A DNA stretch of 64,000 nt from Desulfobacterales bacterium (GCA_046543065.1 JBKHAE010000002.1:7144-71143); one strand, 5' to 3'; numbered from the stretch's first letter, positions 1 through 64,000 are shown. Notes: generated by a model not told the origin, from the letters alone. Program-made: numbers and translations.

Positions 1-255
1 CTGAATGCCCCGGAAACCGGCAGATGGCTTAAAAAATATTTTGCCGGCCGAAACGATACCCCGGCTGAAAACCGCATGCGCATCCTTCGGCTGATTGAAA
101 ACCTGACTCTGGGCACGGCCGCCGTCGGGTACCTGACCGAATCCATGCACGGGGCCGGCTCTCCGCAGGCCCAGCGCATCATGATTTCACGGCTTGCCAG
201 CATGCCGGAAAAGCAGAAGGCAGCCAGGCTTCTCTGCGGTATTGAAGGGCAATGA
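1..255 (+). CDS. AbfD/HpaB-family flavoprotein (4-hydroxybutyryl-CoA dehydratase / 4-hydroxyphenylacetate hydroxylase family), C-terminal fragment; gene starts upstream of window
   Basis: Frame 1 is open from base 1 to TGA at 253-255. The translation ...NRMRILRLIENLTLGTAAVGYLTESMHGAGSPQAQRIMISRLA... resembles the conserved C-terminus of this family. Confidence 0.55.
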   Translation: MNAPETGRWLKKYFAGRNDTPAENRMRILRLIENLTLGTAAVGYLTESMHGAGSPQAQRIMISRLASMPEKQKAARLLCGIEGQ

Positions 256-357
256 AGCGTCTATAGTAACTTCAGGTTCACAGTTCGTAGCTCAAGTTTT
301 AAAAAACTCAGTGCCTTTTACTTTGCAAAGGCTTATAAAAAAGGGCGTTTCCTTTAG

Positions 358-400
358 TCCCCCTTTCGTAAAAGGGGGATTTAGGGGGATTTTGCAAAGG
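358..400. repeat. GGGGGATTT-type intergenic element, copy 1
   Basis: gtccccctttcgtaaaagggggatttagggggatttt contains a CCCCCTTT/AAAGGGGG stem. A near-identical copy lies at 46667-46705. Confidence 0.7.
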
Positions 401-490
401 AGGCTATAGCAAAAATTACTTTTACGATCGGTTGCAGGCGCACGGTCCGGGATGATACTTCCAAAATTCCGGCAGCGATATTTTTTGTTC

Positions 491-526
491 AGAGTAAGAT
501 TAAGATTAAGAGTAAGATTAAGACGG
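491..526 (+). repeat. Hexamer tandem repeat (TAAGAG/TAAGAT)n ending in GACGG, copy 1
   Basis: agagtaagattaagattaagagtaagattaagacgg. The same motif is seen at 9629-9680, 21722-21744 and, reverse-complemented, at 44994-45010. Confidence 0.8.
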
Positions 527-557
527 TACGTAATAATGCCGATGCGGCTGTATAAGC

Positions 558-3500
558 CTACAAACCGTATTCCGCCCGCTCGATCAGCTCCTTTTGAAGA
601 TCGCTGTTTAAGGTTACAAAATAGGCGTTGTAGCCGGAGATCCGCACCAGGAGGTTTCGGTAGTTTTCCGGGTGCGCCATGGCATCCTTAAGGGTATCGG
701 AAGTCACCACATTCATCTGCATCTGCATGCCGCCTAAGTCAAAATAGGTCTTCACATAGGAGAACATCCGGTCGATAATCGATTCCCGCTTATCCTCGCC
801 CCCGGGCACCACCTTGACATTAAAGGCAATATTGTTGTTCATGTGCCGCGGATTTAGGCGCGCCACATCCCGGATGTTGTCCAGCAGATTGGCCGACGCA
901 TGCGGCTCCGGGGTCAGGCCCGGAGTAAAAGGTTTGCCGGTGAGCTTTCCGGACGGCAGCGCACAGCTTAAGGTGCCGTAGATGACGTGATTTGACATGG
1001 ACCAGAACCCGGCGGTATATGGGCCGCCGCGGTAGTTTGTATGGCTGCCGTAATAATCATGGGCAAATTTTGTCACGCGCCCGGCCATTTCCACCGCCTC
1101 ATCACTGCCGGAGCCGAACAAGGGCACCTTTTTGGTGACCAGCGCATACAGGGCCGGATCATTCGCAAAGTTTTCATCCACCGCTTTTTTGAGCTCCTCA
1201 AAGCTTACCCGCTTTTCATCAAACACCAGCTTTTTAATTACCATGAGCGAATCGGTTACATCCGCCAACCCGATGCAGGCGGCCCCGGAGCTGTTATAGC
1301 GGGCGCCGCCGTGGGTCACATCAAGACCCTTTTGAATGCAGTCGCCGATCAGCGCGGAAAGCATCGGCGTGGGCCGGATGGCCTGATGGGCAATACCCAG
1401 CATGTTGTTATACTCAATGGATTGGTCGATCAAAAAGCCGAACTGATCAAAAAATGCCTGAAGAAACTGGTCAAACGTCTTGAAATCATCATTTTCCACC
1501 CGGCCGACATCCGGGCCGAGCTTCCAGTTCATCAACGGATGGCGGCCGTTGTGAAGGGCCATCTCAAGGGCTGCCACCATATTCATCATCTGAAAATTGG
1601 TGTGCCCGATATGCCGGCCGGACAATGTCGGCTCCACGCAGCCGGTGGCCGACCAGTTGCGCAGGTCCTCGGGCGTATAATTGAATTCCTCGAGCGAGGC
1701 CATAACCGCGGCATCATTATGCATGGAGGGCGTGGCCGCGGTGATGAGATTAACCTCGCAGAGCCGCTTGAGGTAGGTGTCACTGTTAATGCCGGGATGG
1801 AACCGGGCGTTGACATTGGGGTCCCGGATGGAGAGCATTTCCGTTACTTTAAGAAAAATATAGGTCATATCGCAGACCGCATCCTCCCCGTCCGGAGTCA
1901 CCCCGCCAAGCGTAATGGCCTGATCCGAGGAGCTGCCGCCGAAATACCAGTTGGCGAGATCCGGGGTGAGCGGCAAATGATCCGTGCAGCGCATGTAGAA
2001 GCAGGCCACCATTTCAATGGCATGCCGGATATAATTCCGGCGCGCCGGCTCGGTTTCCAGTGCGGCCATATCCGCCTCGAAAAAGGGCTGCAGCCATTGA
2101 TCCAATCGCCCCAGGGAGAGCCCGGCATTGGTGTTTTCCATGTGAAGCCCCACCCAGGTAATCCACATGGCATTAATGGCCTCGTCCAGGTTCCGGGCCG
2201 GCTGGGCCGGAACCTGTCGGCAGATGTCCGCCAGGCGGGTAAGCTCCGCCTTCCGCTTCGGATCAACTTCAGCCGCCGCATCCGCTTCGGCCTGCCGGGC
2301 AAGGTTTTCCCCATAGGCAATAAGTCCCTCCAGGCATAGGATCATGCCCTGCCGGGTGGCGGTCTGCGCCTCGTCCTGAGTGCCGTTGGCAAGCTCCCGC
2401 CTGATTTCTTCGATGATGCCTTTGGCGCCCATCTCTAACATTTTGGGAAAATCCGGGATGGTGTGGGATAACGCGGCCTGCTTCCAGATGAAATAAACCG
2501 CAAACCGCTCGTCAATAGCCTGGCAGAGGGGACTCTCGTAGTGGTCTCTGACCCATTCTTTGAAATTGCGGTGAATCCAGAAGGGAAACACCTCGCCGTG
2601 CAAAAGGTCCACCGTTTCCGGCGAAATATCATAGGGATTCAGGGAGCGGTGCGGTACGGTAAGCAGTTCGCCCCAGATCATGGTGCCGTGGCTGTCCGGA
2701 TAGACCACCACGCCGATTTCCCTGGTGGTCGTGGTGCCGGCGATCAGATCGTTTTTCCGGATGATCGGGGCGCGGTTTTCCATCAGGTATTTGAAGGCAT
2801 GGCCCTGCCGAAGCTCCGGTATCCAGGGGTTGCCCTTGTTATCGGTTTCAAACCCATGGGCCTTAAACCAGTCGGTTACCAGTTTGGGCCGCTCCGGGCA
2901 GACCTCGGGCGTGGCGGTGAAATGGATTTCCAGAAAATCCTTAATTCGCGGAAAATCATCAAGGCCGTATCCGGAGAGATAGGGTTCATCTAAATATTTT
3001 ACACCCGGATCAGTGCTGTCTGCCCGCATATGATAGGTGTTTCGGTTTTTAAGCCCCTCGCTTAATCCCGTGTTCGGCTCGGCCGCGGTTTTCTTTAAAT
3101 CCTTTTGGGCTGCATCCCGTTCCCTGGCCATCTGCTTTTTCTGCTTTCTGTTTAACAAAAGGGACAGGTAAAAGAAAAACAGGTTCATGTAGGACTGGTT
3201 GCCTGTGGTTCTCAAATCGCTTTTCATGAGCATGAAAATCTGCTCTGTCGGGGTGGCGCCCAAAAGTCTTCGGACCGCCGCATCGGATGAGAAAATCAGG
3301 GTCACCTCAGAGTCTTCGGGTAAGGCTTTAAGCACCGTCACCCGGCCGCCCCGGAAACGGATGGCAGTCTCCACCGACCGGCTTTCTGTTCGGATGCCCA
3401 CCGTAAAGTCAAAAAAGCCCTGTTCGGTCTTTAAATACTTTTTCAGACCGGGCCGGAAATTAAAGTTTGCGGCCACGGTACGAAGCAGGGTCTTAACCAG

Positions 3501-3572
3501 CAGATGGGTGAGCGTTTTGCCGGTTTTGGCCTCGGTCGTCAGAGGCGCGGCAGGGTCTGTCTTAAGGAGCAT
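558..3572 (-). CDS. Glycyl radical enzyme (PFL2/dehydratase-lyase-like) with a ~200-aa N-terminal SCP2-like extension
   Basis: 1004-aa ORF with a C-terminal glycyl radical motif LLVRISGYNAYFVTL and a thiyl-loop SATGCVEPTL. AGGGAG RBS lies upstream of the ATG at 3572. N-terminal residues ~20-145 have an SCP2-like pattern. Confidence 0.9.
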   Translation of the reverse strand: MLLKTDPAAPLTTEAKTGKTLTHLLVKTLLRTVAANFNFRPGLKKYLKTEQGFFDFTVGIRTESRSVETAIRFRGGRVTVLKALPEDSEVTLIFSSDAAVRRLLGATPTEQIFMLMKSDLRTTGNQSYMNLFFFYLSLLLNRKQKKQMARERDAAQKDLKKTAAEPNTGLSEGLKNRNTYHMRADSTDPGVKYLDEPYLSGYGLDDFPRIKDFLEIHFTATPEVCPERPKLVTDWFKAHGFETDNKGNPWIPELRQGHAFKYLMENRAPIIRKNDLIAGTTTTREIGVVVYPDSHGTMIWGELLTVPHRSLNPYDISPETVDLLHGEVFPFWIHRNFKEWVRDHYESPLCQAIDERFAVYFIWKQAALSHTIPDFPKMLEMGAKGIIEEIRRELANGTQDEAQTATRQGMILCLEGLIAYGENLARQAEADAAAEVDPKRKAELTRLADICRQVPAQPARNLDEAINAMWITWVGLHMENTNAGLSLGRLDQWLQPFFEADMAALETEPARRNYIRHAIEMVACFYMRCTDHLPLTPDLANWYFGGSSSDQAITLGGVTPDGEDAVCDMTYIFLKVTEMLSIRDPNVNARFHPGINSDTYLKRLCEVNLITAATPSMHNDAAVMASLEEFNYTPEDLRNWSATGCVEPTLSGRHIGHTNFQMMNMVAALEMALHNGRHPLMNWKLGPDVGRVENDDFKTFDQFLQAFFDQFGFLIDQSIEYNNMLGIAHQAIRPTPMLSALIGDCIQKGLDVTHGGARYNSSGAACIGLADVTDSLMVIKKLVFDEKRVSFEELKKAVDENFANDPALYALVTKKVPLFGSGSDEAVEMAGRVTKFAHDYYGSHTNYRGGPYTAGFWSMSNHVIYGTLSCALPSGKLTGKPFTPGLTPEPHASANLLDNIRDVARLNPRHMNNNIAFNVKVVPGGEDKRESIIDRMFSYVKTYFDLGGMQMQMNVVTSDTLKDAMAHPENYRNLLVRISGYNAYFVTLNSDLQKELIERAEYGL

Positions 3573-3599
3573 GGGGGATCTCCCTTGTTCAGCATTAAA

Positions 3600-4514
3600 T
3601 TAAATGACGATGCCGGCGGTCTCAAATACCTGCCGGCATTCATCAATGACCTTGCGGTCCAGCCACTTATCCATCTCCGGCGCACGATCTTTTTCCATGG
3701 GAATCCCGATCTTTAAATTTTTCTCCTGCCACAGGGGATGATAGGAAAGGAGCCGGGCCTCGCAAACGCCGCAGGATGTTAGAAAATCCACAATCGCATG
3801 GATATTTTCCGGGGTGTCCGTAATGCCTGGGATCAGGGGGGTTCGCGGCACAACCGGAACGCCGCCGTTTCTGGCCCGGGTATGCAATACTCTGAAATTG
3901 GACAGGATGGTCTCGTTGGACACCCCGCAATACCGGGCGTGAAGCTTTGCGTCCATCAGCTTGATATCAAAGTAGATGAGATCCAGATGCGGATATAAAT
4001 GTTCATCAAATCGGGTAAGGTCAAACAAGCCGCAGGTTTCAAGCAGAATGTGGATGCCGCCCGCCTTGAGCCCGGCTGCCAGTTCGCCGGCAAACCCCGT
4101 GAACAGGGCGGGCTCGCCCCCGGAGAGCGTCACCCCGCCGCCCGAGGTGTCGTAAAATGGCTTATCCCGAAGCACCTTCGCTGCAATTTCTTCAACGCTC
4201 ATATGGGTGCCGATGCGCGTAAGCGCACCTGACGGACAGGCATCCACGCACGCAAAGCAAAGCGTGCAGACCTCGCGGTCGATAAAAAACGGGTTTTCCC
4301 TGGACAGGGCCTTTTCCGGGCACAGGTTGATGCAGGTATCGCATCCCACGCAGGTCTTGGCTTCAAACCCGATTTCCACCCCAAGACGTTTGCTCTCCGG
4401 GTTATGGCACCAAAGGCAGGAGAGCGGACAGCCCTTAAAAAATACCACCGAGCGGATGCCCGGCCCGTCATCCAGGGCATTTCCCTTGATTTCGAGTATC
4501 AGCGGCTGTTTCAA
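3600..4514 (-). CDS. Glycyl radical enzyme activating enzyme (radical SAM with two auxiliary ferredoxin-like clusters)
   Basis: CPLSCLWCHNPE is a CxxxCxxC motif near the N-terminus. It also has CVGCDTCINLCP and CTLCFACVDACP. It lies immediately upstream of, and co-oriented with, the GRE. Confidence 0.9.
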   Translation of the reverse strand: MKQPLILEIKGNALDDGPGIRSVVFFKGCPLSCLWCHNPESKRLGVEIGFEAKTCVGCDTCINLCPEKALSRENPFFIDREVCTLCFACVDACPSGALTRIGTHMSVEEIAAKVLRDKPFYDTSGGGVTLSGGEPALFTGFAGELAAGLKAGGIHILLETCGLFDLTRFDEHLYPHLDLIYFDIKLMDAKLHARYCGVSNETILSNFRVLHTRARNGGVPVVPRTPLIPGITDTPENIHAIVDFLTSCGVCEARLLSYHPLWQEKNLKIGIPMEKDRAPEMDKWLDRKVIDECRQVFETAGIVI

Positions 4515-4752
4515 GCAATGCTCCCTTCATGCGCACAAATGGCCGCCTGAAAACCGCCCATCATGATATAGATCAGCCGTTCCTTAACCTTTATCGGCGC
4601 CACATGCATGTAATCGAGCAGCGTGCGTGTTATTGGTGCCGGCCATTAACTCCTATTAATAGCCGTTATTTATCCAAAAACCAAACAATATTTTTAAGGC
4701 AAAATTTTCCTGACTCTTAAATTTTTAGCTTGATTTTATTTTAAATGCAAAC

Positions 4753-4766
4753 TAAGTAATTACTTA
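4753..4766. promoter_or_regulatory. Perfect 14-bp palindrome TAAGTAATTACTTA in the divergent promoter region (candidate TetR operator)
   Basis: Self-complementary sequence in the AT-rich 376-bp spacer between the activase start (4514) and the thiolase start (4891). A TetR gene is in the adjacent operon. Confidence 0.35.
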
Positions 4767-4890
4767 CTTACATTTTTACGATTCACCACCATATTCTATA
4801 TTTCACCTAAATTGAGCGTTTCAAATTTTTAAAAATTTAATTTTTACATTAATTTATGGAAATCTAAGATTATTTTACTGAGGCTCTGCG

Positions 4891-6141
4891 ATGAGTAACA
4901 ATGTCTACCTTATCGGCGCCGCAATGAACAAATTCGGCAAATACCTGGATAAAAGCATCAAGGAATTGACCGGTGAATCCCTTAACGCGGTGTTAAAAGA
5001 CGCGGATCTTTCAGCGGCAGATATCCAGGCAGCCTGGTTTTCCAACACCGGCTGGGGGATGAACAGCTTCCAGCATTGCATTCGGGGACAGGTCGCCCTG
5101 TCTGCGAATGGACTTGATAAAATTCCCATTACCAACGTCGAAAATGCCTGCGCATCCGCGAGCACCGCCCTCCACGGGGCATGGACAGCCATAAAAGCCG
5201 GTCTCTACGACTGCGTTCTTGCCATCGGTACCGAAAAAGTCTACAGCGAAGACCGAAAACTCATGATGAAAGGTTTCCTGTCAGGCACTGACGTGGAAGT
5301 GACCACCCGGTATATCGAGCAGATGAAGCGGGAAGCGCGGCAAAAAGCCGGGGCAGAGAGCCAATCCGGCAAAAGCAAAGAAAAAAAAGAAGGGCACTCC
5401 GTATTCATGGATTTCTACGCCATGGGTGCCCGAAAACACATGAAGGAATACGGATCGACCCAGCGGCAGCTGGCGGTGATTGCCGCCAAGGCACACAACA
5501 ACTCTACCCTGAACCCGCTGGCTCAGTATACCTTTCCCCAGACCGTAGAGCAGGTGCTCGCCGATTATGAGGTCGCCCACCCCCTGACCCGGGCCATGTG
5601 CTCGCCCGTGGGCGACGGCACGGCTGCCGCGATATTGTGCTCGGACAAATTTTTAAAAGCGCATTCCGCTTCCCGGGCGATCTTGATCCGGGCCTCTGTT
5701 TTGCGATCCGGCGCCTGGACCGAAAACACCATTTCCGAGCGGGCTGCCCGAGCGGCTTATGAAATGGCCGGACTGGGACCGGAAGATATAAATGTGGCCG
5801 AAGTCCATGACGCCACCGCCTTTGGCGAACTCTATCAGACGGAAAAACTGGGGTTTTGTCCCGAAGGGGAAGGCGGCATTTTTGCCGAAAGCGGCGCGAC
5901 CGCCTTAAACGGAAAGCTTCCCGTAAATCCAAGCGGCGGCCTGCTCTCCCGCGGACATCCCATCGGCGCATCCGGTCTGGCCCAGATTTATGAACTGGCC
6001 GCCCAGCTTCGGGGAGAAGCCGGAAAGCGCCAGGTCCGGAACCCCAAAATCGCACTGGCTGAAAACGGCGGCGGCACTATCGGCGTCGGCGAGGCGGCCA
6101 TGTGTATCCATGTTCTGGAAAGGGCATCGCTTGACAAATAA
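4891..6141 (+). CDS. SCPx-type (nonspecific lipid-transfer-protein-like) thiolase
   Basis: The N-terminus MSNNVYLIGAAMNKFGKY, the active-site region VENACASAS and the C-terminal GGG...G pattern are typical of SCP-x/BbsB-like thiolases. Confidence 0.8.
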   Translation: MSNNVYLIGAAMNKFGKYLDKSIKELTGESLNAVLKDADLSAADIQAAWFSNTGWGMNSFQHCIRGQVALSANGLDKIPITNVENACASASTALHGAWTAIKAGLYDCVLAIGTEKVYSEDRKLMMKGFLSGTDVEVTTRYIEQMKREARQKAGAESQSGKSKEKKEGHSVFMDFYAMGARKHMKEYGSTQRQLAVIAAKAHNNSTLNPLAQYTFPQTVEQVLADYEVAHPLTRAMCSPVGDGTAAAILCSDKFLKAHSASRAILIRASVLRSGAWTENTISERAARAAYEMAGLGPEDINVAEVHDATAFGELYQTEKLGFCPEGEGGIFAESGATALNGKLPVNPSGGLLSRGHPIGASGLAQIYELAAQLRGEAGKRQVRNPKIALAENGGGTIGVGEAAMCIHVLERASLDK

Positions 6142-6145
6142 ACGA

Positions 6146-6763
6146 ATGACTGCAGAGGAGCGCCGGCAATCGCTAATTGATGCCGCTATCGAAGTGGTGG
6201 CCCGGCTGAACTACGACCAGGCCACCACCGCCCTCATCGCCAAAGCGGCGGGGGTGAACGAGGCAATGATTTACCGCCATTTTTCGAGCAAAACCGAACT
6301 CCAGCTCGCCACCCTGGATTATCTCATTGACTATCGCCTGCAAATTTACCGGGAGAATCCGGTTTTTCAACCGGAGAATCAGCACAAAAGCATCATCCGC
6401 GAGTTGACCGGCCAATACCTGCAGCGTATCCAGAGCCCTGAAGTCAACATGTTTGCCTCTATCCTGAAGGCCATGTTCGCCATCGACCCCCAGATCCGCG
6501 AAAAAGGGATCGAGTGCTGTATGGCATTCCACGAATTTAACAAGGACAACCTGGCCCGGGACCAGGCCCGCGGGTTTTTCGATCAGGCATTGGACCCGGC
6601 GGTCATATCCTGGGAGATGCTTGGTAAAATCATGCTTGTATCAACCCTTGCCGTCAACAACCGGCTGGACGCCTTCGGCATTGAAAACATCAAAAAATCA
6701 ATGGCATATTTTGAAGACGCCTATTTTGCAAAAAACCAGCAGCATGGAGGACGAATCCCATGA
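6146..6763 (+). CDS. TetR family transcriptional regulator
   Basis: HTH region LIDAAIEVVARLNYDQATTALIAKAAGVNEAMIYRHFSSKTEL. The ATG at 6146 lies just after the thiolase stop. The ORF-track start at 5990 overlaps the thiolase and is unlikely. Confidence 0.8.
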   Translation: MTAEERRQSLIDAAIEVVARLNYDQATTALIAKAAGVNEAMIYRHFSSKTELQLATLDYLIDYRLQIYRENPVFQPENQHKSIIRELTGQYLQRIQSPEVNMFASILKAMFAIDPQIREKGIECCMAFHEFNKDNLARDQARGFFDQALDPAVISWEMLGKIMLVSTLAVNNRLDAFGIENIKKSMAYFEDAYFAKNQQHGGRIP

Positions 6764-7497
6764 ATACATCCGCCGCCAGGGATATCTCTTTTGAGATGCC
6801 ATGGACTGAGGTAGAAAAGGTTATCCTCAGCCGCCGAAGCACGCGGGCTTTTAAAAATGAGCCCATTCCGGACTACATGATCCGCCGGATTCTGGAAGCC
6901 GGCCGCTTTGCGCCGTCAGCCGGGAATTCCCAGCCATGGCGGTTCGCTGTGGTAAAAAACCCGGAGATTCTTGCGGCAATGGAGCAGGATGCCGTCAAAA
7001 CCTGCAAACGAATGATGTTCGTGCTCGACTATACCCGGAGCCGCATGCGGCAGCTCTTTTTAAAACCCATATCCAAATTTTTTATCCGGCTTCGGCACAA
7101 TGAACTCCATCCCGTGCCATTCGGTTTGCTGGCGGCTGTTGCAAAGGACCGGGCGCCGATCTTCCATCATGCCCCCACCCTGATTCTGCTGTTCGAAGAC
7201 AAGCGCGGGGTCTCCTCCCCGGCCACTGACAGCGGCATCTGCGGTCAGAACATGGTGCTTGCCGCCCACAGCATGGGGGCGGCCACCTGCTGGATCGGCA
7301 TGATCAAACTGCTCATGTATGACCGGAAATGGAAAAAATTCTTCGGCGTCAAATATCCCTACGAACTGAACAACTGCCTTGCCGTTGGGTGGCCGAAAGT
7401 CGCCTCCGACGGCCAGGTACCGCGGGAGGTGCAGAAAGTCGAGTGGTACGAGGGAGGCATGTCCGATCACCCGAGAATTGAAAGACAGGGGGAGTAA
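6760..7497 (+). CDS. Nitroreductase family protein
   Basis: SRRSTRAFKNEPIP...GRFAPSAGNSQPWRFAVV signature. ATGA overlap with the TetR stop. Confidence 0.8.
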   Translation: MNTSAARDISFEMPWTEVEKVILSRRSTRAFKNEPIPDYMIRRILEAGRFAPSAGNSQPWRFAVVKNPEILAAMEQDAVKTCKRMMFVLDYTRSRMRQLFLKPISKFFIRLRHNELHPVPFGLLAAVAKDRAPIFHHAPTLILLFEDKRGVSSPATDSGICGQNMVLAAHSMGAATCWIGMIKLLMYDRKWKKFFGVKYPYELNNCLAVGWPKVASDGQVPREVQKVEWYEGGMSDHPRIERQGE

Positions 7498-7498
7498 A

Positions 7499-9634
7499 AT
7501 GGCAGACGCAAACGTCACCCGGTGGACGAGAATTCCCGATTACAATAACCCGCAGGATATGCAGACCGGTCTGCTTTTGTTTGACAATGAAAAATGCAAG
7601 CAATGCGGTATCTGCTCATTCATCTGCCCTGCCCGCTCCATTCAGATCGAAAAGGGGCCGGGTGCCTGGCGCAGCGGCCTGCCGCGGCTGATTTATTCCT
7701 ATCCCGGCATCACCGACTGCATTGCCTGCGGCTGCTGTGTGACAGCATGCCCGGAGGAGGCTATTTCCATCAAATGCCCGTTTAACCCGGGATATTTCTA
7801 CCAGCGCCTGACCCAGACCCAGGATCTGACTTTTCCCAAACAATATGATGCGCACCTGATCCCCCCTGTTGGTGAAACTTCCAATGAAAAGGCACAGGAA
7901 AGCGCAGTAAAGCCCGGTGGCGGGGAAACGCCAAAGACGGATGCGCGAAAATGGAAATTGCGCCGGCTGCAGCTATTGCGCGCAGCCCTTACCGGGGCTG
8001 TTCGCATGACGGCCGATGATATCCGCGAGGGGCGATTTATTAGAAACATTTCCGCCAAGTGGCGAAAGGAACCCACCGATCTGTCCTGGGCGGAACTTCT
8101 GGAATCCCGGGCCCGGCAGGTGCCGGAGAAAAAATTTCTTTTATATGAGGACGAAACATTCACCTACCGGCAGATGAATGAGAATGCCAACCGGGTGGCC
8201 AATTTCCTGCTGGCCAACGGCGGGGGCAAGGGAATGGGGCTGGGTATTTATATGAAAAACTCCCCCCGGTTCCTTGATTTGTTTTTCGGCGCCCAGAAAA
8301 TCGGGATGTACCTGGTGCCAATGAACCCGGAGCTTAAGGGGGAAGGCCTGGCCTACCTGATCAACCACAGTGATATCCAGATGCTGGCCGCAGATGCGGA
8401 ACTCATCTCTTCGGTTGAAAACATACCCGAACCCCTTCATAAAGTCTCCAAATTTATTGTCGATGATGTTGAAAAAGAGGCTGCCGGCTTTGCCGTGCCC
8501 GATCATTATATTTCATTAAGCCAGGCCTATGGCGTGACTCCGGACAATCCGGGCGTCGGCTACAACCCGGACGACATGTGTCTGATCATTTATACCTCAG
8601 GGACCACCGGACGGCCCAAGGGGGTTGTATATCGCTATAAAACATCTTCTGTGCGCCTTCTCATGTTTTATGCCCAGGTGCTGCTTAAAGAAGATGACGT
8701 CTATTATACCTGCCTCCCCCTGTGCCACGGCAATGCCCTCTTGATCACCACCACCATGTCCCTGGCGCGGAAAGCCACGGTCGCGCTTTCCAGAAAATTC
8801 TCCGCCAGCCGGTTCTGGGATCAGATCCGGGCCTATGACGCCACCATTTTCAATACCATCGGCTCCATCATCCCGATTCTCATGAAGCAGCCGGAAAAAG
8901 AAACCGAGCGGCACAACAACGTCCGCTGCGTATTTTCCGCTGCGTGCCCGGCGGATATGTGGGAGCCGTTTGAAAAGCGATTCGGGGTGACCCTCTATGA
9001 AGGCTACGGTGCAGTGGACGGCGGCGGCAAGGGCATTATGAACCTGGGTACGGCGCCCGTGGGATCGCTGGGCAAGCCGAACCGGGCGGGCGACATAAAA
9101 ATCGTGGATGACAGCGGTGCGGAAGTGCCGACCGGAGAGACCGGCGAATTGCTGTTCAAGGTTAAAACCGGCGGCAGCCGCGTGGAATATTACAAAAACG
9201 AAGAAGCTTCCATGGAAAAAGCAAAAGATGGGTGGCTCTATACCGGCGACCTGGTCCGGCAGGATGTGGAGGGATTCGTCTATTTCGTGGGCAGAAACAC
9301 CGAATCCATGCGTAAATCAGGTGAAAATGTGTCCGCCTACGAAGTCGAACACGTGATTATGAAGCATCCGGCTGTTGAAGACGTCGCCGTCTATGCGGTG
9401 CCTTCGGAAATGAGCGAGGATGAAATCATGGCCGCCGTGAAGCTGGTAGACGGACACACGCTTTCCGGCAGGGATTTGAGGGATTTCTTGTCCCAGAAAC
9501 TTGCAAAATACGCGATTCCCCGGTACGTGCGCTTTGTTGAAGAATTTCCCAAAACCACCTCCCACCGGATCATCAAGCGCGAACTTGAAGCCGAAGGGGT
9601 CACCGCGGACACCTATGATGCAAATAAAGAGTAA
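7499..9634 (+). CDS. Fusion protein: N-terminal 2x[4Fe-4S] ferredoxin domain + FATP/very-long-chain-type AMP-dependent acyl-CoA ligase
   Basis: CKQCGICSFICP and CIACGCCVTACP motifs lie in the first ~130 aa. These are followed by the ANL motifs YTSGTTGRPKG, GYGAVDGGG and DGWLYTGDL...VGRNTESMRKSGENVSAYEVE. The ATG at 7499 is preceded by GGGGGAG. Confidence 0.8.
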   Translation: MADANVTRWTRIPDYNNPQDMQTGLLLFDNEKCKQCGICSFICPARSIQIEKGPGAWRSGLPRLIYSYPGITDCIACGCCVTACPEEAISIKCPFNPGYFYQRLTQTQDLTFPKQYDAHLIPPVGETSNEKAQESAVKPGGGETPKTDARKWKLRRLQLLRAALTGAVRMTADDIREGRFIRNISAKWRKEPTDLSWAELLESRARQVPEKKFLLYEDETFTYRQMNENANRVANFLLANGGGKGMGLGIYMKNSPRFLDLFFGAQKIGMYLVPMNPELKGEGLAYLINHSDIQMLAADAELISSVENIPEPLHKVSKFIVDDVEKEAAGFAVPDHYISLSQAYGVTPDNPGVGYNPDDMCLIIYTSGTTGRPKGVVYRYKTSSVRLLMFYAQVLLKEDDVYYTCLPLCHGNALLITTTMSLARKATVALSRKFSASRFWDQIRAYDATIFNTIGSIIPILMKQPEKETERHNNVRCVFSAACPADMWEPFEKRFGVTLYEGYGAVDGGGKGIMNLGTAPVGSLGKPNRAGDIKIVDDSGAEVPTGETGELLFKVKTGGSRVEYYKNEEASMEKAKDGWLYTGDLVRQDVEGFVYFVGRNTESMRKSGENVSAYEVEHVIMKHPAVEDVAVYAVPSEMSEDEIMAAVKLVDGHTLSGRDLRDFLSQKLAKYAIPRYVRFVEEFPKTTSHRIIKRELEAEGVTADTYDANKE

Positions 9635-9680
9635 GAGTAAGAGCAAGAGTAAGATTAAGACGGAGATTAAGACGGAGAGG
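9629..9680 (+). repeat. Hexamer tandem repeat family, copy 2 (longest), with a 12-nt direct repeat gattaagacgga x2
   Basis: gagtaagagtaagagcaagagtaagattaagacggagattaagacggagagg. It spans the ligase stop codon and runs into the RBS of the next gene. Confidence 0.8.
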
Positions 9681-9691
9681 AGACCCCACCT

Positions 9692-11194
9692 ATGATTTCA
9701 AGAAGCGAAATCAAGCAGTATTCGGCCAAGCCGCCTTTATTTGAAGACAGCATCTGCAGTCTCCCCTCTATTCCCAGGCAGCCCAAAACCATGGGCAGAG
9801 AAACCAAAAAAATTATTGCCCTGGCCAGAAAATTCAATCAGGAGGTCGTCCGGCCCTATGCCCTGGAGCTTGATTTAAAGATGCAGGCATCGCCGGATTT
9901 TATTCCCTGGGATTTTGTGGAGCAGGCCAATGAGTGGGGGTTTTATACGGGGTGGATTCCGAAAATTTTCGGCGGCAAAGGGTGGAACATGCCCTCCATG
10001 GCCTACTTTATTGAGGAAATCGCATCAGAGTGCCTGGCCATGGCGAATCTGATCGGCGTTCATTATCTTGGCGTCTCCACCCTCACCGCCACGGGAAACG
10101 TTCGCTTGATTAATAAAATCTGCCGGGATGTCGCCAATGGCGAAAAAACCCATAGTCCCTGTTTGGTGACCCTTGCCATTACCGAACCCGGTGCCGGAAC
10201 GGATGTAGAAGAAATTGACCTGGTGGACAAGGCAAATATTGCCTGCCATGCAGAAAGGGTGGCCGGCGGCTACAACATCAACGGCACCAAGGTATTTATT
10301 TCAAACGGCCACATCTCCACCTGGCACATGGTCATCGCGTATTCGGATTTGGCCAAACCCTCTGAAAACACGGTGGTCCTGGCGGTAAAAACCGGCGACA
10401 AGGGATTTTCCTTCGGCCGCATGGAACGGAAAATGGGCCAGAAGGGATGTCCGGCCAGCGAACTGATATTCAAGGACTGCTTTGTGCCCGACGAATATGT
10501 CTGCTTTGACCCGGATCAGGTTCGCTTCCTTAAGCGTCCGGTCCGGGAATCGGCCATGCAGATGATCGATTACGTGGTCGCGGTCACCCGGGCCGGTGTG
10601 GGGGCTTTCGGTACGGGCGCGGCACGGGCCGCCTACGCCGAGGCTTTGAAATTTGCCTCTGAAACGACTGTCGGCGGCAAACTGCTCATCAATCATGAAT
10701 GGGCCCAGTGCATGCTGGCCGAAATGCTTAAAAATGTTATGATCGCCCGCCTGACCTATGTTGAGGCCAATTACGCCAATGGCCTGTACGGCGCCTTCCG
10801 GGAACTTCAGAGAAAGCCCCTGTATTACTACTACAAGCTGATGCCCGCCAAATTCTTTGACAAGGTAATTGCGCCAATAACGGAAAAACCATTTATGACA
10901 AAGACCTTTCGGAAAATCCAGCTGGACGGCCAAACCGACGAAGAGATTCATCGAACCTCCGGCTGGGGGTCACTCAGCAAATTCTGCGCCACCGATATAG
11001 GAATTCGTAACTGCCAAATGGCGATAGAACTTATGGGCCATCACGGGCTGCGCCACAGCAGCCGGGTGGAAAAAATGCTGCGGGATGCAAAGCTTCTCCA
11101 GATCTATGAAGGAACCAATCAGCTCAACCGGCTAAACCTTTTCAAATGCTTGATTGCCAAAGATTTTCCGCAAGCGGTCGTATTTGCCGAATAA
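9692..11194 (+). CDS. Acyl-CoA dehydrogenase, large (catalytic) subunit with a C-terminal-domain insertion
   Basis: ACAD motifs TEPGAGTD and GTKVFISNG are present. The catalytic-base motif LLQIYEGTNQ is also present. 500 aa, about 100 aa longer than typical ACADs. Confidence 0.8.
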   Translation: MISRSEIKQYSAKPPLFEDSICSLPSIPRQPKTMGRETKKIIALARKFNQEVVRPYALELDLKMQASPDFIPWDFVEQANEWGFYTGWIPKIFGGKGWNMPSMAYFIEEIASECLAMANLIGVHYLGVSTLTATGNVRLINKICRDVANGEKTHSPCLVTLAITEPGAGTDVEEIDLVDKANIACHAERVAGGYNINGTKVFISNGHISTWHMVIAYSDLAKPSENTVVLAVKTGDKGFSFGRMERKMGQKGCPASELIFKDCFVPDEYVCFDPDQVRFLKRPVRESAMQMIDYVVAVTRAGVGAFGTGAARAAYAEALKFASETTVGGKLLINHEWAQCMLAEMLKNVMIARLTYVEANYANGLYGAFRELQRKPLYYYYKLMPAKFFDKVIAPITEKPFMTKTFRKIQLDGQTDEEIHRTSGWGSLSKFCATDIGIRNCQMAIELMGHHGLRHSSRVEKMLRDAKLLQIYEGTNQLNRLNLFKCLIAKDFPQAVVFAE

Positions 11195-11209
11195 CCTCAG
11201 GAGGTCGCC

Positions 11210-12328
11210 ATGATTGCAGGCTCGGACAGGGAGTTAAAGATGCTGGACAAGGCATCCGCAGAATTTGCCAGAAAGGAACTCGCCCCGGCGCGGCAGGACA
11301 ATGACGCCTATCCCTTCGCCCCTTTTTTTGACGGAGTATTAAAAAAAGCCTATGATCTGGATTTTTTCCACATCGTCCTGCCGGAAACCTGCAGCGGGGT
11401 TGGGCAGGGAATCACCGCCCTTTGCGTGATTTTATACAATATCTGCCGGGAAGACAGCAGCCTGGGCGGCATTGTGTTTACAAATGCCGCCTGCCAGGAA
11501 ATGCTTCTTGCCGCCGGGGCTGAAAATCTGTTGACCGCCATTACCAAAACCCCTGAGACGGCAGCAGATTGCTTGATTGCGGCGCCCATATTCAACAACC
11601 CCGTCGACATTGCCAACACTGCGGATGCTGTCATGAAAAACGGGGATTATCTGCTTTCCGGCTGCGTTGAATATGTGGTTATCGGCAATATCGCCCGCCA
11701 TGCGTTGATCCCCGCAAAAATTGAGGGCTCAGCGGACTTTTCATTCTTTCTGGTCGATTTGTCCGGCAAGGGCGTCTCGATTTCCGAACCGGTTCACAGC
11801 CTGGGGCTTCATGCGTGCCCGGCGGTGGATATCACCATGAACAGTGCGCCCGGCACCCCGCTTGGAGATACAGGGGAAGGCCGCATCTGTTTTGAGAAAA
11901 TGAGCGACCGGATGTCTGCGGCGGCGGCGGCCATGTCTGCCGGCATCATGGCCGGCGCGTTCAAAGAGGCTCTTGAATACAGCCGGGGCCGGTTTCAGGG
12001 CGGCCGGGAAATCGTCAACTGGTCGGAAGTGCGTATGCTCCTGGCTGAAATGGCCGTCAAAGTCAAAACTGCGGAGGCCATGCTTGCAAGTGTCTGCCGG
12101 GCCGTTGACACCAATGAAGCCGGCTGGCAGGATTACGCGCGGGCTTCGGCGATCGAGATCCAGAGAAATGCCTGCGATTTGACCACGGACGGCATTCAGA
12201 TCCTGGGCGGCGTCGGCTACATGAAGGATTTCGGCCAGGAAAAACGCTTCCGGGACGCCAAGCATATCCAGGCGCTTCTGGGAATGGTGCCCATGAAAAA
12301 GCTTCGGCTTATTAAAAGATTGATTTAG
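11210..12328 (+). CDS. Acyl-CoA dehydrogenase family protein, probable non-catalytic partner subunit
   Basis: ACAD-like length and C-terminal helices (GGVGYMKDFGQEKRFRDAK). The position of the YEGT catalytic Glu reads IQALLGM. It starts 15 nt downstream of the large subunit. Confidence 0.65.
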   Translation: MIAGSDRELKMLDKASAEFARKELAPARQDNDAYPFAPFFDGVLKKAYDLDFFHIVLPETCSGVGQGITALCVILYNICREDSSLGGIVFTNAACQEMLLAAGAENLLTAITKTPETAADCLIAAPIFNNPVDIANTADAVMKNGDYLLSGCVEYVVIGNIARHALIPAKIEGSADFSFFLVDLSGKGVSISEPVHSLGLHACPAVDITMNSAPGTPLGDTGEGRICFEKMSDRMSAAAAAMSAGIMAGAFKEALEYSRGRFQGGREIVNWSEVRMLLAEMAVKVKTAEAMLASVCRAVDTNEAGWQDYARASAIEIQRNACDLTTDGIQILGGVGYMKDFGQEKRFRDAKHIQALLGMVPMKKLRLIKRLI

Positions 12329-12357
12329 AATTAACATCAAAGCCATACCGGAACAAA

Positions 12358-13419
12358 ATGAATCCAGCGCCTACACATACCGCAATGAACTTCCTGGGCG
12401 CAGCGGTTGATAAAGCCTTTCTGCTTGCGCCCAAAATACTCGCCCCGTTTCGCCCCAAACGAGCGATTGATCCGGACATTTATGAAGAACAGGTGAATTT
12501 TTATTTTGACCAGGGCTTTGTTGACCACCCGGAAACCTTCTTCTGTTTTCCTGAAAACCCGCCGGATTACAGAATAGCCGGCGAGGCTCCCTACCTGGAT
12601 GGGAAATACCAGGAGTTCCAATTTATAAGCGGTTATACACCGCGTAATCCAATGCTCCGGGAGCAATACCTCGGTTACGAAAACAATCGAACCGGCTATT
12701 TTCTCCGGTGGACGCACGGTGATCGGAAAAGAAAAACCGTATTGTGCCTTCACGGGTATATGCTGGGCGATCCCGGGCAGGCGGAAAAAATGTTCAAAAT
12801 TCGCAGGCTATACCGTATGGGGCTTGACGTCGCCCTTTTTATAACGCCCTTTCACTGGAAAAGAGCGCCTAAGAACCCTTCCCGGCGGGGGATTTTCCTG
12901 CAGCCGGACGATGTGGTGATGACCTGTGAGTGTTTCGGCCAGACCATGCACGACCTCTATGCTACCATGCTAATACTTGCCCGGCTCGGTGCCGGCCCCG
13001 TCGGGATCATCGGGGCGAGTCTCGGCGGCTACAATGCCGCCCTGTTTACCGGGCTCACCGATATCATGGCCTTTACCGCCATGATGGTGCCGGCGGTTAA
13101 TTTTTCAAAACCGTTCGGCCCTGATACGGCCAAACTGCCATTTGCGCCGTCACCGGCCTTGTCAGCGAAAATACAGCAGATATGGACCCTTCATTCCCCC
13201 CTAAATTTTACCCCCTGCATTTCGAATCAAAAGATTCTCATTATCGCATCACAGGGCGACAAACTTTGCCCTTTTGAACACGTTAAAGCCCTTTGCGAGA
13301 AATGGGCCTGGCCCCGTCATCATTTTATGACCGGCGGCCACTGGCTGGTATTGCATCCCAGGGAGCGGGGCCGCGCGTGGTATCAGTTCTTGAGGGATAT
13401 GGGGTTTGATGGCCGTTAA
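12358..13419 (+). CDS. Alpha/beta hydrolase fold protein
   Basis: Nucleophile elbow IIGASLGGYNA (GxSxG) and an upstream LHGYMLG oxyanion-type motif. Confidence 0.7.
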   Translation: MNPAPTHTAMNFLGAAVDKAFLLAPKILAPFRPKRAIDPDIYEEQVNFYFDQGFVDHPETFFCFPENPPDYRIAGEAPYLDGKYQEFQFISGYTPRNPMLREQYLGYENNRTGYFLRWTHGDRKRKTVLCLHGYMLGDPGQAEKMFKIRRLYRMGLDVALFITPFHWKRAPKNPSRRGIFLQPDDVVMTCECFGQTMHDLYATMLILARLGAGPVGIIGASLGGYNAALFTGLTDIMAFTAMMVPAVNFSKPFGPDTAKLPFAPSPALSAKIQQIWTLHSPLNFTPCISNQKILIIASQGDKLCPFEHVKALCEKWAWPRHHFMTGGHWLVLHPRERGRAWYQFLRDMGFDGR

Positions 13420-13546
13420 GCGCAGCAAAAATGTGGGACTTTTTACACAGCCGAGCAGCAACCCATCAAATACTGCAGAAAATGCGAATTCGCCTGCCCG
13501 GTGGGGAAATAATTGGATAACCGGATGCGACGTCCTGCCCGACGGG

Positions 13547-13831
13547 CTATTTTCCGGCATCCACCATCATGATACAGTTTTCCGTTCCGAACTGATTCCG
13601 GACCCGCTGGGTATTCTCGGCATCCAGGCGCCATTTCCCATCGACCTGGAATTTGTATTCATAACGGCCGGGCGCCAGCATCACCGTCTTTTCCCACTGC
13701 CCGCCAGAATTTCGGCGCATCGGATGTCTGTCAGGGTCCCAGTTATTGAAATCCCCAACCAGACAAACATTCTTTGCATCTTTTGTTTGCAGTTGAAACT
13801 TAATCCGCCGCTTTCCTTTGTTGTTTTTCAT
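13547..13831 (-). CDS. Stand-alone CBM48/AMPK-beta-like glycogen-binding domain protein
   Basis: VCLVGDFNNWDPDRHPMRRNSGGQWEKTVMLAPGRYEYKFQVDGKW. The start was moved to the ATG at 13831, which has a GGAGG RBS. Confidence 0.7.
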   Translation of the reverse strand: MKNNKGKRRIKFQLQTKDAKNVCLVGDFNNWDPDRHPMRRNSGGQWEKTVMLAPGRYEYKFQVDGKWRLDAENTQRVRNQFGTENCIMMVDAGK

Positions 13832-13897
13832 TCTGACACCTCCAAGAGCAGATTTTTTTAGCATTTGGTAAGTGAAAATTGAAACGGATCGCGCAAA

Positions 13898-14329
13898 TCA
13901 GGACACAATCTCCGGTTTTAAAATTATTTTCGTTTTTACCGAGTTTGATATCAGGCACATATGCTCCGATTTTTGGATGATCCGCTCCGCCCGGTCGATA
14001 TCCTTTTCAAATGTTACCTTGACCAACGGCTGGAGCACGACTTCCGATATCATGTAAAGGCCCTCGACTTTTTCAAGCTTCCCCCGGGCCCGGCATTCAT
14101 AGAAATCAAACGCCAGCCTGGAATTCTCGGCAATGGCAAAAAAGGTCGTCATCAGACACCCGTTGATGGCGGCCACGAAGAGATGTTCAGGCGCCCAGAC
14201 ATTGGCAACAGCCCCCGGAAACGGCGGGGCGGTCCCCGTATGAAGGGTCGGAAGCGTGGGTTCGGTGAGTTCCCCTTCTTTTCCCTGCTTCCATTTGGCT
14301 TTTACCTCATAGTAATGCGCCATATCCAT
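13898..14329 (-). CDS. OsmC/Ohr family protein
   Basis: 143 aa with the two conserved Cys contexts (AAINGCLMT and SEHMCLISNS) typical of the OsmC family. GGAGGAG RBS. Confidence 0.65.
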   Translation of the reverse strand: MDMAHYYEVKAKWKQGKEGELTEPTLPTLHTGTAPPFPGAVANVWAPEHLFVAAINGCLMTTFFAIAENSRLAFDFYECRARGKLEKVEGLYMISEVVLQPLVKVTFEKDIDRAERIIQKSEHMCLISNSVKTKIILKPEIVS

Positions 14330-14343
14330 GGACCTCTCCTCCT

Positions 14344-14585
14344 CTATCCCGTCCGGTCCGAGAGATAGGCCAGCATGCCTGAGAGCGTCTTTAACCTGCC
14401 GTAATCCGCCTCCGGTATTTCAACCCCTAATTTTTCATGCAGGGCGATGATGACGTTTAAGAAATCGAATGAATCGATATCCAGCGCCCGTCGCAAATCC
14501 TCATCCGGGGAAACGGCATTGGGATCCATCTCAGGGGCCATCTCCTGCAGGGTATCAAGCACAATTGCCTTCAGTTGCTCTTCCC

Positions 14586-14589
<4 letters not shown>
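14344..14589 (-). CDS. Acyl/peptidyl carrier protein (phosphopantetheine-binding), paralog 1
   Basis: 81 aa with the Ser attachment motif [16 protein letters not shown] overlap with the E2 stop. Paralogous to 21418-21669. Confidence 0.75.
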
Positions 14590-15795
<1,206 letters not shown>

Positions 15796-15803
<8 letters not shown>

Positions 15804-16797
15804 TGCCTGCCACCATCCTTTTTACCCTCGAGACAATCGTTTCCGCCTGCGGCAGCGCGGCCTGCTCCAGATGCCCTGCATAGGGCATGGGCACTTCAGC
15901 CCCGCAGATCCGTGCCACAGGCGCGTCCAAGTCATAAAGCGCGTTTTCCGTGATCCGCGCGCTGACCTCCGCAGATATCCCCCCGCTGCACCAGCCGTCA
16001 TCCACGATGATCGCCCGGTGCGTCCGGCTGATGGATGCCAAAAAGGTTTGATCATCAAGGGGGCGAAGGGTGCGAAGATCGATCACTTCCATTTCTATCC
16101 CCTCGGCAGCCAGTTGATCCGCCGCAGCCAGGGCCTTGTATAAACCCGCCCCATAAGTTATAGAGGTTATGTCCCCACCCGATCGCATGATGCGGGCCCG
16201 GTCAATATCCACGGCATCCAAATCGGCAGGGATCTCCCCCTCCATGCCGTAAAGGGTGTTATTTTCGAAAATGAGCACGGGGTCGGGATCTGCCAGCGCG
16301 GTGGAAAGCATGCCACGGGCATCTGAGATTGTTGCCGGGGTGAGCACTTTAATGCCCGGTATATGGGCATACCACCCTTCGAGGCTGTGCGAATGCTGGG
16401 CTGCCAGCTGTTTGCCGCCCCCGGTCGCCATGCGGATCACCACCGGCACATTGAACTGACCGCCGGACATGTGCAGATAGGCGGAGGCATTATTTAATAT
16501 CTGGTCTGCCGCCAGCAGACTGAAGTTCACTGTCATGATCTCGACAATCGGCCGCATTCCGCCAAGTGCCGCGCCGATGCCGGCGCCCACAAAGGCGGAT
16601 TCCGACAGCGGCGTATCCCGGATCCGCTCCGGGCCGAACTCCGCCAGAAGCCCCTTGGAAACCGCAAAACAGCCGCCGTACCGGCCCACATCCTCGCCCA
16701 TCAGAAAAATGCGCGGGTCCTTGCGCAGGGCCGCCCCGATCGCCTCCCGCATGGCCTCCCGGTAGGTGAACTTAACAGGGGAGTGCAGGGTGTTCAT
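15796..16797 (-). CDS. 2-oxoacid/acetoin dehydrogenase E1 component, beta subunit
   Basis: Transketolase-like pyrimidine-binding and C-terminal domains ([33 protein letters not shown]). The start at 16797 forms an ATGA overlap with the E1alpha stop. Confidence 0.9.
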
Positions 16798-17801
16798 GCG
16801 GTCCTCCGATCCGAGTACACAAACCGGGTCAGCTCGGATGCCGGCTCCCATGTCCCGGCCTCGGCAAAGGCCACCGCATCCCGGATTTCACCCTCTACCC
16901 GTTCTTCCATACCGCTCATTTCCGTATCCGTTAACATTCCCCTGCCCTTGAGATGCCTCGCAAGCATCACGATCGGGCAGCGCTTTTTCCACTCTTCCAC
17001 CTCAACCTTCTCCCGGTAAAGCTCCGGATCGAACATGGAGTGGGCCCGAAACCGGTAGGTGCGGCATTCCAACAAAAACGGGCCCGTCCCCTTCCGTACC
17101 CTTTCCGCGGCGCTGCCGGCGGCCTTGGCCACCGCCAGCACATCCATTCCATCCACGGCTTCAGCGGCAATATTATAAGCAGCCGCCTTTGCCGCGACAT
17201 CGGTTACCGATTCAGACAACGCCAGGGCGGTGCCCATGGCATAAAGGTTGTTTTCGCAGATAAACAAAACCGGCAGGCGCCAGAGCGCGGCAAGGTTCAT
17301 TGACTCATGAAACTCCCCTTCCGCCACCGCCCCTTCGCCGAAAAAGCAGCAGGTGATCCGGGATTTCTTCTGTATCCGGTCGGCAAGCGCCAGCCCTGCA
17401 GCAAGGGGAAGGCCGGAGCCCACGATGGCATTTCCGCCGAAAAAACGCGTTACTTTATCAAACAGGTGCATGGACCCGCCGCGGCCCCGGCTGCAGCCCT
17501 CCTGTTTTCCATACAGCTCGGCCATAATCGAGCGGGCGGAGATACCCCGGGCCAGGGCATGCCCATGCTCCCGGTAGGTGGCCACAATGGCGTCTTCTGC
17601 GGTTAGCGCCGCCATCACACCGACCGCCACCGCCTCCTCGCCGTTGTAGAGATGCAGGAAACCCCGGATTTTCATGGCGCTGTAAAGTTCGGCGCACTTT
17701 TCCTCAAACCGACGAATCAGAAGCATCTGGTAAAGCAGCTGGTGCGCATGTGCGCGTTCCGCGGCCGATTCGGTTTTTTCATGGGTCCGCATTTCCTTCA
17801 T
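16794..17801 (-). CDS. 2-oxoacid/acetoin dehydrogenase E1 component, alpha subunit (ThDP-binding)
   Basis: ThDP motif [36 protein letters not shown] overlap with the upstream ligase stop. Confidence 0.9.
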
Positions 17802-19576
17802 TTTTCGGACGCCCCTTCCTCGTCTGACTCCAGGGTGGATGTATCGCCTTCCGGCAGCCCCAGCTCCCGGGCTTTAAGAAGCCGGCGCATAATCTTGCCG
17901 GCCTTGTTCTTGGGCAGATTCTGCTGGAATTTAATCTCCTTGGGCGCCACGGCCGAGCCGAGTTCCTTTCGGGCAAATCCCATAAGCTCCCGTCGCAGCG
18001 CATCGCTCGGCTCGAAACCGGGCTTAAGAGAGACAAAGGCCATAACGATTTCGCCGATCATCGGGTGTGGTTTGCCGATCACGCCGGCTTCTGCTACCGC
18101 CGGATGGGCCATCATGGCGCTTTCCACCTCAAACGGGCCGACCATGTGCCCGGAGGTCTTGATGATGTCGTCAGCCCGGCCGACAAACCAGAAATAGCCG
18201 TCTTTATCGCGCCTGGCCAGATCGCCCGTCAGATACCAGCCGTTGCTGAAGCATTGATTATACCGCTCGGGATCATGCAAATAACCCCTGAACATGGAGG
18301 GCCAGCCCGGACGAATGGCCAAATGCCCTTCGGTGTCCGGCGTTTCAATCACTTCCGCCCTGTTTTCCGAACGCCTTTCAATAATCGCCGCCTCAATCCC
18401 GGGCAGCGGGCGTCCCATGGAGCCGGGGCGGATGTCCATGCTGGGATAGTTGGCAATCATAATGCCCCCGGTTTCAGTCTGCCACCAGTTGTCATGGATG
18501 GGAAGACCCAGCACATCCCTTCCCCATAAAACGGCCTCCGGATTAAGGGGCTCGCCCACGCTGTGGATCAGGCGGAGGTGATCCAGGTTGTTTGTTTTCA
18601 GGGGATCCGTGTCCATGCGCATAAGCCTTCGGATGGCCGTGGGGGCGGTGTACCAGATGCTGATCTGCTGATCGTCCAGGATCCGGTACCACCGTTCGGC
18701 ATCAAAATCCGCCTGATCCACGATATTTGTGATGCCATGCACCAGGGGCGCGATAATCCCGTAGGAGGTCCCGGTGACCCACCCGGGATCAGCGGTGCAC
18801 CAGAAAATATCCGCCGGGTGAAAATCCATGACATAGGCACCGGTCATATAATGGATCAGAACGGCATTGTGCACGTGAATCGCGCCCTTGGGCATGCCGG
18901 TGGTGCCGCTGGTGAAATGCAGGAGCGCCATGTCCTCAGGATCTGTGGGGAAAATGGTGAACGCGCCGGATGCCTCGGCCATCTTTTTGGGCATGGACAG
19001 GCAGCCGTCACCGGGATCATCCTGTGCATCCGCAATAAGGATATATTGGAGTTTCGGGAGCCGCCCCCGGATGCCTTTGATCTTTTTGCTGTAAAGCGCC
19101 CCGGTTGTGACCAGCACTCTGACGTCCCCCCGCTGAAGCCGCTGATAGATGGGTTCCGGTCCAAATGCGGCGAACAGGGGACAGAATACCCCTGAAGCCT
19201 TCCATGTACCTAGAGCCGCGATATAAAGGGCCGGCATGCGGCCGGTCAGCACGGACACCCGCTCGCCCTTTTCCAACCCAAGCGTCTTCAGGACATTGGC
19301 GAATCGATTAGACTCTTTTTTGAGATCATCGTAGGTATAATCCAGAATGGCATCGTCCGCGCCGATCCATCTGAGGGCCAGATGATCCTTTAATGGGCCG
19401 GCTGCGTGCCGGTCCACCGCCTCATGGGCGATATTAATCCCCCTGCCGTCCGGCAGTCCGCTTAATTTCCGGCGTATTTTCTTCCAGGAGAATTCCGCGC
19501 AGATCTGTTCATAATCACCGAGGTTGGGGGGCACGCGGTTTTGTTCGGGGATTTTTTTCACGGTTTGCCAGGTCAT
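17798..19576 (-). CDS. AMP-forming acyl-CoA synthetase (acetyl-CoA-synthetase-like, short form)
   Basis: [36 protein letters not shown] and the C-terminal [12 protein letters not shown] motif. Confidence 0.85.
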
Positions 19577-19849
19577 TGGCTTTTCTCCCGCATTGATGGT
19601 ATAATTTCGGCAGCTAAACGAAAATCATAGCGGTTTCTAAAAATTTTATCAGGCAAGAGGCTTAAGCGCGCTACGCTATGTCATATTATGTTAGGGACCA
19701 GAATGATCGCGGCTTGTTAACAAGTAACTTATGCATCAATCGTACCAGCTCTTATTCTTTATGATTTATAAACGAACTGCCGGATATAAGCCGATTATAT
19801 GGCTATATTCGAAATATCGGTAAATAATCCCAACGATAAGGGGTTTGCC

Positions 19850-20578
19850 ATGCAGTGCGTGGTTTATGAACTCGGCCGGATTGAATACAGCCAATGCTAT
19901 CAGCTGCAGCGGTATCTGCAGCTCAAGCGGATCAATGGGGACATCCCAGACGTTTTGCTGATCCTCGAACACCCGCCCACCCTTACCATCGGAAAAACGG
20001 GGCGGATAGAAAATGTGCTGGTGCCGGTGAGCCGGCTTAAGCAGGAGGGAATTTCTTTAATTCCTTCGGACCGGGGCGGTGATGCCACTTATCACGGGCC
20101 CGGCCAGATGGTAGCCTATCCGATTTTATCCCTCCATGACAGGGGCCGGGATATACCCCGCTATGTCCGCAATCTTGAAGAAGTGGCCATACGAACACTA
20201 AAAGACTTTGGCATTATTGCTGCAAGGGATGATTATCATCCAGGGGTATGGATAGGCACGGCAGAAATCGCCGCCATCGGCCTGAGCATTAAAAAATGGG
20301 TGACTATGCACGGACTGGCCCTTAACGTGGCCCCGGAGATGGCGCATTATGCATTTATCAATCCATGCGGTTTTAAGGAAAGGAAAGCCGCATCAATGGC
20401 CGATGTGCTCGGCCGCGAGATCCCCATAGAGGGCGTGATCTCAGCGTTTATCAATCATTTTTCAGATATATTCGACATCGCCGTCACATTAGGCGACCAT
20501 ACCGAGCTATGGAGAAGCTATGAAGAAAACCTTCCCGAAATGGATCAAATGGCGAGCGCCCGACCCGGCGATGCTTAA
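19850..20578 (+). CDS. lipB: Lipoyl(octanoyl) transferase
   Basis: LLILEHPPTLTIGKTG, RGGDATYHGPGQ and the conserved region KxxxHG (KKWVTMHGLALNV). The start was chosen at MQCVVYEL. Confidence 0.85.
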   Translation: MQCVVYELGRIEYSQCYQLQRYLQLKRINGDIPDVLLILEHPPTLTIGKTGRIENVLVPVSRLKQEGISLIPSDRGGDATYHGPGQMVAYPILSLHDRGRDIPRYVRNLEEVAIRTLKDFGIIAARDDYHPGVWIGTAEIAAIGLSIKKWVTMHGLALNVAPEMAHYAFINPCGFKERKAASMADVLGREIPIEGVISAFINHFSDIFDIAVTLGDHTELWRSYEENLPEMDQMASARPGDA

Positions 20579-21428
20579 AAGCATGCAGGCGCTTTTAAAG
20601 GACTTGAATCTCCATACCATCTGTGAAAGCGCCCAGTGTCCGAATATGGGTTTTTGCTTTGCCCGTAAGACCGCTACATTTTTAATACTTGGCGATGTCT
20701 GCACCAGAAGCTGCACTTTTTGCGGGGTCAAAAAAGGGATTCCCCTGCCTGTTGATCAAAATGAGCCCGCCGCGGTAACCGAGGCGGTCCGCAGGCTCGG
20801 TTTAAAATACGCGGTCATCACCTCGGTTACCCGGGATGACCTTTCAGATGGGGGCGCCTCCCAATTCGCAGAGGTAATCAGCCGACTTCATGAACTGGAT
20901 ACGGACATTACCGTTGAAGTCTTGATTCCCGACTTTAAAGGCTCATTTGACGCCCTGCGGTTTGTCGCAAAGGCCGGACCGCAAGTGATCAACCACAATA
21001 TTGAAACCATCCGCCGGCTGTATCCGAATGTCAGGCCGGGGGCCGTTTATGAGCGGTCGTTGGCCCTGCTTGCCGACATTAAGCACATTCAGCCGGATAT
21101 TATCACCAAGTCCGGAATGATGCTGGGCCTTGGGGAGTCGGCCGAAGAAGTGATCCAGGCAATGCGGGATTTACGAGATGCTGATTGTGATCTTCTGACC
21201 ATGGGGCAGTATCTGCAGCCCTCTCCAACGCATCACGAGATAAAATCATTCGTATCCCCGGAGAGGTTTTCAGAATATGCATCCATGGCCCTTGAGATGG
21301 GCTTTAAAGGGGCGGCCGCAGCGCCGCTGGTCAGAAGCTCATTTAAGGCGGATGAGCTGTATCAAACAGCTGTAAGAATGACGCATTATCCCAAAACCGA
21401 AACCAAAGGCCAGATCCATGCTGAATGA
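20520..21428 (+). CDS. lipA: Lipoyl synthase (radical SAM)
   Basis: N-terminal cluster CESAQCPNMGFC, radical-SAM CTRSCTFCGV, and C-terminal RSS(F/Y) (LVRSSFKA). Confidence 0.9.
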   Translation: MKKTFPKWIKWRAPDPAMLKSMQALLKDLNLHTICESAQCPNMGFCFARKTATFLILGDVCTRSCTFCGVKKGIPLPVDQNEPAAVTEAVRRLGLKYAVITSVTRDDLSDGGASQFAEVISRLHELDTDITVEVLIPDFKGSFDALRFVAKAGPQVINHNIETIRRLYPNVRPGAVYERSLALLADIKHIQPDIITKSGMMLGLGESAEEVIQAMRDLRDADCDLLTMGQYLQPSPTHHEIKSFVSPERFSEYASMALEMGFKGAAAAPLVRSSFKADELYQTAVRMTHYPKTETKGQIHAE

Positions 21429-21669
21429 AAATGAAATGAAAACGGCGGTCCTGGAGATTATCGGCAGAATCGCGCCGGAGGCGGGCATTAAAAACCTTGA
21501 TCCCGGAAAACGGCTGCGCGATCAGTTTGATTTTGATTCCGTTGATTTTATGGATTTTGCGGCTGCCCTGCAGGATAGGCTGGATGTCAAGATCCCGGAA
21601 GCGGACTATCCGGAACTGGCGACCCTAAACAGCTGTATCGCCTATCTGCGATCGAAAATGAACGCATAA
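21418..21669 (+). CDS. Acyl/peptidyl carrier protein (phosphopantetheine-binding), paralog 2
   Basis: 83 aa with the motif FDFDSVDFMDFA. It shares ...IPEADY...L.TL......YL... with 14344-14589 and overlaps the lipA stop. Confidence 0.75.
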   Translation: MLNENEMKTAVLEIIGRIAPEAGIKNLDPGKRLRDQFDFDSVDFMDFAAALQDRLDVKIPEADYPELATLNSCIAYLRSKMNA

Positions 21670-21721
21670 GGTTGCGAACCATAATCTTGGACATTTTACT
21701 TTTACTACACTAACAAAACCG

Positions 21722-21744
21722 GAGTAAGAGTAAGAGTAAGACGG
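21722..21744 (+). repeat. Hexamer tandem repeat family, copy 3
   Basis: gagtaagagtaagagtaagacgg lies in the convergent spacer between the carrier-protein gene and the Pat-like gene. Confidence 0.8.
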
Positions 21745-21752
21745 TGTATCAA

Positions 21753-24449
21753 TTACAGCGTCAGTGAGACAATCATCGTGCCGGGTTCACCGGGTTCGCT
21801 TCTTATCTTAAAACCAAATGCCTTACAAAGCTTCAGCATGGGCCGGTTTTCGCCCAAAACTTCCCCATAAATTTCGCCGACCCCCTGATCTCTGGCGTAA
21901 TCGATAATGCGGCGCATGAGCATGGGCCCCAGGCCCATTCCGGTCATGTCATGGCGGATGAGGATTGCAAATTCCGCCCGTTCTTTGTCCGGATCCGCGG
22001 CATATCGCACAATCCCGTAAAGACTGAATTCCTCCGATACAACCGGATCGCAGAGGACCAGGGCCATCTCCCGGTCATAGTCAATCTGGGTCAGGCGTGC
22101 CGCCATTTTATGGCTCATGGTTTTCATTGAGTGCAGAAACCGGAAACGGATCTCATCCAGGGAAAGCGCGGAAAAAAGCGTTTGAAAGGCCGGTTCATCC
22201 TCCGGTCGGATGGGACGAATCAAAAGTTTCTTGCCGCCGGGCAGGTTGAGGGTTTCCTCGAGTTCATTGGGATATGGACAGATCACGAATCGCTCTGAAG
22301 CCGGGATCTGCGATTTGACAATCCTGATGCGGGCATCCAATGCCATCACCCCCTGCTCGTCCGCGATCAGGGGATTGATATCCAGTTCGGCGATGTCTGC
22401 CATATCTGTGATCAGCTGCGATATTTTGACAAGTGTCAATTCAATGCTTTCCAAATCGGCGGGCGGTTTACCATAATGGCCTTCCAGATGTCGGTAAATC
22501 CGCGTGCGGCTCATAAGCTCCCTGGCAAGATTCATATTAAGGGGCGGCAGGCCAATGGCTTTGTCCTGGATCACCTCTACAGCGGTACCCCCCTGGCCGA
22601 ACAGGATCACCGGGCCGAACTGGCGATCATCGCTTATGCCGATAATCAGTTCCCTGGCATTGGGGCGCTGCACCATCTCCTGCACGGTAAATCCGGAGAT
22701 GGCCGCTCCAGGCTTTAGGGCACGGATGCGCTCTTTCATCACAGTCGCCGTCTTTTTAACCAACTCCGGCGAGGCGAGATTCAACGCCACGCCGCCCGCA
22801 TTTGACTTATGGACGATATCCGGGGATAAAATCTTCAACGCCACCAATCCGCCCAATTCGGCAGCAATCTCCGAGGCCTGTTCGGGTGTCTCGGCTTCGT
22901 AGGTCCGGACCACCGGAATTTGATAACAGGCCAACACCGCTTTTGCCTCGATTTCCGTCAGCCACGGCCGATCCTCAGACCACGCCTTATCGATAATCCC
23001 GAAAACCTTATCTTTTTCCGGCGCAAAGACCTCAGGGATGTTTGGCGGGGTCTCCATTAACATTTCCTGGCTGCGCCGGTAGCGCACAATCTGCATAAAT
23101 CCGCGCACTGCCTCGTCCGGGGTCCCATAAGTGGGAATCCGGTTTTCGGCAAATATCTTCCGGGCCTCGCGGGCGACATCCATCCCCAGCCATGATGTAA
23201 ATACGCCGCGGGAGGCGGCTTTAGAGCCGCTTTCCTTCAATGTCTCGACGACTGTGCGGGCCGCTTCGGTGCTTGAAGCTACAGCCGTCGGGCAGTTTAA
23301 AATGAGCAGGGCATCGACATGTTTATCCTCAAGCAGCACTGTTAGCGCATCCCCATAGCGATCCGGCGGTGCATCACCGATAATATCCACCGGATTATTA
23401 TGCGACCAGGTGGGCGGCAGCACGTGATTCAATCGGTCGATGGTGGCCGGAGACAATTCGGCCAGACGTCCTTTTTTATCGATTAAGACATCAGTTGCCA
23501 TAACCCCCACACCGCCGCCGTTGGTGAGGATGGCGAGGCGGTCGCCGGAAAACCGGCGGGCTTTGCCCAGGGTTTCAACGGAATCAAAAAGGGCCTGCAT
23601 ATCTGTCACCCGAAGGATTCCCGCCCGCTGGAACGCCGTATTATAGACGTCATCTGCTCCTGCCAGCGCGCCAGTATGGGAAGCCGCGGCCTTTGCACTC
23701 TCGGCATGGCGCCCGGCCTTAACCACGACCACAGGCTTCATCCGGGCCGCGGCCCGGGCGGCGGACATAAATTTTCGGGTATGGGTGACCGCTTCTATAT
23801 AGAGGAGGATGGCCCTGGTGGTAAAATCGGTGGCAAGGTAATCAAGCATATCTCCGAAATCCACATCCGCCATGTCCCCCACGGAGACAAAGTGGGAAAA
23901 ACCGATGCCCTTTGAGGTGGCCCAGTCCAGGACGGATGTTTGAATTGCGCCCGATTGGGCGACAAATGCGATATCGCCTTTGAGCGGATGGACGTGGCCG
24001 AAGGTGGCGTTAAGGCCCCGTCCGGGCACCATGATCCCCAGACAGTTGGGCCCCACAATGCGCAGCAGATGATGACCTGCAGATTCCAGCATTCGGGCGG
24101 CCAGATGTCTTCCCTGGTCGCTTTCGCCCTCGCCAAACCCGGCGGTGATGACCACAGCGGATCGGGCGCCACGGCGGCCCAGTTTTTCAATCAGATCCGG
24201 CACCGTATCCGGGGGCGTGGCGATCACGGCGAGATCCGGCGCTTCCGGCAGATTGTCCACACTCGGGTAGGCCCGGCGCCCTTCGATTTCCTTGTACCTG
24301 GGGCTTACAGGAAAAATATCGCCTTCAAAGCCGCCGCTTATCAAGTTATGGGCAAGCACCGCGCCTATGGTGCCGGGCTTTTGGCTGGCGCCCACCAATG
24401 CGACCGAGTTCGGGTTAAACATGATATCCAGGTTGCGGATGGTCATCAC
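21753..24449 (-). CDS. Pat-like bifunctional protein: ADP-forming acyl-CoA synthetase-like (CoA-binding/ATP-grasp) N-terminal region + C-terminal GNAT acetyltransferase
   Basis: 898 aa. The N-terminus VALVGASQKPGTIG... is a CoA-binding region, followed by succinyl-CoA-synthetase-like and ATP-grasp segments. The C-terminal ~190 aa have a GNAT pattern (HDMTGMGLGPMLMRRIIDYA). Confidence 0.8.
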   Translation of the reverse strand: MMTIRNLDIMFNPNSVALVGASQKPGTIGAVLAHNLISGGFEGDIFPVSPRYKEIEGRRAYPSVDNLPEAPDLAVIATPPDTVPDLIEKLGRRGARSAVVITAGFGEGESDQGRHLAARMLESAGHHLLRIVGPNCLGIMVPGRGLNATFGHVHPLKGDIAFVAQSGAIQTSVLDWATSKGIGFSHFVSVGDMADVDFGDMLDYLATDFTTRAILLYIEAVTHTRKFMSAARAAARMKPVVVVKAGRHAESAKAAASHTGALAGADDVYNTAFQRAGILRVTDMQALFDSVETLGKARRFSGDRLAILTNGGGVGVMATDVLIDKKGRLAELSPATIDRLNHVLPPTWSHNNPVDIIGDAPPDRYGDALTVLLEDKHVDALLILNCPTAVASSTEAARTVVETLKESGSKAASRGVFTSWLGMDVAREARKIFAENRIPTYGTPDEAVRGFMQIVRYRRSQEMLMETPPNIPEVFAPEKDKVFGIIDKAWSEDRPWLTEIEAKAVLACYQIPVVRTYEAETPEQASEIAAELGGLVALKILSPDIVHKSNAGGVALNLASPELVKKTATVMKERIRALKPGAAISGFTVQEMVQRPNARELIIGISDDRQFGPVILFGQGGTAVEVIQDKAIGLPPLNMNLARELMSRTRIYRHLEGHYGKPPADLESIELTLVKISQLITDMADIAELDINPLIADEQGVMALDARIRIVKSQIPASERFVICPYPNELEETLNLPGGKKLLIRPIRPEDEPAFQTLFSALSLDEIRFRFLHSMKTMSHKMAARLTQIDYDREMALVLCDPVVSEEFSLYGIVRYAADPDKERAEFAILIRHDMTGMGLGPMLMRRIIDYARDQGVGEIYGEVLGENRPMLKLCKAFGFKIRSEPGEPGTMIVSLTL

Positions 24450-24557
24450 ATACCTTTACAATCAATTTCCGGCTGCTGCCGACACCCTGACGAATGCAAT
24501 CTGACAGATCCCAAAGCGCAATGGCGCGATTTTTTGAGATTCCGGCAGCGGCCTGTC

Positions 24558-25103
24558 TCAGAACATCCCGCCGCCGCGGCCCCCTTTGCCCCGGCCGCCC
24601 TGGCCGGGGCCTTTACCCTGACCGCCGCCGCCAAGGCCTTGTCCGCCTTGGCCTGGGCCACGCCCTCGCGCACCGCCTCCCATGCCCCGTCCGCCTTGAT
24701 CCGGGCCGCGCCCGCGCTTGCCCCCACCGCCGCCCATTCCCATACCAGATCCGGGCTGGCCGGTTGCGTTGGGTATTGACTGCAATTGATTACGCTGCCA
24801 GGCGTCAATTGCCTCCTGGACTGTCCCGGCGGAACTGGAAAAAACCTGGATTTGAGTTTGGGCGAGCGCCTCCATGGCCTTGGGGCCGATCTGCCCGGTA
24901 ATCAGTATGTCGGCACCGGCATTGGCGACCATTTTGGCCGTTTGGATGCCTGCCCCGCCGGGCAGGTTTTGCTGCTGCGAATTGCTTAAAAAAGAACTGG
25001 TCCGGCTGTCTGAATCATAGATCACAAAGCCGGCGCATCTTCCGAAACGGGGGTCTAACGAATCCTGCAAGGATTGACCTGTGGAACTGACCGCGATTTT
25101 CAT
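24558..25103 (-). CDS. NifX/NifB-C-terminal-like (dinitrogenase FeMo-cofactor-binding fold) protein with a Gly/Arg-rich C-terminal tail
   Basis: MKIAVSSTG....LDPRFGRCAGFVIYD plus ADILITGQIGPKA are typical of the family. The last ~65 aa are (G/R/Q/P/K) low complexity. Confidence 0.7.
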   Translation of the reverse strand: MKIAVSSTGQSLQDSLDPRFGRCAGFVIYDSDSRTSSFLSNSQQQNLPGGAGIQTAKMVANAGADILITGQIGPKAMEALAQTQIQVFSSSAGTVQEAIDAWQRNQLQSIPNATGQPGSGMGMGGGGGKRGRGPDQGGRGMGGGARGRGPGQGGQGLGGGGQGKGPGQGGRGKGGRGGGMF

Positions 25104-25397
25104 GTCTTAATCTCCTTTTTATTTAAAACTTCATTTAAAAACTGAGTTTATATCTTTATTTTATCTCAATTTATGCTGTTACTCCATGCATAAAATCATA
25201 AATGTTTATTTATCGATTATATGGTAATAATAAAAGAGCATTAACCATGCCACTTGTCCAACATATAGCAGGCAAAATTCTTTCTCAACTCCCAACAAAC
25301 AGCGCTTTTAGACATAATTGATGCTGATAATACAGAAAGCCCCCCCGAAAGAACCAGTTGAACAATGGATTTTACAGCAAGATCAGGTAACGCTATA

Positions 25398-25417
25398 TTA
25401 ACGTTTCGAAACGTTAA
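25398..25417. promoter_or_regulatory. Perfect 20-bp palindrome TTAACGTTTCGAAACGTTAA (candidate activator/UAS site)
   Basis: Exact self-complement in the 600-bp AT-rich leader, ~225 bp upstream of a sigma-54-like promoter. GTAACGCT half-site-like motifs flank it at 25387-25394 and 25430-25437. Confidence 0.4.
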
Positions 25418-25640
25418 AAATTTCTCCAGGTAACGCTGTTTGGTAGAATGAACGCTTTAGGCAGCTGGTATTAATTTATTTAACCGCCCTATCCATATAC
25501 CCCAAGCCGTTTTATTTTATGCTACACAGATTGTATATAAATATTTGAACCCTCTTTGTTAAAGTTCAGCAGACCCGAAAATCTACTTCAATCGAAGAGA
25601 TATTGGCTCTCGTTAGAATTCAGGGGTGAGAGGCTAAAAT

Positions 25641-25656
25641 TGGTATCATTGTTGCA
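25641..25656 (+). promoter_or_regulatory. Sigma-54 (-24/-12)-like promoter TGGTAT-N5-TTGCA
   Basis: tggtatcattgttgca has GG-N10-GC spacing. It lies 50 nt upstream of the CBS gene ATG (25706). Confidence 0.45.
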
Positions 25657-25705
25657 GTTTTTCTAAGCAGGAGGTTTCAGCCACCTTTCATAAAAGGAGA
25701 CGATC

Positions 25706-26275
25706 ATGCATGAAAAGCTTGTCAAAGATCTGATGGTGCCGCTTAGCGAGTATGCGGCCATCAGCGAAAATGCCAGCCTCCATGATGCCGTCCAGGCGCT
25801 GGAAAAGGCCCAGACCGCTTGGGAAACATCCAAAAGCCCCTACCAGCACAGGGCCGTTTTGGTCTATGATAAAAATCACGAGATCGTCGGCAAATTGGGC
25901 CAAATTGAAATCCTCAAGGGTTTGGAGCCCAAATACAATCAAGGGGCCATGCTGAACGACCGGATCACGGAGTGCGGCTTTAGCAAGGAGTTTATGCGAG
26001 CTCTCATTACAAAATACTCTCTTCTTGACAAGCCACTTCTGGACATATGCAGAAAGGCATCTAAAATCAAAGCCAAAGACTGCATGTACATCCCGGAAGA
26101 GGGTGAATTTATAGATACAGAAGAAACGCTTAATCTGGCGATTAACCAGCTGGTTCTGGGCCGCTATCAATCCCTGCTGGTCACCAGAAACAAGAAAATC
26201 GCAGGTATCCTCCGTTTGACAGATGTTTTTAAGGAGGTGAGCGATTCGATTAAAGTTTGTGCCATCGAGGATTAA
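25706..26275 (+). CDS. CBS-pair domain protein
   Basis: Two CBS motifs (VKDLMVPLSEYAAISENASLHDAVQAL...AVLVYD and AKDCMY...LLVTRNKKIAGILRLTDVF). AAGGAG RBS. Confidence 0.8.
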   Translation: MHEKLVKDLMVPLSEYAAISENASLHDAVQALEKAQTAWETSKSPYQHRAVLVYDKNHEIVGKLGQIEILKGLEPKYNQGAMLNDRITECGFSKEFMRALITKYSLLDKPLLDICRKASKIKAKDCMYIPEEGEFIDTEETLNLAINQLVLGRYQSLLVTRNKKIAGILRLTDVFKEVSDSIKVCAIED

Positions 26276-26279
26276 GCTC

Positions 26280-27248
26280 ATGCCAAAAGAAAAAAGCATC
26301 CTATTTGCCATAGACAGCTCGGACTTCTCCAAACAGGCCTTGATAAAAACCGGTAAGCTCTTAAAACCAAATGAAGATTTTAAGATAATACTATTCCATG
26401 GAACGGCGGATCCCTGCGCCATTTTACCCCCTGAACTGCTCGGCGAGGATTCCGGATCAATTGAAAGCCCTCAGGTGATTTGGAATTTGGAGGCGCGTAA
26501 AGTTTTGGATAATGCCAGAGAAGCATTGATTGCATCCGGATTTAACCCGGAGCGGATATCTACCGTCTTTGAAGAAAAATGCAATGACCCGGCAGCTTCA
26601 ATGCTAAAGACAGCGGATAAGCAGCCAGTTGAAACGCTTGCTTTGGGGCGCTGGGGAAAATCGAGCGTTTCCCGGCAAATCATCGGGGCGAATACATACC
26701 ACCTGGCCCAGCTGGCGAATAATATCCCACTCTGGGTGATTGATCCGCGCATCTACTCGTATAATGTTCTGGTAGGACTGGTCGGTGCCCCGATCAGTCA
26801 AAGGGTGGTGGATTATACCGTAAAATATTTCAGCCATTTAAAAGACAGCACGTTTACGTTATTTCATGTCATCCCCCCCTTGCCGCCGCAAGGATTGGAT
26901 TCAGTAGACATCGTTAACATCGAAGGCAATGAACATCAGCAGAAAATCATATGGGAAAAAATCGTTTTTCACTTCAAGGACTACACAGACAAAGTCAAAG
27001 AAATTGCCAATGACGCCAGAGACAAACTGATCAAAGCCGGAATCCCGGAGAAGAATGTTTTCTTAAAGATTCAATCACAAAAAAGGGGAATTGCCAGGGA
27101 CATCCTTGTGGAACTGGAGGATGGCAACCACGGAATTCTGGTCATCGGCCGCAGAGGATTTAAAGATATCAGAGACTTTGGTCTAGGCAGCAAAGCAAAC
27201 AAACTTCTTATTAAAGCCCGGGTGTTTAGCCTTTGTCTCGTCAACTGA
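26280..27248 (+). CDS. Tandem universal stress protein (UspA family)
   Basis: Two USP halves. The C-terminal ATP motif is VIGRRGFKDIRDFGLGSKANKLL (G-2x-G-9x-GS). Confidence 0.8.
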   Translation: MPKEKSILFAIDSSDFSKQALIKTGKLLKPNEDFKIILFHGTADPCAILPPELLGEDSGSIESPQVIWNLEARKVLDNAREALIASGFNPERISTVFEEKCNDPAASMLKTADKQPVETLALGRWGKSSVSRQIIGANTYHLAQLANNIPLWVIDPRIYSYNVLVGLVGAPISQRVVDYTVKYFSHLKDSTFTLFHVIPPLPPQGLDSVDIVNIEGNEHQQKIIWEKIVFHFKDYTDKVKEIANDARDKLIKAGIPEKNVFLKIQSQKRGIARDILVELEDGNHGILVIGRRGFKDIRDFGLGSKANKLLIKARVFSLCLVN

Positions 27249-27331
27249 TCATTTATCCATCCCTCCTCAAGCGCGCTTAGGCCTCAAAACCGGACTGAGC
27301 CTTTTAAACCTTTAATTAGGAGAATGGAAAA

Positions 27332-28258
27332 ATGGCGGCACAGCAAAAAATCCTCGTCTTATTGGACGGCTCAAAGCGGTCCCTGATGACCGTGGACTAT
27401 CTGATCAGCATGCCCTTTTTTCGTTCCGCAAAGCTCGTCCTGTACAATGTTTTCAGCGCCATTCCAGAAAGCTACTGGGATCTTGAGAAAGAGCCGGCCA
27501 GCCTTCATATCTACCATGAGTTAACAGCCTGGGAGCGGGAAAACCGGAAAAAAATTGATGCCTATATGGCGCTCGTCCGCAAACGGCTAATCAATGCCGG
27601 TTTTGCCCCATCTGCGATTGAGTTAAAGGTTCATGATCGCGAAAAAGGGATTGCCCGCGATATCTTAAAGGAAGCAGAGGCGGGGTATCATACGGTGGTG
27701 CTTCGCCGTCGCGGCATGGGGGAGACCGAAGGGCTTTCCATGGGCAGCATTGCGACCAAGCTGCTCTCAAGAATCACTTTTTTGCCCATTCAGATAGCCG
27801 GCCGCAAGGCGCAGAATAAAAAGGTCATCATCGGGGTGGATGGATCAGAATCAGCGGATCAGGCGGTGGATTATGTGGCTGAACTGCTCGGCGGTTATGA
27901 CTATTCCGTCGGCCTGATACATATCATCAGGGGGTATGGTGCCAGCATGCCGGAGCATTCCAGCTTTTTTATGCCGGCAGACAGCCTTAAAGCATCGGAG
28001 AAGGCGATGCGCGAGCATTTCCAAAAATTGCGGGAAAAACTGATAGACGCTGGTTTTCAGCCGGAAAAGGTTTCAGAAAAGATTATCACCGGCGCCCATT
28101 CCCGTGCGGGCACCATCGTCTCAGAGGCTGAGATCAAAAACTACAGCACCATCGTCTTGGGCCGCCGGGGCCATTCCCGGGTGCAGGAATTCTTAATGGG
28201 CCGGGTCTGCCAGAAGGTGGTTCATGCCGGACGTTATCATACGGTATGGATTGTTTAA
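27332..28258 (+). CDS. Tandem universal stress protein (UspA family)
   Basis: Two USP halves (LRRRGMGETEGLSMGSIATKLL and LGRRGHSRVQEFLMGRVCQKVV). Confidence 0.8.
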   Translation: MAAQQKILVLLDGSKRSLMTVDYLISMPFFRSAKLVLYNVFSAIPESYWDLEKEPASLHIYHELTAWERENRKKIDAYMALVRKRLINAGFAPSAIELKVHDREKGIARDILKEAEAGYHTVVLRRRGMGETEGLSMGSIATKLLSRITFLPIQIAGRKAQNKKVIIGVDGSESADQAVDYVAELLGGYDYSVGLIHIIRGYGASMPEHSSFFMPADSLKASEKAMREHFQKLREKLIDAGFQPEKVSEKIITGAHSRAGTIVSEAEIKNYSTIVLGRRGHSRVQEFLMGRVCQKVVHAGRYHTVWIV

Positions 28259-28269
28259 CCACTTGAGCG

Positions 28270-28527
28270 TTAATCCTGATCCGATTCGCAGTGGCACAGC
28301 AAGTCCAGCATGGTAATATCGCCGACGATGCGGCATCTCTCATCCAATACCGGAATTTCTTTAATCGCCGCCTTAACCATCTTTTTGATGACGGTCTTAA
28401 CCTCTTCCTCCTCTGTCGCAAAGATTAAGCCCGTATCCATGATGTGCTTTGCGGTTTCCGTCGTGATCATCGGTATCACGAACCAGGCGTGAACCGCCGG
28501 CTCGAAACTGCTGGAGAATAAAATCAA
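28270..28527 (-). CDS. Short single-CBS-motif protein (possibly a remnant); start uncertain
   Basis: TAKHIMDTGLIFATEEEEVKTVIKKMVKAAIKEIPVLDERCRIVGDITMLDLL is one CBS motif. It is the only minus-strand ORF in the island. Confidence 0.4.
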   Translation of the reverse strand: MILFSSSFEPAVHAWFVIPMITTETAKHIMDTGLIFATEEEEVKTVIKKMVKAAIKEIPVLDERCRIVGDITMLDLLCHCESDQD

Positions 28528-28544
28528 GCCAAGTTAACATATTT

Positions 28545-28560
28545 TGGTATGGATAATGCA
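28545..28560 (+). promoter_or_regulatory. Second sigma-54-like promoter TGGTAT-N5-ATGCA
   Basis: tggtatggataatgca has GG-N10-GC spacing and the same TTGGTAT -24 element as 25641. It lies ~125 nt upstream of the USP gene at 28686. Confidence 0.35.
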
Positions 28561-28685
28561 TTTTATTTAGATAAGGATTTGTTAAGTTTTTTTGCTCTTT
28601 TCCATCACGCATCAAACTGATTCAGGCGAAACAGGTCGCCTGCATCTGAATTTAAAAATCAGCCATCAACAACAGGAGAGATGTC

Positions 28686-29636
28686 ATGAAAAAATTTTTT
28701 ATGCCGGTGGATAATTCAATCTACTCCACCCATGCCCTGCAATATATCGTGTTGATGGCGCCCATTCTTCAGGACGGCGTTTTCCTGCTTTATTATGACC
28801 AGTCCATCGTCTCGGATTATCTGTTAGAGGAGGCAAAAACCAGTCCGGCCGCCATGGACAAACTGAATCAGATGAATGCCAAAAACGAAAGCATCGGCAA
28901 TGAGATCCTCGGCCGGCGCAAAAATGACCTGATAAGCCTAAATGTGCCGGAAGAAAGGATACAGGTATTTACCAACCGGCGGCGGGAGGGGGCGGCCAAG
29001 GATATCCTGTGGCAGGCGGAAAAAGAAGCAGCGGATGCCATCATCATTGGCCGGCATGGCTTCACCAAATTCCAGGAGACGTTTATCGGCAGTACAAGCA
29101 AAAATCTTATCGAACACTCGCCCACCATTCCCGTATGGCTGGTCGATGGCGAGACGGCTTCCAAAAACATCCTCCTGGCCGTTGACGGGTCAACCGATTC
29201 GGTTAAGGCTTTAGATTACCTGCTTGATATGTGTCAAGACGCTCCGGAGACTGAACTGACGATCTTCCATGTTGAGCCCTCATTCAGGGACTGCTGCACG
29301 GTTGATTTTTCTGAACTTCAAAGTTTTGAGGAGGCCGAAAGCGATGAAAACCTGGCCAATATCATCGAAAAAGCTGACCGGAAATGTATTGAAAATTTTA
29401 TGGGATATGCCTTCAGCCGATTCAAAGAAAAGTGTATACAGGAAGAGCGGCTGAAGATGAAAACCCAGCCGACAAAAGTCAATATCGGCCGGGCCATCAT
29501 AGATGAATTCAAAAACGGCGACTACGGCACCCTGGTCGTTGGTAAACGCGGGATTAACAAACGTTTCTTCATGGGAAGTGTTTCCAATTATTTGGTCAAC
29601 CACCTGCAAAACGGCGCGATCTGGATCATTCCATAA
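28686..29636 (+). CDS. Tandem universal stress protein (UspA family)
   Basis: IIGRHGFTKFQETFIGSTSKNLI and VVGKRGINKRFFMGSVSNYLV motifs. GGAGAG RBS. Confidence 0.8.
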   Translation: MKKFFMPVDNSIYSTHALQYIVLMAPILQDGVFLLYYDQSIVSDYLLEEAKTSPAAMDKLNQMNAKNESIGNEILGRRKNDLISLNVPEERIQVFTNRRREGAAKDILWQAEKEAADAIIIGRHGFTKFQETFIGSTSKNLIEHSPTIPVWLVDGETASKNILLAVDGSTDSVKALDYLLDMCQDAPETELTIFHVEPSFRDCCTVDFSELQSFEEAESDENLANIIEKADRKCIENFMGYAFSRFKEKCIQEERLKMKTQPTKVNIGRAIIDEFKNGDYGTLVVGKRGINKRFFMGSVSNYLVNHLQNGAIWIIP

Positions 29637-29701
29637 TTTTCGATGAACTCTTCACGATTCGGCCCGCACTTCGCTTCCCGTGAATAAAAAAGGGGGGTAA
29701 A

Positions 29702-30253
29702 ATGATACTTAGAAAAAAAGTCAAAGATGTCATGATCCCTATTGATAAATATGCGGTGATTGACCCGGATGCCACCCTGGCGCAAGCCATAGTCAGTCTT
29801 CGCGGGTCCTACTGCACGGTTGAAACCGGATTCTGCGCGGAAACCGGCCCTCGGGCCATATTGGTCGTGGACAGCGCCGGGACACTGGTTGGGGTGATTG
29901 ATTTTAAAACCCTGCTGAAAGTCCTAATCCCTGAAGTGCACGGCAAAATATCCGCCCGGTTGGAAGCCCTGGGCGTCTCCATCGCCTTTGCCGAAGCCGG
30001 GAGCGGAGAACTGGATGAAATCCATGATAGTCTCGCCGCCCGCGTCCGGAAGAATGCCCAGGTAAAAACAAAAGAGATCATGCTCAAAAACGTGGCTCAT
30101 ACCAATGTCGACGACATGCTCCTGGGTGCGATGAAACTGATGTTTAGAAAAAGGCTGATCATGCTGCCGGTCTATGATGATGATAAGCTGGTGGGGGTAG
30201 TTCGGGATGCAGACCTTTTTCTGACCGTTGCAGATATCCTGATCAATCAATAG
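29702..30253 (+). CDS. CBS-pair domain protein (paralog of 25706-26275)
   Basis: VKDVMIPIDKYAVIDPDATLAQAI... and TKEIMLKNVAHTNVDDMLLGAMKLM...LPVYDDDKLVGVVRDADLF. Confidence 0.8.
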   Translation: MILRKKVKDVMIPIDKYAVIDPDATLAQAIVSLRGSYCTVETGFCAETGPRAILVVDSAGTLVGVIDFKTLLKVLIPEVHGKISARLEALGVSIAFAEAGSGELDEIHDSLAARVRKNAQVKTKEIMLKNVAHTNVDDMLLGAMKLMFRKRLIMLPVYDDDKLVGVVRDADLFLTVADILINQ

Positions 30254-30499
30254 CTGCGGTCACAAACCTAATTAATGGTGCCGCTTCAGGTGAACCGAAG
30301 CCGGTTGCTGAAAAAACAGGTGCGGTCTGCACGACGGCTGCCCCGCTATAATGACTTCATATTTCACATAGAGCAGGCAATCTGGCCTGCATGAAAAACA
30401 GAACTATTTTACCATATCCGTGGGCCTTTCTCTATTTGACCTTTTTCGCGGTTTATTCTATTTTTCCATATTTGGTGTAAATAATAACAAGGAGGCTGC

Positions 30500-31516
30500 A
30501 TGTCCTGGACCCGTCCGCACATCGGAGTGATCGGGGCCGGCGCCATCGGCGGTATCACCGCCGCACTGATCAAACAGGCCGGCTATGATGTTGAAATTGT
30601 GTGCAAGTATGAAAATGTTGCCCGCCAAACCAATGAAAAGGGGCTGCATATAAAGGGATTCTGCGGTGATCACTGGGTACCGATGCCCGCTGTTGCAGAA
30701 ATAAAGGATATGAAGGCGGATAAGGATCTGATTCTCCTGGCCACCAAAGCCACGGATCTGGTGCCGGCCGCCCAGGCGCTGCTTCCTTTGCTGACACCGG
30801 ACACTCTGGTGGTATCTTTGCAGAACGGCATCTGCGAGGAAACCCTGGGCGAAGTAGTGGGCCACGAACGGGTGATCGGATGCGTGGTGGGCTGGGGCGC
30901 CACCATGAATTCTCCCGGAGAACTGGAAATGACTTCCGGCGGCGAGTTTATTATCGGCACCTTAGACAAGCGCCCGGAACCCAGACTTCAAACCATAAAA
31001 GAAATTTTTGATCAGGTGGTGCCCTGCAATATTTCAGAGAATATCCTGGGCAGCCTCTACGCCAAGCTGATCGTCAATTCCTGTATTACCTCTTTAGGTG
31101 CCATATGCGGCCTTTACATGGGCCAGATGCTGGCGGACCGGAAAATCCGGAATATTTTTATCGACATCATGCATGAGGCCATGGCTGTTGCAGATGCCAT
31201 GGATCTGCATGTAGAAACCCTCGGCGGAAGAATGAACTATTACCGGTTTATGGCCGGCTCCGGCACTTTAGCCCAATTGCGGCGGCACCTCATGATCCGG
31301 CTGATCGGTTTTAAATACCGGAGGCTCAAGTCATCCAGCCTCCAATCCCTGGAGCGCGGCAAACCGACGGAAATTGATTATTTGAACGGATATATTACGG
31401 ATAAGGCCAGAAAGCTTAATGTGCCTGTGCCGGTCAATGATAAGGTCGTCCGGGTGATCAAGGAAATTGAAGCCGGAAACCGCCGCATTTCACCCGAAAA
31501 TTTTAAAACGTTTTAA
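30500..31516 (+). CDS. 2-dehydropantoate 2-reductase (ApbA/PanE) family oxidoreductase
   Basis: N-terminal Rossmann motif IGVIGAGAIGG and C-terminal SSLQSLERGKPTEIDYLNGYI. Confidence 0.75.
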   Translation: MSWTRPHIGVIGAGAIGGITAALIKQAGYDVEIVCKYENVARQTNEKGLHIKGFCGDHWVPMPAVAEIKDMKADKDLILLATKATDLVPAAQALLPLLTPDTLVVSLQNGICEETLGEVVGHERVIGCVVGWGATMNSPGELEMTSGGEFIIGTLDKRPEPRLQTIKEIFDQVVPCNISENILGSLYAKLIVNSCITSLGAICGLYMGQMLADRKIRNIFIDIMHEAMAVADAMDLHVETLGGRMNYYRFMAGSGTLAQLRRHLMIRLIGFKYRRLKSSSLQSLERGKPTEIDYLNGYITDKARKLNVPVPVNDKVVRVIKEIEAGNRRISPENFKTF

Positions 31517-31533
31517 GGCCCGGCATAAAGGAC

Positions 31534-32580
31534 TCACAAATCAATCCAAAAGCCCCAGGCCCAGTATGTCTCCTCAAATCTTGAAAATTCACCGATAAGC
31601 GATCGGCCGTCCCGGTATTCCAGCCCTATGCGGAAGTTCCGGTTGATGCGGTGCACGGGAATCATCAGCCCGGTCTGAGCCGTGATATCCGGCTCCCAGT
31701 CCGATTCCTCATAGGCGGTCAGATCCAGGGCCGCATAAAAGCCCATCCGCCCGCCCCAGAGGCAGTCTGCATTCACATATTCCAGGCCGGCCTGCCCGCG
31801 CCATTTTTCCTGCAAATCTTCATTTCGAAGGTCAAACGCCCAGCCGGCTTCACCATAGCCCCGAAAATCCCGCCATATGGGAAAGCTAAGCCCCAGTACG
31901 TATTCCTGGCGGGTATAATCGACCCGCTGCATGCCGGTGCGTTCGGCGAATTCATCCCCGACATGGCTGGAATCATGATTCAAACCGAATTTCAGGGCGA
32001 ATCCATCGCCATTGCGCCAGGTCAAATCAATGCCGTACAAACCATCCCAGCCGATATTGTCCAAAGAATGCTCCCGGTCAAACATGCCGAGGAAAGTGCC
32101 GTGGATATTGAGCTGAATACCGCGGTTCAAATCGTCGACCGGGGATATGCGAAGCAGCCCTAGCCTGCCCCCGATCCGAAATAAATATCGATCTTTGCCG
32201 GCCTCCGGGATCTCTGTATCCCCATACTGAGCCGCATTCAAAGCAATGCCGGGATGCAGCGGATCAGCCGGATGCGCGGGATAGAGGTGAGTCCCCGGTG
32301 CAAACATGGCCGTCCAGCCGGTCCCCAAGGGCGCAGAATGTGAGAATTTATCAGAGTATTGCGTATTTGCTTCAGAAGGCGGGTCCTGAGTCAAAGCAGT
32401 TTGACCCGACACCGCATGGGATTTATCCTGTGCGGCAGTTGACTGGGGGCTTAAAAAAAAGACGCCCATGATCAACCCGGCCAACCCTATTTGGGCGATG
32501 CCCGCAAAGAATTTTAAATAATTCAAAAGAATTTCCTTACCAGCCTTCTTATCAGCGCTGTTTCCCCTGAGCATCCTCAT
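31534..32580 (-). CDS. Secreted/outer-membrane protein, DUF1207-like (tentative)
   Basis: Signal-peptide-like N-terminus (FFAGIAQIGLAGLIMGVFFLSPQSTAAQ), an alternating beta-strand-like pattern, an HDSSHVGDE motif and an aromatic-rich C-terminus. Confidence 0.45.
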   Translation of the reverse strand: MRMLRGNSADKKAGKEILLNYLKFFAGIAQIGLAGLIMGVFFLSPQSTAAQDKSHAVSGQTALTQDPPSEANTQYSDKFSHSAPLGTGWTAMFAPGTHLYPAHPADPLHPGIALNAAQYGDTEIPEAGKDRYLFRIGGRLGLLRISPVDDLNRGIQLNIHGTFLGMFDREHSLDNIGWDGLYGIDLTWRNGDGFALKFGLNHDSSHVGDEFAERTGMQRVDYTRQEYVLGLSFPIWRDFRGYGEAGWAFDLRNEDLQEKWRGQAGLEYVNADCLWGGRMGFYAALDLTAYEESDWEPDITAQTGLMIPVHRINRNFRIGLEYRDGRSLIGEFSRFEETYWAWGFWIDL

Positions 32581-33592
32581 TAAAGCCCTTCATGCCCCTT
32601 TCCAGCTGCAAATAACAGTTAGCGTTTTGAATGGCCAGGCCCCCTTGATGGCCAAGGGCTTCAACCATCATGATTTCATCCTCATAGAACTGGCGACGGG
32701 CGCCGAAATAAAGCCGCAGAACGCCGATCACATCGTGTTTTACACAGACAGGCACGGCAAGAATTGTAACAATACCCTCCGTCTGTTTTTCTTTCAGGTA
32801 TTTGATGCCGTCAGCAGCGGAGACATCATTGATAATAGTGGTCTTGCCGTTCATTGCCTCGACAACGCCCTTGTCCTCAGAGACATCCCCTTTGCTCAGA
32901 TACGCCTCACTCAATCCGTAGCTGGCGCGAAGCGCTAACTTATTCTCTTTATCATCAATCAGTCGGATGGTAGCCCCCTTGGCATTCAGGGCTTTGCCCA
33001 CCTCTTCGGTCATCACCCGCAATATCGCATCGACATCCAGGGAGGCATTGATTCCGGCGGACAAATCCCGGAACATCCGGGCATTATGGCGCAGCTGAGT
33101 AATCAACCGGGCCCGGTCAATGGCCATTCCGCCCTGCTCGGCCAATGCTGTCAGAAACTTGACCTCGTCAGGGCTAAACTCCCGAATTTCAGCTGTATAG
33201 AGCGATAATACCCCCATTAGCTGATTATTGATAATAACCGGCACCGCCAGAATGGATTTAATTCCTTCCGCCGCTTTAGCCTCATGGTTGACCGAACGCT
33301 CATCCGTGGTCGCATCCCTTATATAGAGATGGCCCTCTTTTTTAAGGATATCCAAATGCTCAGCCGCCTTCTCCGGCGGGGCATGCAGATAATTAGGCGA
33401 CAGCCCTGTCTGTGCGGCCGGCACAAATGTATTGGTTTCCAAATCCTCAAGAAAAAGACAGGCAGCCTTAGCATTCATTGTGTCAACGGCACTTTCGACA
33501 ATCCGCGTAAGGAGCGTGTCCCGTTTTTCAGCCGAGGCAAACGCCCGGCTGATTTTGCATAAACTGTCAAAATAATCCATATGGCTTGTCAT
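32552..33592 (-). CDS. Tandem GAF-domain protein without a recognisable output domain
   Basis: Two GAF-like halves (...ACLFLEDLETNTF...SILAVPVIINNQLMGVLSLY and ...ATIRLIDDKENKL...TILAVPVCVKHDVIGVLRLYF). The start at 33592 has a GGAGG RBS. Confidence 0.7.
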   Translation of the reverse strand: MTSHMDYFDSLCKISRAFASAEKRDTLLTRIVESAVDTMNAKAACLFLEDLETNTFVPAAQTGLSPNYLHAPPEKAAEHLDILKKEGHLYIRDATTDERSVNHEAKAAEGIKSILAVPVIINNQLMGVLSLYTAEIREFSPDEVKFLTALAEQGGMAIDRARLITQLRHNARMFRDLSAGINASLDVDAILRVMTEEVGKALNAKGATIRLIDDKENKLALRASYGLSEAYLSKGDVSEDKGVVEAMNGKTTIINDVSAADGIKYLKEKQTEGIVTILAVPVCVKHDVIGVLRLYFGARRQFYEDEIMMVEALGHQGGLAIQNANCYLQLERGMKGFNEDAQGKQR

Positions 33593-33775
33593 AAGGACGC
33601 CTCCTATCATTTATCCGCTGTGGTTGAATAAAGGGTTGTTCACGTATTGGCAGTAACAACGAAATCGACTTTTTTTCTGCCTTGTGATAATAAAGTATAA
33701 AAACCAAAATCTGGGTTTCAACATTTTTTCCTTATAAATATGCGGCATGCGATGATAAAGCTCCACTGCTGACAA

Positions 33776-34606
33776 TCAGTCAGACGCATCATCCGGGAAA
33801 AGCTCAAGTACGGCGATTTCCGGGAAACAGGCCAGTCTTACCGGTACCGTCCCCCAGCCGATCCCTTTTGAAATAAACACCCGCCCCCCGCTTTTCGAAT
33901 TTTTAAGACCGCTGGTATAGATTTTATTTTCCACCGGATTCGAGGGCGGGCCGAAAAGTGGCAGCACAAACTGCCCGCCGTGGGTGTGGCCCGCAATCAT
34001 CAGGTCAATCCGCTGATTAAACGCCGTATCCGCGCTGTCCGGGTTATGGGCAAGCACAATCCGGCACTCATTTTCCGGAATCCCGGATAGAAGTTCATCA
34101 AAATCCATGTGGTCCTCCCAGAGATCGCCGCCACCGGCAAGCCACAGTTTTTCACCGCTACGCTCAAATACTTTTTTCCGCCCTCTAAGGTTCTGGCCGG
34201 TTTGATCCAGCCATTCAATAGAGCGGGCCGTGTCCGCCCAGTGATCATGGTTGCCCAGCACAGAGTATACGCCTTCAGGCGCATGAAGCCGGGCCAGTAC
34301 CGGCCAGATGCGGTCAATGCGCTTATGGCTGTTTGTCTCCAGTACATAATCGCCCGTGCATACAACAATATCCCCATTTAAACGGTTGGCGCGCCAGACA
34401 GCATATTTGGCGGTTAAAAGCGGCTGCAGCGGTCCGTAATGAAGATCGGAGAGCTGGACCATGCGGAAACCCGCAAAAGCCTCCGGCAGGCGGGGTACCG
34501 GGATCTTATAATAATTGACCCGGATGATGAAGCGTTCAATGAAGAAGATATAAAGAAAAACAACTGTCAGTAAAACAGCGGCGGCGTTTAACACTAAAAT
34601 CCCCAT
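33776..34606 (-). CDS. Membrane-anchored metallophosphoesterase (YkuE/calcineurin-like)
   Basis: SDLHYG, CTGDYV, LGNHDHW and AGHTHGGQ motifs, with an N-terminal TM helix. The start was chosen at MGILVLN. Confidence 0.8.
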   Translation of the reverse strand: MGILVLNAAAVLLTVVFLYIFFIERFIIRVNYYKIPVPRLPEAFAGFRMVQLSDLHYGPLQPLLTAKYAVWRANRLNGDIVVCTGDYVLETNSHKRIDRIWPVLARLHAPEGVYSVLGNHDHWADTARSIEWLDQTGQNLRGRKKVFERSGEKLWLAGGGDLWEDHMDFDELLSGIPENECRIVLAHNPDSADTAFNQRIDLMIAGHTHGGQFVLPLFGPPSNPVENKIYTSGLKNSKSGGRVFISKGIGWGTVPVRLACFPEIAVLELFPDDASD

Positions 34607-34616
34607 ACTTAGCGGG

Positions 34617-34838
34617 TTATCCTTTCGCGCCCTGGATCGTGATATAGGCGACAACAAAAGACAAAGCGCAGAGCAGCAGGCTGATCTTGGCTGCAATACC
34701 CAGGTAGCGGGCGGCCGTCTGGTATTTTCGGCGGTGCTCGCTTTTCATCCGCCGGGCGCGACTGTCCACAAACGCCGCTGCTCCCCATAAAACAATACCC
34801 AAAAAAATAAAACCAAGCGTTACATAGGCAAAAATCAT
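34617..34838 (-). CDS. Small two-TM membrane protein, hypothetical
   Basis: MIFAYVTLGFIFLGIVLWGAAAF...basic loop...IAAKISLLLCALSFVVAYI. It lies directly upstream of, and co-oriented with, the phosphoesterase. Confidence 0.4.
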   Translation of the reverse strand: MIFAYVTLGFIFLGIVLWGAAAFVDSRARRMKSEHRRKYQTAARYLGIAAKISLLLCALSFVVAYITIQGAKG

Positions 34839-35006
34839 CGCATCTCCTGTTCGCAAGGGCTGCTGTCAGGGTTTGAATCAGCTTTCGGTTGCAATCACAC
34901 CGGCTTTTTGCCATATTCGACAAAAATCCGGTTTGCAAACCATTTTTAGCATATATAAGGGCAAAGATCCCACATCTTTAAGCGCAAGTGAAAAACGGAG
35001 GATATC

Positions 35007-35729
35007 ATGGCAGTCGCATTCTGGGAAAAAGATGAAACCGTGGCCATCATAAAAATGAACAACAGCCAGAACCTTCAGAACCTGGCATTTGCTGAGGCAA
35101 TGAATGGCGTGATTGATGAGGCCCTGGCTGACAAACAGATCAAAGCCATGGTACTGACCAGCGCAGATGAAAAGTTCTTCTCCAACGGCATTGACGTCCA
35201 ATGGCTGGGGGAGCGCTTTGCCGCCCAGGATTCCCAGCTGATCAAAGACTTTATGTACGGTATGGACGCGGTATTTAAAAAACTGCTGCTCGCCCCCCTG
35301 CCCACCATTGCCGCAATCAACGGCCATGCCTTCGGAAACGGGGCCATCCTGTCCTGCGCCTGCGACTTCCGGTTCATGAAGTCAGACCGCGGATTTTTCT
35401 GTTTTCCCGAGGTGGATCTGGGGATTCCCTTTCTGCCGGGCATGGATGCGTTTATCGAAAAGGCGATTCCCCAGTATAAATTCAACGAACTCAAGCTGAC
35501 CGGCCGCCGGGCTACCGCACCGGAGCTTGAGGCCCATCATGTAATTGAAAAGGCCTGCGAAAATGCCGAACACCTGATGGCCGAAACCATGACTTTTGCC
35601 CGCTCCTTTGACAAGAAACGCGGCATTTTCGGGGAGCACAAGCGCCGCATGCACAAGCACATCATTGCCATCATTGATACGGAAAACCCGGAATTCATCG
35701 AGGCCCTGAATCTGATGGTTCAGGAATAA
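35007..35729 (+). CDS. Enoyl-CoA hydratase/isomerase (crotonase) family protein
   Basis: Crotonase core FFSNGIDV...AAINGHAFGNGAILSCACDFRFM. Confidence 0.75.
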   Translation: MAVAFWEKDETVAIIKMNNSQNLQNLAFAEAMNGVIDEALADKQIKAMVLTSADEKFFSNGIDVQWLGERFAAQDSQLIKDFMYGMDAVFKKLLLAPLPTIAAINGHAFGNGAILSCACDFRFMKSDRGFFCFPEVDLGIPFLPGMDAFIEKAIPQYKFNELKLTGRRATAPELEAHHVIEKACENAEHLMAETMTFARSFDKKRGIFGEHKRRMHKHIIAIIDTENPEFIEALNLMVQE

Positions 35730-35743
35730 TACCGGCACAAGGC

Positions 35744-36694
35744 TTATTCTAACTCCAGCTGCTTAAGCAGCTTCTTTTTCTGGGCCTCATACTCCTGCGC
35801 ATCAATCAGATCCGACTCATAGAGCTCTTTTAAATACTCGAGGCGCTCCTTGATATCTGCCTTGCGGGATTTCCAGTTATCGTCCGGAGTTTTGGCAGAA
35901 GATTCAGGTTGAACTGGGGGCGCCGTCTGCTCCGGCACCGACATATCGGATGATGGTTCAGGCTCTGATAAGGATTCTGCGGCCGGGGATTGCGCAGGCG
36001 TCCTGGATTCACCCGCCTTTCCGGGCTCCGCGGCATTTTCTTTACGAATTCTCGCCTGTTCAATCTTTTCAATATCCGCGACAAGCCACATGGGATATTT
36101 TTCACCATCTTCCGTCCGCTTGCGCCCTGCATAGTCCGGCGCGGCAATCGGGGTGTCCGAGGATTTGATTTCCAGGGGATTCAGTGTCTTTTCGGTTTTT
36201 GAAAACCGCTGCAGCTCTTCTTCCCGAATCTCATGATTTACGTAGCTGAAGGCCAGGTTCAGACGATTGCCCGGCTCAACAAAAAGCACGCCCCGGGTCT
36301 TCCGGTCTTTTCTAAAAAACAGCCCGTCCCCGCGGTTGTATGAAATAAACCGCACCCGCTGATGCGGCGCCGCCCGGCCCAGGGCTGCGGTAAGAGCCGG
36401 CACCAGCCGCTCGATCTCTTCTTTCTGAAACACCGGCATTGTCTTCGGATCACCATAGAAGGCCGGTTCCTCGAGATAATCCAGCTGGGCCAGAAGAATC
36501 TTTAAATCCCGGGAATCCATATCATACGGGTGATTAAACTGCTTTTGGGCGATTTCTCCCTTTACCACCCGGTGCTCAAGACTGACTGTCAATTTTTTTT
36601 CATCCACCACCGGCGACTGCACCCAGCGGGTACTGCATCCGCTGATCATCGCGGCACTTAACAGGCATGCAATCAGAACGTAACAACGATTCAT
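35744..36694 (-). CDS. Lipoprotein with a C-terminal SHOCT-like motif
   Basis: Lipobox LSAAMISGCS, a Pro/Glu/Ser-rich linker, and a C-terminal LKELYESDLIDAQEYEAQKKKLL. Confidence 0.6.
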   Translation of the reverse strand: MNRCYVLIACLLSAAMISGCSTRWVQSPVVDEKKLTVSLEHRVVKGEIAQKQFNHPYDMDSRDLKILLAQLDYLEEPAFYGDPKTMPVFQKEEIERLVPALTAALGRAAPHQRVRFISYNRGDGLFFRKDRKTRGVLFVEPGNRLNLAFSYVNHEIREEELQRFSKTEKTLNPLEIKSSDTPIAAPDYAGRKRTEDGEKYPMWLVADIEKIEQARIRKENAAEPGKAGESRTPAQSPAAESLSEPEPSSDMSVPEQTAPPVQPESSAKTPDDNWKSRKADIKERLEYLKELYESDLIDAQEYEAQKKKLLKQLELE

Positions 36695-36879
36695 AAGCTT
36701 TTATCCCCTGACTTGGCAGTTAAAATGGAGCTATCATCGTTTATGAAATACCAATTCCGGCATGGGCTGTCAAATGCCCGTATCCCCGGCACGATAAATT
36801 TGTTCTGCCTGAATAGCCGTCCATATTTTGACGATCCCATCATTGTGATTATATATTTTACAAAGATAGAAATATTTGG

Positions 36880-37059
36880 CTCGTACTCGTAATCGGCTTT
36901 TAATTTTTCCGGCTTCGATTCCGAGTACGTGAACCGTCCCGCTCGCGCGGGACTGAGTACGATTAAGTTTGTTCTATCTATTTTTCAGGCGGGCACGGTG
37001 GCCCGCTCTACGTATGGGGAAAAACCCGATTCATCGTAGGGTCGGCCACCGGGCCGACC
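36880..37059. repeat. Cluster of GC-rich stem-loops (REP-like) in a 450-bp intergenic region
   Basis: Stems GTCCCGC/GCGGGAC (36936-36953), GCGGGC/GCCCGC (36989-37006) and GGTCGGCC/GGCCGACC (37040-37059), plus ctcgtactcgtaatcggc / gcttcgattccgagtacg pairing. Confidence 0.6.
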
Positions 37060-37081
37060 ATAAATTCTTGATTTCATTCGT

Positions 37082-37118
37082 CTAATACCTAATACCCAAA
37101 ACTTAAAACCTAAAACCC
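37082..37118 (+). repeat. CTAATAC / CTAAAAC simple-repeat leader element, copy 1
   Basis: ctaatacctaatacccaaaacttaaaacctaaaaccc lies 25 nt upstream of the AKR start. A related cctaacacccaatacctaatacc is at 63511-63537, upstream of lemA. Confidence 0.65.
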
Positions 37119-37143
37119 TTGAACTTACAAGGAGGCATCTAAA

Positions 37144-38142
37144 ATGGAATACACGCAGATCCCAGGACTGGACAAGGACATCACGCGCGTGGCGTTAGGC
37201 ACATGGGCCATCGGCGGCTGGATGTGGGGCGGCACGGACGAGGCGGAATCCATTAAAACCATCCATACAGCCCTGGATAAAGGCATCAACATCATTGACA
37301 CCGCCCCGGTTTACGGCTTTGGCACCTCCGAAGCAATTGTCGGCAAGGCCTTAAAAGAATACGGCCGGCGGGATGAGATCGTTATCGTCACCAAAACCGC
37401 CCTGGAATGGCCGGAACAACAAAACACTGTATGGCGAAACTCCAGTCCGGAAAGGATCCGAAAGGAAATTGAGGACAGTTTGAGGCGGCTTAAGACCGAT
37501 GTGATCGATATTTATCAGGTCCACTGGCCGGACCCGAATGTGCCTTTTGAGGAAACCGCAGGCACCCTGGCGCAGCTTCAGAAGGAGGGCAAAATCAAGG
37601 TGGCCGGGGTCAGCAACTACACCCCGGAGCAGATGGATGCATTCAGAAAAGGGGCTGCGCTGGGCGTCTGCCAGCCCCCTTACAACCTCTTCGAACGCGC
37701 GATCGAACAGGATGTGCTGCCCTATTGCCTGGAAAACGGCATTGCCACCCTTACCTACGGCGCCCTTTGCCGGGGCCTGTTAAGCGGGAAAATGCACGGG
37801 GAGCGCAAATTTCCGGGCGATGACCTGCGAAATGTGGACCCCAAATTCAAACAGCCCCGGTTTGATCAATACCTGGCCGCGGTCGAGGATCTCCGGGCAT
37901 TTGCCGAGGCCAACCACGCCAGGGAAGTCATCCATCTGGCGGTGCGCTTTGTTTTGGATAAGGGCGCCAGCGTGGCCCTATGGGGCGGCCGGCGGCCGGA
38001 TGAAATGAATCCCCTGCCCGGCATGTTCGGCTGGCATTTGACAGAGGATGATTTACGGGAAATCGATGGCATCCTGGAAAAAAACATCAAGGACCCTGTG
38101 GGTCCGGAGTTCATGGCGCCGCCGGCTAAAAAAGCCGAATAA
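37144..38142 (+). CDS. Aldo/keto reductase
   Basis: LGTWAIGG, IDTAPVYGFG and YQVHWPD motifs. AAGGAGG RBS. Confidence 0.85.
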   Translation: MEYTQIPGLDKDITRVALGTWAIGGWMWGGTDEAESIKTIHTALDKGINIIDTAPVYGFGTSEAIVGKALKEYGRRDEIVIVTKTALEWPEQQNTVWRNSSPERIRKEIEDSLRRLKTDVIDIYQVHWPDPNVPFEETAGTLAQLQKEGKIKVAGVSNYTPEQMDAFRKGAALGVCQPPYNLFERAIEQDVLPYCLENGIATLTYGALCRGLLSGKMHGERKFPGDDLRNVDPKFKQPRFDQYLAAVEDLRAFAEANHAREVIHLAVRFVLDKGASVALWGGRRPDEMNPLPGMFGWHLTEDDLREIDGILEKNIKDPVGPEFMAPPAKKAE

Positions 38143-38189
38143 GCCGAATAAGCCGAATAAGCCGAATAAGCCGGATAAGTTGGATAAGC
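38132..38189 (+). repeat. 9-bp tandem repeat (AAGCCGAAT)x4 plus two degenerate units
   Basis: aagccgaat x4, then aagccggat, aagttggat and aagc. The first unit contains the AKR stop codon. Confidence 0.9.
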
Positions 38190-38219
38190 AGATCTCATTT
38201 AACTGCGGGGGGGCGGCCA

Positions 38220-40877
38220 TTACATCCGGTCCAGCACCTCCCGGATCCTGGCGGTAAGCCGGCTCGGCACCAGGGGTTTGCTGATAAAATCAACATCCGG
38301 CATACTTTCATCCCCCTCAAGTGCCGCTTGATCTGAGAACCCGGACATGAAAACCACCGGGGTTTCCGGATGCAGTTCCCGGAAGCGCGCGGCCAGTTCC
38401 CGGCCGTTCATCCTGGGCAGCATGATATCCGTCAGCAGCAAATCAATCGGCTCCGAATGCGTGCGGCCGATTTCAAGGGCCTGCTGACCGCTGTAAGCGG
38501 TTAAAACCGAATACCCGAGCGGGGCCAGGCTGTCTTTGATCAAATTGCTGACTGACGGGTCGTCTTCAACCACCAGGATCGTCTCCGTTCCGGCGGCAAG
38601 CGAGGCCTCCGCCTCCCGGTCTTTTTCAGGGGCCTCTGCCTGAACAGCCGGGAAATAAATATTAAATGCCGTGCCCTTGCCGGGTTCGCTATAGATAAAA
38701 ATATAGCCCTTATGCTGTTTCACAATTCCGTGTATGGTGGATAATCCCAGGCCGGTGCCGTCATCTTTGGTGGTAAAAAAGGGTTCAAAAATATGCTGCC
38801 GCACCTCTGGCGTCATGCCGATGCCCGTATCCGAAACCCGGAGCAGGACATAGACGCCCGGCACCATGTCCTGGCGCATGCCGAGGGAGGATGCATCCAG
38901 GTATACATCCCGCACCTCTATGATCAATGTGCCGCCCTTTGGCATGGCATCATTGGCGTTGACCGCCAGATTAAGCAGGATCTGCTCAATCTGGCCGGCA
39001 TCTGCCTGAATATACCGGGTCGATGGATCGATATCAAAGCGCAGGGTCACATTTTCGTTGACCAGGGACTGAAGCATAGCGGAAAGATTTTTAACAATAT
39101 CTTCGATGGCCAGGATTTTAAACTCCATGACCTGTTTGCGGGAAAATGCCAGCAGCTGCCGGGTCAGTTTTGCGGCCCGGCTGCCGGCATCAAAGATCAA
39201 CTCAAAATTTTTGCGATATTCATGGGATTCCGGCAGCTTCAGCAGTGCAATTTCACTATAGCCAAGAACTGTGGTGATCAGATTGTTAAAATCATGGGCC
39301 ACGCCACCAGCCAGCCGGCCTAAAGCTTCCAGCTTCTGGGACTGCAAAAGCTGCTGTTCAAGTTGTTTTCGCTCCGTAATGTCAAACAAATAGCCTTTGA
39401 TCTGATCCAGGGTGCCGTCCCCGCCCCGGTTGGCGCTTAAATTGGCGATAACATGGATACGGGTGCTTTTTTTCCCGATCAATTCCACCTCGTACCCTTC
39501 GATATGACCCTGCCCGCGGAGCAGGGTCATACATGTTTCATAATCGGCCGGACTGGCAAAAAGCTCCTGCAGACGAGACTGAATTGCCTCAATAATGGAG
39601 CGGAATCCGAACAGGCGGGCAAAGGCCGGATTGCAGTCAATCAGGCTGCCGTCCGGGGTTGCAATAAAATCAGCGGTCAAATCCTCTTCAAAAAACCGGC
39701 GATACCGCTCCTCACTCACCCGCAGGGCGGATTCGCTATGGCGCCGCCGGCGAATATTGACCAGCAGAATGAGTACGACGATCACAAGGCCGGCGATAAT
39801 CGCGCTGGTGGCATGAATCACTTCTCTATGGGTCTCGTAAAAACTGACCGGCTGGTTGATGATCCGGCTGTCCGGCGGCAGCTGAGATTTTTTAATATCA
39901 AAGCGCTTGAGCTGCGCATGATCAAATTCCGGATTGTAGACCGCAGACTGAATGGGAATTTCCGCCGGTTTTTCGCCCTTTAGAATTTTTTTGGCGAGCT
40001 TTGCGGCATTTCTCCCATGCCGGCTGGCATCGTTTAAAGCGCCCCCGACAATCCCATAGCCCAGTTCAGCCCCCCACTGCCCGTAAACCGGGACGGGGCA
40101 GATACGGCTCAAATGCGGCAAATCATCCGTATAGGAAAAATAGCGGCCGTTTTTATCGGTTTGCAGAATATTTAAAAAGACAATGGTATCTGACGAAAGC
40201 CGGCTGAGCCGGGTGTATAGTTCATCAAGGGAGAATTGATTCCACAATTCAATCTCCGGGCCGATATCCGCCGATTGATCCATCAGCCCACGGGTGACCA
40301 TGGAAAGTGACTGCCCCAGCTTCGTGGTATCGGCAATCACCACCACCCGTTCGGCCTGCGGATGGATTTTCTCGATCAAGCGGATGTTTTCAGAAATGGC
40401 GTCAGATTCCACAATACCCGTAAACCATCGCTCCGGCCGATCCTTTACCCGGTCAAAAAAATTAATACCGCAAAACACCACAGGGACGCCCGGAAACAAC
40501 TCCTGCCGGTATTTGGACAAAAAATTAAAGGCATTGTCATCTGTTGTGATAATGACATCGCGCGCGGTCTCCTGAGCCTGATATTTTAATTTGTACAACT
40601 GGTAGAGGCGCTCATAATAGGCCGCATCCTCGCGCTTGCGGCTGTCCATATATTCAATGTCGATGTTCTCGCGCGGCAGTACCTCTTCAAATTCCCGGGT
40701 GATGGCGCGCACGATTTGATCAGTCCAATTGTACTGGGAGTGATAAGAGTTAAGAATCAGAATCCGGGTGTTCGAATCCAGGCCTGCGTCAGCCCAAATG
40801 ACAGGCGCCGGAGCTGCGATGCCGCCCAAAAAGACAAAAACAAGCATCCAAAAAATTGGGAGATTAACGCGCCGCAT
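38220..40877 (-). CDS. Hybrid sensor histidine kinase/response regulator with a periplasmic ABC-substrate-binding-like sensor domain and PAS
   Basis: Signal/TM, then a ~330-aa periplasmic domain, a second TM, a PAS domain, the H-box [10 protein letters not shown], the HATPase motif DTGIGM...GTGLGL, and the receiver ILVVEDD...[13 protein letters not shown]. Confidence 0.85.
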
Positions 40878-41145
40878 GAGCTATTCCTAAAAGAAACCTC
40901 AGGGTAAACCTTTTTGATGATTAAACTTCTATCAATTAATACGGGTGGGATTTGAATACAAGAGCGAATTCTCTTCTTCATGACCGGTAGTGAAAAAATA
41001 AAAAAACCTGAGCATCGGTCCCAAAACATAACTTGAAGTAAAAGTTAATTGCCACCCCTGATGAAAAGGCGTATTTTAATTTAGAGGCGAAACTGTCAAA
41101 CCCGCCGCCAAATAATTATACCTTTTTTTAGGCGGAGAAAAACCT

Positions 41146-42384
41146 ATGCCCCGAAAAAATGATTTTTATCATTTAATCTGCTCTTTTTGCGGCAAACCCC
41201 AGACCGAAGTCAACAAAATGATCGCCGGGCCGTCTGTCTACATATGCAATCAGTGCGTGGAAAGCTGCAAAAAAATCATTGAAAGGGAATTGGCCTGTGA
41301 TACGAGTTACTTGCAGGCCATCGCCCGGCCCTCTGAAATCGCGCAGCAGCTGGATGCCTATGTCATCGGTCAGGAACCGGCCAAAAAAATTCTTTCCGTA
41401 GCTGTTTATAACCATTATAAGCGCCTTGCGGCCAAACCGAATACCAGAGATGTGGAAATCCAGAAAAGCAACATTCTGCTCATCGGCCCCACCGGCACCG
41501 GCAAAACGCTTTTGGCCCAGAGCCTTGCCCGGATGCTGAACGTCCCGTTTGCCATAGTCGATGCCACCACCCTGACGGAGGCCGGTTATGTCGGGGAGGA
41601 TGTGGAAAATATTATCCTCTATCTGCTGCAAAATGCCGACTATGATATTGAACGGGCCCGCAAGGGGATCGTCTATATCGATGAGATTGACAAGATCGCC
41701 CGGCGATTTGACAACAGTTCCGGGCGGGATGTCTCCGGAGAAGGGGTTCAGCAGGCCTTACTCAAATTACTGGAGGGCACAGTTACCCGGGTGCCGCCCA
41801 AAGGCGGCCGCAAACATCCGCAGCAGGATTTTATCCAGATCGATACCACGGATATTCTCTTTATTTGCGGCGGCACATTCAGCGGCATTGAAAAGCTGAT
41901 CCAGCATCGCCTGGGATCGAGAACCATCGGATTCGGGGTTAATGCGAAAAGTGCGAATCAAGGGGCAAAGGACGATGTGCTGCCCATGGCCCAGACCGAA
42001 GATTTCCTGAAGTATGGGTTTATCCCCGAATTCATCGGCCGCCTCCCGGTCATCGCCCCGCTCCATGAACTCCCTGAGACCGCGTTGATCCGAATCCTGC
42101 AAGAGCCCAGAAATGCCTTGATCAAGCAGTATCAAAAACTCTTCGAAATTGAAGGGGTGACGCTCAAATTCACAGATGATGCCCTGCGGGCCATTGCTGC
42201 AGGCGCCATCAGGCGCAAGGCCGGCGCCAGGGGACTGCGCGCGATTATGGAAGCCTGCATGCTGGATATTATGTATGACCTGCCCGGCTATAAAAACGTG
42301 GCTGAATGCGTAATCGACGAAGCGGTCATTTTAAATAAAGCCGGCCCGGAATTGATGTTTACCTCCTCCCAGAAGCATGCATAG
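41146..42384 (+). CDS. clpX: ATP-dependent Clp protease ATP-binding subunit ClpX (no adjacent clpP)
   Basis: Zn-finger CSFCGK...CNQC, Walker [12 protein letters not shown] loop GGRKHPQQ and the IGF loop (TIGFGV). Confidence 0.9.
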
Positions 42385-42484
42385 AACCCGTAATTCTGAC
42401 TTGGGATCATAATTGCGCCTGCCTGTTTGAACTGATATATTCAAGATATCATTTGAATACTGAATATTTTTGGAGGCAAATTTT

Positions 42485-43303
42485 ATGACGGTTGAACATG
42501 AAATCCAAAAAGCCGCCGAAATTATAGCCAATGCCAAGCAGGCCGCAGCGTCCTGCGGGGCCGGGATCTCGGCTGAAAGCGGTATCGCAACATTCAGAGA
42601 TCCGGGCGGCGTCTGGGACAAACTAAACCCCGCAGAGGTCGGCACCACCGCCGGGCTGCTAAACACACTGGACCGCAATGGCCGGAAACTGATTCCGTTT
42701 TTTATCGAGCTTCTGGAAGCCTTTGAGCAGTCAAACCCGAATCCTGCCCATATGGCATTAGGCACACTCGAGGAAATGGGCATCCTAAAGACCGTGATCA
42801 CCCAAAACATTGACAATCTGCATCAGGAAGCGGGCAATACCGACGTGGTGGAGGTACACGGCAACGGGTTCCGGCTTAGCTGCATCAGCTGCGGCAAACT
42901 AAAGACCCGGCAGCGGCGGGAACTGATCGCTGAAATCAAAAGCAGAATCCAGGAACTGCGGGAATACAATCTCTCCACCATGGCTTCGATCATGCCGAAA
43001 TGCGATCACTGCCAGGCACTGATGCGGCCGGATGTGGTGATGTTCGGGGAAATGGTCAAGGATATTCCCCGGGCCTTTGCCGCGGCCCGCCGGTGCGACG
43101 CCATGCTCGCCATCGGCACCTCCGGGGTGGTATATCCGGCGGCGTATCTTCCGTTTGAAGCCAAAGATGCCGGGGCTCCGGTCATTGTGGTAAATCCCAA
43201 TGAAAATCCGTTTTCGCGGGTCTCGGACGCCTATATTCCCATGAATGCCGGCACAGTCATGCCCAAACTGGTTGAAGCGGTAAGAGCGATTAAAGGCGCG
43301 TAA
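42485..43303 (+). CDS. cobB: NAD-dependent protein deacylase (sirtuin, CobB-type)
   Basis: GAGISAESGIATFRD, TQNIDNLH, VVEVHGN and Zn-site CISCGK...CDHC. GGAGG RBS upstream of the ATG at 42485. Confidence 0.8.
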   Translation: MTVEHEIQKAAEIIANAKQAAASCGAGISAESGIATFRDPGGVWDKLNPAEVGTTAGLLNTLDRNGRKLIPFFIELLEAFEQSNPNPAHMALGTLEEMGILKTVITQNIDNLHQEAGNTDVVEVHGNGFRLSCISCGKLKTRQRRELIAEIKSRIQELREYNLSTMASIMPKCDHCQALMRPDVVMFGEMVKDIPRAFAAARRCDAMLAIGTSGVVYPAAYLPFEAKDAGAPVIVVNPNENPFSRVSDAYIPMNAGTVMPKLVEAVRAIKGA

Positions 43304-43454
43304 ATCGAGTCGTATGTGTCCATGGCGATTGACAGCCGTTGTTTCAGGTTTATTTTTAACATAACACATAAAATTAATCACAATTTTAAACAATTGAATT
43401 GATGCATGGGCGGGATCTATCTGATGATAGACGGACGAACAGGAGGTGATGTAA

Positions 43455-43853
43455 ATGTCTTCCGTTAACATGGCAGAAGAAAACGCGGGCATCAATGAAT
43501 TCTCCGATATAAAAGAATATCTGCTCAGCCGAAAGCGGGAGCTCTGGAATCAGATCCGCGAAACCCTTGAAAAGGATGCAATACAAAAACATCAGGAGAT
43601 TGCGGATGTGATCAGGGAAAGCGGAGATGTGGCGCTTGAGGAATTGAGAGAGGCAAACACCCTTTCCCTGATCGGGCTCAAGGTGGATGAACTCGAGGAA
43701 ATCGACCAGGCATTGAATCGCATCGAAGCCGGAGAGTACGGCAAGTGCATTGACTGCGGCAAACAGATCAATAAAGAGCGGTTAAAAATAATGCCCTATG
43801 CGGTCAGATGCCGGCACTGTCAGGCACATCATGAACAGATCCAAAACCCCTGA
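43455..43853 (+). CDS. TraR/DksA family C4 zinc-finger protein
   Basis: Coiled-coil N-terminus and C-terminal CIDCGKQINKERLKIMPYAVRCRHC. AGGAGG RBS. Confidence 0.75.
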   Translation: MSSVNMAEENAGINEFSDIKEYLLSRKRELWNQIRETLEKDAIQKHQEIADVIRESGDVALEELREANTLSLIGLKVDELEEIDQALNRIEAGEYGKCIDCGKQINKERLKIMPYAVRCRHCQAHHEQIQNP

Positions 43854-43893
43854 TGAAAGCCCGTTTCAGGCGGAATTACGGGAGCAGCAGAAG

Positions 43894-44118
43894 ATGAACA
43901 TCGTAAAAAATGACCCGGGCTTTATGGACCGGCGGTCCGGAAGAGACCGGCGGTCCGGCAATGACCGACGAAGTCAAACGTTCACACAGAATCATCCGTA
44001 TGCTAAAAATTTGCGCTGCGGGTTTGAACGCAGAAAATTGGATGAAGATCGTGCCGGATGGGTGCGCATCTCAATTTACAGCAGTGCGGATATTGGTCTG
44101 CCGGTGGATGAGTTGTAA
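43894..44118 (+). CDS. Small Arg-rich hypothetical protein with DRRSG repeats
   Basis: MNIVKNDPGFMDRRSGRDRRSGNDRRSQ... (74 aa). Coding status is uncertain. Confidence 0.35.
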   Translation: MNIVKNDPGFMDRRSGRDRRSGNDRRSQTFTQNHPYAKNLRCGFERRKLDEDRAGWVRISIYSSADIGLPVDEL

Positions 44119-44280
44119 ATCATTTCCTTTTTTCGCCCCGGCGCTGGCAACTCAGGGCAGACAGCGCCGGGGCGAATGGGCGTGATTAAACCCCTTAACT
44201 AAGCATTCCTGAAGGGGGTTTTTGTATGTCTTTAAGAATATATACGCAACAGCCTTTTTTGCAAATAAACGCGCCCTCCC

Positions 44281-44979
44281 CTACATCAGGGAAATCAAGG
44301 AACGCCACCGGTCAAGTGCTGTTTCCGTGGAAAGCCTCTTTTGCTGCAATATGGTAATTATCTTTTCATCATTGAATCGCAGAAACGGGTCCACCAGTTT
44401 TTCCTCCCCCAGTGTGGCGCAGACATGGGCCGGATCGTATTCGGCCAGATACGCATCGATATGGGGGTTGTCCGGTTCCAGGGCCCTGGCAAATCCCATG
44501 TACTCCCCAACATAATCATGGCCGGCATAAACCCGGGTTTCATCCGAAAATGCCAGAATCTTCTGGATGGACTGAAAGAATCCGTCCACATCGCCGGTAA
44601 AACAGCGCCCCACTTTGCCGTTAAACAGCGTGTCCCCGGAGATCAAAACCTGATCAAAATAAAAGCATACCGAATCCCGGGTGTGCCCGGGCGTATGCAT
44701 CAAGTGAAGGGATTCGCCATCAACCTTAATTTCACGGCTTGCCCTTAGCGCATCAAAATCCAGATACCGGGCATCGGTCTGGTCAAGCAGCGCCTGGTTG
44801 CCAACCAGATGGTCCATATGGGAGTGGGTGTTGGTCACATACGCAAGATTCAGGTTGTGCGCCGCCAAAAATGACAGGATCGCCTCTGCCGCCCCGCCGT
44901 CAATCGCCACAGCGGTTTTTTCCCCATAGACCAGATATCCCAGATTATCCGCCCCGTATCTGAATTGCTTGATCTGCAT
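44281..44979 (-). CDS. MBL-fold metallo-hydrolase (hydroxyacylglutathione hydrolase-like)
   Basis: THSHMDH (HxHxDH), TPGHT and a later GD / H pattern. Confidence 0.8.
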   Translation of the reverse strand: MQIKQFRYGADNLGYLVYGEKTAVAIDGGAAEAILSFLAAHNLNLAYVTNTHSHMDHLVGNQALLDQTDARYLDFDALRASREIKVDGESLHLMHTPGHTRDSVCFYFDQVLISGDTLFNGKVGRCFTGDVDGFFQSIQKILAFSDETRVYAGHDYVGEYMGFARALEPDNPHIDAYLAEYDPAHVCATLGEEKLVDPFLRFNDEKIITILQQKRLSTETALDRWRSLISLM

Positions 44980-44993
44980 TAAACCCTCCCCTC

Positions 44994-45010
44994 CGTCTTA
45001 CTCTTACTCT
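44994..45010 (-). repeat. Hexamer tandem repeat family, copy 4 (reverse orientation)
   Basis: ccgtcttactcttactct is the reverse complement of agagtaagagtaagacgg. Confidence 0.75.
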
Positions 45011-45017
45011 AAAAACT

Positions 45018-45088
45018 CTCGCAAAGCCGCAAAGATCGCAGAGGGTTTATGGCCCATAAACCTTTGCGGTCTCTGCGGCTCTGCGAGA
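45018..45088. repeat. ~70-bp imperfect palindromic element (REP-like / possible terminator of the cytochrome gene)
   Basis: tctcgcaaagccgcaaagatcgcagagg ... cctttgcggtctctgcggctctgcgaga. The arms pair around a gtttatgg/ccataaac inner hairpin. Confidence 0.65.
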
Positions 45089-45102
45089 TTAAAAGGGTCA
45101 GT

Positions 45103-46614
45103 CTATTTACTCTCCTTATCCACCGTCTGTTCCAGCTTCACTTTGAACAACTCCAGCATATCATGCGGATTTTTTGACTGATACCACCGGCCGCTGGCAA
45201 ACACTCCGTAATCCGCTCCCATCATGGCCGAGGCAAACCGCGTGGAGTTTCCGTAAAACAGCCACTGTTCCACCCAGCGTCGCTCAATGGACTCATTAAA
45301 CAGGCTGTCATTCTGATCCGCGGCTTTTTGATCCCACGCCTTGGTCATGATTTGCGTGGCCACACCGGTTTGATGGTTGGTGGTTTCGATGGTGTGCTCG
45401 AACCTTTCGAAATGGCCGTTCACCCAGCCCCGGGTATGGCAGGACTGGCAGACCCCTTTCATGGTATTGTTTCGCTTTTCCTGCTCTTTTTCTGAAATCA
45501 GGTATTCGGCCGCCGGGGTTCCGTCCAGGGCGGTGGGCAGCGGCAGGCCGTCCTTATTTTTAATGATGGTGGTGTCCGCGGATTTGGGATGGGCATGCGC
45601 ATAAATCAACCCGAAAATCCGCCACGCCAGTCGGTCATTCATCTGATGGGTACGCTTCGCCTGAACCCGGCCGTCCGGGGTTGTCACCAGGCTTACATGA
45701 CAGGTGGCGCAGGTGGGCGCGGTAAAATCCTCTCCCGCCGTCCAGGGGACGGCGTTAAAGTCCCAGTCTTTGCCATGCGCCAGGGAGTCCACAATATTGG
45801 CGTGCTTGCTTACCTTATAGACCTTATATGCCGGCACATCCGGGCCTTTATGACACTCCGAGCAGGTATAGGGCTTTCTGGCCATCTCAATGGCAAACTC
45901 ATGTCTTGTATGACAGGCGGAACAGGAGCCTTTGCTGTCGTCCGGGTTGATCCGCCCCACCCCCTGATTCGGCCATCCGGAAATCTTCGGGAATTTCATG
46001 GAGCCGATATCGGTATCGCGGGTTTCCAGCTTATCCACGCTCAAGCGTGTGCCGTGGCAAAACAGGCAGGAATCGGCGCTGGTCCGGGCGTCCGGCGTAC
46101 CATGGGAAAGCGCCATATTCTCAAACGTCAAAGGCCCGTTGATGGATTTTACCAAATCCGCATAAACCGAATTTTCCTGAAGGTTGCCATGGGCTTCTGA
46201 CATCAGGTTTCCGGCAAACTGCTCCCTTTCAATCGGATGGCAGGCCGCGCAGTCATCCGGTGTTACCACGGTGTGCACCCTGGCGCCCTGATGATCGAAC
46301 GTGTCCTTGTGTTTGTCCGGCCGCATGGTATGGCATTCCGCGCAGCCTACCACGACGTTTTGATATTTTTCAGGAAGATTCTGATAGGACACGCGGCGTT
46401 CAAGCTCGGGCTTCTTCTTGGCCTCTGCCGGGGTAATTCGGGACATGCGGCTTCTGGCCCAGTTTTCATAGATATTGGGCGTCATGCTGCGATGACACGC
46501 CAGGCAGCTTTGGGTATCATCACTTAAATTTTCAGTGACGTCTCCAAATGCCGCCGGTGCAGCTGCTAAAATTATCCCGATGGCCAGCATCAAACTCCAT
46601 TTCAAGGGATTCAT
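45103..46614 (-). CDS. Periplasmic octaheme c-type cytochrome (HAO-family-like, tentative)
   Basis: Signal peptide plus 8 CxxCH motifs: CLACH, CAECH, CAACH, CLFCH, CSACH, CSECH, CATCH and CQSCH. 503 aa. Confidence 0.85.
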   Translation of the reverse strand: MNPLKWSLMLAIGIILAAAPAAFGDVTENLSDDTQSCLACHRSMTPNIYENWARSRMSRITPAEAKKKPELERRVSYQNLPEKYQNVVVGCAECHTMRPDKHKDTFDHQGARVHTVVTPDDCAACHPIEREQFAGNLMSEAHGNLQENSVYADLVKSINGPLTFENMALSHGTPDARTSADSCLFCHGTRLSVDKLETRDTDIGSMKFPKISGWPNQGVGRINPDDSKGSCSACHTRHEFAIEMARKPYTCSECHKGPDVPAYKVYKVSKHANIVDSLAHGKDWDFNAVPWTAGEDFTAPTCATCHVSLVTTPDGRVQAKRTHQMNDRLAWRIFGLIYAHAHPKSADTTIIKNKDGLPLPTALDGTPAAEYLISEKEQEKRNNTMKGVCQSCHTRGWVNGHFERFEHTIETTNHQTGVATQIMTKAWDQKAADQNDSLFNESIERRWVEQWLFYGNSTRFASAMMGADYGVFASGRWYQSKNPHDMLELFKVKLEQTVDKESK

Positions 46615-46666
46615 GGCAAGTCTCCATTTCTGTTCCGGTTAAACAATAAGAGGCAAAATCCTTTAA

Positions 46667-46759
46667 GTCCCCCTTTTCGTAAAGGGGGATTTAGGGGGAT
46701 TTACCATCATTTGAAATTATAAATCCCCCCAATCCCCTCTTTTCCAAAGGGGAATGAGG
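46667..46759. repeat. GGGGGATTT-type element, inverted pair (copies 2 and 3)
   Basis: gtcccccttttcgtaaagggggatttagggggattt, followed 15 nt later by a diverged inverted copy aaatccccccaatcccctcttttccaaaggggaatgagg. Confidence 0.7.
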
Positions 46760-46936
46760 CAGGAGCCTTTGTCTAAGGAGAATACAAACGGGTCTATTAT
46801 CGTAAGTTCCTTACTAAAAAAAATATCGCCGCCGCGGAATAAATCGTTTTTTGCGAAGCCATATAAATTTAACTTATTGAATCAAGGGGCCGGATGTCAA
46901 ACAAATGATCACCCGAAATGCGGCGAAAAATTTGGA

Positions 46937-47134
46937 CCTAAATTGAGCGATTTTCAAGTTTGCCGCAGATACAAGGAAGATGCAGGCGAGCTATAGTGAA
47001 CTATGCGAGGCTGCATCTGACGCAGTAGATGCGGTAAAATTGGAAATCCCGGAGGGTTTCAGATGGTTAAAATATAAATTGGTATAATCCTATATAAAAT
47101 CATATTGTTAAAAATCTGAAACGCTCAATTTAGG
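46937..47134. mobile_element. MITE-like composite: ~18-bp terminal inverted repeats (CCTAAATTGAGCG.TTT.CA) enclosing a ~100-bp long hairpin (46949-47048)
   Basis: cctaaattgagcgattttcaag at the left end and ctgaaacgctcaatttagg at the right end. A solo copy of the motif is at 4806-4824. No ORF lies inside. Confidence 0.5.
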
Positions 47135-47235
47135 GTGGAGTAAAAAACCATATCAGTGGACTTGACAAATATCCCTCTTGCATTAAATTTTTATTTAATG
47201 GTTTTAAGCAATAATTTTCAGCAAGGAGGTAGATC

Positions 47236-47328
47236 ATGATCGGGATGACAGTTGCGTTGATTTTGCTTTCGGTGTATTTCGCCGGCTGCACCGCGCGGGC
47301 AGCTGAGGGGGAATTTTGCAGATTGTAA
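47236..47328 (+). CDS. Candidate 30-aa small lipoprotein
   Basis: AAGGAGG lies 7 nt upstream of the ATG. The product is MIGMTVALILLSVYFAGCTARAAEGEFCRL with lipobox YFAGC. An intrinsic terminator follows 40 nt downstream. Confidence 0.4.
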   Translation: MIGMTVALILLSVYFAGCTARAAEGEFCRL

Positions 47329-47366
47329 AACATGCCGGATGATACCCGGCTTGACTATATATTTTG

Positions 47367-47398
47367 AAAAGGCGGCCAAAAATGGCCGCCTTTTTTTG
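47367..47398. terminator. Bidirectional rho-independent terminator
   Basis: aaaaGGCGGCCaaaaatGGCCGCCttttttt lies between the small ORF (+) and the end of the crotonase gene (-). Confidence 0.75.
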
Positions 47399-47405
47399 TT
47401 TTCCG

Positions 47406-48209
47406 TTATTTTCCCTTAAAATCCGGCGCACGCTTTTCAAACATGGCGTTTAATGCTTCCATGTAATCTTCGGTATGGTGACAAAGCGCCTGAAACGCGG
47501 CGGACTGATCCAGCAGGTGCCGAAGCGTCATGTCCTGTCCGGCATAGAGCAGGCGTTTGGCCATGCGAAGCGCCTCCGGCGGCTTCTCCGCGATCCGGTC
47601 TGCCAGCTCGCGAGCCTTGTCCATAAGCGCTTCATGGGGCGCCACATAATTGACCAAGCCGATTTCAAGGGCCCGGTCCGCGGCAATCACCTCGCCGGTA
47701 AATGTGAGCTCGCAGGCTCTGGCCATACCCACCACCCGGGGCAGAAAATAGGCCCCGCCGTCACCCGGAATCAACCCCACAGAGACGAAGGTTTCTCCGA
47801 ATTTGGCCTTTTCAGACGCCACGCGCATATCGCACATCAATGACAGATCGCAGCCCGCGCCGATGGCCGGGCCGTTTACGGCAGCAATCGTGGGCACCGC
47901 ACAGCCATAGACCGCCAGCGGAATCCGCTGAATATTTTTCCGGTAGCCTTCCATCACCTGGGCGGGCGTGCCCGCAAACATGCCCTTTTTGGCCGCCATG
48001 TCCTTGACGTTGCCGCCGGCGGAAAATGAGGGGTCGGCCGCCGTAATAATAAGCGCCCGGCAGGTCATGTCCGCATTGACCCGGCCCACGGCATCCTCGA
48101 CCTCGGAAATAATCGCCTCGCCGGTGATGGCGTTTCGGATATCCGGCCGGTTCAGCGTGAGGATGGCCACGCCGTGGCGGTTTTCAAATAGAATTTCCTG
48201 GTAAGACAT
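47406..48209 (-). CDS. Enoyl-CoA hydratase/isomerase family protein
   Basis: VAILTLNRPDIRNA...FSAGGNV...AAVNGPAIGAGCDLSLMCDMRVAS. The start at 48209 forms a TAATG overlap with the upstream stop. Confidence 0.8.
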   Translation of the reverse strand: MSYQEILFENRHGVAILTLNRPDIRNAITGEAIISEVEDAVGRVNADMTCRALIITAADPSFSAGGNVKDMAAKKGMFAGTPAQVMEGYRKNIQRIPLAVYGCAVPTIAAVNGPAIGAGCDLSLMCDMRVASEKAKFGETFVSVGLIPGDGGAYFLPRVVGMARACELTFTGEVIAADRALEIGLVNYVAPHEALMDKARELADRIAEKPPEALRMAKRLLYAGQDMTLRHLLDQSAAFQALCHHTEDYMEALNAMFEKRAPDFKGK

Positions 48210-49585
48210 TACCCAATACCCATTTCCCAATTGCCCGGATTCATAATTCCCTTGGGATCCAGAAACCCTTTGACCCGCTGGATCAGCTCGGCGGTATTCG
48301 GATCCATTTTCTCCAGCACCATCTGCTGGGCGGGTTTTTCCCCTTTCCAGATCATACCGCCCATCTCCAGAGTCGCCCGGTTGGAATCCGCCAGCGCATT
48401 TCTTGTTTTTTCAATGTCGGTCTCATCCGCCCGGTTAAATGAATAGTTAAATCCGAACATGATGCTGTTGCCCTGCAGCACCTGATGGACGTAGGAACAG
48501 ATCATTCCGTATTTATGGGCGATTTCGAACCCTTTTCGCCAGGCTTCCGGCACCTTGTCCACCGGGAGGATGGCCCCGGTGTACTGAAAGCCTCCGCCCT
48601 CCCTGAAATCCGCGGCCAGGGCCGCCAGGGGCGGCACATCCAGAAACCGCTTTTCAAGCGCCGGATGCAGATTTTCCACAAATTGAATCGTTTTTTTACC
48701 CTTAAAAATCGTAAATAGCTCTTTATAGACCTTTTTCTTAAACTCGACCTCTTCCTTGAAATGGCCGGAGACAATGACCACCAGAAAGGCATGGTTCATC
48801 CAGTCCGGTTTTTCCTGGGTGATCAGAAAAAAATCCTCGGCCAGATCCAGATGCATGACCTCAAATATGGCCTCGGGCAAAAGATCGATATCATCGGTTT
48901 GAAACGCCATCACCTCACGGAAATCGGGCTTTGGAAAAAGCTTGAGCGAGAGTTTTGTGACAATCCCGGTGGTGCCGTACCACCCGACAAAAAGGCCGGC
49001 AAGTTCGGGCATGGGGCCTTTGGTAAACCATTTCTCATCCAGCGCACAGGAGCCGATGCGGGCGATCTCACCCGTCGGGAGCACCACCTCCAGACCGGCG
49101 ATCATATCCGAATTGATCCCGTATCTGGGTGAGATATGGCCGTGGCCGTGGATCAGGGCGTTTCCTGTCACCGTTGCCGTGGGCGGCGCCTCCGGGGTGG
49201 AATGCTGCAGGCGGGGATGGTGTTTTTTCAGATACTCCCTTAATTTCCCCTGCGAGACCCCCGCCTCAATCAAAGCGTAGCGGTTCATCTCGTCCACTTC
49301 CAGAATCTGGTCCATCCGCTTCATATCCAGCACGATTCCGCCGCGCCGGGGCACCACCAGGCCGGACAGGGCGAGCCCCCCACCCAGGGGGGTGATGGGT
49401 ATATTCTCGCGGTTGGCGAGCTGGACGATCTGCTGAATCTCTTCCGCTGTTTTCGGCAGCACCACGTAATCCGCCTGTCCGGGCGGCTGCGCCCCGGAAT
49501 CCCGGGAATAGAGATAGAGCTCGGTGGAATTGTTGGATACCCGCTCAGCCCCGACAATATTCATTAATGCCTCATATATGTTCAT
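48209..49585 (-). CDS. FAD-binding oxidoreductase (GlcD / D-lactate dehydrogenase-like, FAD-linked oxidase family)
   Basis: FAD_binding_4-like N-terminus (VVLPKTAEEIQQIVQLANRENIPITPLGGG) and an FAD-oxidase C-terminal domain. Confidence 0.75.
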   Translation of the reverse strand: MNIYEALMNIVGAERVSNNSTELYLYSRDSGAQPPGQADYVVLPKTAEEIQQIVQLANRENIPITPLGGGLALSGLVVPRRGGIVLDMKRMDQILEVDEMNRYALIEAGVSQGKLREYLKKHHPRLQHSTPEAPPTATVTGNALIHGHGHISPRYGINSDMIAGLEVVLPTGEIARIGSCALDEKWFTKGPMPELAGLFVGWYGTTGIVTKLSLKLFPKPDFREVMAFQTDDIDLLPEAIFEVMHLDLAEDFFLITQEKPDWMNHAFLVVIVSGHFKEEVEFKKKVYKELFTIFKGKKTIQFVENLHPALEKRFLDVPPLAALAADFREGGGFQYTGAILPVDKVPEAWRKGFEIAHKYGMICSYVHQVLQGNSIMFGFNYSFNRADETDIEKTRNALADSNRATLEMGGMIWKGEKPAQQMVLEKMDPNTAELIQRVKGFLDPKGIMNPGNWEMGIG

Positions 49586-50748
49586 AGAAGCTCCTCTGTC
49601 GCCAGCTCAGAAATCTCCCGGACCTGAATACGGCCCTCGAGATTCTGGGATTTCACTGCGTCTTCAAACATCAGCGTACATATCGGGCAGGCCGTCACCA
49701 ATAGTTCCGCCCCGGTATCAGCCGCCTCCCTCACCCGCACCTTGGCCGATGTCTCAGGTCCGCTTGAGACCAGATCCGTAAAAAAATTGCCGCCTCCGCC
49801 GCCGCAGCACAGGGCGTCTGATTGGCTGTGGGGCATCTCCACCAGTTTAATGCCGGGCAGAGCTGCCAGAATTTGCCGGGCACTTTCGTATTCCTGATTA
49901 TGACGGCCCAGGTAGCATGGATCATGGAAGGTCACCCGACGGGACGATTCAGCCGCGGGCCGGGCCTGCTGCTTGGTTTCAGATAACAGGCGGGCCAGCA
50001 CCTGCGTATAGTGGAACACCTGAAACTCCCCGTCCAGTTCCGGATAGTCATTTTTTAAGACATTGTAGCCGTGGGGCGAGAGGGTGACAATCTTTTGAAC
50101 ACCCAGTTTATGAAAGGTTTTAATGTTCTGTTCCGCCAGATGCCGGAAGAGCTCTAGTTCGCCCAGGGCCTTGGCATCATTTCCGTCCGAGCCTTCCTGC
50201 GGCCCTAAGATGCCGAATGAGAGCCCCAGTTTGGCAAGCAGGCCGGCCGCAGACCGCGCGATTTCGCTTCCCCGTGCATCGAATGCGCCCACATCTCCCG
50301 CATAAAAAAGATATTCCTGATCTTTATAGGCTTTAAGGCCTACCGCCTGCGCCCAGTCGCCCCGCTTTTTCCGGGGCATTTTATAGGGGTTGCCGTGCTC
50401 AAAAAGCGTGGTCAGGTAATCCCGTACCGGCGGCGGCACCGTGCCCTGCTCGATCATTTTCTCCTTGGCAGCGATAAAGGCGCTTAGTATCTGATCCTTG
50501 AATTTGCTAAAAATGCAGTGCTCCACGCAATTATTGCAGGTGGCGCAGGAAAAAAGGACCTCCTGGAACCTCGCATCCGCTTCAATCTCATTGTCCAGCC
50601 AAGCCCTTAACAACCACATGCGGCCCCCGGGTGAAAAGGATTCAAACCGGTACCGCAGGTACGCTGGGCAGTTAATATCCGAATAATCGCTGGGCAGTTT
50701 GCAAAACCCGCACCGAAAACATCGATGCAGAATCTCTTCGTGCTCCAT
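49582..50748 (-). CDS. (Fe-S)-binding protein with two CCG-type domains (GlcF/GlpC/HdrD-like)
   Basis: CFRCGFCKLP and CATCNNCVEHC clusters, with CCGGGGG and CPxC CCG-domain motifs. ATGA overlap with the FAD oxidase gene. Confidence 0.75.
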   Translation of the reverse strand: MEHEEILHRCFRCGFCKLPSDYSDINCPAYLRYRFESFSPGGRMWLLRAWLDNEIEADARFQEVLFSCATCNNCVEHCIFSKFKDQILSAFIAAKEKMIEQGTVPPPVRDYLTTLFEHGNPYKMPRKKRGDWAQAVGLKAYKDQEYLFYAGDVGAFDARGSEIARSAAGLLAKLGLSFGILGPQEGSDGNDAKALGELELFRHLAEQNIKTFHKLGVQKIVTLSPHGYNVLKNDYPELDGEFQVFHYTQVLARLLSETKQQARPAAESSRRVTFHDPCYLGRHNQEYESARQILAALPGIKLVEMPHSQSDALCCGGGGGNFFTDLVSSGPETSAKVRVREAADTGAELLVTACPICTLMFEDAVKSQNLEGRIQVREISELATEELL

Positions 50749-50768
50749 TATATTTCCTTCTTTGATTG

Positions 50769-51518
50769 TTATTGATCAATATAAAACCGCCAGGCGCAGT
50801 ACCATTCTTCCGGATGCGGGTCCGGGGGGCAGCCGATGCATTCGGTTTGAATCCGCTCGTCAATGGAGCGGGCAAAATAGGTATATTCCACCAGGCCGGC
50901 GGTCTTGCAGGGGTAATCCTCAAGCCCCTTTCGCTTTCTGGCCGCCTGGACGCGGCAGTCGTTCATCTGAAAAACAAAACTGTCCGGCTTCTCCTCGCTA
51001 AATGACTGCTGGTTGATATTGGCATAGAGACGAAACCCCAGTGCCTTCTTCAACCCCTCCAGACCGGGGCGCTCTGGCATGTTAAAGAAGCGTTTAATGG
51101 TCCAGGCCTCAAACGGAGAGAACTGGGTCCAGCAGGAATCATTGCACCGTTTGGCGTCATTCATCCCGTGCTCGAACTCAACCGACTGAAACCAGACCCC
51201 GTCATTGACCAGCCAGTTGACGGATACGGTATTTAAGAGCGCCATCAGTTTTTCCCGCGGCATTTCGGCGAGCGGGGCGGGCAGATCGTCTGCCGCCATA
51301 TCAAACCCTAAAGTTTTGGAAAGCCGCTTCATCTGAATGTTAAAACTCTTGCTGGATGCCTCATCCAGCACCTCCAAAGCCCGGTCCATGCGCAGCTGGT
51401 GCCGTACTTCAGTAAACCAGAAAGCATAGTGCATGATGATCCGATGAAAAAGATTGATCACATAGCGGGCCAAATCCTCATTGGACAGCTCATCTAATGA
51501 ATTAACGGTATCCGGCAT
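50769..51518 (-). CDS. Conserved hypothetical cytosolic protein with a Cys-rich C-terminus
   Basis: 249-aa ORF in the operon with no motif I can name confidently. The C-terminus is ...DYPCKTAG...ECIGCPPDPHPEEWYCAWRF. Confidence 0.5.
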   Translation of the reverse strand: MPDTVNSLDELSNEDLARYVINLFHRIIMHYAFWFTEVRHQLRMDRALEVLDEASSKSFNIQMKRLSKTLGFDMAADDLPAPLAEMPREKLMALLNTVSVNWLVNDGVWFQSVEFEHGMNDAKRCNDSCWTQFSPFEAWTIKRFFNMPERPGLEGLKKALGFRLYANINQQSFSEEKPDSFVFQMNDCRVQAARKRKGLEDYPCKTAGLVEYTYFARSIDERIQTECIGCPPDPHPEEWYCAWRFYIDQ

Positions 51519-51534
51519 GATTGCTCCTTGTCCA

Positions 51535-51617
51535 GGCGTTAGCTTAAAACCTTTTTACCCTCATCCCAGCCTTCTCCCAAGGGGAGAAGGGGGTAAACGG
51601 AATTTTAAGCTAACGCC
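51535..51617. repeat. ~80-bp long palindromic element containing CCTTCTCC-CAA-GGGGAGAAGG
   Basis: ggcgttagcttaaaac...ccctcatcccagccttctcccaaggggagaaggg...ttttaagctaacgcc. An inverted near-copy of the core is at 61449-61490. Confidence 0.7.
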
Positions 51618-51637
51618 TTCTCATTGCCAATTACAAT

Positions 51638-53590
51638 TTATGTCTTGAGCTCTTCCATATCCTGATAATAATCCAAGGCCTCCGGATTTTTAAGCGCATC
51701 CTTATTTTGAACCGGTTTGTTTTCAATCATCTTCTTAACAGCCAGCTCCACCTTTTTCATATTCAGGGTATACGGAATATCCGGCACCTCAATAATTTTG
51801 GCCGGCACATGCCGCGGGGAGGCCTCGCTTCGGATCACCTTCTTGATATGCTGCTTGAGCTCATCGGTCAGCTGGTGGCCATCCGCCATTTTCACAAACA
51901 GGATCACCCGTACATCATTTTCCCAGCTCTGGCCGACCACGATGCTGTCCTCGATTTCATCGATCATCTCCATCTGGCGGTAGATCTCTGCGGTGCCGAT
52001 GCGCACGCCGCCGGGATTTAGGGTGGCATCCGAGCGGCCGTAGATTTTAACCCCGCCGTGATCGTTTATCTCAATATAGTCCCCGTGGCGCCAAACCCCG
52101 GGGTATACGCTGAAATAGGCGTCATGGTATTTCTGATTGTCCGGATCATTCCAGAAATAAAGCGGCATGGACGGAAAGGGCGCGGTGCAGACCAGCTCGC
52201 CCTGTTCGTCTAACACCGGCTTGCCGTTTTGATCAAACGCCTCCACCTTCATGCCCAATCCCCGGCACTGGAGCTCACCGGCGTAGACCGGTCCGATGGG
52301 GTTACCCAGCGCAAAGCAGCCGTTTAGATCCGTGCCGCCGGAAATGGAGGCCAGCTGAAGATCGGACTTTACCGCATCATAGACATACGCAAAGCCTTCT
52401 TCGGAGAGCGGGGATCCGGTTGACAGAACGGCCCGGAGTGGACTCAGGTCGTATTTATCTCCCGGCCGAAGGCCGGTGTCGCGAAGGGCAGAAATGTAGC
52501 CGGCGCTGGTGCCGAATACCGTTAGCTTTTCATTCTGGGCCATCTCCCAGAGCGCCCCCTCATCCGGGTAAAAAGGATTGCCGTCATAGAGCACGATGGT
52601 GGCCCCGGTGCCTAAGGCGCAGGTCAGCCAGTTCCACATCATCCATCCGCAGGTGGTAAAATAAAACACCACATCCCGGCGCTTGACGTCGGTGTGCAGG
52701 ATATGCTCCTTTAACTGATTGATCAGAATCCCGGCGCTGCCCTGCACCATGCACTTGGGCAGCCCGGTGGTGCCGGATGAGTACATGATGTATAGGGGAT
52801 GATTGGCCGGGAGCTGCGCAAAATCGATTGAAAGCCCGGATTCGGCGGATTTGAAATCATCCATCAGCATGGCCTTGTCTATACCTGAGATATCCGGTGC
52901 GCTCTGGGTATACGGCACAATCACCGCCCGTTCGATGGAGGGGATCTGCTTGACGATATCCGCCACCCGGTCGAGAGAATCAATGCGTTTGCCTTTAAAG
53001 AAGTATCCATCTGCGGATATCAGGACCCTCGGGGCGATCTGGCCGAACCGGTCCATCACCCCTTTGAACCCGAAATCCGGTGAACAGGAGGACCAGGCGG
53101 CGCCCAAGCTGGTGGCTGCCAGCATGGCGATAATGGTCTGCGGCATGTTGGGCATGTAGCCCACCACCCGCTCGCCCGGCCGGACCCCTAATTCCTTCAA
53201 GGATGCGGCCGTCCGCGCCACCTCATCATATAGCCTTGCGTAAGTCAGGCGCACGGGTTCCTGGTTTTCGCCTTTAAAAATGATCGCCAGCTCATCATCC
53301 CGGTAGCGGAGCAGGTTTTCGGCGAAGTTAAGCCGGGCGCCGACAAACCATTCGGTCCCCGGCATTCTGTTCAGATCATCCACCACCTGCTCATAGGGCT
53401 GGGAGTGGATGATATCGGCAAAGTCCCACATGGCTGCCCAGAAATCCGGGATTTGGTCAACGGACCACTGGTAGAGCTCCGGATAATTGGATATGGACAG
53501 ATTGTACCGTCCGTTCACGTACTGGATAAACCGGTACATGTTGGTCTGTTTGATCTGTTCTTCGCTCGGTTGCCATAAGATCTTAGACAT
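51638..53590 (-). CDS. Acetoacetate-CoA ligase (acetoacetyl-CoA synthetase)
   Basis: The N-terminus ILWQPSEEQIKQTNMYRFIQYVN...YPELYQWSVDQIPDFWAAMWDF is characteristic. Also YSSGTTGLPK and a C-terminal ...MKKVELAVKK. The start was chosen at MSKILW (53590). Confidence 0.85.
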   Translation of the reverse strand: MSKILWQPSEEQIKQTNMYRFIQYVNGRYNLSISNYPELYQWSVDQIPDFWAAMWDFADIIHSQPYEQVVDDLNRMPGTEWFVGARLNFAENLLRYRDDELAIIFKGENQEPVRLTYARLYDEVARTAASLKELGVRPGERVVGYMPNMPQTIIAMLAATSLGAAWSSCSPDFGFKGVMDRFGQIAPRVLISADGYFFKGKRIDSLDRVADIVKQIPSIERAVIVPYTQSAPDISGIDKAMLMDDFKSAESGLSIDFAQLPANHPLYIMYSSGTTGLPKCMVQGSAGILINQLKEHILHTDVKRRDVVFYFTTCGWMMWNWLTCALGTGATIVLYDGNPFYPDEGALWEMAQNEKLTVFGTSAGYISALRDTGLRPGDKYDLSPLRAVLSTGSPLSEEGFAYVYDAVKSDLQLASISGGTDLNGCFALGNPIGPVYAGELQCRGLGMKVEAFDQNGKPVLDEQGELVCTAPFPSMPLYFWNDPDNQKYHDAYFSVYPGVWRHGDYIEINDHGGVKIYGRSDATLNPGGVRIGTAEIYRQMEMIDEIEDSIVVGQSWENDVRVILFVKMADGHQLTDELKQHIKKVIRSEASPRHVPAKIIEVPDIPYTLNMKKVELAVKKMIENKPVQNKDALKNPEALDYYQDMEELKT

Positions 53591-53604
53591 AAACGGCATC
53601 CCCT

Positions 53605-54774
53605 TTATTTTGGCTGGTATTTTTCCGGCAATACGGCCTTGTCGCCCCATTCCTTGGGCAGGAGCTGCTTCGGTTCTTCCCCCTGCTTTTCTTTAAGCGG
53701 CTTTAAACCCGGCCGGGCAAACTTCATATGCCCCTCCTTAAGGGTGCGGCCGTTGATCACCGCCTCGCTGCGCAGCCGCTGACCCGCGGTCTTTTCCATC
53801 AGCCGGCCCAGCTTGAGCACGTGATCCACGTCATAGCCGTGCTCAATCCCCATCTCATCGATCTGAACCAGCATGTCCTCAAGACAGGTAAGCCCCACGT
53901 AGCGGGGATCTTCATAATAGTATTCACCGGTCCCAGGCACCGGGCAGTCATCCAGGAAGTTGGCGGGCTGCCCGCCCATGCCGCCGATGGTCGCCTCGAA
54001 ATTGTTGATGCCGGCCTGAAGCGCGGCCAGAATGGAAGCTGCGCCTACGCGTTTGGTCTCATGAAAATGGGCGATGTGGACGCTTGTATCCGGGATTTCA
54101 TCCAGAATCATGGCAAAATACCGGTACACCTCCGCTGCGGAAGCGCTGCCGTCATGATCCGCATGCTCGATGTCCGAGGCGCCGATCTCCAGCCAGCGCT
54201 TGGTGAACTCTACGGCATCTTTTAATTCCGTGGCACCGGCGATGGGGCTGCCCCAGATCGTGCTGACCGTGCCGCACATCTTAATCCCGGCATCGCGGCA
54301 TTTTTTAATGCTGCGCTCGGCCTCCTTCCAGTACATGGGCAGGGTGGTGCCGGAATTGGCAAAGTGATGCTCCTCCTCTGTGGATACCATCATCAGCACC
54401 CGATCCGGGCCGATCCCCTTTTCTTTTAACTCAATGGCCTTATCCACCGCCGGTTCCCGTATGGTCACCGCCGTCACACAGATATCGTCCGGGTTGATAT
54501 TTCTTTTGGCGCAGCGCCGCTTGAATTGCTCACTTCGAAGATGGGAGAGCACCTCTTCGGCATCGCTGAACTGGGGCAGCAGGTACGGATTGCCCAGATT
54601 GGTCACCTCGATGTAGCGGCAGCCCGCAAAAATGAGCTGTTCCGCATAATAGATTTTCGCCCGCGTGGAGATAAATTTCTCCAAATGCTGAAACCCATCC
54701 CTTATGGTGATGTCACCAATGGTCACCTTTTTCGGCATTCGGGGAAAAACTTTCCAAAGATCATATTCGGTCAT
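53605..54774 (-). CDS. HMG-CoA-lyase-like (HMGL family) protein, atypical long form
   Basis: VTIGDITIRDGFQ..., EVTNLGNPYLLPQFSD and HFHETKRVG (HxH). The GGCP catalytic-Cys motif position reads GGMGGQPA, followed by a ~17-aa insertion. Confidence 0.65.
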   Translation of the reverse strand: MTEYDLWKVFPRMPKKVTIGDITIRDGFQHLEKFISTRAKIYYAEQLIFAGCRYIEVTNLGNPYLLPQFSDAEEVLSHLRSEQFKRRCAKRNINPDDICVTAVTIREPAVDKAIELKEKGIGPDRVLMMVSTEEEHHFANSGTTLPMYWKEAERSIKKCRDAGIKMCGTVSTIWGSPIAGATELKDAVEFTKRWLEIGASDIEHADHDGSASAAEVYRYFAMILDEIPDTSVHIAHFHETKRVGAASILAALQAGINNFEATIGGMGGQPANFLDDCPVPGTGEYYYEDPRYVGLTCLEDMLVQIDEMGIEHGYDVDHVLKLGRLMEKTAGQRLRSEAVINGRTLKEGHMKFARPGLKPLKEKQGEEPKQLLPKEWGDKAVLPEKYQPK

Positions 54775-54797
54775 ATAGGCCTCCTTATTTTTTTCTA

Positions 54798-56399
54798 TTA
54801 GAATCTGAAATTGCCGAAAGACGGCTCGCCAATGGGCTTGATCAGGCTGACCTCAAGCGCCATGCCAAGCCATTCACGAATTTCAGAAAATTTAAGTACC
54901 CGGTCGTTTAACAGGCGAGCGCCGCAGAAAAACGGATGCGCTTCGCCGTCGTATTTATCTACCATTTTTTGGTGAAACGCATCCTTCTCCTCCTGGCTCA
55001 TGGGTTTACCCTGGGCCTCGCGTTTTCTTTCCTCAATGGATAATAGCACCCCGCCCGCGCTTCGGCCGCTCATCACCGAAGTCCGGCCCCGCATGGTGGT
55101 GAATAAAAAATTCGGACGATACGCGCGACCGCACATCCCGTAGTTGGCGGCTCCGTTGTCCGGGCCGATGACCAGCTGAATCCGGGGCACCTGGGCACAT
55201 GCTGCCGCCCGGACCATGTCAGCGCCATATTTGCCGATACCCGCACTTTCGGCATCTGATCCCACCATGTATCCCGGCGAGTTCTGCAGATAAAGGATCG
55301 GTATCTTTTCGTAACTGCAGCGGACAACCCATTCAGCAACCTTCCGGGCGGCTTCCTCAAAAATAATGCCGATCCGGTTGGCCGCGATCACACCTACCGG
55401 AAAGCCCTTTAAGCGGATTTTGCCTGTGAGGATGTTATCCGCCTTTCCCATCATGTAGTTTTTTTTGTATTCGCTAAAGTAGCTGTCATCTGCAAAGGTT
55501 TCCAAAATCGCCCGGGCATCGATCCCCTGATTGACCGAGGCAGGCATCAAATCGTAAATTTTATCCGCCGGCACTTTAGGGGGCCGCTCTTCATAGCGGT
55601 GAAGGTAGGTAGTCTGCGGGGCCTCGAGGGAGAGGATCTCACGCACCTTGTCAATGGCCTCATCCTGGGATTTGCAGAAATGATCCGCTCCGCCGGAAAC
55701 GTGGGTGTGCACCTTGGCGCCGCCCAGTTCCTCTGCGGTGATGACCTCGCCGGTGGCCATCTTCACCAGCGGCGGTCCGCCCAAAAAGGAATAGGAGAAT
55801 TTGTCGATCATCACGGCCTCGCAGGCCATGAAAACGATGTATGCCCCGCCTGCGGTATTGCCGCCCGTGGAAAGCGTTACCTGCTTCAACCCCTTGGCCG
55901 ACATCCGGGCCATATTATAGAACATGGACCCGAAATGCTGATCATCCGGAAATACATCCGCCTGCATGGGCAGAAACGCCCCGCCTGAGTCCGCGATATA
56001 GACGCAGTTTAAACCGTTTTCCTCGGCAATGGCCTGGGCCCGCATGTGTTTTTTGAGTGTGATCGGAAAATAGGTGCCCGCCTTTACCCGGGAGTCATTG
56101 GCAAATATCATGGTCCAGTTGCCGCGGATTTTGCCAATGCCAATCACAACTCCGCCGCAGGGCACATCCGTCACGCCGGGGTAATTCATGCCAAACCCCG
56201 CGATCTGGCCCAGCTCATAGAATTTGGTGCCCGGATCAATCAGCATCTGGATCATTTCACGCACCGGGCGTTTTCCCTGTTTGCGAAGCTTCTCCACCGC
56301 CTTTTCCCCGCCGGGCCAAAGCGTCTCATTGATCCGCTCATCCAGCTTGGCTTCCTCTGACTCCCAGTGCTTACGATTTTTTTCAGCCTCTTCGCTCAT
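54798..56399 (-). CDS. Acyl-CoA carboxylase carboxyltransferase subunit (methylcrotonyl-/propionyl-CoA carboxylase beta or glutaconyl-CoA decarboxylase alpha type)
   Basis: 533 aa with two crotonase-like CT halves (GGVVIGIGKIRG..., ADSGGAFLPMQ, ...GPDNGAANYGMCGRAY). Confidence 0.8.
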   Translation of the reverse strand: MSEEAEKNRKHWESEEAKLDERINETLWPGGEKAVEKLRKQGKRPVREMIQMLIDPGTKFYELGQIAGFGMNYPGVTDVPCGGVVIGIGKIRGNWTMIFANDSRVKAGTYFPITLKKHMRAQAIAEENGLNCVYIADSGGAFLPMQADVFPDDQHFGSMFYNMARMSAKGLKQVTLSTGGNTAGGAYIVFMACEAVMIDKFSYSFLGGPPLVKMATGEVITAEELGGAKVHTHVSGGADHFCKSQDEAIDKVREILSLEAPQTTYLHRYEERPPKVPADKIYDLMPASVNQGIDARAILETFADDSYFSEYKKNYMMGKADNILTGKIRLKGFPVGVIAANRIGIIFEEAARKVAEWVVRCSYEKIPILYLQNSPGYMVGSDAESAGIGKYGADMVRAAACAQVPRIQLVIGPDNGAANYGMCGRAYRPNFLFTTMRGRTSVMSGRSAGGVLLSIEERKREAQGKPMSQEEKDAFHQKMVDKYDGEAHPFFCGARLLNDRVLKFSEIREWLGMALEVSLIKPIGEPSFGNFRF

Positions 56400-56479
56400 G
56401 ATATGTCCTTTGAATAGGGTCTAAGATCCATCTAAGGTTTAAAGTTTAAGTTAACTGCTCACACGCCATACGTAAAAAT

Positions 56480-56612
56480 GTTTTCAAAACCTCAGATCGC
56501 ATCCAAGAACAAGGCGCGGTCTGATGAAAAAGCGCAGCATACATGGAAGTATGTGAGCATTTTGAAGAAGACCGCAACGCCGTTATTGGATGTTAGATGG
56601 GGTTTTGAAATC
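56480..56612. repeat. ~130-bp long imperfect hairpin element inside the operon spacer
   Basis: The termini gttttcaaaacc and ggttttgaaatc are inverted. The arms share catcca..aac..ggcg..cggtct..gc.ca.catac. It is related in layout to 46949-47048. Confidence 0.55.
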
Positions 56613-57393
56613 ATTTTCCTTTATATACCGGCTTTCTTTTTTCCCGGAACGCCGCGAGCCCTTCGGTTCGGTCCTCGGTAGGGATCGTAATCCAGTAAGC
56701 ATTGGACTCGATCGTCAGTCCCGTGTGCAAGTCGGTCTCAAGGCCGGCATCAATGGCATATTTTGCCTGCTCAATGGCAATCGGCCCGCCCTCGCAGATC
56801 ATGGCCGCCATTTTCCGGGCCTCATCCATCAGCAGTTCCGGCTCGCAAATCGAATTAACAAGGCCAATCGCATGGGCCTCCTTGGCATCCACACGGCGGC
56901 CGGTTAAAATCAGTTCTTTTGCTTTTCCCCGGCCGATCAGCCGCGGCAGCCGCTGCGTGCCGCCTGCGCCGGGAATAATGGCAAGCCGCGTCTCAGTAAG
57001 CCCCATGGTCGCGTTCAAGGATGCGATCCGGATGTCGCAGGCAAGGAGCAGTTCTGTTCCGCCGCCCAGTGCCACCCCGTTTACCGCGGCAATGACCGGT
57101 TTGTTCAGGGATTCAATTTCTGTAAACAGGGTCCGGATGGTATAGATATATTTTTTGACCTCTTCCGGGGTCATACCGGCCCGCTCTTTTAAATCCGCGC
57201 CGGCACAGAAGGCTTTTTCCCCGGCTCCGGTAATGATGACAGCCCGGATATCCTTTTGAAACCTGACCTGCCAGATCACATCCTGCAGGGTTTTAAGGAG
57301 CTCAAAATTAATCGAATTCATGACCTCCGGCCGGTTCAGGGTGATTACCGCCACCTGGTCCGCTGTTTCCATTTGCAGCACGTTTTCCGTCAT
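56611..57393 (-). CDS. Enoyl-CoA hydratase (crotonase / methylglutaconyl-CoA hydratase-like)
   Basis: VAVITLNRPEVMNS...FCAGADLKE...AAVNGVALGGGTELLLACDIRIAS. The start at 57393 has a GGAGG RBS. Confidence 0.8.
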   Translation of the reverse strand: MTENVLQMETADQVAVITLNRPEVMNSINFELLKTLQDVIWQVRFQKDIRAVIITGAGEKAFCAGADLKERAGMTPEEVKKYIYTIRTLFTEIESLNKPVIAAVNGVALGGGTELLLACDIRIASLNATMGLTETRLAIIPGAGGTQRLPRLIGRGKAKELILTGRRVDAKEAHAIGLVNSICEPELLMDEARKMAAMICEGGPIAIEQAKYAIDAGLETDLHTGLTIESNAYWITIPTEDRTEGLAAFREKRKPVYKGK

Positions 57394-57445
57394 GGAGGGC
57401 CTCCACAATCATTATTGAATAATCTTATTACAGTCACAAACGCCT

Positions 57446-57512
57446 GTCATTCTGAGGAGCGGCAGCGACGAAGAATCTTTTATAAAGATTTCTCGCTATC
57501 GCTCGAAATGAC
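57446..57512. repeat. GTCATT...GAAATGAC palindromic element, copy 1
   Basis: gtcattctgaggagcggcagcgacgaagaatc tttt ataaa gatttctcgctatcgctcgaaatgac. A related copy is at 60241-60336. Confidence 0.7.
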
Positions 57513-57515
57513 AGA

Positions 57516-58664
57516 TTAGCAACCAATGTATCGGGATATCACCAGCCGCTGGATTTCCGAAGTGCCTTCGCCGATGTCTAAGAGCTTCTGGTCCCGGAAA
57601 AACCGCTCCACATTGTATTCCTTCATCAGGCCGTAGCCGCCGAAGATCTGGACCGCATTATTGGCAACCCGGCCCATGAGTTCAGAGCAGTAAACTTTGG
57701 CCATGGCAGCGACCTTTTGAAACGAACGATCCTTGTCCTTCAGCCAGCAGGCCTTGTAAAGCAGGCTTCGGGCGCATTCGAGCTCAATGGCCGCATCCGC
57801 CAGCTTAAAACCGACCGCCTGATATTTGGATATGGGTTTTCCAAACTGCTCCCGGCCTTTGGCATATTTGAGGGCCGCCTCATAAGCGCCCTGGGCGCCG
57901 CCAAGGCCCATGGCGCCGATGGAAAGCCGGCCGCCGTCCAGGGTCTGCAGCATCTGATGGAACCCATTACCCTGCGCGCCCAGCACATTCTCATGGGGCA
58001 CCCGAACATCGTCAAAATAGAGCTCAGCCGTGTTGGAGGCCCGCCACATCATTTTTTTATGCATAGCCACGGCCTTAAACCCCGGCGTGCCGTGTTCAAC
58101 CAGAAAACAGGTATACTCGGGCCGGCCGTCATCTCTTTGGCCGGTAATGGCCTGTACGGTAACGCCCATGGACATTTCGCAGGCGGCATTGGTGATAAAA
58201 ATCTTTGAACCGTTGATCACCCATTCATTGCCATCTTTAACCGCGGTGGTTTTGCTGCCCCCGGCATCCGATCCGGCGGTCGGCTCGGTCAGGCCGAATC
58301 CCCACAAGGCTTCGCCTGTGCACAATTTCGGCAGGTATTTCTTCTTCTGTTCTTCACTGCCAAAATAATAAATCGGGCCGATGCCCAATGAGTTGCCCGC
58401 CGCGATGGTGGCTGCCTGGGAGCCGTCCACACGGGCGATCTCCTCGACGCCGATGATGTAGGAGATATAATCGAGGTGCTGTCCCCCGTAGGCTTCATCC
58501 ACGAACATGCCGAACAGCCCGATCTCCCCCATTTTTTTGGTCAGTTCAGGAGAAAACGCCTCGGCTTCATCAAGTTCCATCGCCACCGGCGCAATTGCCG
58601 TTTCGGCAAACTTGCGGACCTCTTTGCGGATCATCTCCTGCTGTTTATTCAGGTCAAAATCCAA
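57516..58664 (-). CDS. Acyl-CoA dehydrogenase (short/medium-chain type)
   Basis: GLTEPTAGSD and GSKIFITN motifs. The catalytic Glu is in the C-terminal DIGEGTSEIQ motif, which is SCAD/MCAD-type placement rather than the IVD-type GAGT. Confidence 0.85.
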   Translation of the reverse strand: MDFDLNKQQEMIRKEVRKFAETAIAPVAMELDEAEAFSPELTKKMGEIGLFGMFVDEAYGGQHLDYISYIIGVEEIARVDGSQAATIAAGNSLGIGPIYYFGSEEQKKKYLPKLCTGEALWGFGLTEPTAGSDAGGSKTTAVKDGNEWVINGSKIFITNAACEMSMGVTVQAITGQRDDGRPEYTCFLVEHGTPGFKAVAMHKKMMWRASNTAELYFDDVRVPHENVLGAQGNGFHQMLQTLDGGRLSIGAMGLGGAQGAYEAALKYAKGREQFGKPISKYQAVGFKLADAAIELECARSLLYKACWLKDKDRSFQKVAAMAKVYCSELMGRVANNAVQIFGGYGLMKEYNVERFFRDQKLLDIGEGTSEIQRLVISRYIGC

Positions 58665-58871
58665 ATCAGACCTCCTTATTTAACTATGGGAATTTCAAAA
58701 AACAGAACGAAAAAAAATGAAGAATTTGAATTCGCCTCATCCCTTACCATCCGCCTGTTTAAATTCCGGTTAAGCATTAAAAAACATCTATTCAAGGGAT
58801 ATTCACAAATGGTTGATATCGCCTAAAGCAAAAATTCACAAAAACAAAGAATGAACATGCCTCGATTTTTC

Positions 58872-60035
58872 TCACGCCCGAATCGCATTGATAAACAGCC
58901 GCGAGACCTCATCTCCCACCTTGAGCAGATCATAGTCCCGATTGAATATAATCCAGGGGATGGTGATGTGGTCGATCGTTCCGAACAAAAGATCCTGGCA
59001 CAGATCCATATCCAGATCCGGCTTAAAAATTTGCTCTGCCTGCCCCCGGGCGATCACGTCCCGGATGACCTTAAAAATCTTTTCAATAATCTGTATGCCC
59101 TCGGAACGGTAGAACTCCTTGTTGGTCCGCAGCATCAGCACCAGGATGGTGGTATAATTCTTCTCATCATTGTAGAAGCGGAAAAGCTTGGCAATTATCT
59201 CGCGGATTTCATTCTCCAGGGTGTTGCCGCTGATATGGTCATAGAGCTCGCCCAGCTTTTCATTGGGAATGCTGATCAGAAGGTTCTGCTTGTTTTTGAA
59301 ATATTCGTAGACCGTTCCTTCGGCAACCCCGGCCCGGCGCGCGATTTCCAGCATGCTGGTGTCGTTAAAGCCGTTTTCGGCAAAAAGGGCGATGGCGGAA
59401 TTAATCACCCGCTTTTTCTTGGCGTCCTTTTTATTGGATTGACGAACCGGTTTCTTGCGGCTGTTTTTCACCGCATTCAACATCAGGTCCGCGATCATTT
59501 CCGCGTGATCCAGGGAATTGGGCGAATCCTTGATGGTCCAGTTGATGGCGATATGATCCACCGTGCCAAGAATCATATCCCGCAGTATAGTAGGTGAGGC
59601 CAAGCCGCTGAAAACTCCCTCGGTCATGCCCTCCCGGATAATATCGGTGATCAGACCGGCATACGCCCGGAGGGTCTTATAGGCGGCCGAGGAATAAAAC
59701 CGCGGGTAGGAGCGGGATTCGAGGATGATCTTGATCTCTTTTTTATTGCCGGAGTAGACCTTGCAATGAAACCAGATGGCCTTGCGGAGTTTGTTTTCCG
59801 CCCCCTGGATGCCGGCCAGATGGTCTTTGAGCCCATCCCGGCAGGCAGACAGGAAATTGTCAATAATGGCAAAAAGCAGATCTTCCTTGCTTTTAAAATA
59901 GGTATAGATGCCGGATCCGGCCATGCCCGCACCGCTTGCGATTTCGGACACGGTGGCCTCGGCAAACCCCTTTTCGGAGATCACGCGGGTGGCTGAGTCG
60001 AGAATGGCCTGTCGTTTATATTCTGTTTTGGTCAT
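58872..60035 (-). CDS. Tandem (duplicated) TetR family regulator
   Basis: There are two complete TetR units in 387 aa. The HTHs are ILDSATRVISEKGFAEATVSEIASGAGMAGSGIYTYFKSKEDLL and VINSAIALFAENGFNDTSMLEIARRAGVAEGTVYEYFKNKQNLL. Confidence 0.8.
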   Translation of the reverse strand: MTKTEYKRQAILDSATRVISEKGFAEATVSEIASGAGMAGSGIYTYFKSKEDLLFAIIDNFLSACRDGLKDHLAGIQGAENKLRKAIWFHCKVYSGNKKEIKIILESRSYPRFYSSAAYKTLRAYAGLITDIIREGMTEGVFSGLASPTILRDMILGTVDHIAINWTIKDSPNSLDHAEMIADLMLNAVKNSRKKPVRQSNKKDAKKKRVINSAIALFAENGFNDTSMLEIARRAGVAEGTVYEYFKNKQNLLISIPNEKLGELYDHISGNTLENEIREIIAKLFRFYNDEKNYTTILVLMLRTNKEFYRSEGIQIIEKIFKVIRDVIARGQAEQIFKPDLDMDLCQDLLFGTIDHITIPWIIFNRDYDLLKVGDEVSRLFINAIRA

Positions 60036-60240
60036 AGACTGGGCAGAAATTGAATATCACTCATTTTTATTTATTATCTGAGGACAATTTATTTTTTTCA
60101 AAAATAAAAATCAAGAAATAATTTTTGAGATCGGAAAAAAATTTTCTATCCCCTGTCACCGGGCTTATTTAAAACCCTTGCCCTGGCTCACCGAACTGTG
60201 TACATAAGCGATGCACCCGGCTTGCGCCCAACTAGGAGGC

Positions 60241-60336
60241 GGCCGGCTGTTTGAGGCGCGCATGCGGCGAGAAATCTATTAAAGTCAAAAAATAAAATTT
60301 CTCGCTGCCGCTCGAAATGACCCGGCGCTCAAACAG
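60241..60336. repeat. GAAATGAC-type palindromic element, copy 2, nested in a longer hairpin
   Basis: gcggcgagaaatc...atttctcgctgccgctcgaaatgac, with outer arms gctgtttgaggcgc / gcgctcaaacagc. Confidence 0.6.
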
Positions 60337-60372
60337 CAATGATATCGTTAGCCACAGGATGAAATCGCTTCT

Positions 60373-61374
60373 ATGGACCCCTTCACCCAGGGTTTGACCG
60401 GTATAATTGCCGCTCAAACCCCGGCAGATAAAAAGAGCATCCGGCAAGCCACGGTGGCCGGCCTTATCGGCGGGATGCTGCCGGATGCGGATATTTTCAT
60501 TCATGCGCCCAACGACCCGCTGTTTAACCTGCTGATCCACCGGCATTTCACCCATTCCCTGATTTTTATTCCCATTGGCGGCCTGATCGCCGCGGTCATG
60601 GCCTGGCTCCTCCTGCGACGGCGGCTTGGATTTCTGAAAACCTATTTGTTTGCCACCCTGGGCTATGCCACCGGCGGCCTGCTGGATGCCTGCACAAGCT
60701 ACGGCACCTACCTTTACTGGCCATTTTCAAATTACCGGGTGGCCTGGGACAACATTGCGATTATTGATCCGGCCTATTCGCTGATCCTCCTGGTTTCAAT
60801 TGTCATCGCATTTCGGAGAAAGGCCCGGCGGTATGCCGGTATCGGGCTGATTTTAGCGCTCTGCTACCTGATGATCGGGGTGGCGGCGAAAAATTCAGCG
60901 ACCCGGGTGCTAAAGGATACAGCCGATCGACGGGGCCATCAAATCGAGCGCCTCCGCGTAATGCCGACCATCGGCAACCTGATCCTTTGGCGGGGGGTAT
61001 ATGAGACTGATGGCCGGTTCCATGTGAATGGGATTCGCCTCGGCCTGTTTGGACCGCACCGTGTGTATGCCGGCCCAGTCGTCCATAAGTTTCAGGCCAA
61101 TGAATGCGCCTCAGGTTCAGGGAAAACCCTCGTCTGCCAAAATATTGAGGGATTTTCCCATTTTGCCGATGGTTATGTATTTGCCTATACAAAAGATCCC
61201 CTGATCATCGGTGATCTCAGGTACTCCATGCTGCCGCATGCAATTACCCCCCTATGGGGGCTTGTGGTGCACCCGCAAAATCCGGAAAAGCACTCTCAAC
61301 TCAAATATTTTGACCAGATCGATCCGGAAACTTTGAACCACTTCTGGCGGATGCTGACCGGGGTTTATCCCTGA
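60373..61374 (+). CDS. Membrane-bound metal-dependent hydrolase (YdjM/DUF457-like)
   Basis: MDPFTQGLTG...GMLPDADIFI...HRHFTHSL, followed by several TM segments. Confidence 0.65.
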   Translation: MDPFTQGLTGIIAAQTPADKKSIRQATVAGLIGGMLPDADIFIHAPNDPLFNLLIHRHFTHSLIFIPIGGLIAAVMAWLLLRRRLGFLKTYLFATLGYATGGLLDACTSYGTYLYWPFSNYRVAWDNIAIIDPAYSLILLVSIVIAFRRKARRYAGIGLILALCYLMIGVAAKNSATRVLKDTADRRGHQIERLRVMPTIGNLILWRGVYETDGRFHVNGIRLGLFGPHRVYAGPVVHKFQANECASGSGKTLVCQNIEGFSHFADGYVFAYTKDPLIIGDLRYSMLPHAITPLWGLVVHPQNPEKHSQLKYFDQIDPETLNHFWRMLTGVYP

Positions 61375-61448
61375 AATATCGGTTTTTCCGTGCATTCTTT
61401 TATGCTATTTAAAAGTTAATGTCATTAACTCAAAGTTTCCATTTATCA

Positions 61449-61490
61449 CCTTCTTCCTATGGGAGAAGGCTGGGATGAGGGTAAAAATGG
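61449..61490. repeat. Inverted copy of the 51551-51590 element core
   Basis: ccttcttcctatgggagaaggctgggatgagggtaaaaatgg compared with the reverse complement of 51551-51590, ccttctccccttgggagaaggctgggatgagggtaaaaag. Confidence 0.75.
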
Positions 61491-61567
61491 TCTAAGTTAA
61501 TGGCATTGATGTAAAAGTTGCTTGTTATGCCCTGCGTTACTGTCCAACTGACCTGAAGACGATAACA

Positions 61568-63502
61568 ATGATAAACCCGACCGACATGCTGACCCCGGGA
61601 CAACAGCCGGATCAAAAACCGGGCGCTTCGGCTTCAGAAGAAGCGCCGGCAAAGGATCGGTTTATCCTGTTCCGCCGGCTCTCGAAGATGTCCAAAGATC
61701 CGGGCGATATGCTTCAAATCCTGGAAACCGCATCCGGTGTTGATCAAAGCGACCTGCGCTACCGGCTGGCCGGTCCGGGGTTCGGGGTTTTGCGGCCCAA
61801 AATTTCCCCTGATGCTTTTGATGCATGCATCGCGGACATGACAGACTTCGGCATCCCGGGCGCTGTGGTGGCCAAATCGGATATCGCCATCCCCGAGCTC
61901 CCGCCCCAGGCCAAGCGGATTCAGCTAACCGAGGATTTTATAGAATTTCAGACGGCTGAAGAAGAACCTGTCTTCCGGGTGGATGAGACAAGCGAGCTGC
62001 TTATTATTCTCACGGATCTTTCCGGCAAAGCGGTCAAGCAGATCATGACCACCATCGCCTATACCAGCCAGGTTCAGGAAAAGCCCTTTGAAGAGGTGCT
62101 CAGGAAAATTTCCATGTCAAGTGCGGCCGCGGTTTTCTATGATATAAAGGAGAATCCGGCCACGGGCGTCTTTGTCGATTCCACGGCATTTACTTTTTTA
62201 GGGTTAAATGACAAGCTTTCTCCCAGCGTGGCCGTGAACTTCCGAACCCTGGTGGATGAAGCCATCCGCCTGTCAAGCACCCATGCCGTGGATTATTATT
62301 TCGGCATTGCCGCCCTTCCCGGGGCCAAACCGGACTGGGATGGGGGCAGTACCGCCATTGAGCGACGACTCGGGGTATATGCCCATTACATGCTGGCCGC
62401 CCACAGAAACGCACTGTTCGCTGCGCCGGAACCCTCTTTGAAAAGCGAAGAAGCGGTGCGGGAGGAAACATCCGATGATACGGAGGGCGCAGATGAAGAA
62501 GCCACCGACGGCCTGGAGCCGCCGCCTCCGGTTGAGCAGTCCCGGTTTCTGGGTCTGATCCAGGGCTCCACAGCAGAGATAATCATATCGGTCATCGGCG
62601 TGGCGGCGCTGTTTTTTTTCGGTGCCGCCGGCATTGAAACGATCACCAGCCATCCCGGGCTCTGGCAGGTGGTGGTGGGAATACTCGTCACCGCAGGCGG
62701 GGCTGCTATCTTCTGCTACTCCCTGCTGCTGCTCTATTATAAGCGCATGGTGGAAAACACCCCCACCTCAAAAATTCGATCTCACGCCATGGGCATGACC
62801 GAACTGACCGGCCAGGCCCGGCCCTACTACGATCTGCGGACATCCCATACCCTGACCCGCTGCATTTTTTTCATATGCCGCTATTACAAATATCAGCGCA
62901 CTGATAACGGCCATCAGTGGCGGCTCACGCGCACCGTGTCCTCCGGTAAACTCCCGTTCTATATTGAAGACGACACCGGCCGGGTGCTTGTAAATCCCAA
63001 AGGCGCCTATTATTCGCTCTCCCGGTCCAGACAGACTGTGCGCGGCCGGTTTATCCCGGATCTGGCCATCAGGCTTGATGATCCCAATACCCGGGTAACA
63101 GAAGACCTGATCCCCATCGGCGCCAAAGTCTATGTGCTGGGCTCAGCCCATCTTCAGCGGCACGGCAAAACCCACAGGGAGCGGCTCATGGACAAACTGC
63201 GGTCGGTCAAGCAGGACCCTTCGCAAATGGCCCGCTATGATCAGAACGGGGACGGCCATATCGATGCCGAGGAGTGGGATGCGGCCCGGGAGGATATCGA
63301 GCACAGCGTATATGCGGAGTCTTTGGGCGGCGGCAAAGGCTCTTATGAAACTGTGGTGATTGAAAAACCGAAGTTCGGCCTTCTGCCGTTTATCGTGGCG
63401 GACTCGGAAAAAGGCCTGTTAAGGAAATTCGCCTTTAAGTCCTGGCTGTTTTTCGCCTGCGGCGCCCTGGCTTTTGCCTGCGGCATCGGCATGCTGATGT
63501 AA
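61568..63502 (+). CDS. Multi-domain membrane protein: unknown ~300-aa N-terminal domain, 2 TM, GIDE-like domain, EF-hand loop, C-terminal TM
   Basis: TM pair at ~aa 335-400. The GIDE-like segment is FYIEDDTGRVLVNPKGA...IPIGAKVYVLGSA. There is a canonical EF-hand loop DQNGDGHIDAEE. A lemA gene is adjacent. Confidence 0.6.
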   Translation: MINPTDMLTPGQQPDQKPGASASEEAPAKDRFILFRRLSKMSKDPGDMLQILETASGVDQSDLRYRLAGPGFGVLRPKISPDAFDACIADMTDFGIPGAVVAKSDIAIPELPPQAKRIQLTEDFIEFQTAEEEPVFRVDETSELLIILTDLSGKAVKQIMTTIAYTSQVQEKPFEEVLRKISMSSAAAVFYDIKENPATGVFVDSTAFTFLGLNDKLSPSVAVNFRTLVDEAIRLSSTHAVDYYFGIAALPGAKPDWDGGSTAIERRLGVYAHYMLAAHRNALFAAPEPSLKSEEAVREETSDDTEGADEEATDGLEPPPPVEQSRFLGLIQGSTAEIIISVIGVAALFFFGAAGIETITSHPGLWQVVVGILVTAGGAAIFCYSLLLLYYKRMVENTPTSKIRSHAMGMTELTGQARPYYDLRTSHTLTRCIFFICRYYKYQRTDNGHQWRLTRTVSSGKLPFYIEDDTGRVLVNPKGAYYSLSRSRQTVRGRFIPDLAIRLDDPNTRVTEDLIPIGAKVYVLGSAHLQRHGKTHRERLMDKLRSVKQDPSQMARYDQNGDGHIDAEEWDAAREDIEHSVYAESLGGGKGSYETVVIEKPKFGLLPFIVADSEKGLLRKFAFKSWLFFACGALAFACGIGMLM

Positions 63503-63510
63503 CCCTTTAA

Positions 63511-63537
63511 CCTAACACCCAATACCTAATACCTATG
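63511..63537 (+). repeat. CTAATAC-type leader element, copy 2
   Basis: cctaacacccaatacctaatacctatg lies 18 nt upstream of the lemA ATG. Confidence 0.6.
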
Positions 63538-63554
63538 AAGGAAAGGACGAAGCT

Positions 63555-64000
63555 ATGGCAGCCACCATTATCCTCTTAATTCTGCTGGCCATTATCATTG
63601 CCGTCATTGTTTACGGCGTCATTATCTTTAACGGCTTGATCCAATTAAAGCACAATATCACCAAAAACTGGAGCAACATTGATGTGCTGCTCAAACAGCG
63701 CTACGATGAAATCCCCAAACTGGTCAGCGTCTGCGAAGGCTACATGAAACACGAGCGTGCCACCCTGGAAAACGTCACTAAAGCCAGGGCACAGCTCGAC
63801 AATGCCGGATCCCAAAAGGAGGTTCACGATGCCAACAACGCCATTACCAGTGCCTTGCGATCCCTTTTCGCGGTGGTGGAAAATTACCCGGACCTGAAGG
63901 CGGACCGCGGCTTCAGGCAGCTTCAGTCCCGGATCTCAGAGCTTGAAAACCAGATCGCCGACCGCCGCGAATTCTATAATGAAAGCGTCAACATGTTCAA
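63555..64000 (+). CDS. lemA: LemA family protein (partial, runs off the window end)
   Basis: ATG at 63555 after GAAAGGA. The N-terminal TM is followed by FNGLIQLKHNITKNWSNIDVLLKQRYDEIPKLV...VENYPDLKAD...LENQIADRREFYNESVNMF. No stop codon before 64000. Confidence 0.85.
   Translation, partial: MAATIILLILLAIIIAVIVYGVIIFNGLIQLKHNITKNWSNIDVLLKQRYDEIPKLVSVCEGYMKHERATLENVTKARAQLDNAGSQKEVHDANNAITSALRSLFAVVENYPDLKADRGFRQLQSRISELENQIADRREFYNESVNMF

Follow-up and report, generated by a model that had tools for sequence, protein, structure and literature searches.

Among glycyl radical enzymes (GREs), all eliminases and isomerases keep a CXE motif whose Glu hydrogen bonds to the substrate hydroxyl, and His164 of glycerol dehydratase (GD), or His166 of propanediol dehydratase (PD), is proposed to protonate the leaving group (PMC13450708). 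All substrates that this June 2026 review lists for eliminases and isomerases are small water-soluble molecules, and the only hydrophobic GRE substrates listed are hydrocarbons, which are handled by multisubunit succinate synthases (PMC13450708). One further enzyme, Archaeoglobus fulgidus PFL2 (also PflD), has been discussed for long-chain substrates, and its function is debated between a glycerol dehydratase and a methylalkylsuccinate synthase (MASS) (PMC13450708). None of the GREs in the review contains an SCP2 or other lipid-binding domain, and no description that combines a glycyl radical with an SCP2 or sterol carrier protein in the same sense was found in the literature searched. An earlier note on the present DNA, made from the sequence, knew of no characterized GRE with an SCP2 domain either, and proposed exactly this architecture for the gene described here. 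The gene lies in a 64,000-nt stretch from a Desulfobacterales bacterium (GCA_046543065.1 JBKHAE010000002.1:7144-71143), hereafter the window.

The gene extends over positions 558..3572 of the (-) strand, on which all features given below are found, and encodes a protein of 1004 aa (ORF list, Pfam and full-length AF2 model), with the stop codon at 558-560. Its ATG is preceded at 7 nt by a GGGAGA ribosome-binding site. The open reading frame is as quoted in the earlier note, and its catalytic core is complete. PF02901 (PFL-like) matches aa 218-866 (E 8.7e-166) and PF01228 (Gly_radical) matches aa 883-986 (E 9e-23), both as expected. The Cys loop TGCVEP (aa 643-648, 1629..1646) contains the catalytic Cys645 together with Glu647, and the glycyl radical motif RISGYNAYF (aa 977-985, 618..644), within the Gly_radical match, contains the radical site Gly980 (633-635). 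The barrel domain, glycyl domain, Gly980, Cys645 and a cognate activase identify the protein as a PFL-like GRE. It is also unusually long, as had been remarked, with ~200 extra N-terminal residues relative to solved GREs of 776-850 aa. The full-length AF2 model has a pLDDT of 85 and a pTM of 0.90.

In this model the N-terminal region carries an SCP2-type fold. The chain begins with a disordered, poorly conserved tail (aa 1-19, 3516..3572; pLDDT < 50 for aa 1-17/18). The SCP2-fold domain (aa 20-140, 3153..3515) then follows with the predicted order H21-39, H41-47, E56-62, E68-74, E77-81, E90-94, H97-105, H108-116, E120-124 and H126-138, which is the SCP2 α/β topology. A separate model of aa 1-161 has a pLDDT of 78, and the same region reaches ~90 in the full-length model. 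A Foldseek search of the PDB with the N-domain model returns exclusively SCP2-fold proteins at ranks 1-46, among them UbiJ-SCP2, AF1534, the C-terminal domains of alkylsulfatases and sterol carrier proteins. The best match is UbiJ-SCP2 (pdb 6h6p; E 1.1e-5, probability 1.00, TM (target) 0.66-0.71). The SCP2 domain recognized by eye in the earlier note is thus upheld at the level of the fold and tentatively at that of the family, but the predicted match of PF02036 to aa ~20-145 is absent: the window protein (aa 1-199 or 1-146) gives no PF02036 match at E ≤ 1, and aa ~20-140 match no Pfam or NCBIfam family at this threshold except for a chance BAT match. Within the family, PF02036 is matched weakly (E ≤ 1) by nine of 18 diverse members, with a best E of 1.1e-4. 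A family profile has SCP2 proteins as its top three PDB matches, rabbit and human first, at E 0.02-0.04 and with the conserved G-N motif in register. Among 1.8 billion proteins, the N-domain profile matches the standalone protein P0247 (E 1.6e-6), which itself passes the Pfam SCP2 gathering score and so provides a transitive link; one standalone homologue is named 'SCP2 domain-containing protein' in UniRef.

The last helix of the SCP2 fold, YMNLFFFYLSLLL, is extended by a basic helix rich in Lys, Arg and Gln (aa 141-162), giving a continuous predicted helix over aa 126-162, and the coil after it has a pLDDT of 77-94. The basic helix and a tether ending in DPGVKYLDEPYLSGYGLDDF (aa 188-207) are encoded by 2952..3152 (AF2 and alignments), and the tether motif is kept in distant members. 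From the pTM of 0.90 and the linker pLDDT, the placement of the SCP2-fold domain on the chain appears to be defined. Rigid docking of this kind, suggested over a mobile carrier by the model, would suit a module that carries no ligand and acts as a structural cap, a solubility or oligomerization element, or a peripheral membrane anchor. A cap would resemble the gamma subunits that lie over a hydrophobic patch of the benzylsuccinate synthase (BSS) and HPAD alpha subunits; an anchor would localize an otherwise ordinary small-molecule eliminase, and the last SCP2 helix with its Lys/Arg-rich extension could rest on a membrane surface. In GREs the dimer interface is built from the N-terminal helices, and the main role ascribed to gamma subunits is in solubility (PMC13450708). 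Furthermore, two distant members that lack both the catalytic Cys and the glycyl motif still keep the domain. An SCP2 fold is no proof of lipid binding, and the domain could be structural. Within it, 23 positions are kept in at least 90% of members and most are hydrophobic, which argues weakly against a purely structural role, as such positions fit a lipid cavity but equally any folded core. However, among the solved structures matched by Foldseek, the SCP2-like modules borne by enzymes, those of the alkylsulfatases SdsA1/Pisa1 and of MFE-2, serve hydrophobic substrates, and the cargo of UbiJ consists of isoprenoid quinone intermediates. A module without a ligand is considered unlikely.

The SCP2-fold region is present in all 65 sampled family members, which rules out that the extension is an artefact of ORF calling. 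Mean identity of the members to the window protein is 58% over aa 20-140, 25% over the disordered tail and 75% over the core. The survey of related genomes suggested in the earlier note finds the fusion in >120 protein clusters (987-1009 aa, with one of 962 aa) at 65-93% identity. They come from Desulfobacterales, including the cultured Desulfatibacillum alkenivorans AK-01 (ACL02533.1), Syntrophales, Acidobacteriota, Leptospiraceae and Spirochaetota MAGs. The domain is still found on fused members at 33-46% identity and also on partial Asgard archaeal proteins, and all scanned long proteins that match the N-domain profile are PFL-like GREs. The SCP2-GRE fusion marks a widespread, uncharacterized enzyme family of anaerobes.

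In two genomes of Desulfosarcina ovata (AP021879.1 and AP021876.1) the two modules are encoded separately, with a 146-aa SCP2-like gene flanked by those for an 817-aa GRE and the activase. The standalone 146-aa protein (BBO90334.1) matches the N-domain profile at E 9e-17. The GRE shares 38% identity with the window core, with the alignment beginning at aa 194, and is closer to the window core than any characterized GRE is. It differs in reading GCVEL for GCVEPT and in lacking the GHTN motif, and the operon (GRE-SCP2-activase-DUF6765) contains an additional DUF6765 gene. The split and fused forms constitute a Rosetta-stone arrangement and speak for functional coupling of the SCP2-like module to GREs.

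The catalytic core (aa 208-1004, 561..2951) is a ten-stranded barrel, as judged from Foldseek and from phmmer against the PDB. It superimposes on PD, GD, HypD, PFL2 and CutC with a TM (target) of 0.90-0.92 at 24-29% identity, and no solved GRE exceeds 29% identity to it. In the Cys loop, C645-V646-E647 aligns with C433/E435 of GD and C438/E440 of PD, the CXE motif of GRE 1,2-eliminases and isomerases. GRE decarboxylases likewise have a Glu in the Cys loop. The diol dehydratase His is also present: in the alignment to 5i2a, His370 (2463..2465) is equivalent to PD His166 and GD His164, and an S-H pair occurs at this site in 10 of 13 compared sequences (nine of the 12 fused members and the split GRE of D. 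ovata). The remaining diol-binding residues are not kept. Ala483-Gly484 (2121..2126) occupy the positions of PD His283-Ser284 in a residue-level alignment to 5i2a; the counterparts in the GD structure we take to be His281-Ser282. Asn659 (1596..1598; alignment to 1r8w and 5i2a), which is invariant in the close family, is found at the position of GD Asp447. The Ala-Gly and Asn replacements suggest a different and bulkier substrate than glycerol or propanediol, and a vicinal-diol dehydratase activity cannot be taken for granted because these three pocket residues differ from those of the diol dehydratases.

The window GRE falls far below the NCBIfam cut-offs of all characterized GRE equivalogs and also below that of the TIGR01774 subfamily. 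The highest-scoring model is TIGR01774 (491.8 versus 678.2 bits), followed by the four best equivalogs (HypD, CutC, PflD-type and HpsG), which reach 358-396 where 1000-1109 is required; the remaining equivalogs score lower, and the characterized HpfG, IAD, HPAD and PFL models likewise stay below their cut-offs. Neither outcome that the earlier note would have taken as a refutation was observed: the extension has an SCP2 fold, and the enzyme does not score as a member of a characterized GRE clade. The best models are those of the PFL2/glycerol dehydratase subfamily and the eliminase equivalogs. Taken with the CXE motif, His370 and the closest structural neighbours, they make an eliminase-type core the best reading of the sequence.

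The core also bears on a different proposal, that the enzyme is an X-succinate synthase-like GRE which activates alkanes or other hydrocarbons, with the SCP2 module as a hydrocarbon-binding or channel-gating part analogous to the beta and gamma subunits of benzylsuccinate and methylalkylsuccinate synthases. It would extend the unproven proposal that A. fulgidus PflD/PFL2 and the Asgard 'Ass/Bss' homologues activate alkanes. A. fulgidus PFL2 is the closest PDB sequence match of the window GRE (2f3o, E 6e-113), PflD-like GREs of Hermodarchaeota are annotated as Ass/Bss (PMC8163825) and the beta subunits of X-succinate synthases gate a hydrophobic channel (PMC13450708). The small SCP2 gene of D. 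ovata has the appearance of an accessory subunit, and the carriers include the alkane/alkene degraders Desulfatibacillum as well as the partial Asgard proteins with the N-domain. However, MasD and TutD are matched weakly and partially (E 9e-58 and 6e-51, aligned only from aa ~402), whereas the eliminase matches (E 1e-90 to 1e-113) span the entire core. The Foldseek TM (target) is 0.77-0.82 for MasD/TutD compared with 0.90-0.92 for the eliminases. The Glu of CXE and the His of the dehydratases are both kept, and with a CXE motif an amphiphile that bears a hydroxyl is a likelier substrate than a plain hydrocarbon. No subunit genes are conserved in 23 loci among ORFs of at least 90 aa, a size above that of beta and gamma subunits (~60-80 aa), and genes for processing a succinate adduct of the methylmalonyl-CoA type are not a conserved feature of the loci read. 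Members are also present in Leptospiraceae, Acidobacteriota and Spirochaetota MAGs. An X-succinate synthase is accordingly regarded as very improbable.

The activase is a radical SAM protein of 304 aa (3600..4514), identified by TIGR02494 (275.7 bits against a cut-off of 174), Radical_SAM and two ferredoxin-type cluster motifs. Its gene precedes that of the GRE on the same strand, with a gap of 27 bp; 3' of the GRE there is no plausible ORF in the window. An activase adjoins the GRE in 19 of the 23 loci. Among ORFs of at least 90 aa, only this activase and a TetR regulator recur next to the GRE, and a short-chain dehydrogenase (SDR) often joins them. The SDR gene abuts the GRE in six loci, in two different positions, and lies ~6 kb off in a seventh; at one locus an Fe-ADH and an aldehyde:ferredoxin oxidoreductase are added. 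These oxidoreductase neighbours would fit a carbonyl product. Beyond the activase, TetR and SDR genes the neighbourhood is not conserved across these 23 loci (ORFs of at least 90 aa) and gives no pathway context for the substrate; no quinone biosynthesis genes are conserved around the GRE, and the conserved neighbours include no microcompartment or aldehyde dehydrogenase operon.

The window copy is flanked by acyl-CoA genes, and SCP2 proteins bind acyl-CoAs too, so an enzyme whose substrate is an acyl-CoA or another CoA thioester, tied to flanking genes of the β-oxidation type, was considered. In the window the divergent neighbours encode an SCPx-type thiolase, a ferredoxin-fused acyl-CoA synthetase and two acyl-CoA dehydrogenases, and near other copies acyl-CoA dehydrogenases, an enoyl-CoA hydratase, a thioesterase, a thiolase and an IcmF-like mutase are encountered. 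None of these neighbours is conserved across the loci, however, the acyl-CoA dehydrogenase cluster being present in three of 23. Acyl-CoA genes are common in Desulfobacterota genomes. Since the GRE 1,2-eliminases and isomerases in the review also include no CoA-ester substrate (PMC13450708), such a role is most doubtful.

The reading that we favour, and consider probable, is an eliminase-type GRE whose substrate, a hydrophobic or amphiphilic alcohol, is captured by the SCP2 module. The gene product would comprise two modules, the SCP2-fold domain (aa ~20-140) and a CXE-type PFL-like GRE (aa ~208-1004), tied together through the basic helix and the conserved tether. The radical SAM activase would place the radical on Gly980, from which a thiyl radical would form on Cys645 and abstract a hydrogen from the carbinol carbon of the substrate. 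Glu647 would take the proton from the hydroxyl and His370 would protonate a leaving group at the neighbouring carbon, so that a 1,2-elimination or isomerization would give an aldehyde or ketone. The substrate is probably greasy and hydroxyl-bearing. We infer that the SCP2 module most likely holds the hydrophobic portion of a substrate that dissolves poorly or resides in the membrane, and directs the polar end with the hydroxyl towards the buried active site. Substrate presentation of this kind is also ascribed to the SCP2-like domains of alkylsulfatases and to UbiJ, an SCP2 protein. The TetR repressor, with the SDR in many genomes, would complete a small self-contained operon in which the SDR would process the carbonyl product or make the alcohol.

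A more specific version of this reading, which we think quite unlikely, is that these are the first lipid-processing GREs, O2-independent radical C-O lyases or dehydratases whose substrates are glycerol-based or vicinal-diol lipids, with SCP2 extracting the lipid from the membrane. For example, a 1-O-alkylglycerol ether lipid could be cleaved via a C2 ketyl radical to fatty alcohol and hydroxyacetone, or long-chain 1,2-diols could be dehydrated to aldehydes. If so, the family would be an anaerobic counterpart of the O2-dependent alkylglycerol monooxygenase and would provide a route of ether-lipid turnover in anoxic sediments, which may extend to Asgard archaea if the partial proteins are the N-termini of fused GREs. 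More generally, a lipid-carrier fold that is conserved as a covalent part of an eliminase-type enzyme suggests amphiphilic alcohols or lipids as targets of O2-free radical chemistry. Members are plentiful among sulfate reducers, syntrophs and other anaerobes of sediments, and the family may aid the anaerobic turnover of lipids and hydrocarbon derivatives. For an eliminase-type enzyme, the 'formate acetyltransferase' and 'Ass/Bss-like' labels given to members would be wrong. Cultured carriers exist for both the fused form (AK-01) and the split form (D. ovata).

Compared with known systems, the core most resembles GD from C. butyricum (1R8W) and PD from R. inulinivorans (5I2A/5I2G), with which it shares the barrel (TM (target) 0.91-0.92), the glycyl motif, the CXE Cys loop, the His at H164/H166 and an adjacent activase with two ferredoxin motifs. 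It differs from them in its 27-29% identity and in the ~200 extra N-terminal residues with the SCP2 fold. The A. fulgidus PFL2 shares the S-H motif and the GC Cys loop in addition to being the best sequence match, but is a 776-aa protein of ~28% identity without an SCP2 domain. With respect to accessory parts, the beta, gamma and delta subunits of BSS and MASS and the gamma subunit of HPAD similarly add a polypeptide or domain to a GRE alpha subunit, and the beta subunits of BSS and MASS gate the channel for hydrophobic substrates (PMC13450708). These are small Fe-S or rubredoxin-like proteins, whereas the SCP2 module is usually an N-terminal fusion. For the module itself, the top structural match, UbiJ/UbiT (6H6N-6H6P), also hands hydrophobic intermediates to enzymes, but is a separate accessory protein of ubiquinone biosynthesis with 15-20% identity. 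The alkylsulfatases SdsA1, Pisa1 and YjcS (2CFU, 2YHE and 4PDX), in which the SCP2-like domain recruits the substrate, offer a further parallel as an SCP2-fold module fused to an enzyme for amphiphilic substrates, and their domains are among the best structural matches (Foldseek E 4e-5 to 1e-3). In the alkylsulfatases, however, the SCP2-like domain is C-terminal and belongs to a metallo-β-lactamase hydrolase, whereas here it precedes a radical enzyme.

The window encodes a glycyl radical enzyme (GRE) of 1004 residues (558..3572, minus strand), whose exact translation is the protein quoted in the earlier note. A GGGAGA Shine–Dalgarno sequence lies 7 nt ahead of its ATG, and 27 bp upstream on the same strand is the gene for a 304-residue GRE-activating radical SAM enzyme (3600..4514, minus strand; TIGR02494, 275.7 bits against a cut-off of 174). 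Pfam places a PFL-like domain at residues 218–866 (E 8.7e-166) and a Gly_radical domain at residues 883–986. The TGCVEP thiyl loop and the RISGYNAYF glycyl motif recognised earlier are found at residues 643–648 and 977–985. Solved GREs contain 776–850 residues and their alignment to the window GRE starts only at residue ~206–250, so that the extra length first noticed by eye corresponds to ~200 additional N-terminal residues. The protein has no exact match on record in public assemblies. No plausible ORF follows the GRE gene; a hexamer tandem repeat (AGATTA × 5.5, 491..523) is positioned ~35 nt past its stop codon, in a window tail otherwise without ORFs.

The additional region consists of a tail (residues 1–19), an N-terminal domain (residues ~20–140) and a linker joining it to the catalytic core, which begins at residue ~208. 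In an AF2 model of residues 1–161 from a six-sequence alignment (mean pLDDT 78, rising to ~90 for the same region in the full-length model), the domain is built from two helices (21–39 and 41–47), four β-strands (56–62, 68–74, 77–81 and 90–94), two further helices (97–105 and 108–116), a strand (120–124) and a final helix (126–138). The earlier note had ascribed an SCP2-like fold to this domain, and a Foldseek comparison of the model with the PDB bears this out: ranks 1–46 are all SCP2-fold proteins, unrelated folds appearing first at rank 47 (E > 0.03). The matches include UbiJ-SCP2 (E 1.1e-5, TM target 0.66), the A. fulgidus SCP2 protein AF1534 (TM target 0.69–0.71), the C-terminal SCP2-like domains of the alkylsulfatases SdsA1, Pisa1 and YjcS, sterol carrier proteins from yeast, insect, rabbit and human, and MFE-2.

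The PF02036 (SCP2) match that had been expected on the domain is absent, residues 1–199 having no meaningful Pfam or NCBIfam match at E ≤ 1; the window domain lies below Pfam's sensitivity. In a set of 18 diverse N-domains, nine do have a PF02036 match at E ≤ 1, the strongest at 1.1e-4, and PF02036 is the sole family to recur. A profile of six close homologues gave chance matches only against PDB sequences, and the broader 18-sequence profile was required to reach SCP2; its top three matches are rabbit and human SCP2 (E 0.02–0.04), aligned in register over the β-core and the conserved G-N turn. P0247, a standalone protein of the ~150-residue class that matches the N-domain profile, exceeds the Pfam SCP2 gathering score, and UniRef names the standalone homologue in Desulfosarcina ovata 'SCP2 domain-containing protein'. 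On the predicted structure, with weak but consistent sequence links beside it, we assign the N-domain to the SCP2 fold class as a divergent representative.

The fusion is conserved in related genomes, a full-length search yielding more than 120 clusters (90% identity). Their members are 987–1009 residues long, except one of 962, and align at 65–93% identity and 96–100% coverage. Named sources include Desulfobacterales, Desulfosalsimonadaceae and Desulfatibacillum aliphaticivorans, together with MAGs of Syntrophales, Acidobacteriota, Actinomycetota and Leptospiraceae; among the cultured carriers are D. alkenivorans AK-01 (ACL02533.1 / B8FHW6) and DSM 16219. A word-indexed search, which returned five fragments, had suggested that the N-domain is rare, and this was overturned by the full-length search and by searching a profile exhaustively against 1.84 billion representatives, which returned 165 proteins. 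The longer profile matches are PFL-like GREs in all those scanned, and the shorter, weaker ones include standalone proteins of ~150 residues. The SCP2 region is present in 65 of 65 aligned members, with a mean identity to the window protein of 58%, against 25% for the tail, 36% for the linker and 75% for the core. Overall identity falls to 33–46% in distant fused members, and the N-domain nearest to that of the window (94% identity) belongs to a Desulfosalsimonadaceae MAG. Partial N-domain proteins also occur in Asgard archaeal MAGs of Freyarchaeota, Promethearchaeota and Lokiarchaeota (P0274, P0276, P0278, P0286 and P0289); they probably represent the N-terminal ends of the PflD-like GREs that carry an Ass/Bss label in Asgard genome annotations. 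Two distant family members, P0184 (1007 residues) and P0221 (984 residues), keep the SCP2-like N-domain and lack both the catalytic cysteine (GAAAP and GDGGP, respectively, at the position of GCVEP in the window protein) and the RxSGY glycyl motif (RVGACCA and RSAGAGA). They may be paralogues without catalytic activity, or else variants of the aminoacyl-radical type.

In two genomes of D. ovata the two parts are encoded separately, in the order GRE (817 residues), SCP2-like protein (146 residues), activase and DUF6765 (7528–12449 of locus L024, AP021879.1; 3528–8449 of locus L029, AP021876.1). The 146-residue protein matches the N-domain profile with an E value of 9e-17, and the Freyarchaeota copy (L025) matches it at 27% identity (E 3e-17, tblastn). 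The 817-residue GRE and the window core share 38% identity in an alignment that begins at residue 194, directly past the SCP2 module and linker; this GRE is thus nearer to that core than any characterised GRE (at most 29%). The occurrence of the module either fused to the GRE or as a separate protein within a related GRE operon provides independent evidence that both parts cooperate. The DUF6765 protein (PF20551) was seen in this split variant only. Three other apparent standalone N-domains (P0003, P0298 and P0287) were rejected: they are pieces of fused genes, from long-read contigs with frameshifts.

The best solved relatives of the window GRE by sequence are A. fulgidus PFL2 (E 6e-113) and propanediol dehydratase (PD, 1e-110), followed by CutC (1e-105) and glycerol dehydratase (GD, 1e-102). 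The full-length model (pLDDT 85, pTM 0.90) superimposes on PD, GD, HypD, PFL2 and CutC with TM (target) values of 0.90–0.92 at 24–29% identity, and in this comparison none of the solved GREs covers the N-domain. All NCBIfam equivalog models, and the model of the TIGR01774 subfamily too, score the protein far under cut-off. In a residue-level alignment Cys645 (GD C433, PD C438), Glu647 (GD E435, PD E440) and His370 (GD H164, PD H166) are conserved. All 1,2-eliminases and isomerases keep the CXE motif, the glutamate of which hydrogen-bonds to and deprotonates the substrate hydroxyl, and His164 of GD protonates the departing hydroxyl (PMC13450708). With these residues conserved, the core looks like an eliminase or isomerase whose substrate is a carbinol bearing a leaving group at the adjacent carbon. 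For A. fulgidus PflD and its Asgard homologues, hydrocarbon activation of the X-succinate synthase kind is a published proposal not backed by biochemistry (PMC8163825; PMC13450708). For the window GRE such a reaction is very improbable: the CXE and histidine residues are conserved, similarity to MasD (9e-58) and BssA is weak, that to MasD and to TutD (6e-51) extending over the C-terminal 600 residues only, and no extra conserved ORF of at least 90 residues, a floor above the ~60–80-residue beta/gamma size, accompanies the gene across loci. Within the eliminase or isomerase reading, the pocket is unlike that of the small-diol dehydratases: Ala483-Gly484 replaces PD His283-Ser284, and Asn659 replaces GD Asp447. 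Further signatures of the family are an FGGSSSDQ loop (residues 544–551) and a GHTN motif.

Across 23 loci the recurrent neighbours are the activase (19/23) and a TetR regulator of the TetR_N and TetR_C_33 type (11 loci by clustering, 13 by tblastn); apart from these and short-chain dehydrogenase (SDR) genes, no conserved pathway neighbours were found. An SDR gene adjoins the GRE gene in six loci, in two positions and from two SDR subfamilies: after the GRE in L001 and L002 (Desulfatibacillum), and between activase and GRE in L013, L014, L023 and L028. In L012 it lies ~6 kb away. L028 also carries Fe-ADH and aldehyde:ferredoxin oxidoreductase genes immediately upstream. The SDR genes and these neighbours would fit, and hint at, a carbonyl product. 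The divergent genes of the window encode a thiolase, TetR, a nitroreductase, a ferredoxin-fused acyl-CoA synthetase, two acyl-CoA dehydrogenases and a hydrolase. A CoA-ester substrate, to which these flanking acyl-CoA genes might point, is nevertheless hardly probable, as the set is not conserved at other loci. Microcompartment targeting was set aside, since no shell genes figure among the recurrent neighbours and the N-terminal region forms a folded SCP2 domain in place of a short amphipathic peptide.

The ferredoxin-fused acyl-CoA synthetase of the window (7379..9634, plus strand) has a two-[4Fe-4S] ferredoxin domain (residues ~67–133) N-terminal to its AMP-binding region, an unusual architecture; its true start probably lies downstream of the listed TTG, because the latter overlaps the upstream nitroreductase gene. 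The acyl-CoA dehydrogenase genes are in tandem (9692..11194 and 11210..12328, plus strand), and in the 500-residue product of the first a long insertion splits the C-terminal domain into two Acyl-CoA_dh_1 stretches. An 898-residue protein (21753..24449, minus strand) joins an ADP-forming acetyl-CoA synthetase-like region (CoA-binding, ATP-grasp) to a C-terminal GNAT domain, and is likely to be an ordinary-looking Pat-type protein acetyltransferase.

The evidence shows an SCP2 fold covalently fused to, or encoded alongside, a GRE whose radical machinery is intact and whose active site combines the CXE motif with the histidine. In the mechanism we propose, the module would bind an amphiphilic, hydroxyl-bearing substrate by its hydrophobic part and pass it to the buried active site, where the thiyl radical would take the carbinol hydrogen. 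Glu647 would then give the ketyl radical, and the leaving group, protonated by His370, would depart from the adjacent carbon. The resulting carbonyl compound would be processed by the SDR, and TetR would sense the substrate. Delivery of an amphiphilic alcohol to an eliminase-type core in this manner is, on balance, the probable explanation. It is from the modelled fold only that we infer a lipid role for the module; the pTM for the whole chain and pLDDT values of 77–94 through the tether suggest that it docks on the core in a defined manner. A purely structural or membrane-anchoring role is rather unlikely, though the argument against it is a weak one: the SCP2-fold enzymes and carriers that the N-domain matches handle hydrophobic substrates or ligands, but its mostly hydrophobic conserved positions would equally suit any folded core.

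A June 2026 review covers seven classes of GRE with the accessory subunits of each, mentions neither an SCP2 nor a lipid-binding module, and states that whole clades have yet to be annotated (PMC13450708). Full-text searches of the literature for a link between glycyl radical enzymes and SCP2, sterol carrier or sterol-binding proteins, UbiT, lipid-binding domains or ether lipids brought up nothing of relevance, and a search by accession gave no result. The review and these searches agree with the earlier note, which knew of no characterised GRE with this architecture. The SCP2-GRE family has many members, a broad phylogenetic spread and cultured carriers, and lends itself to direct testing. 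The superfamily of the window GRE is known, and so, probably, is its reaction class; what is new is the accessory SCP2 module and the substrate class that it implies.
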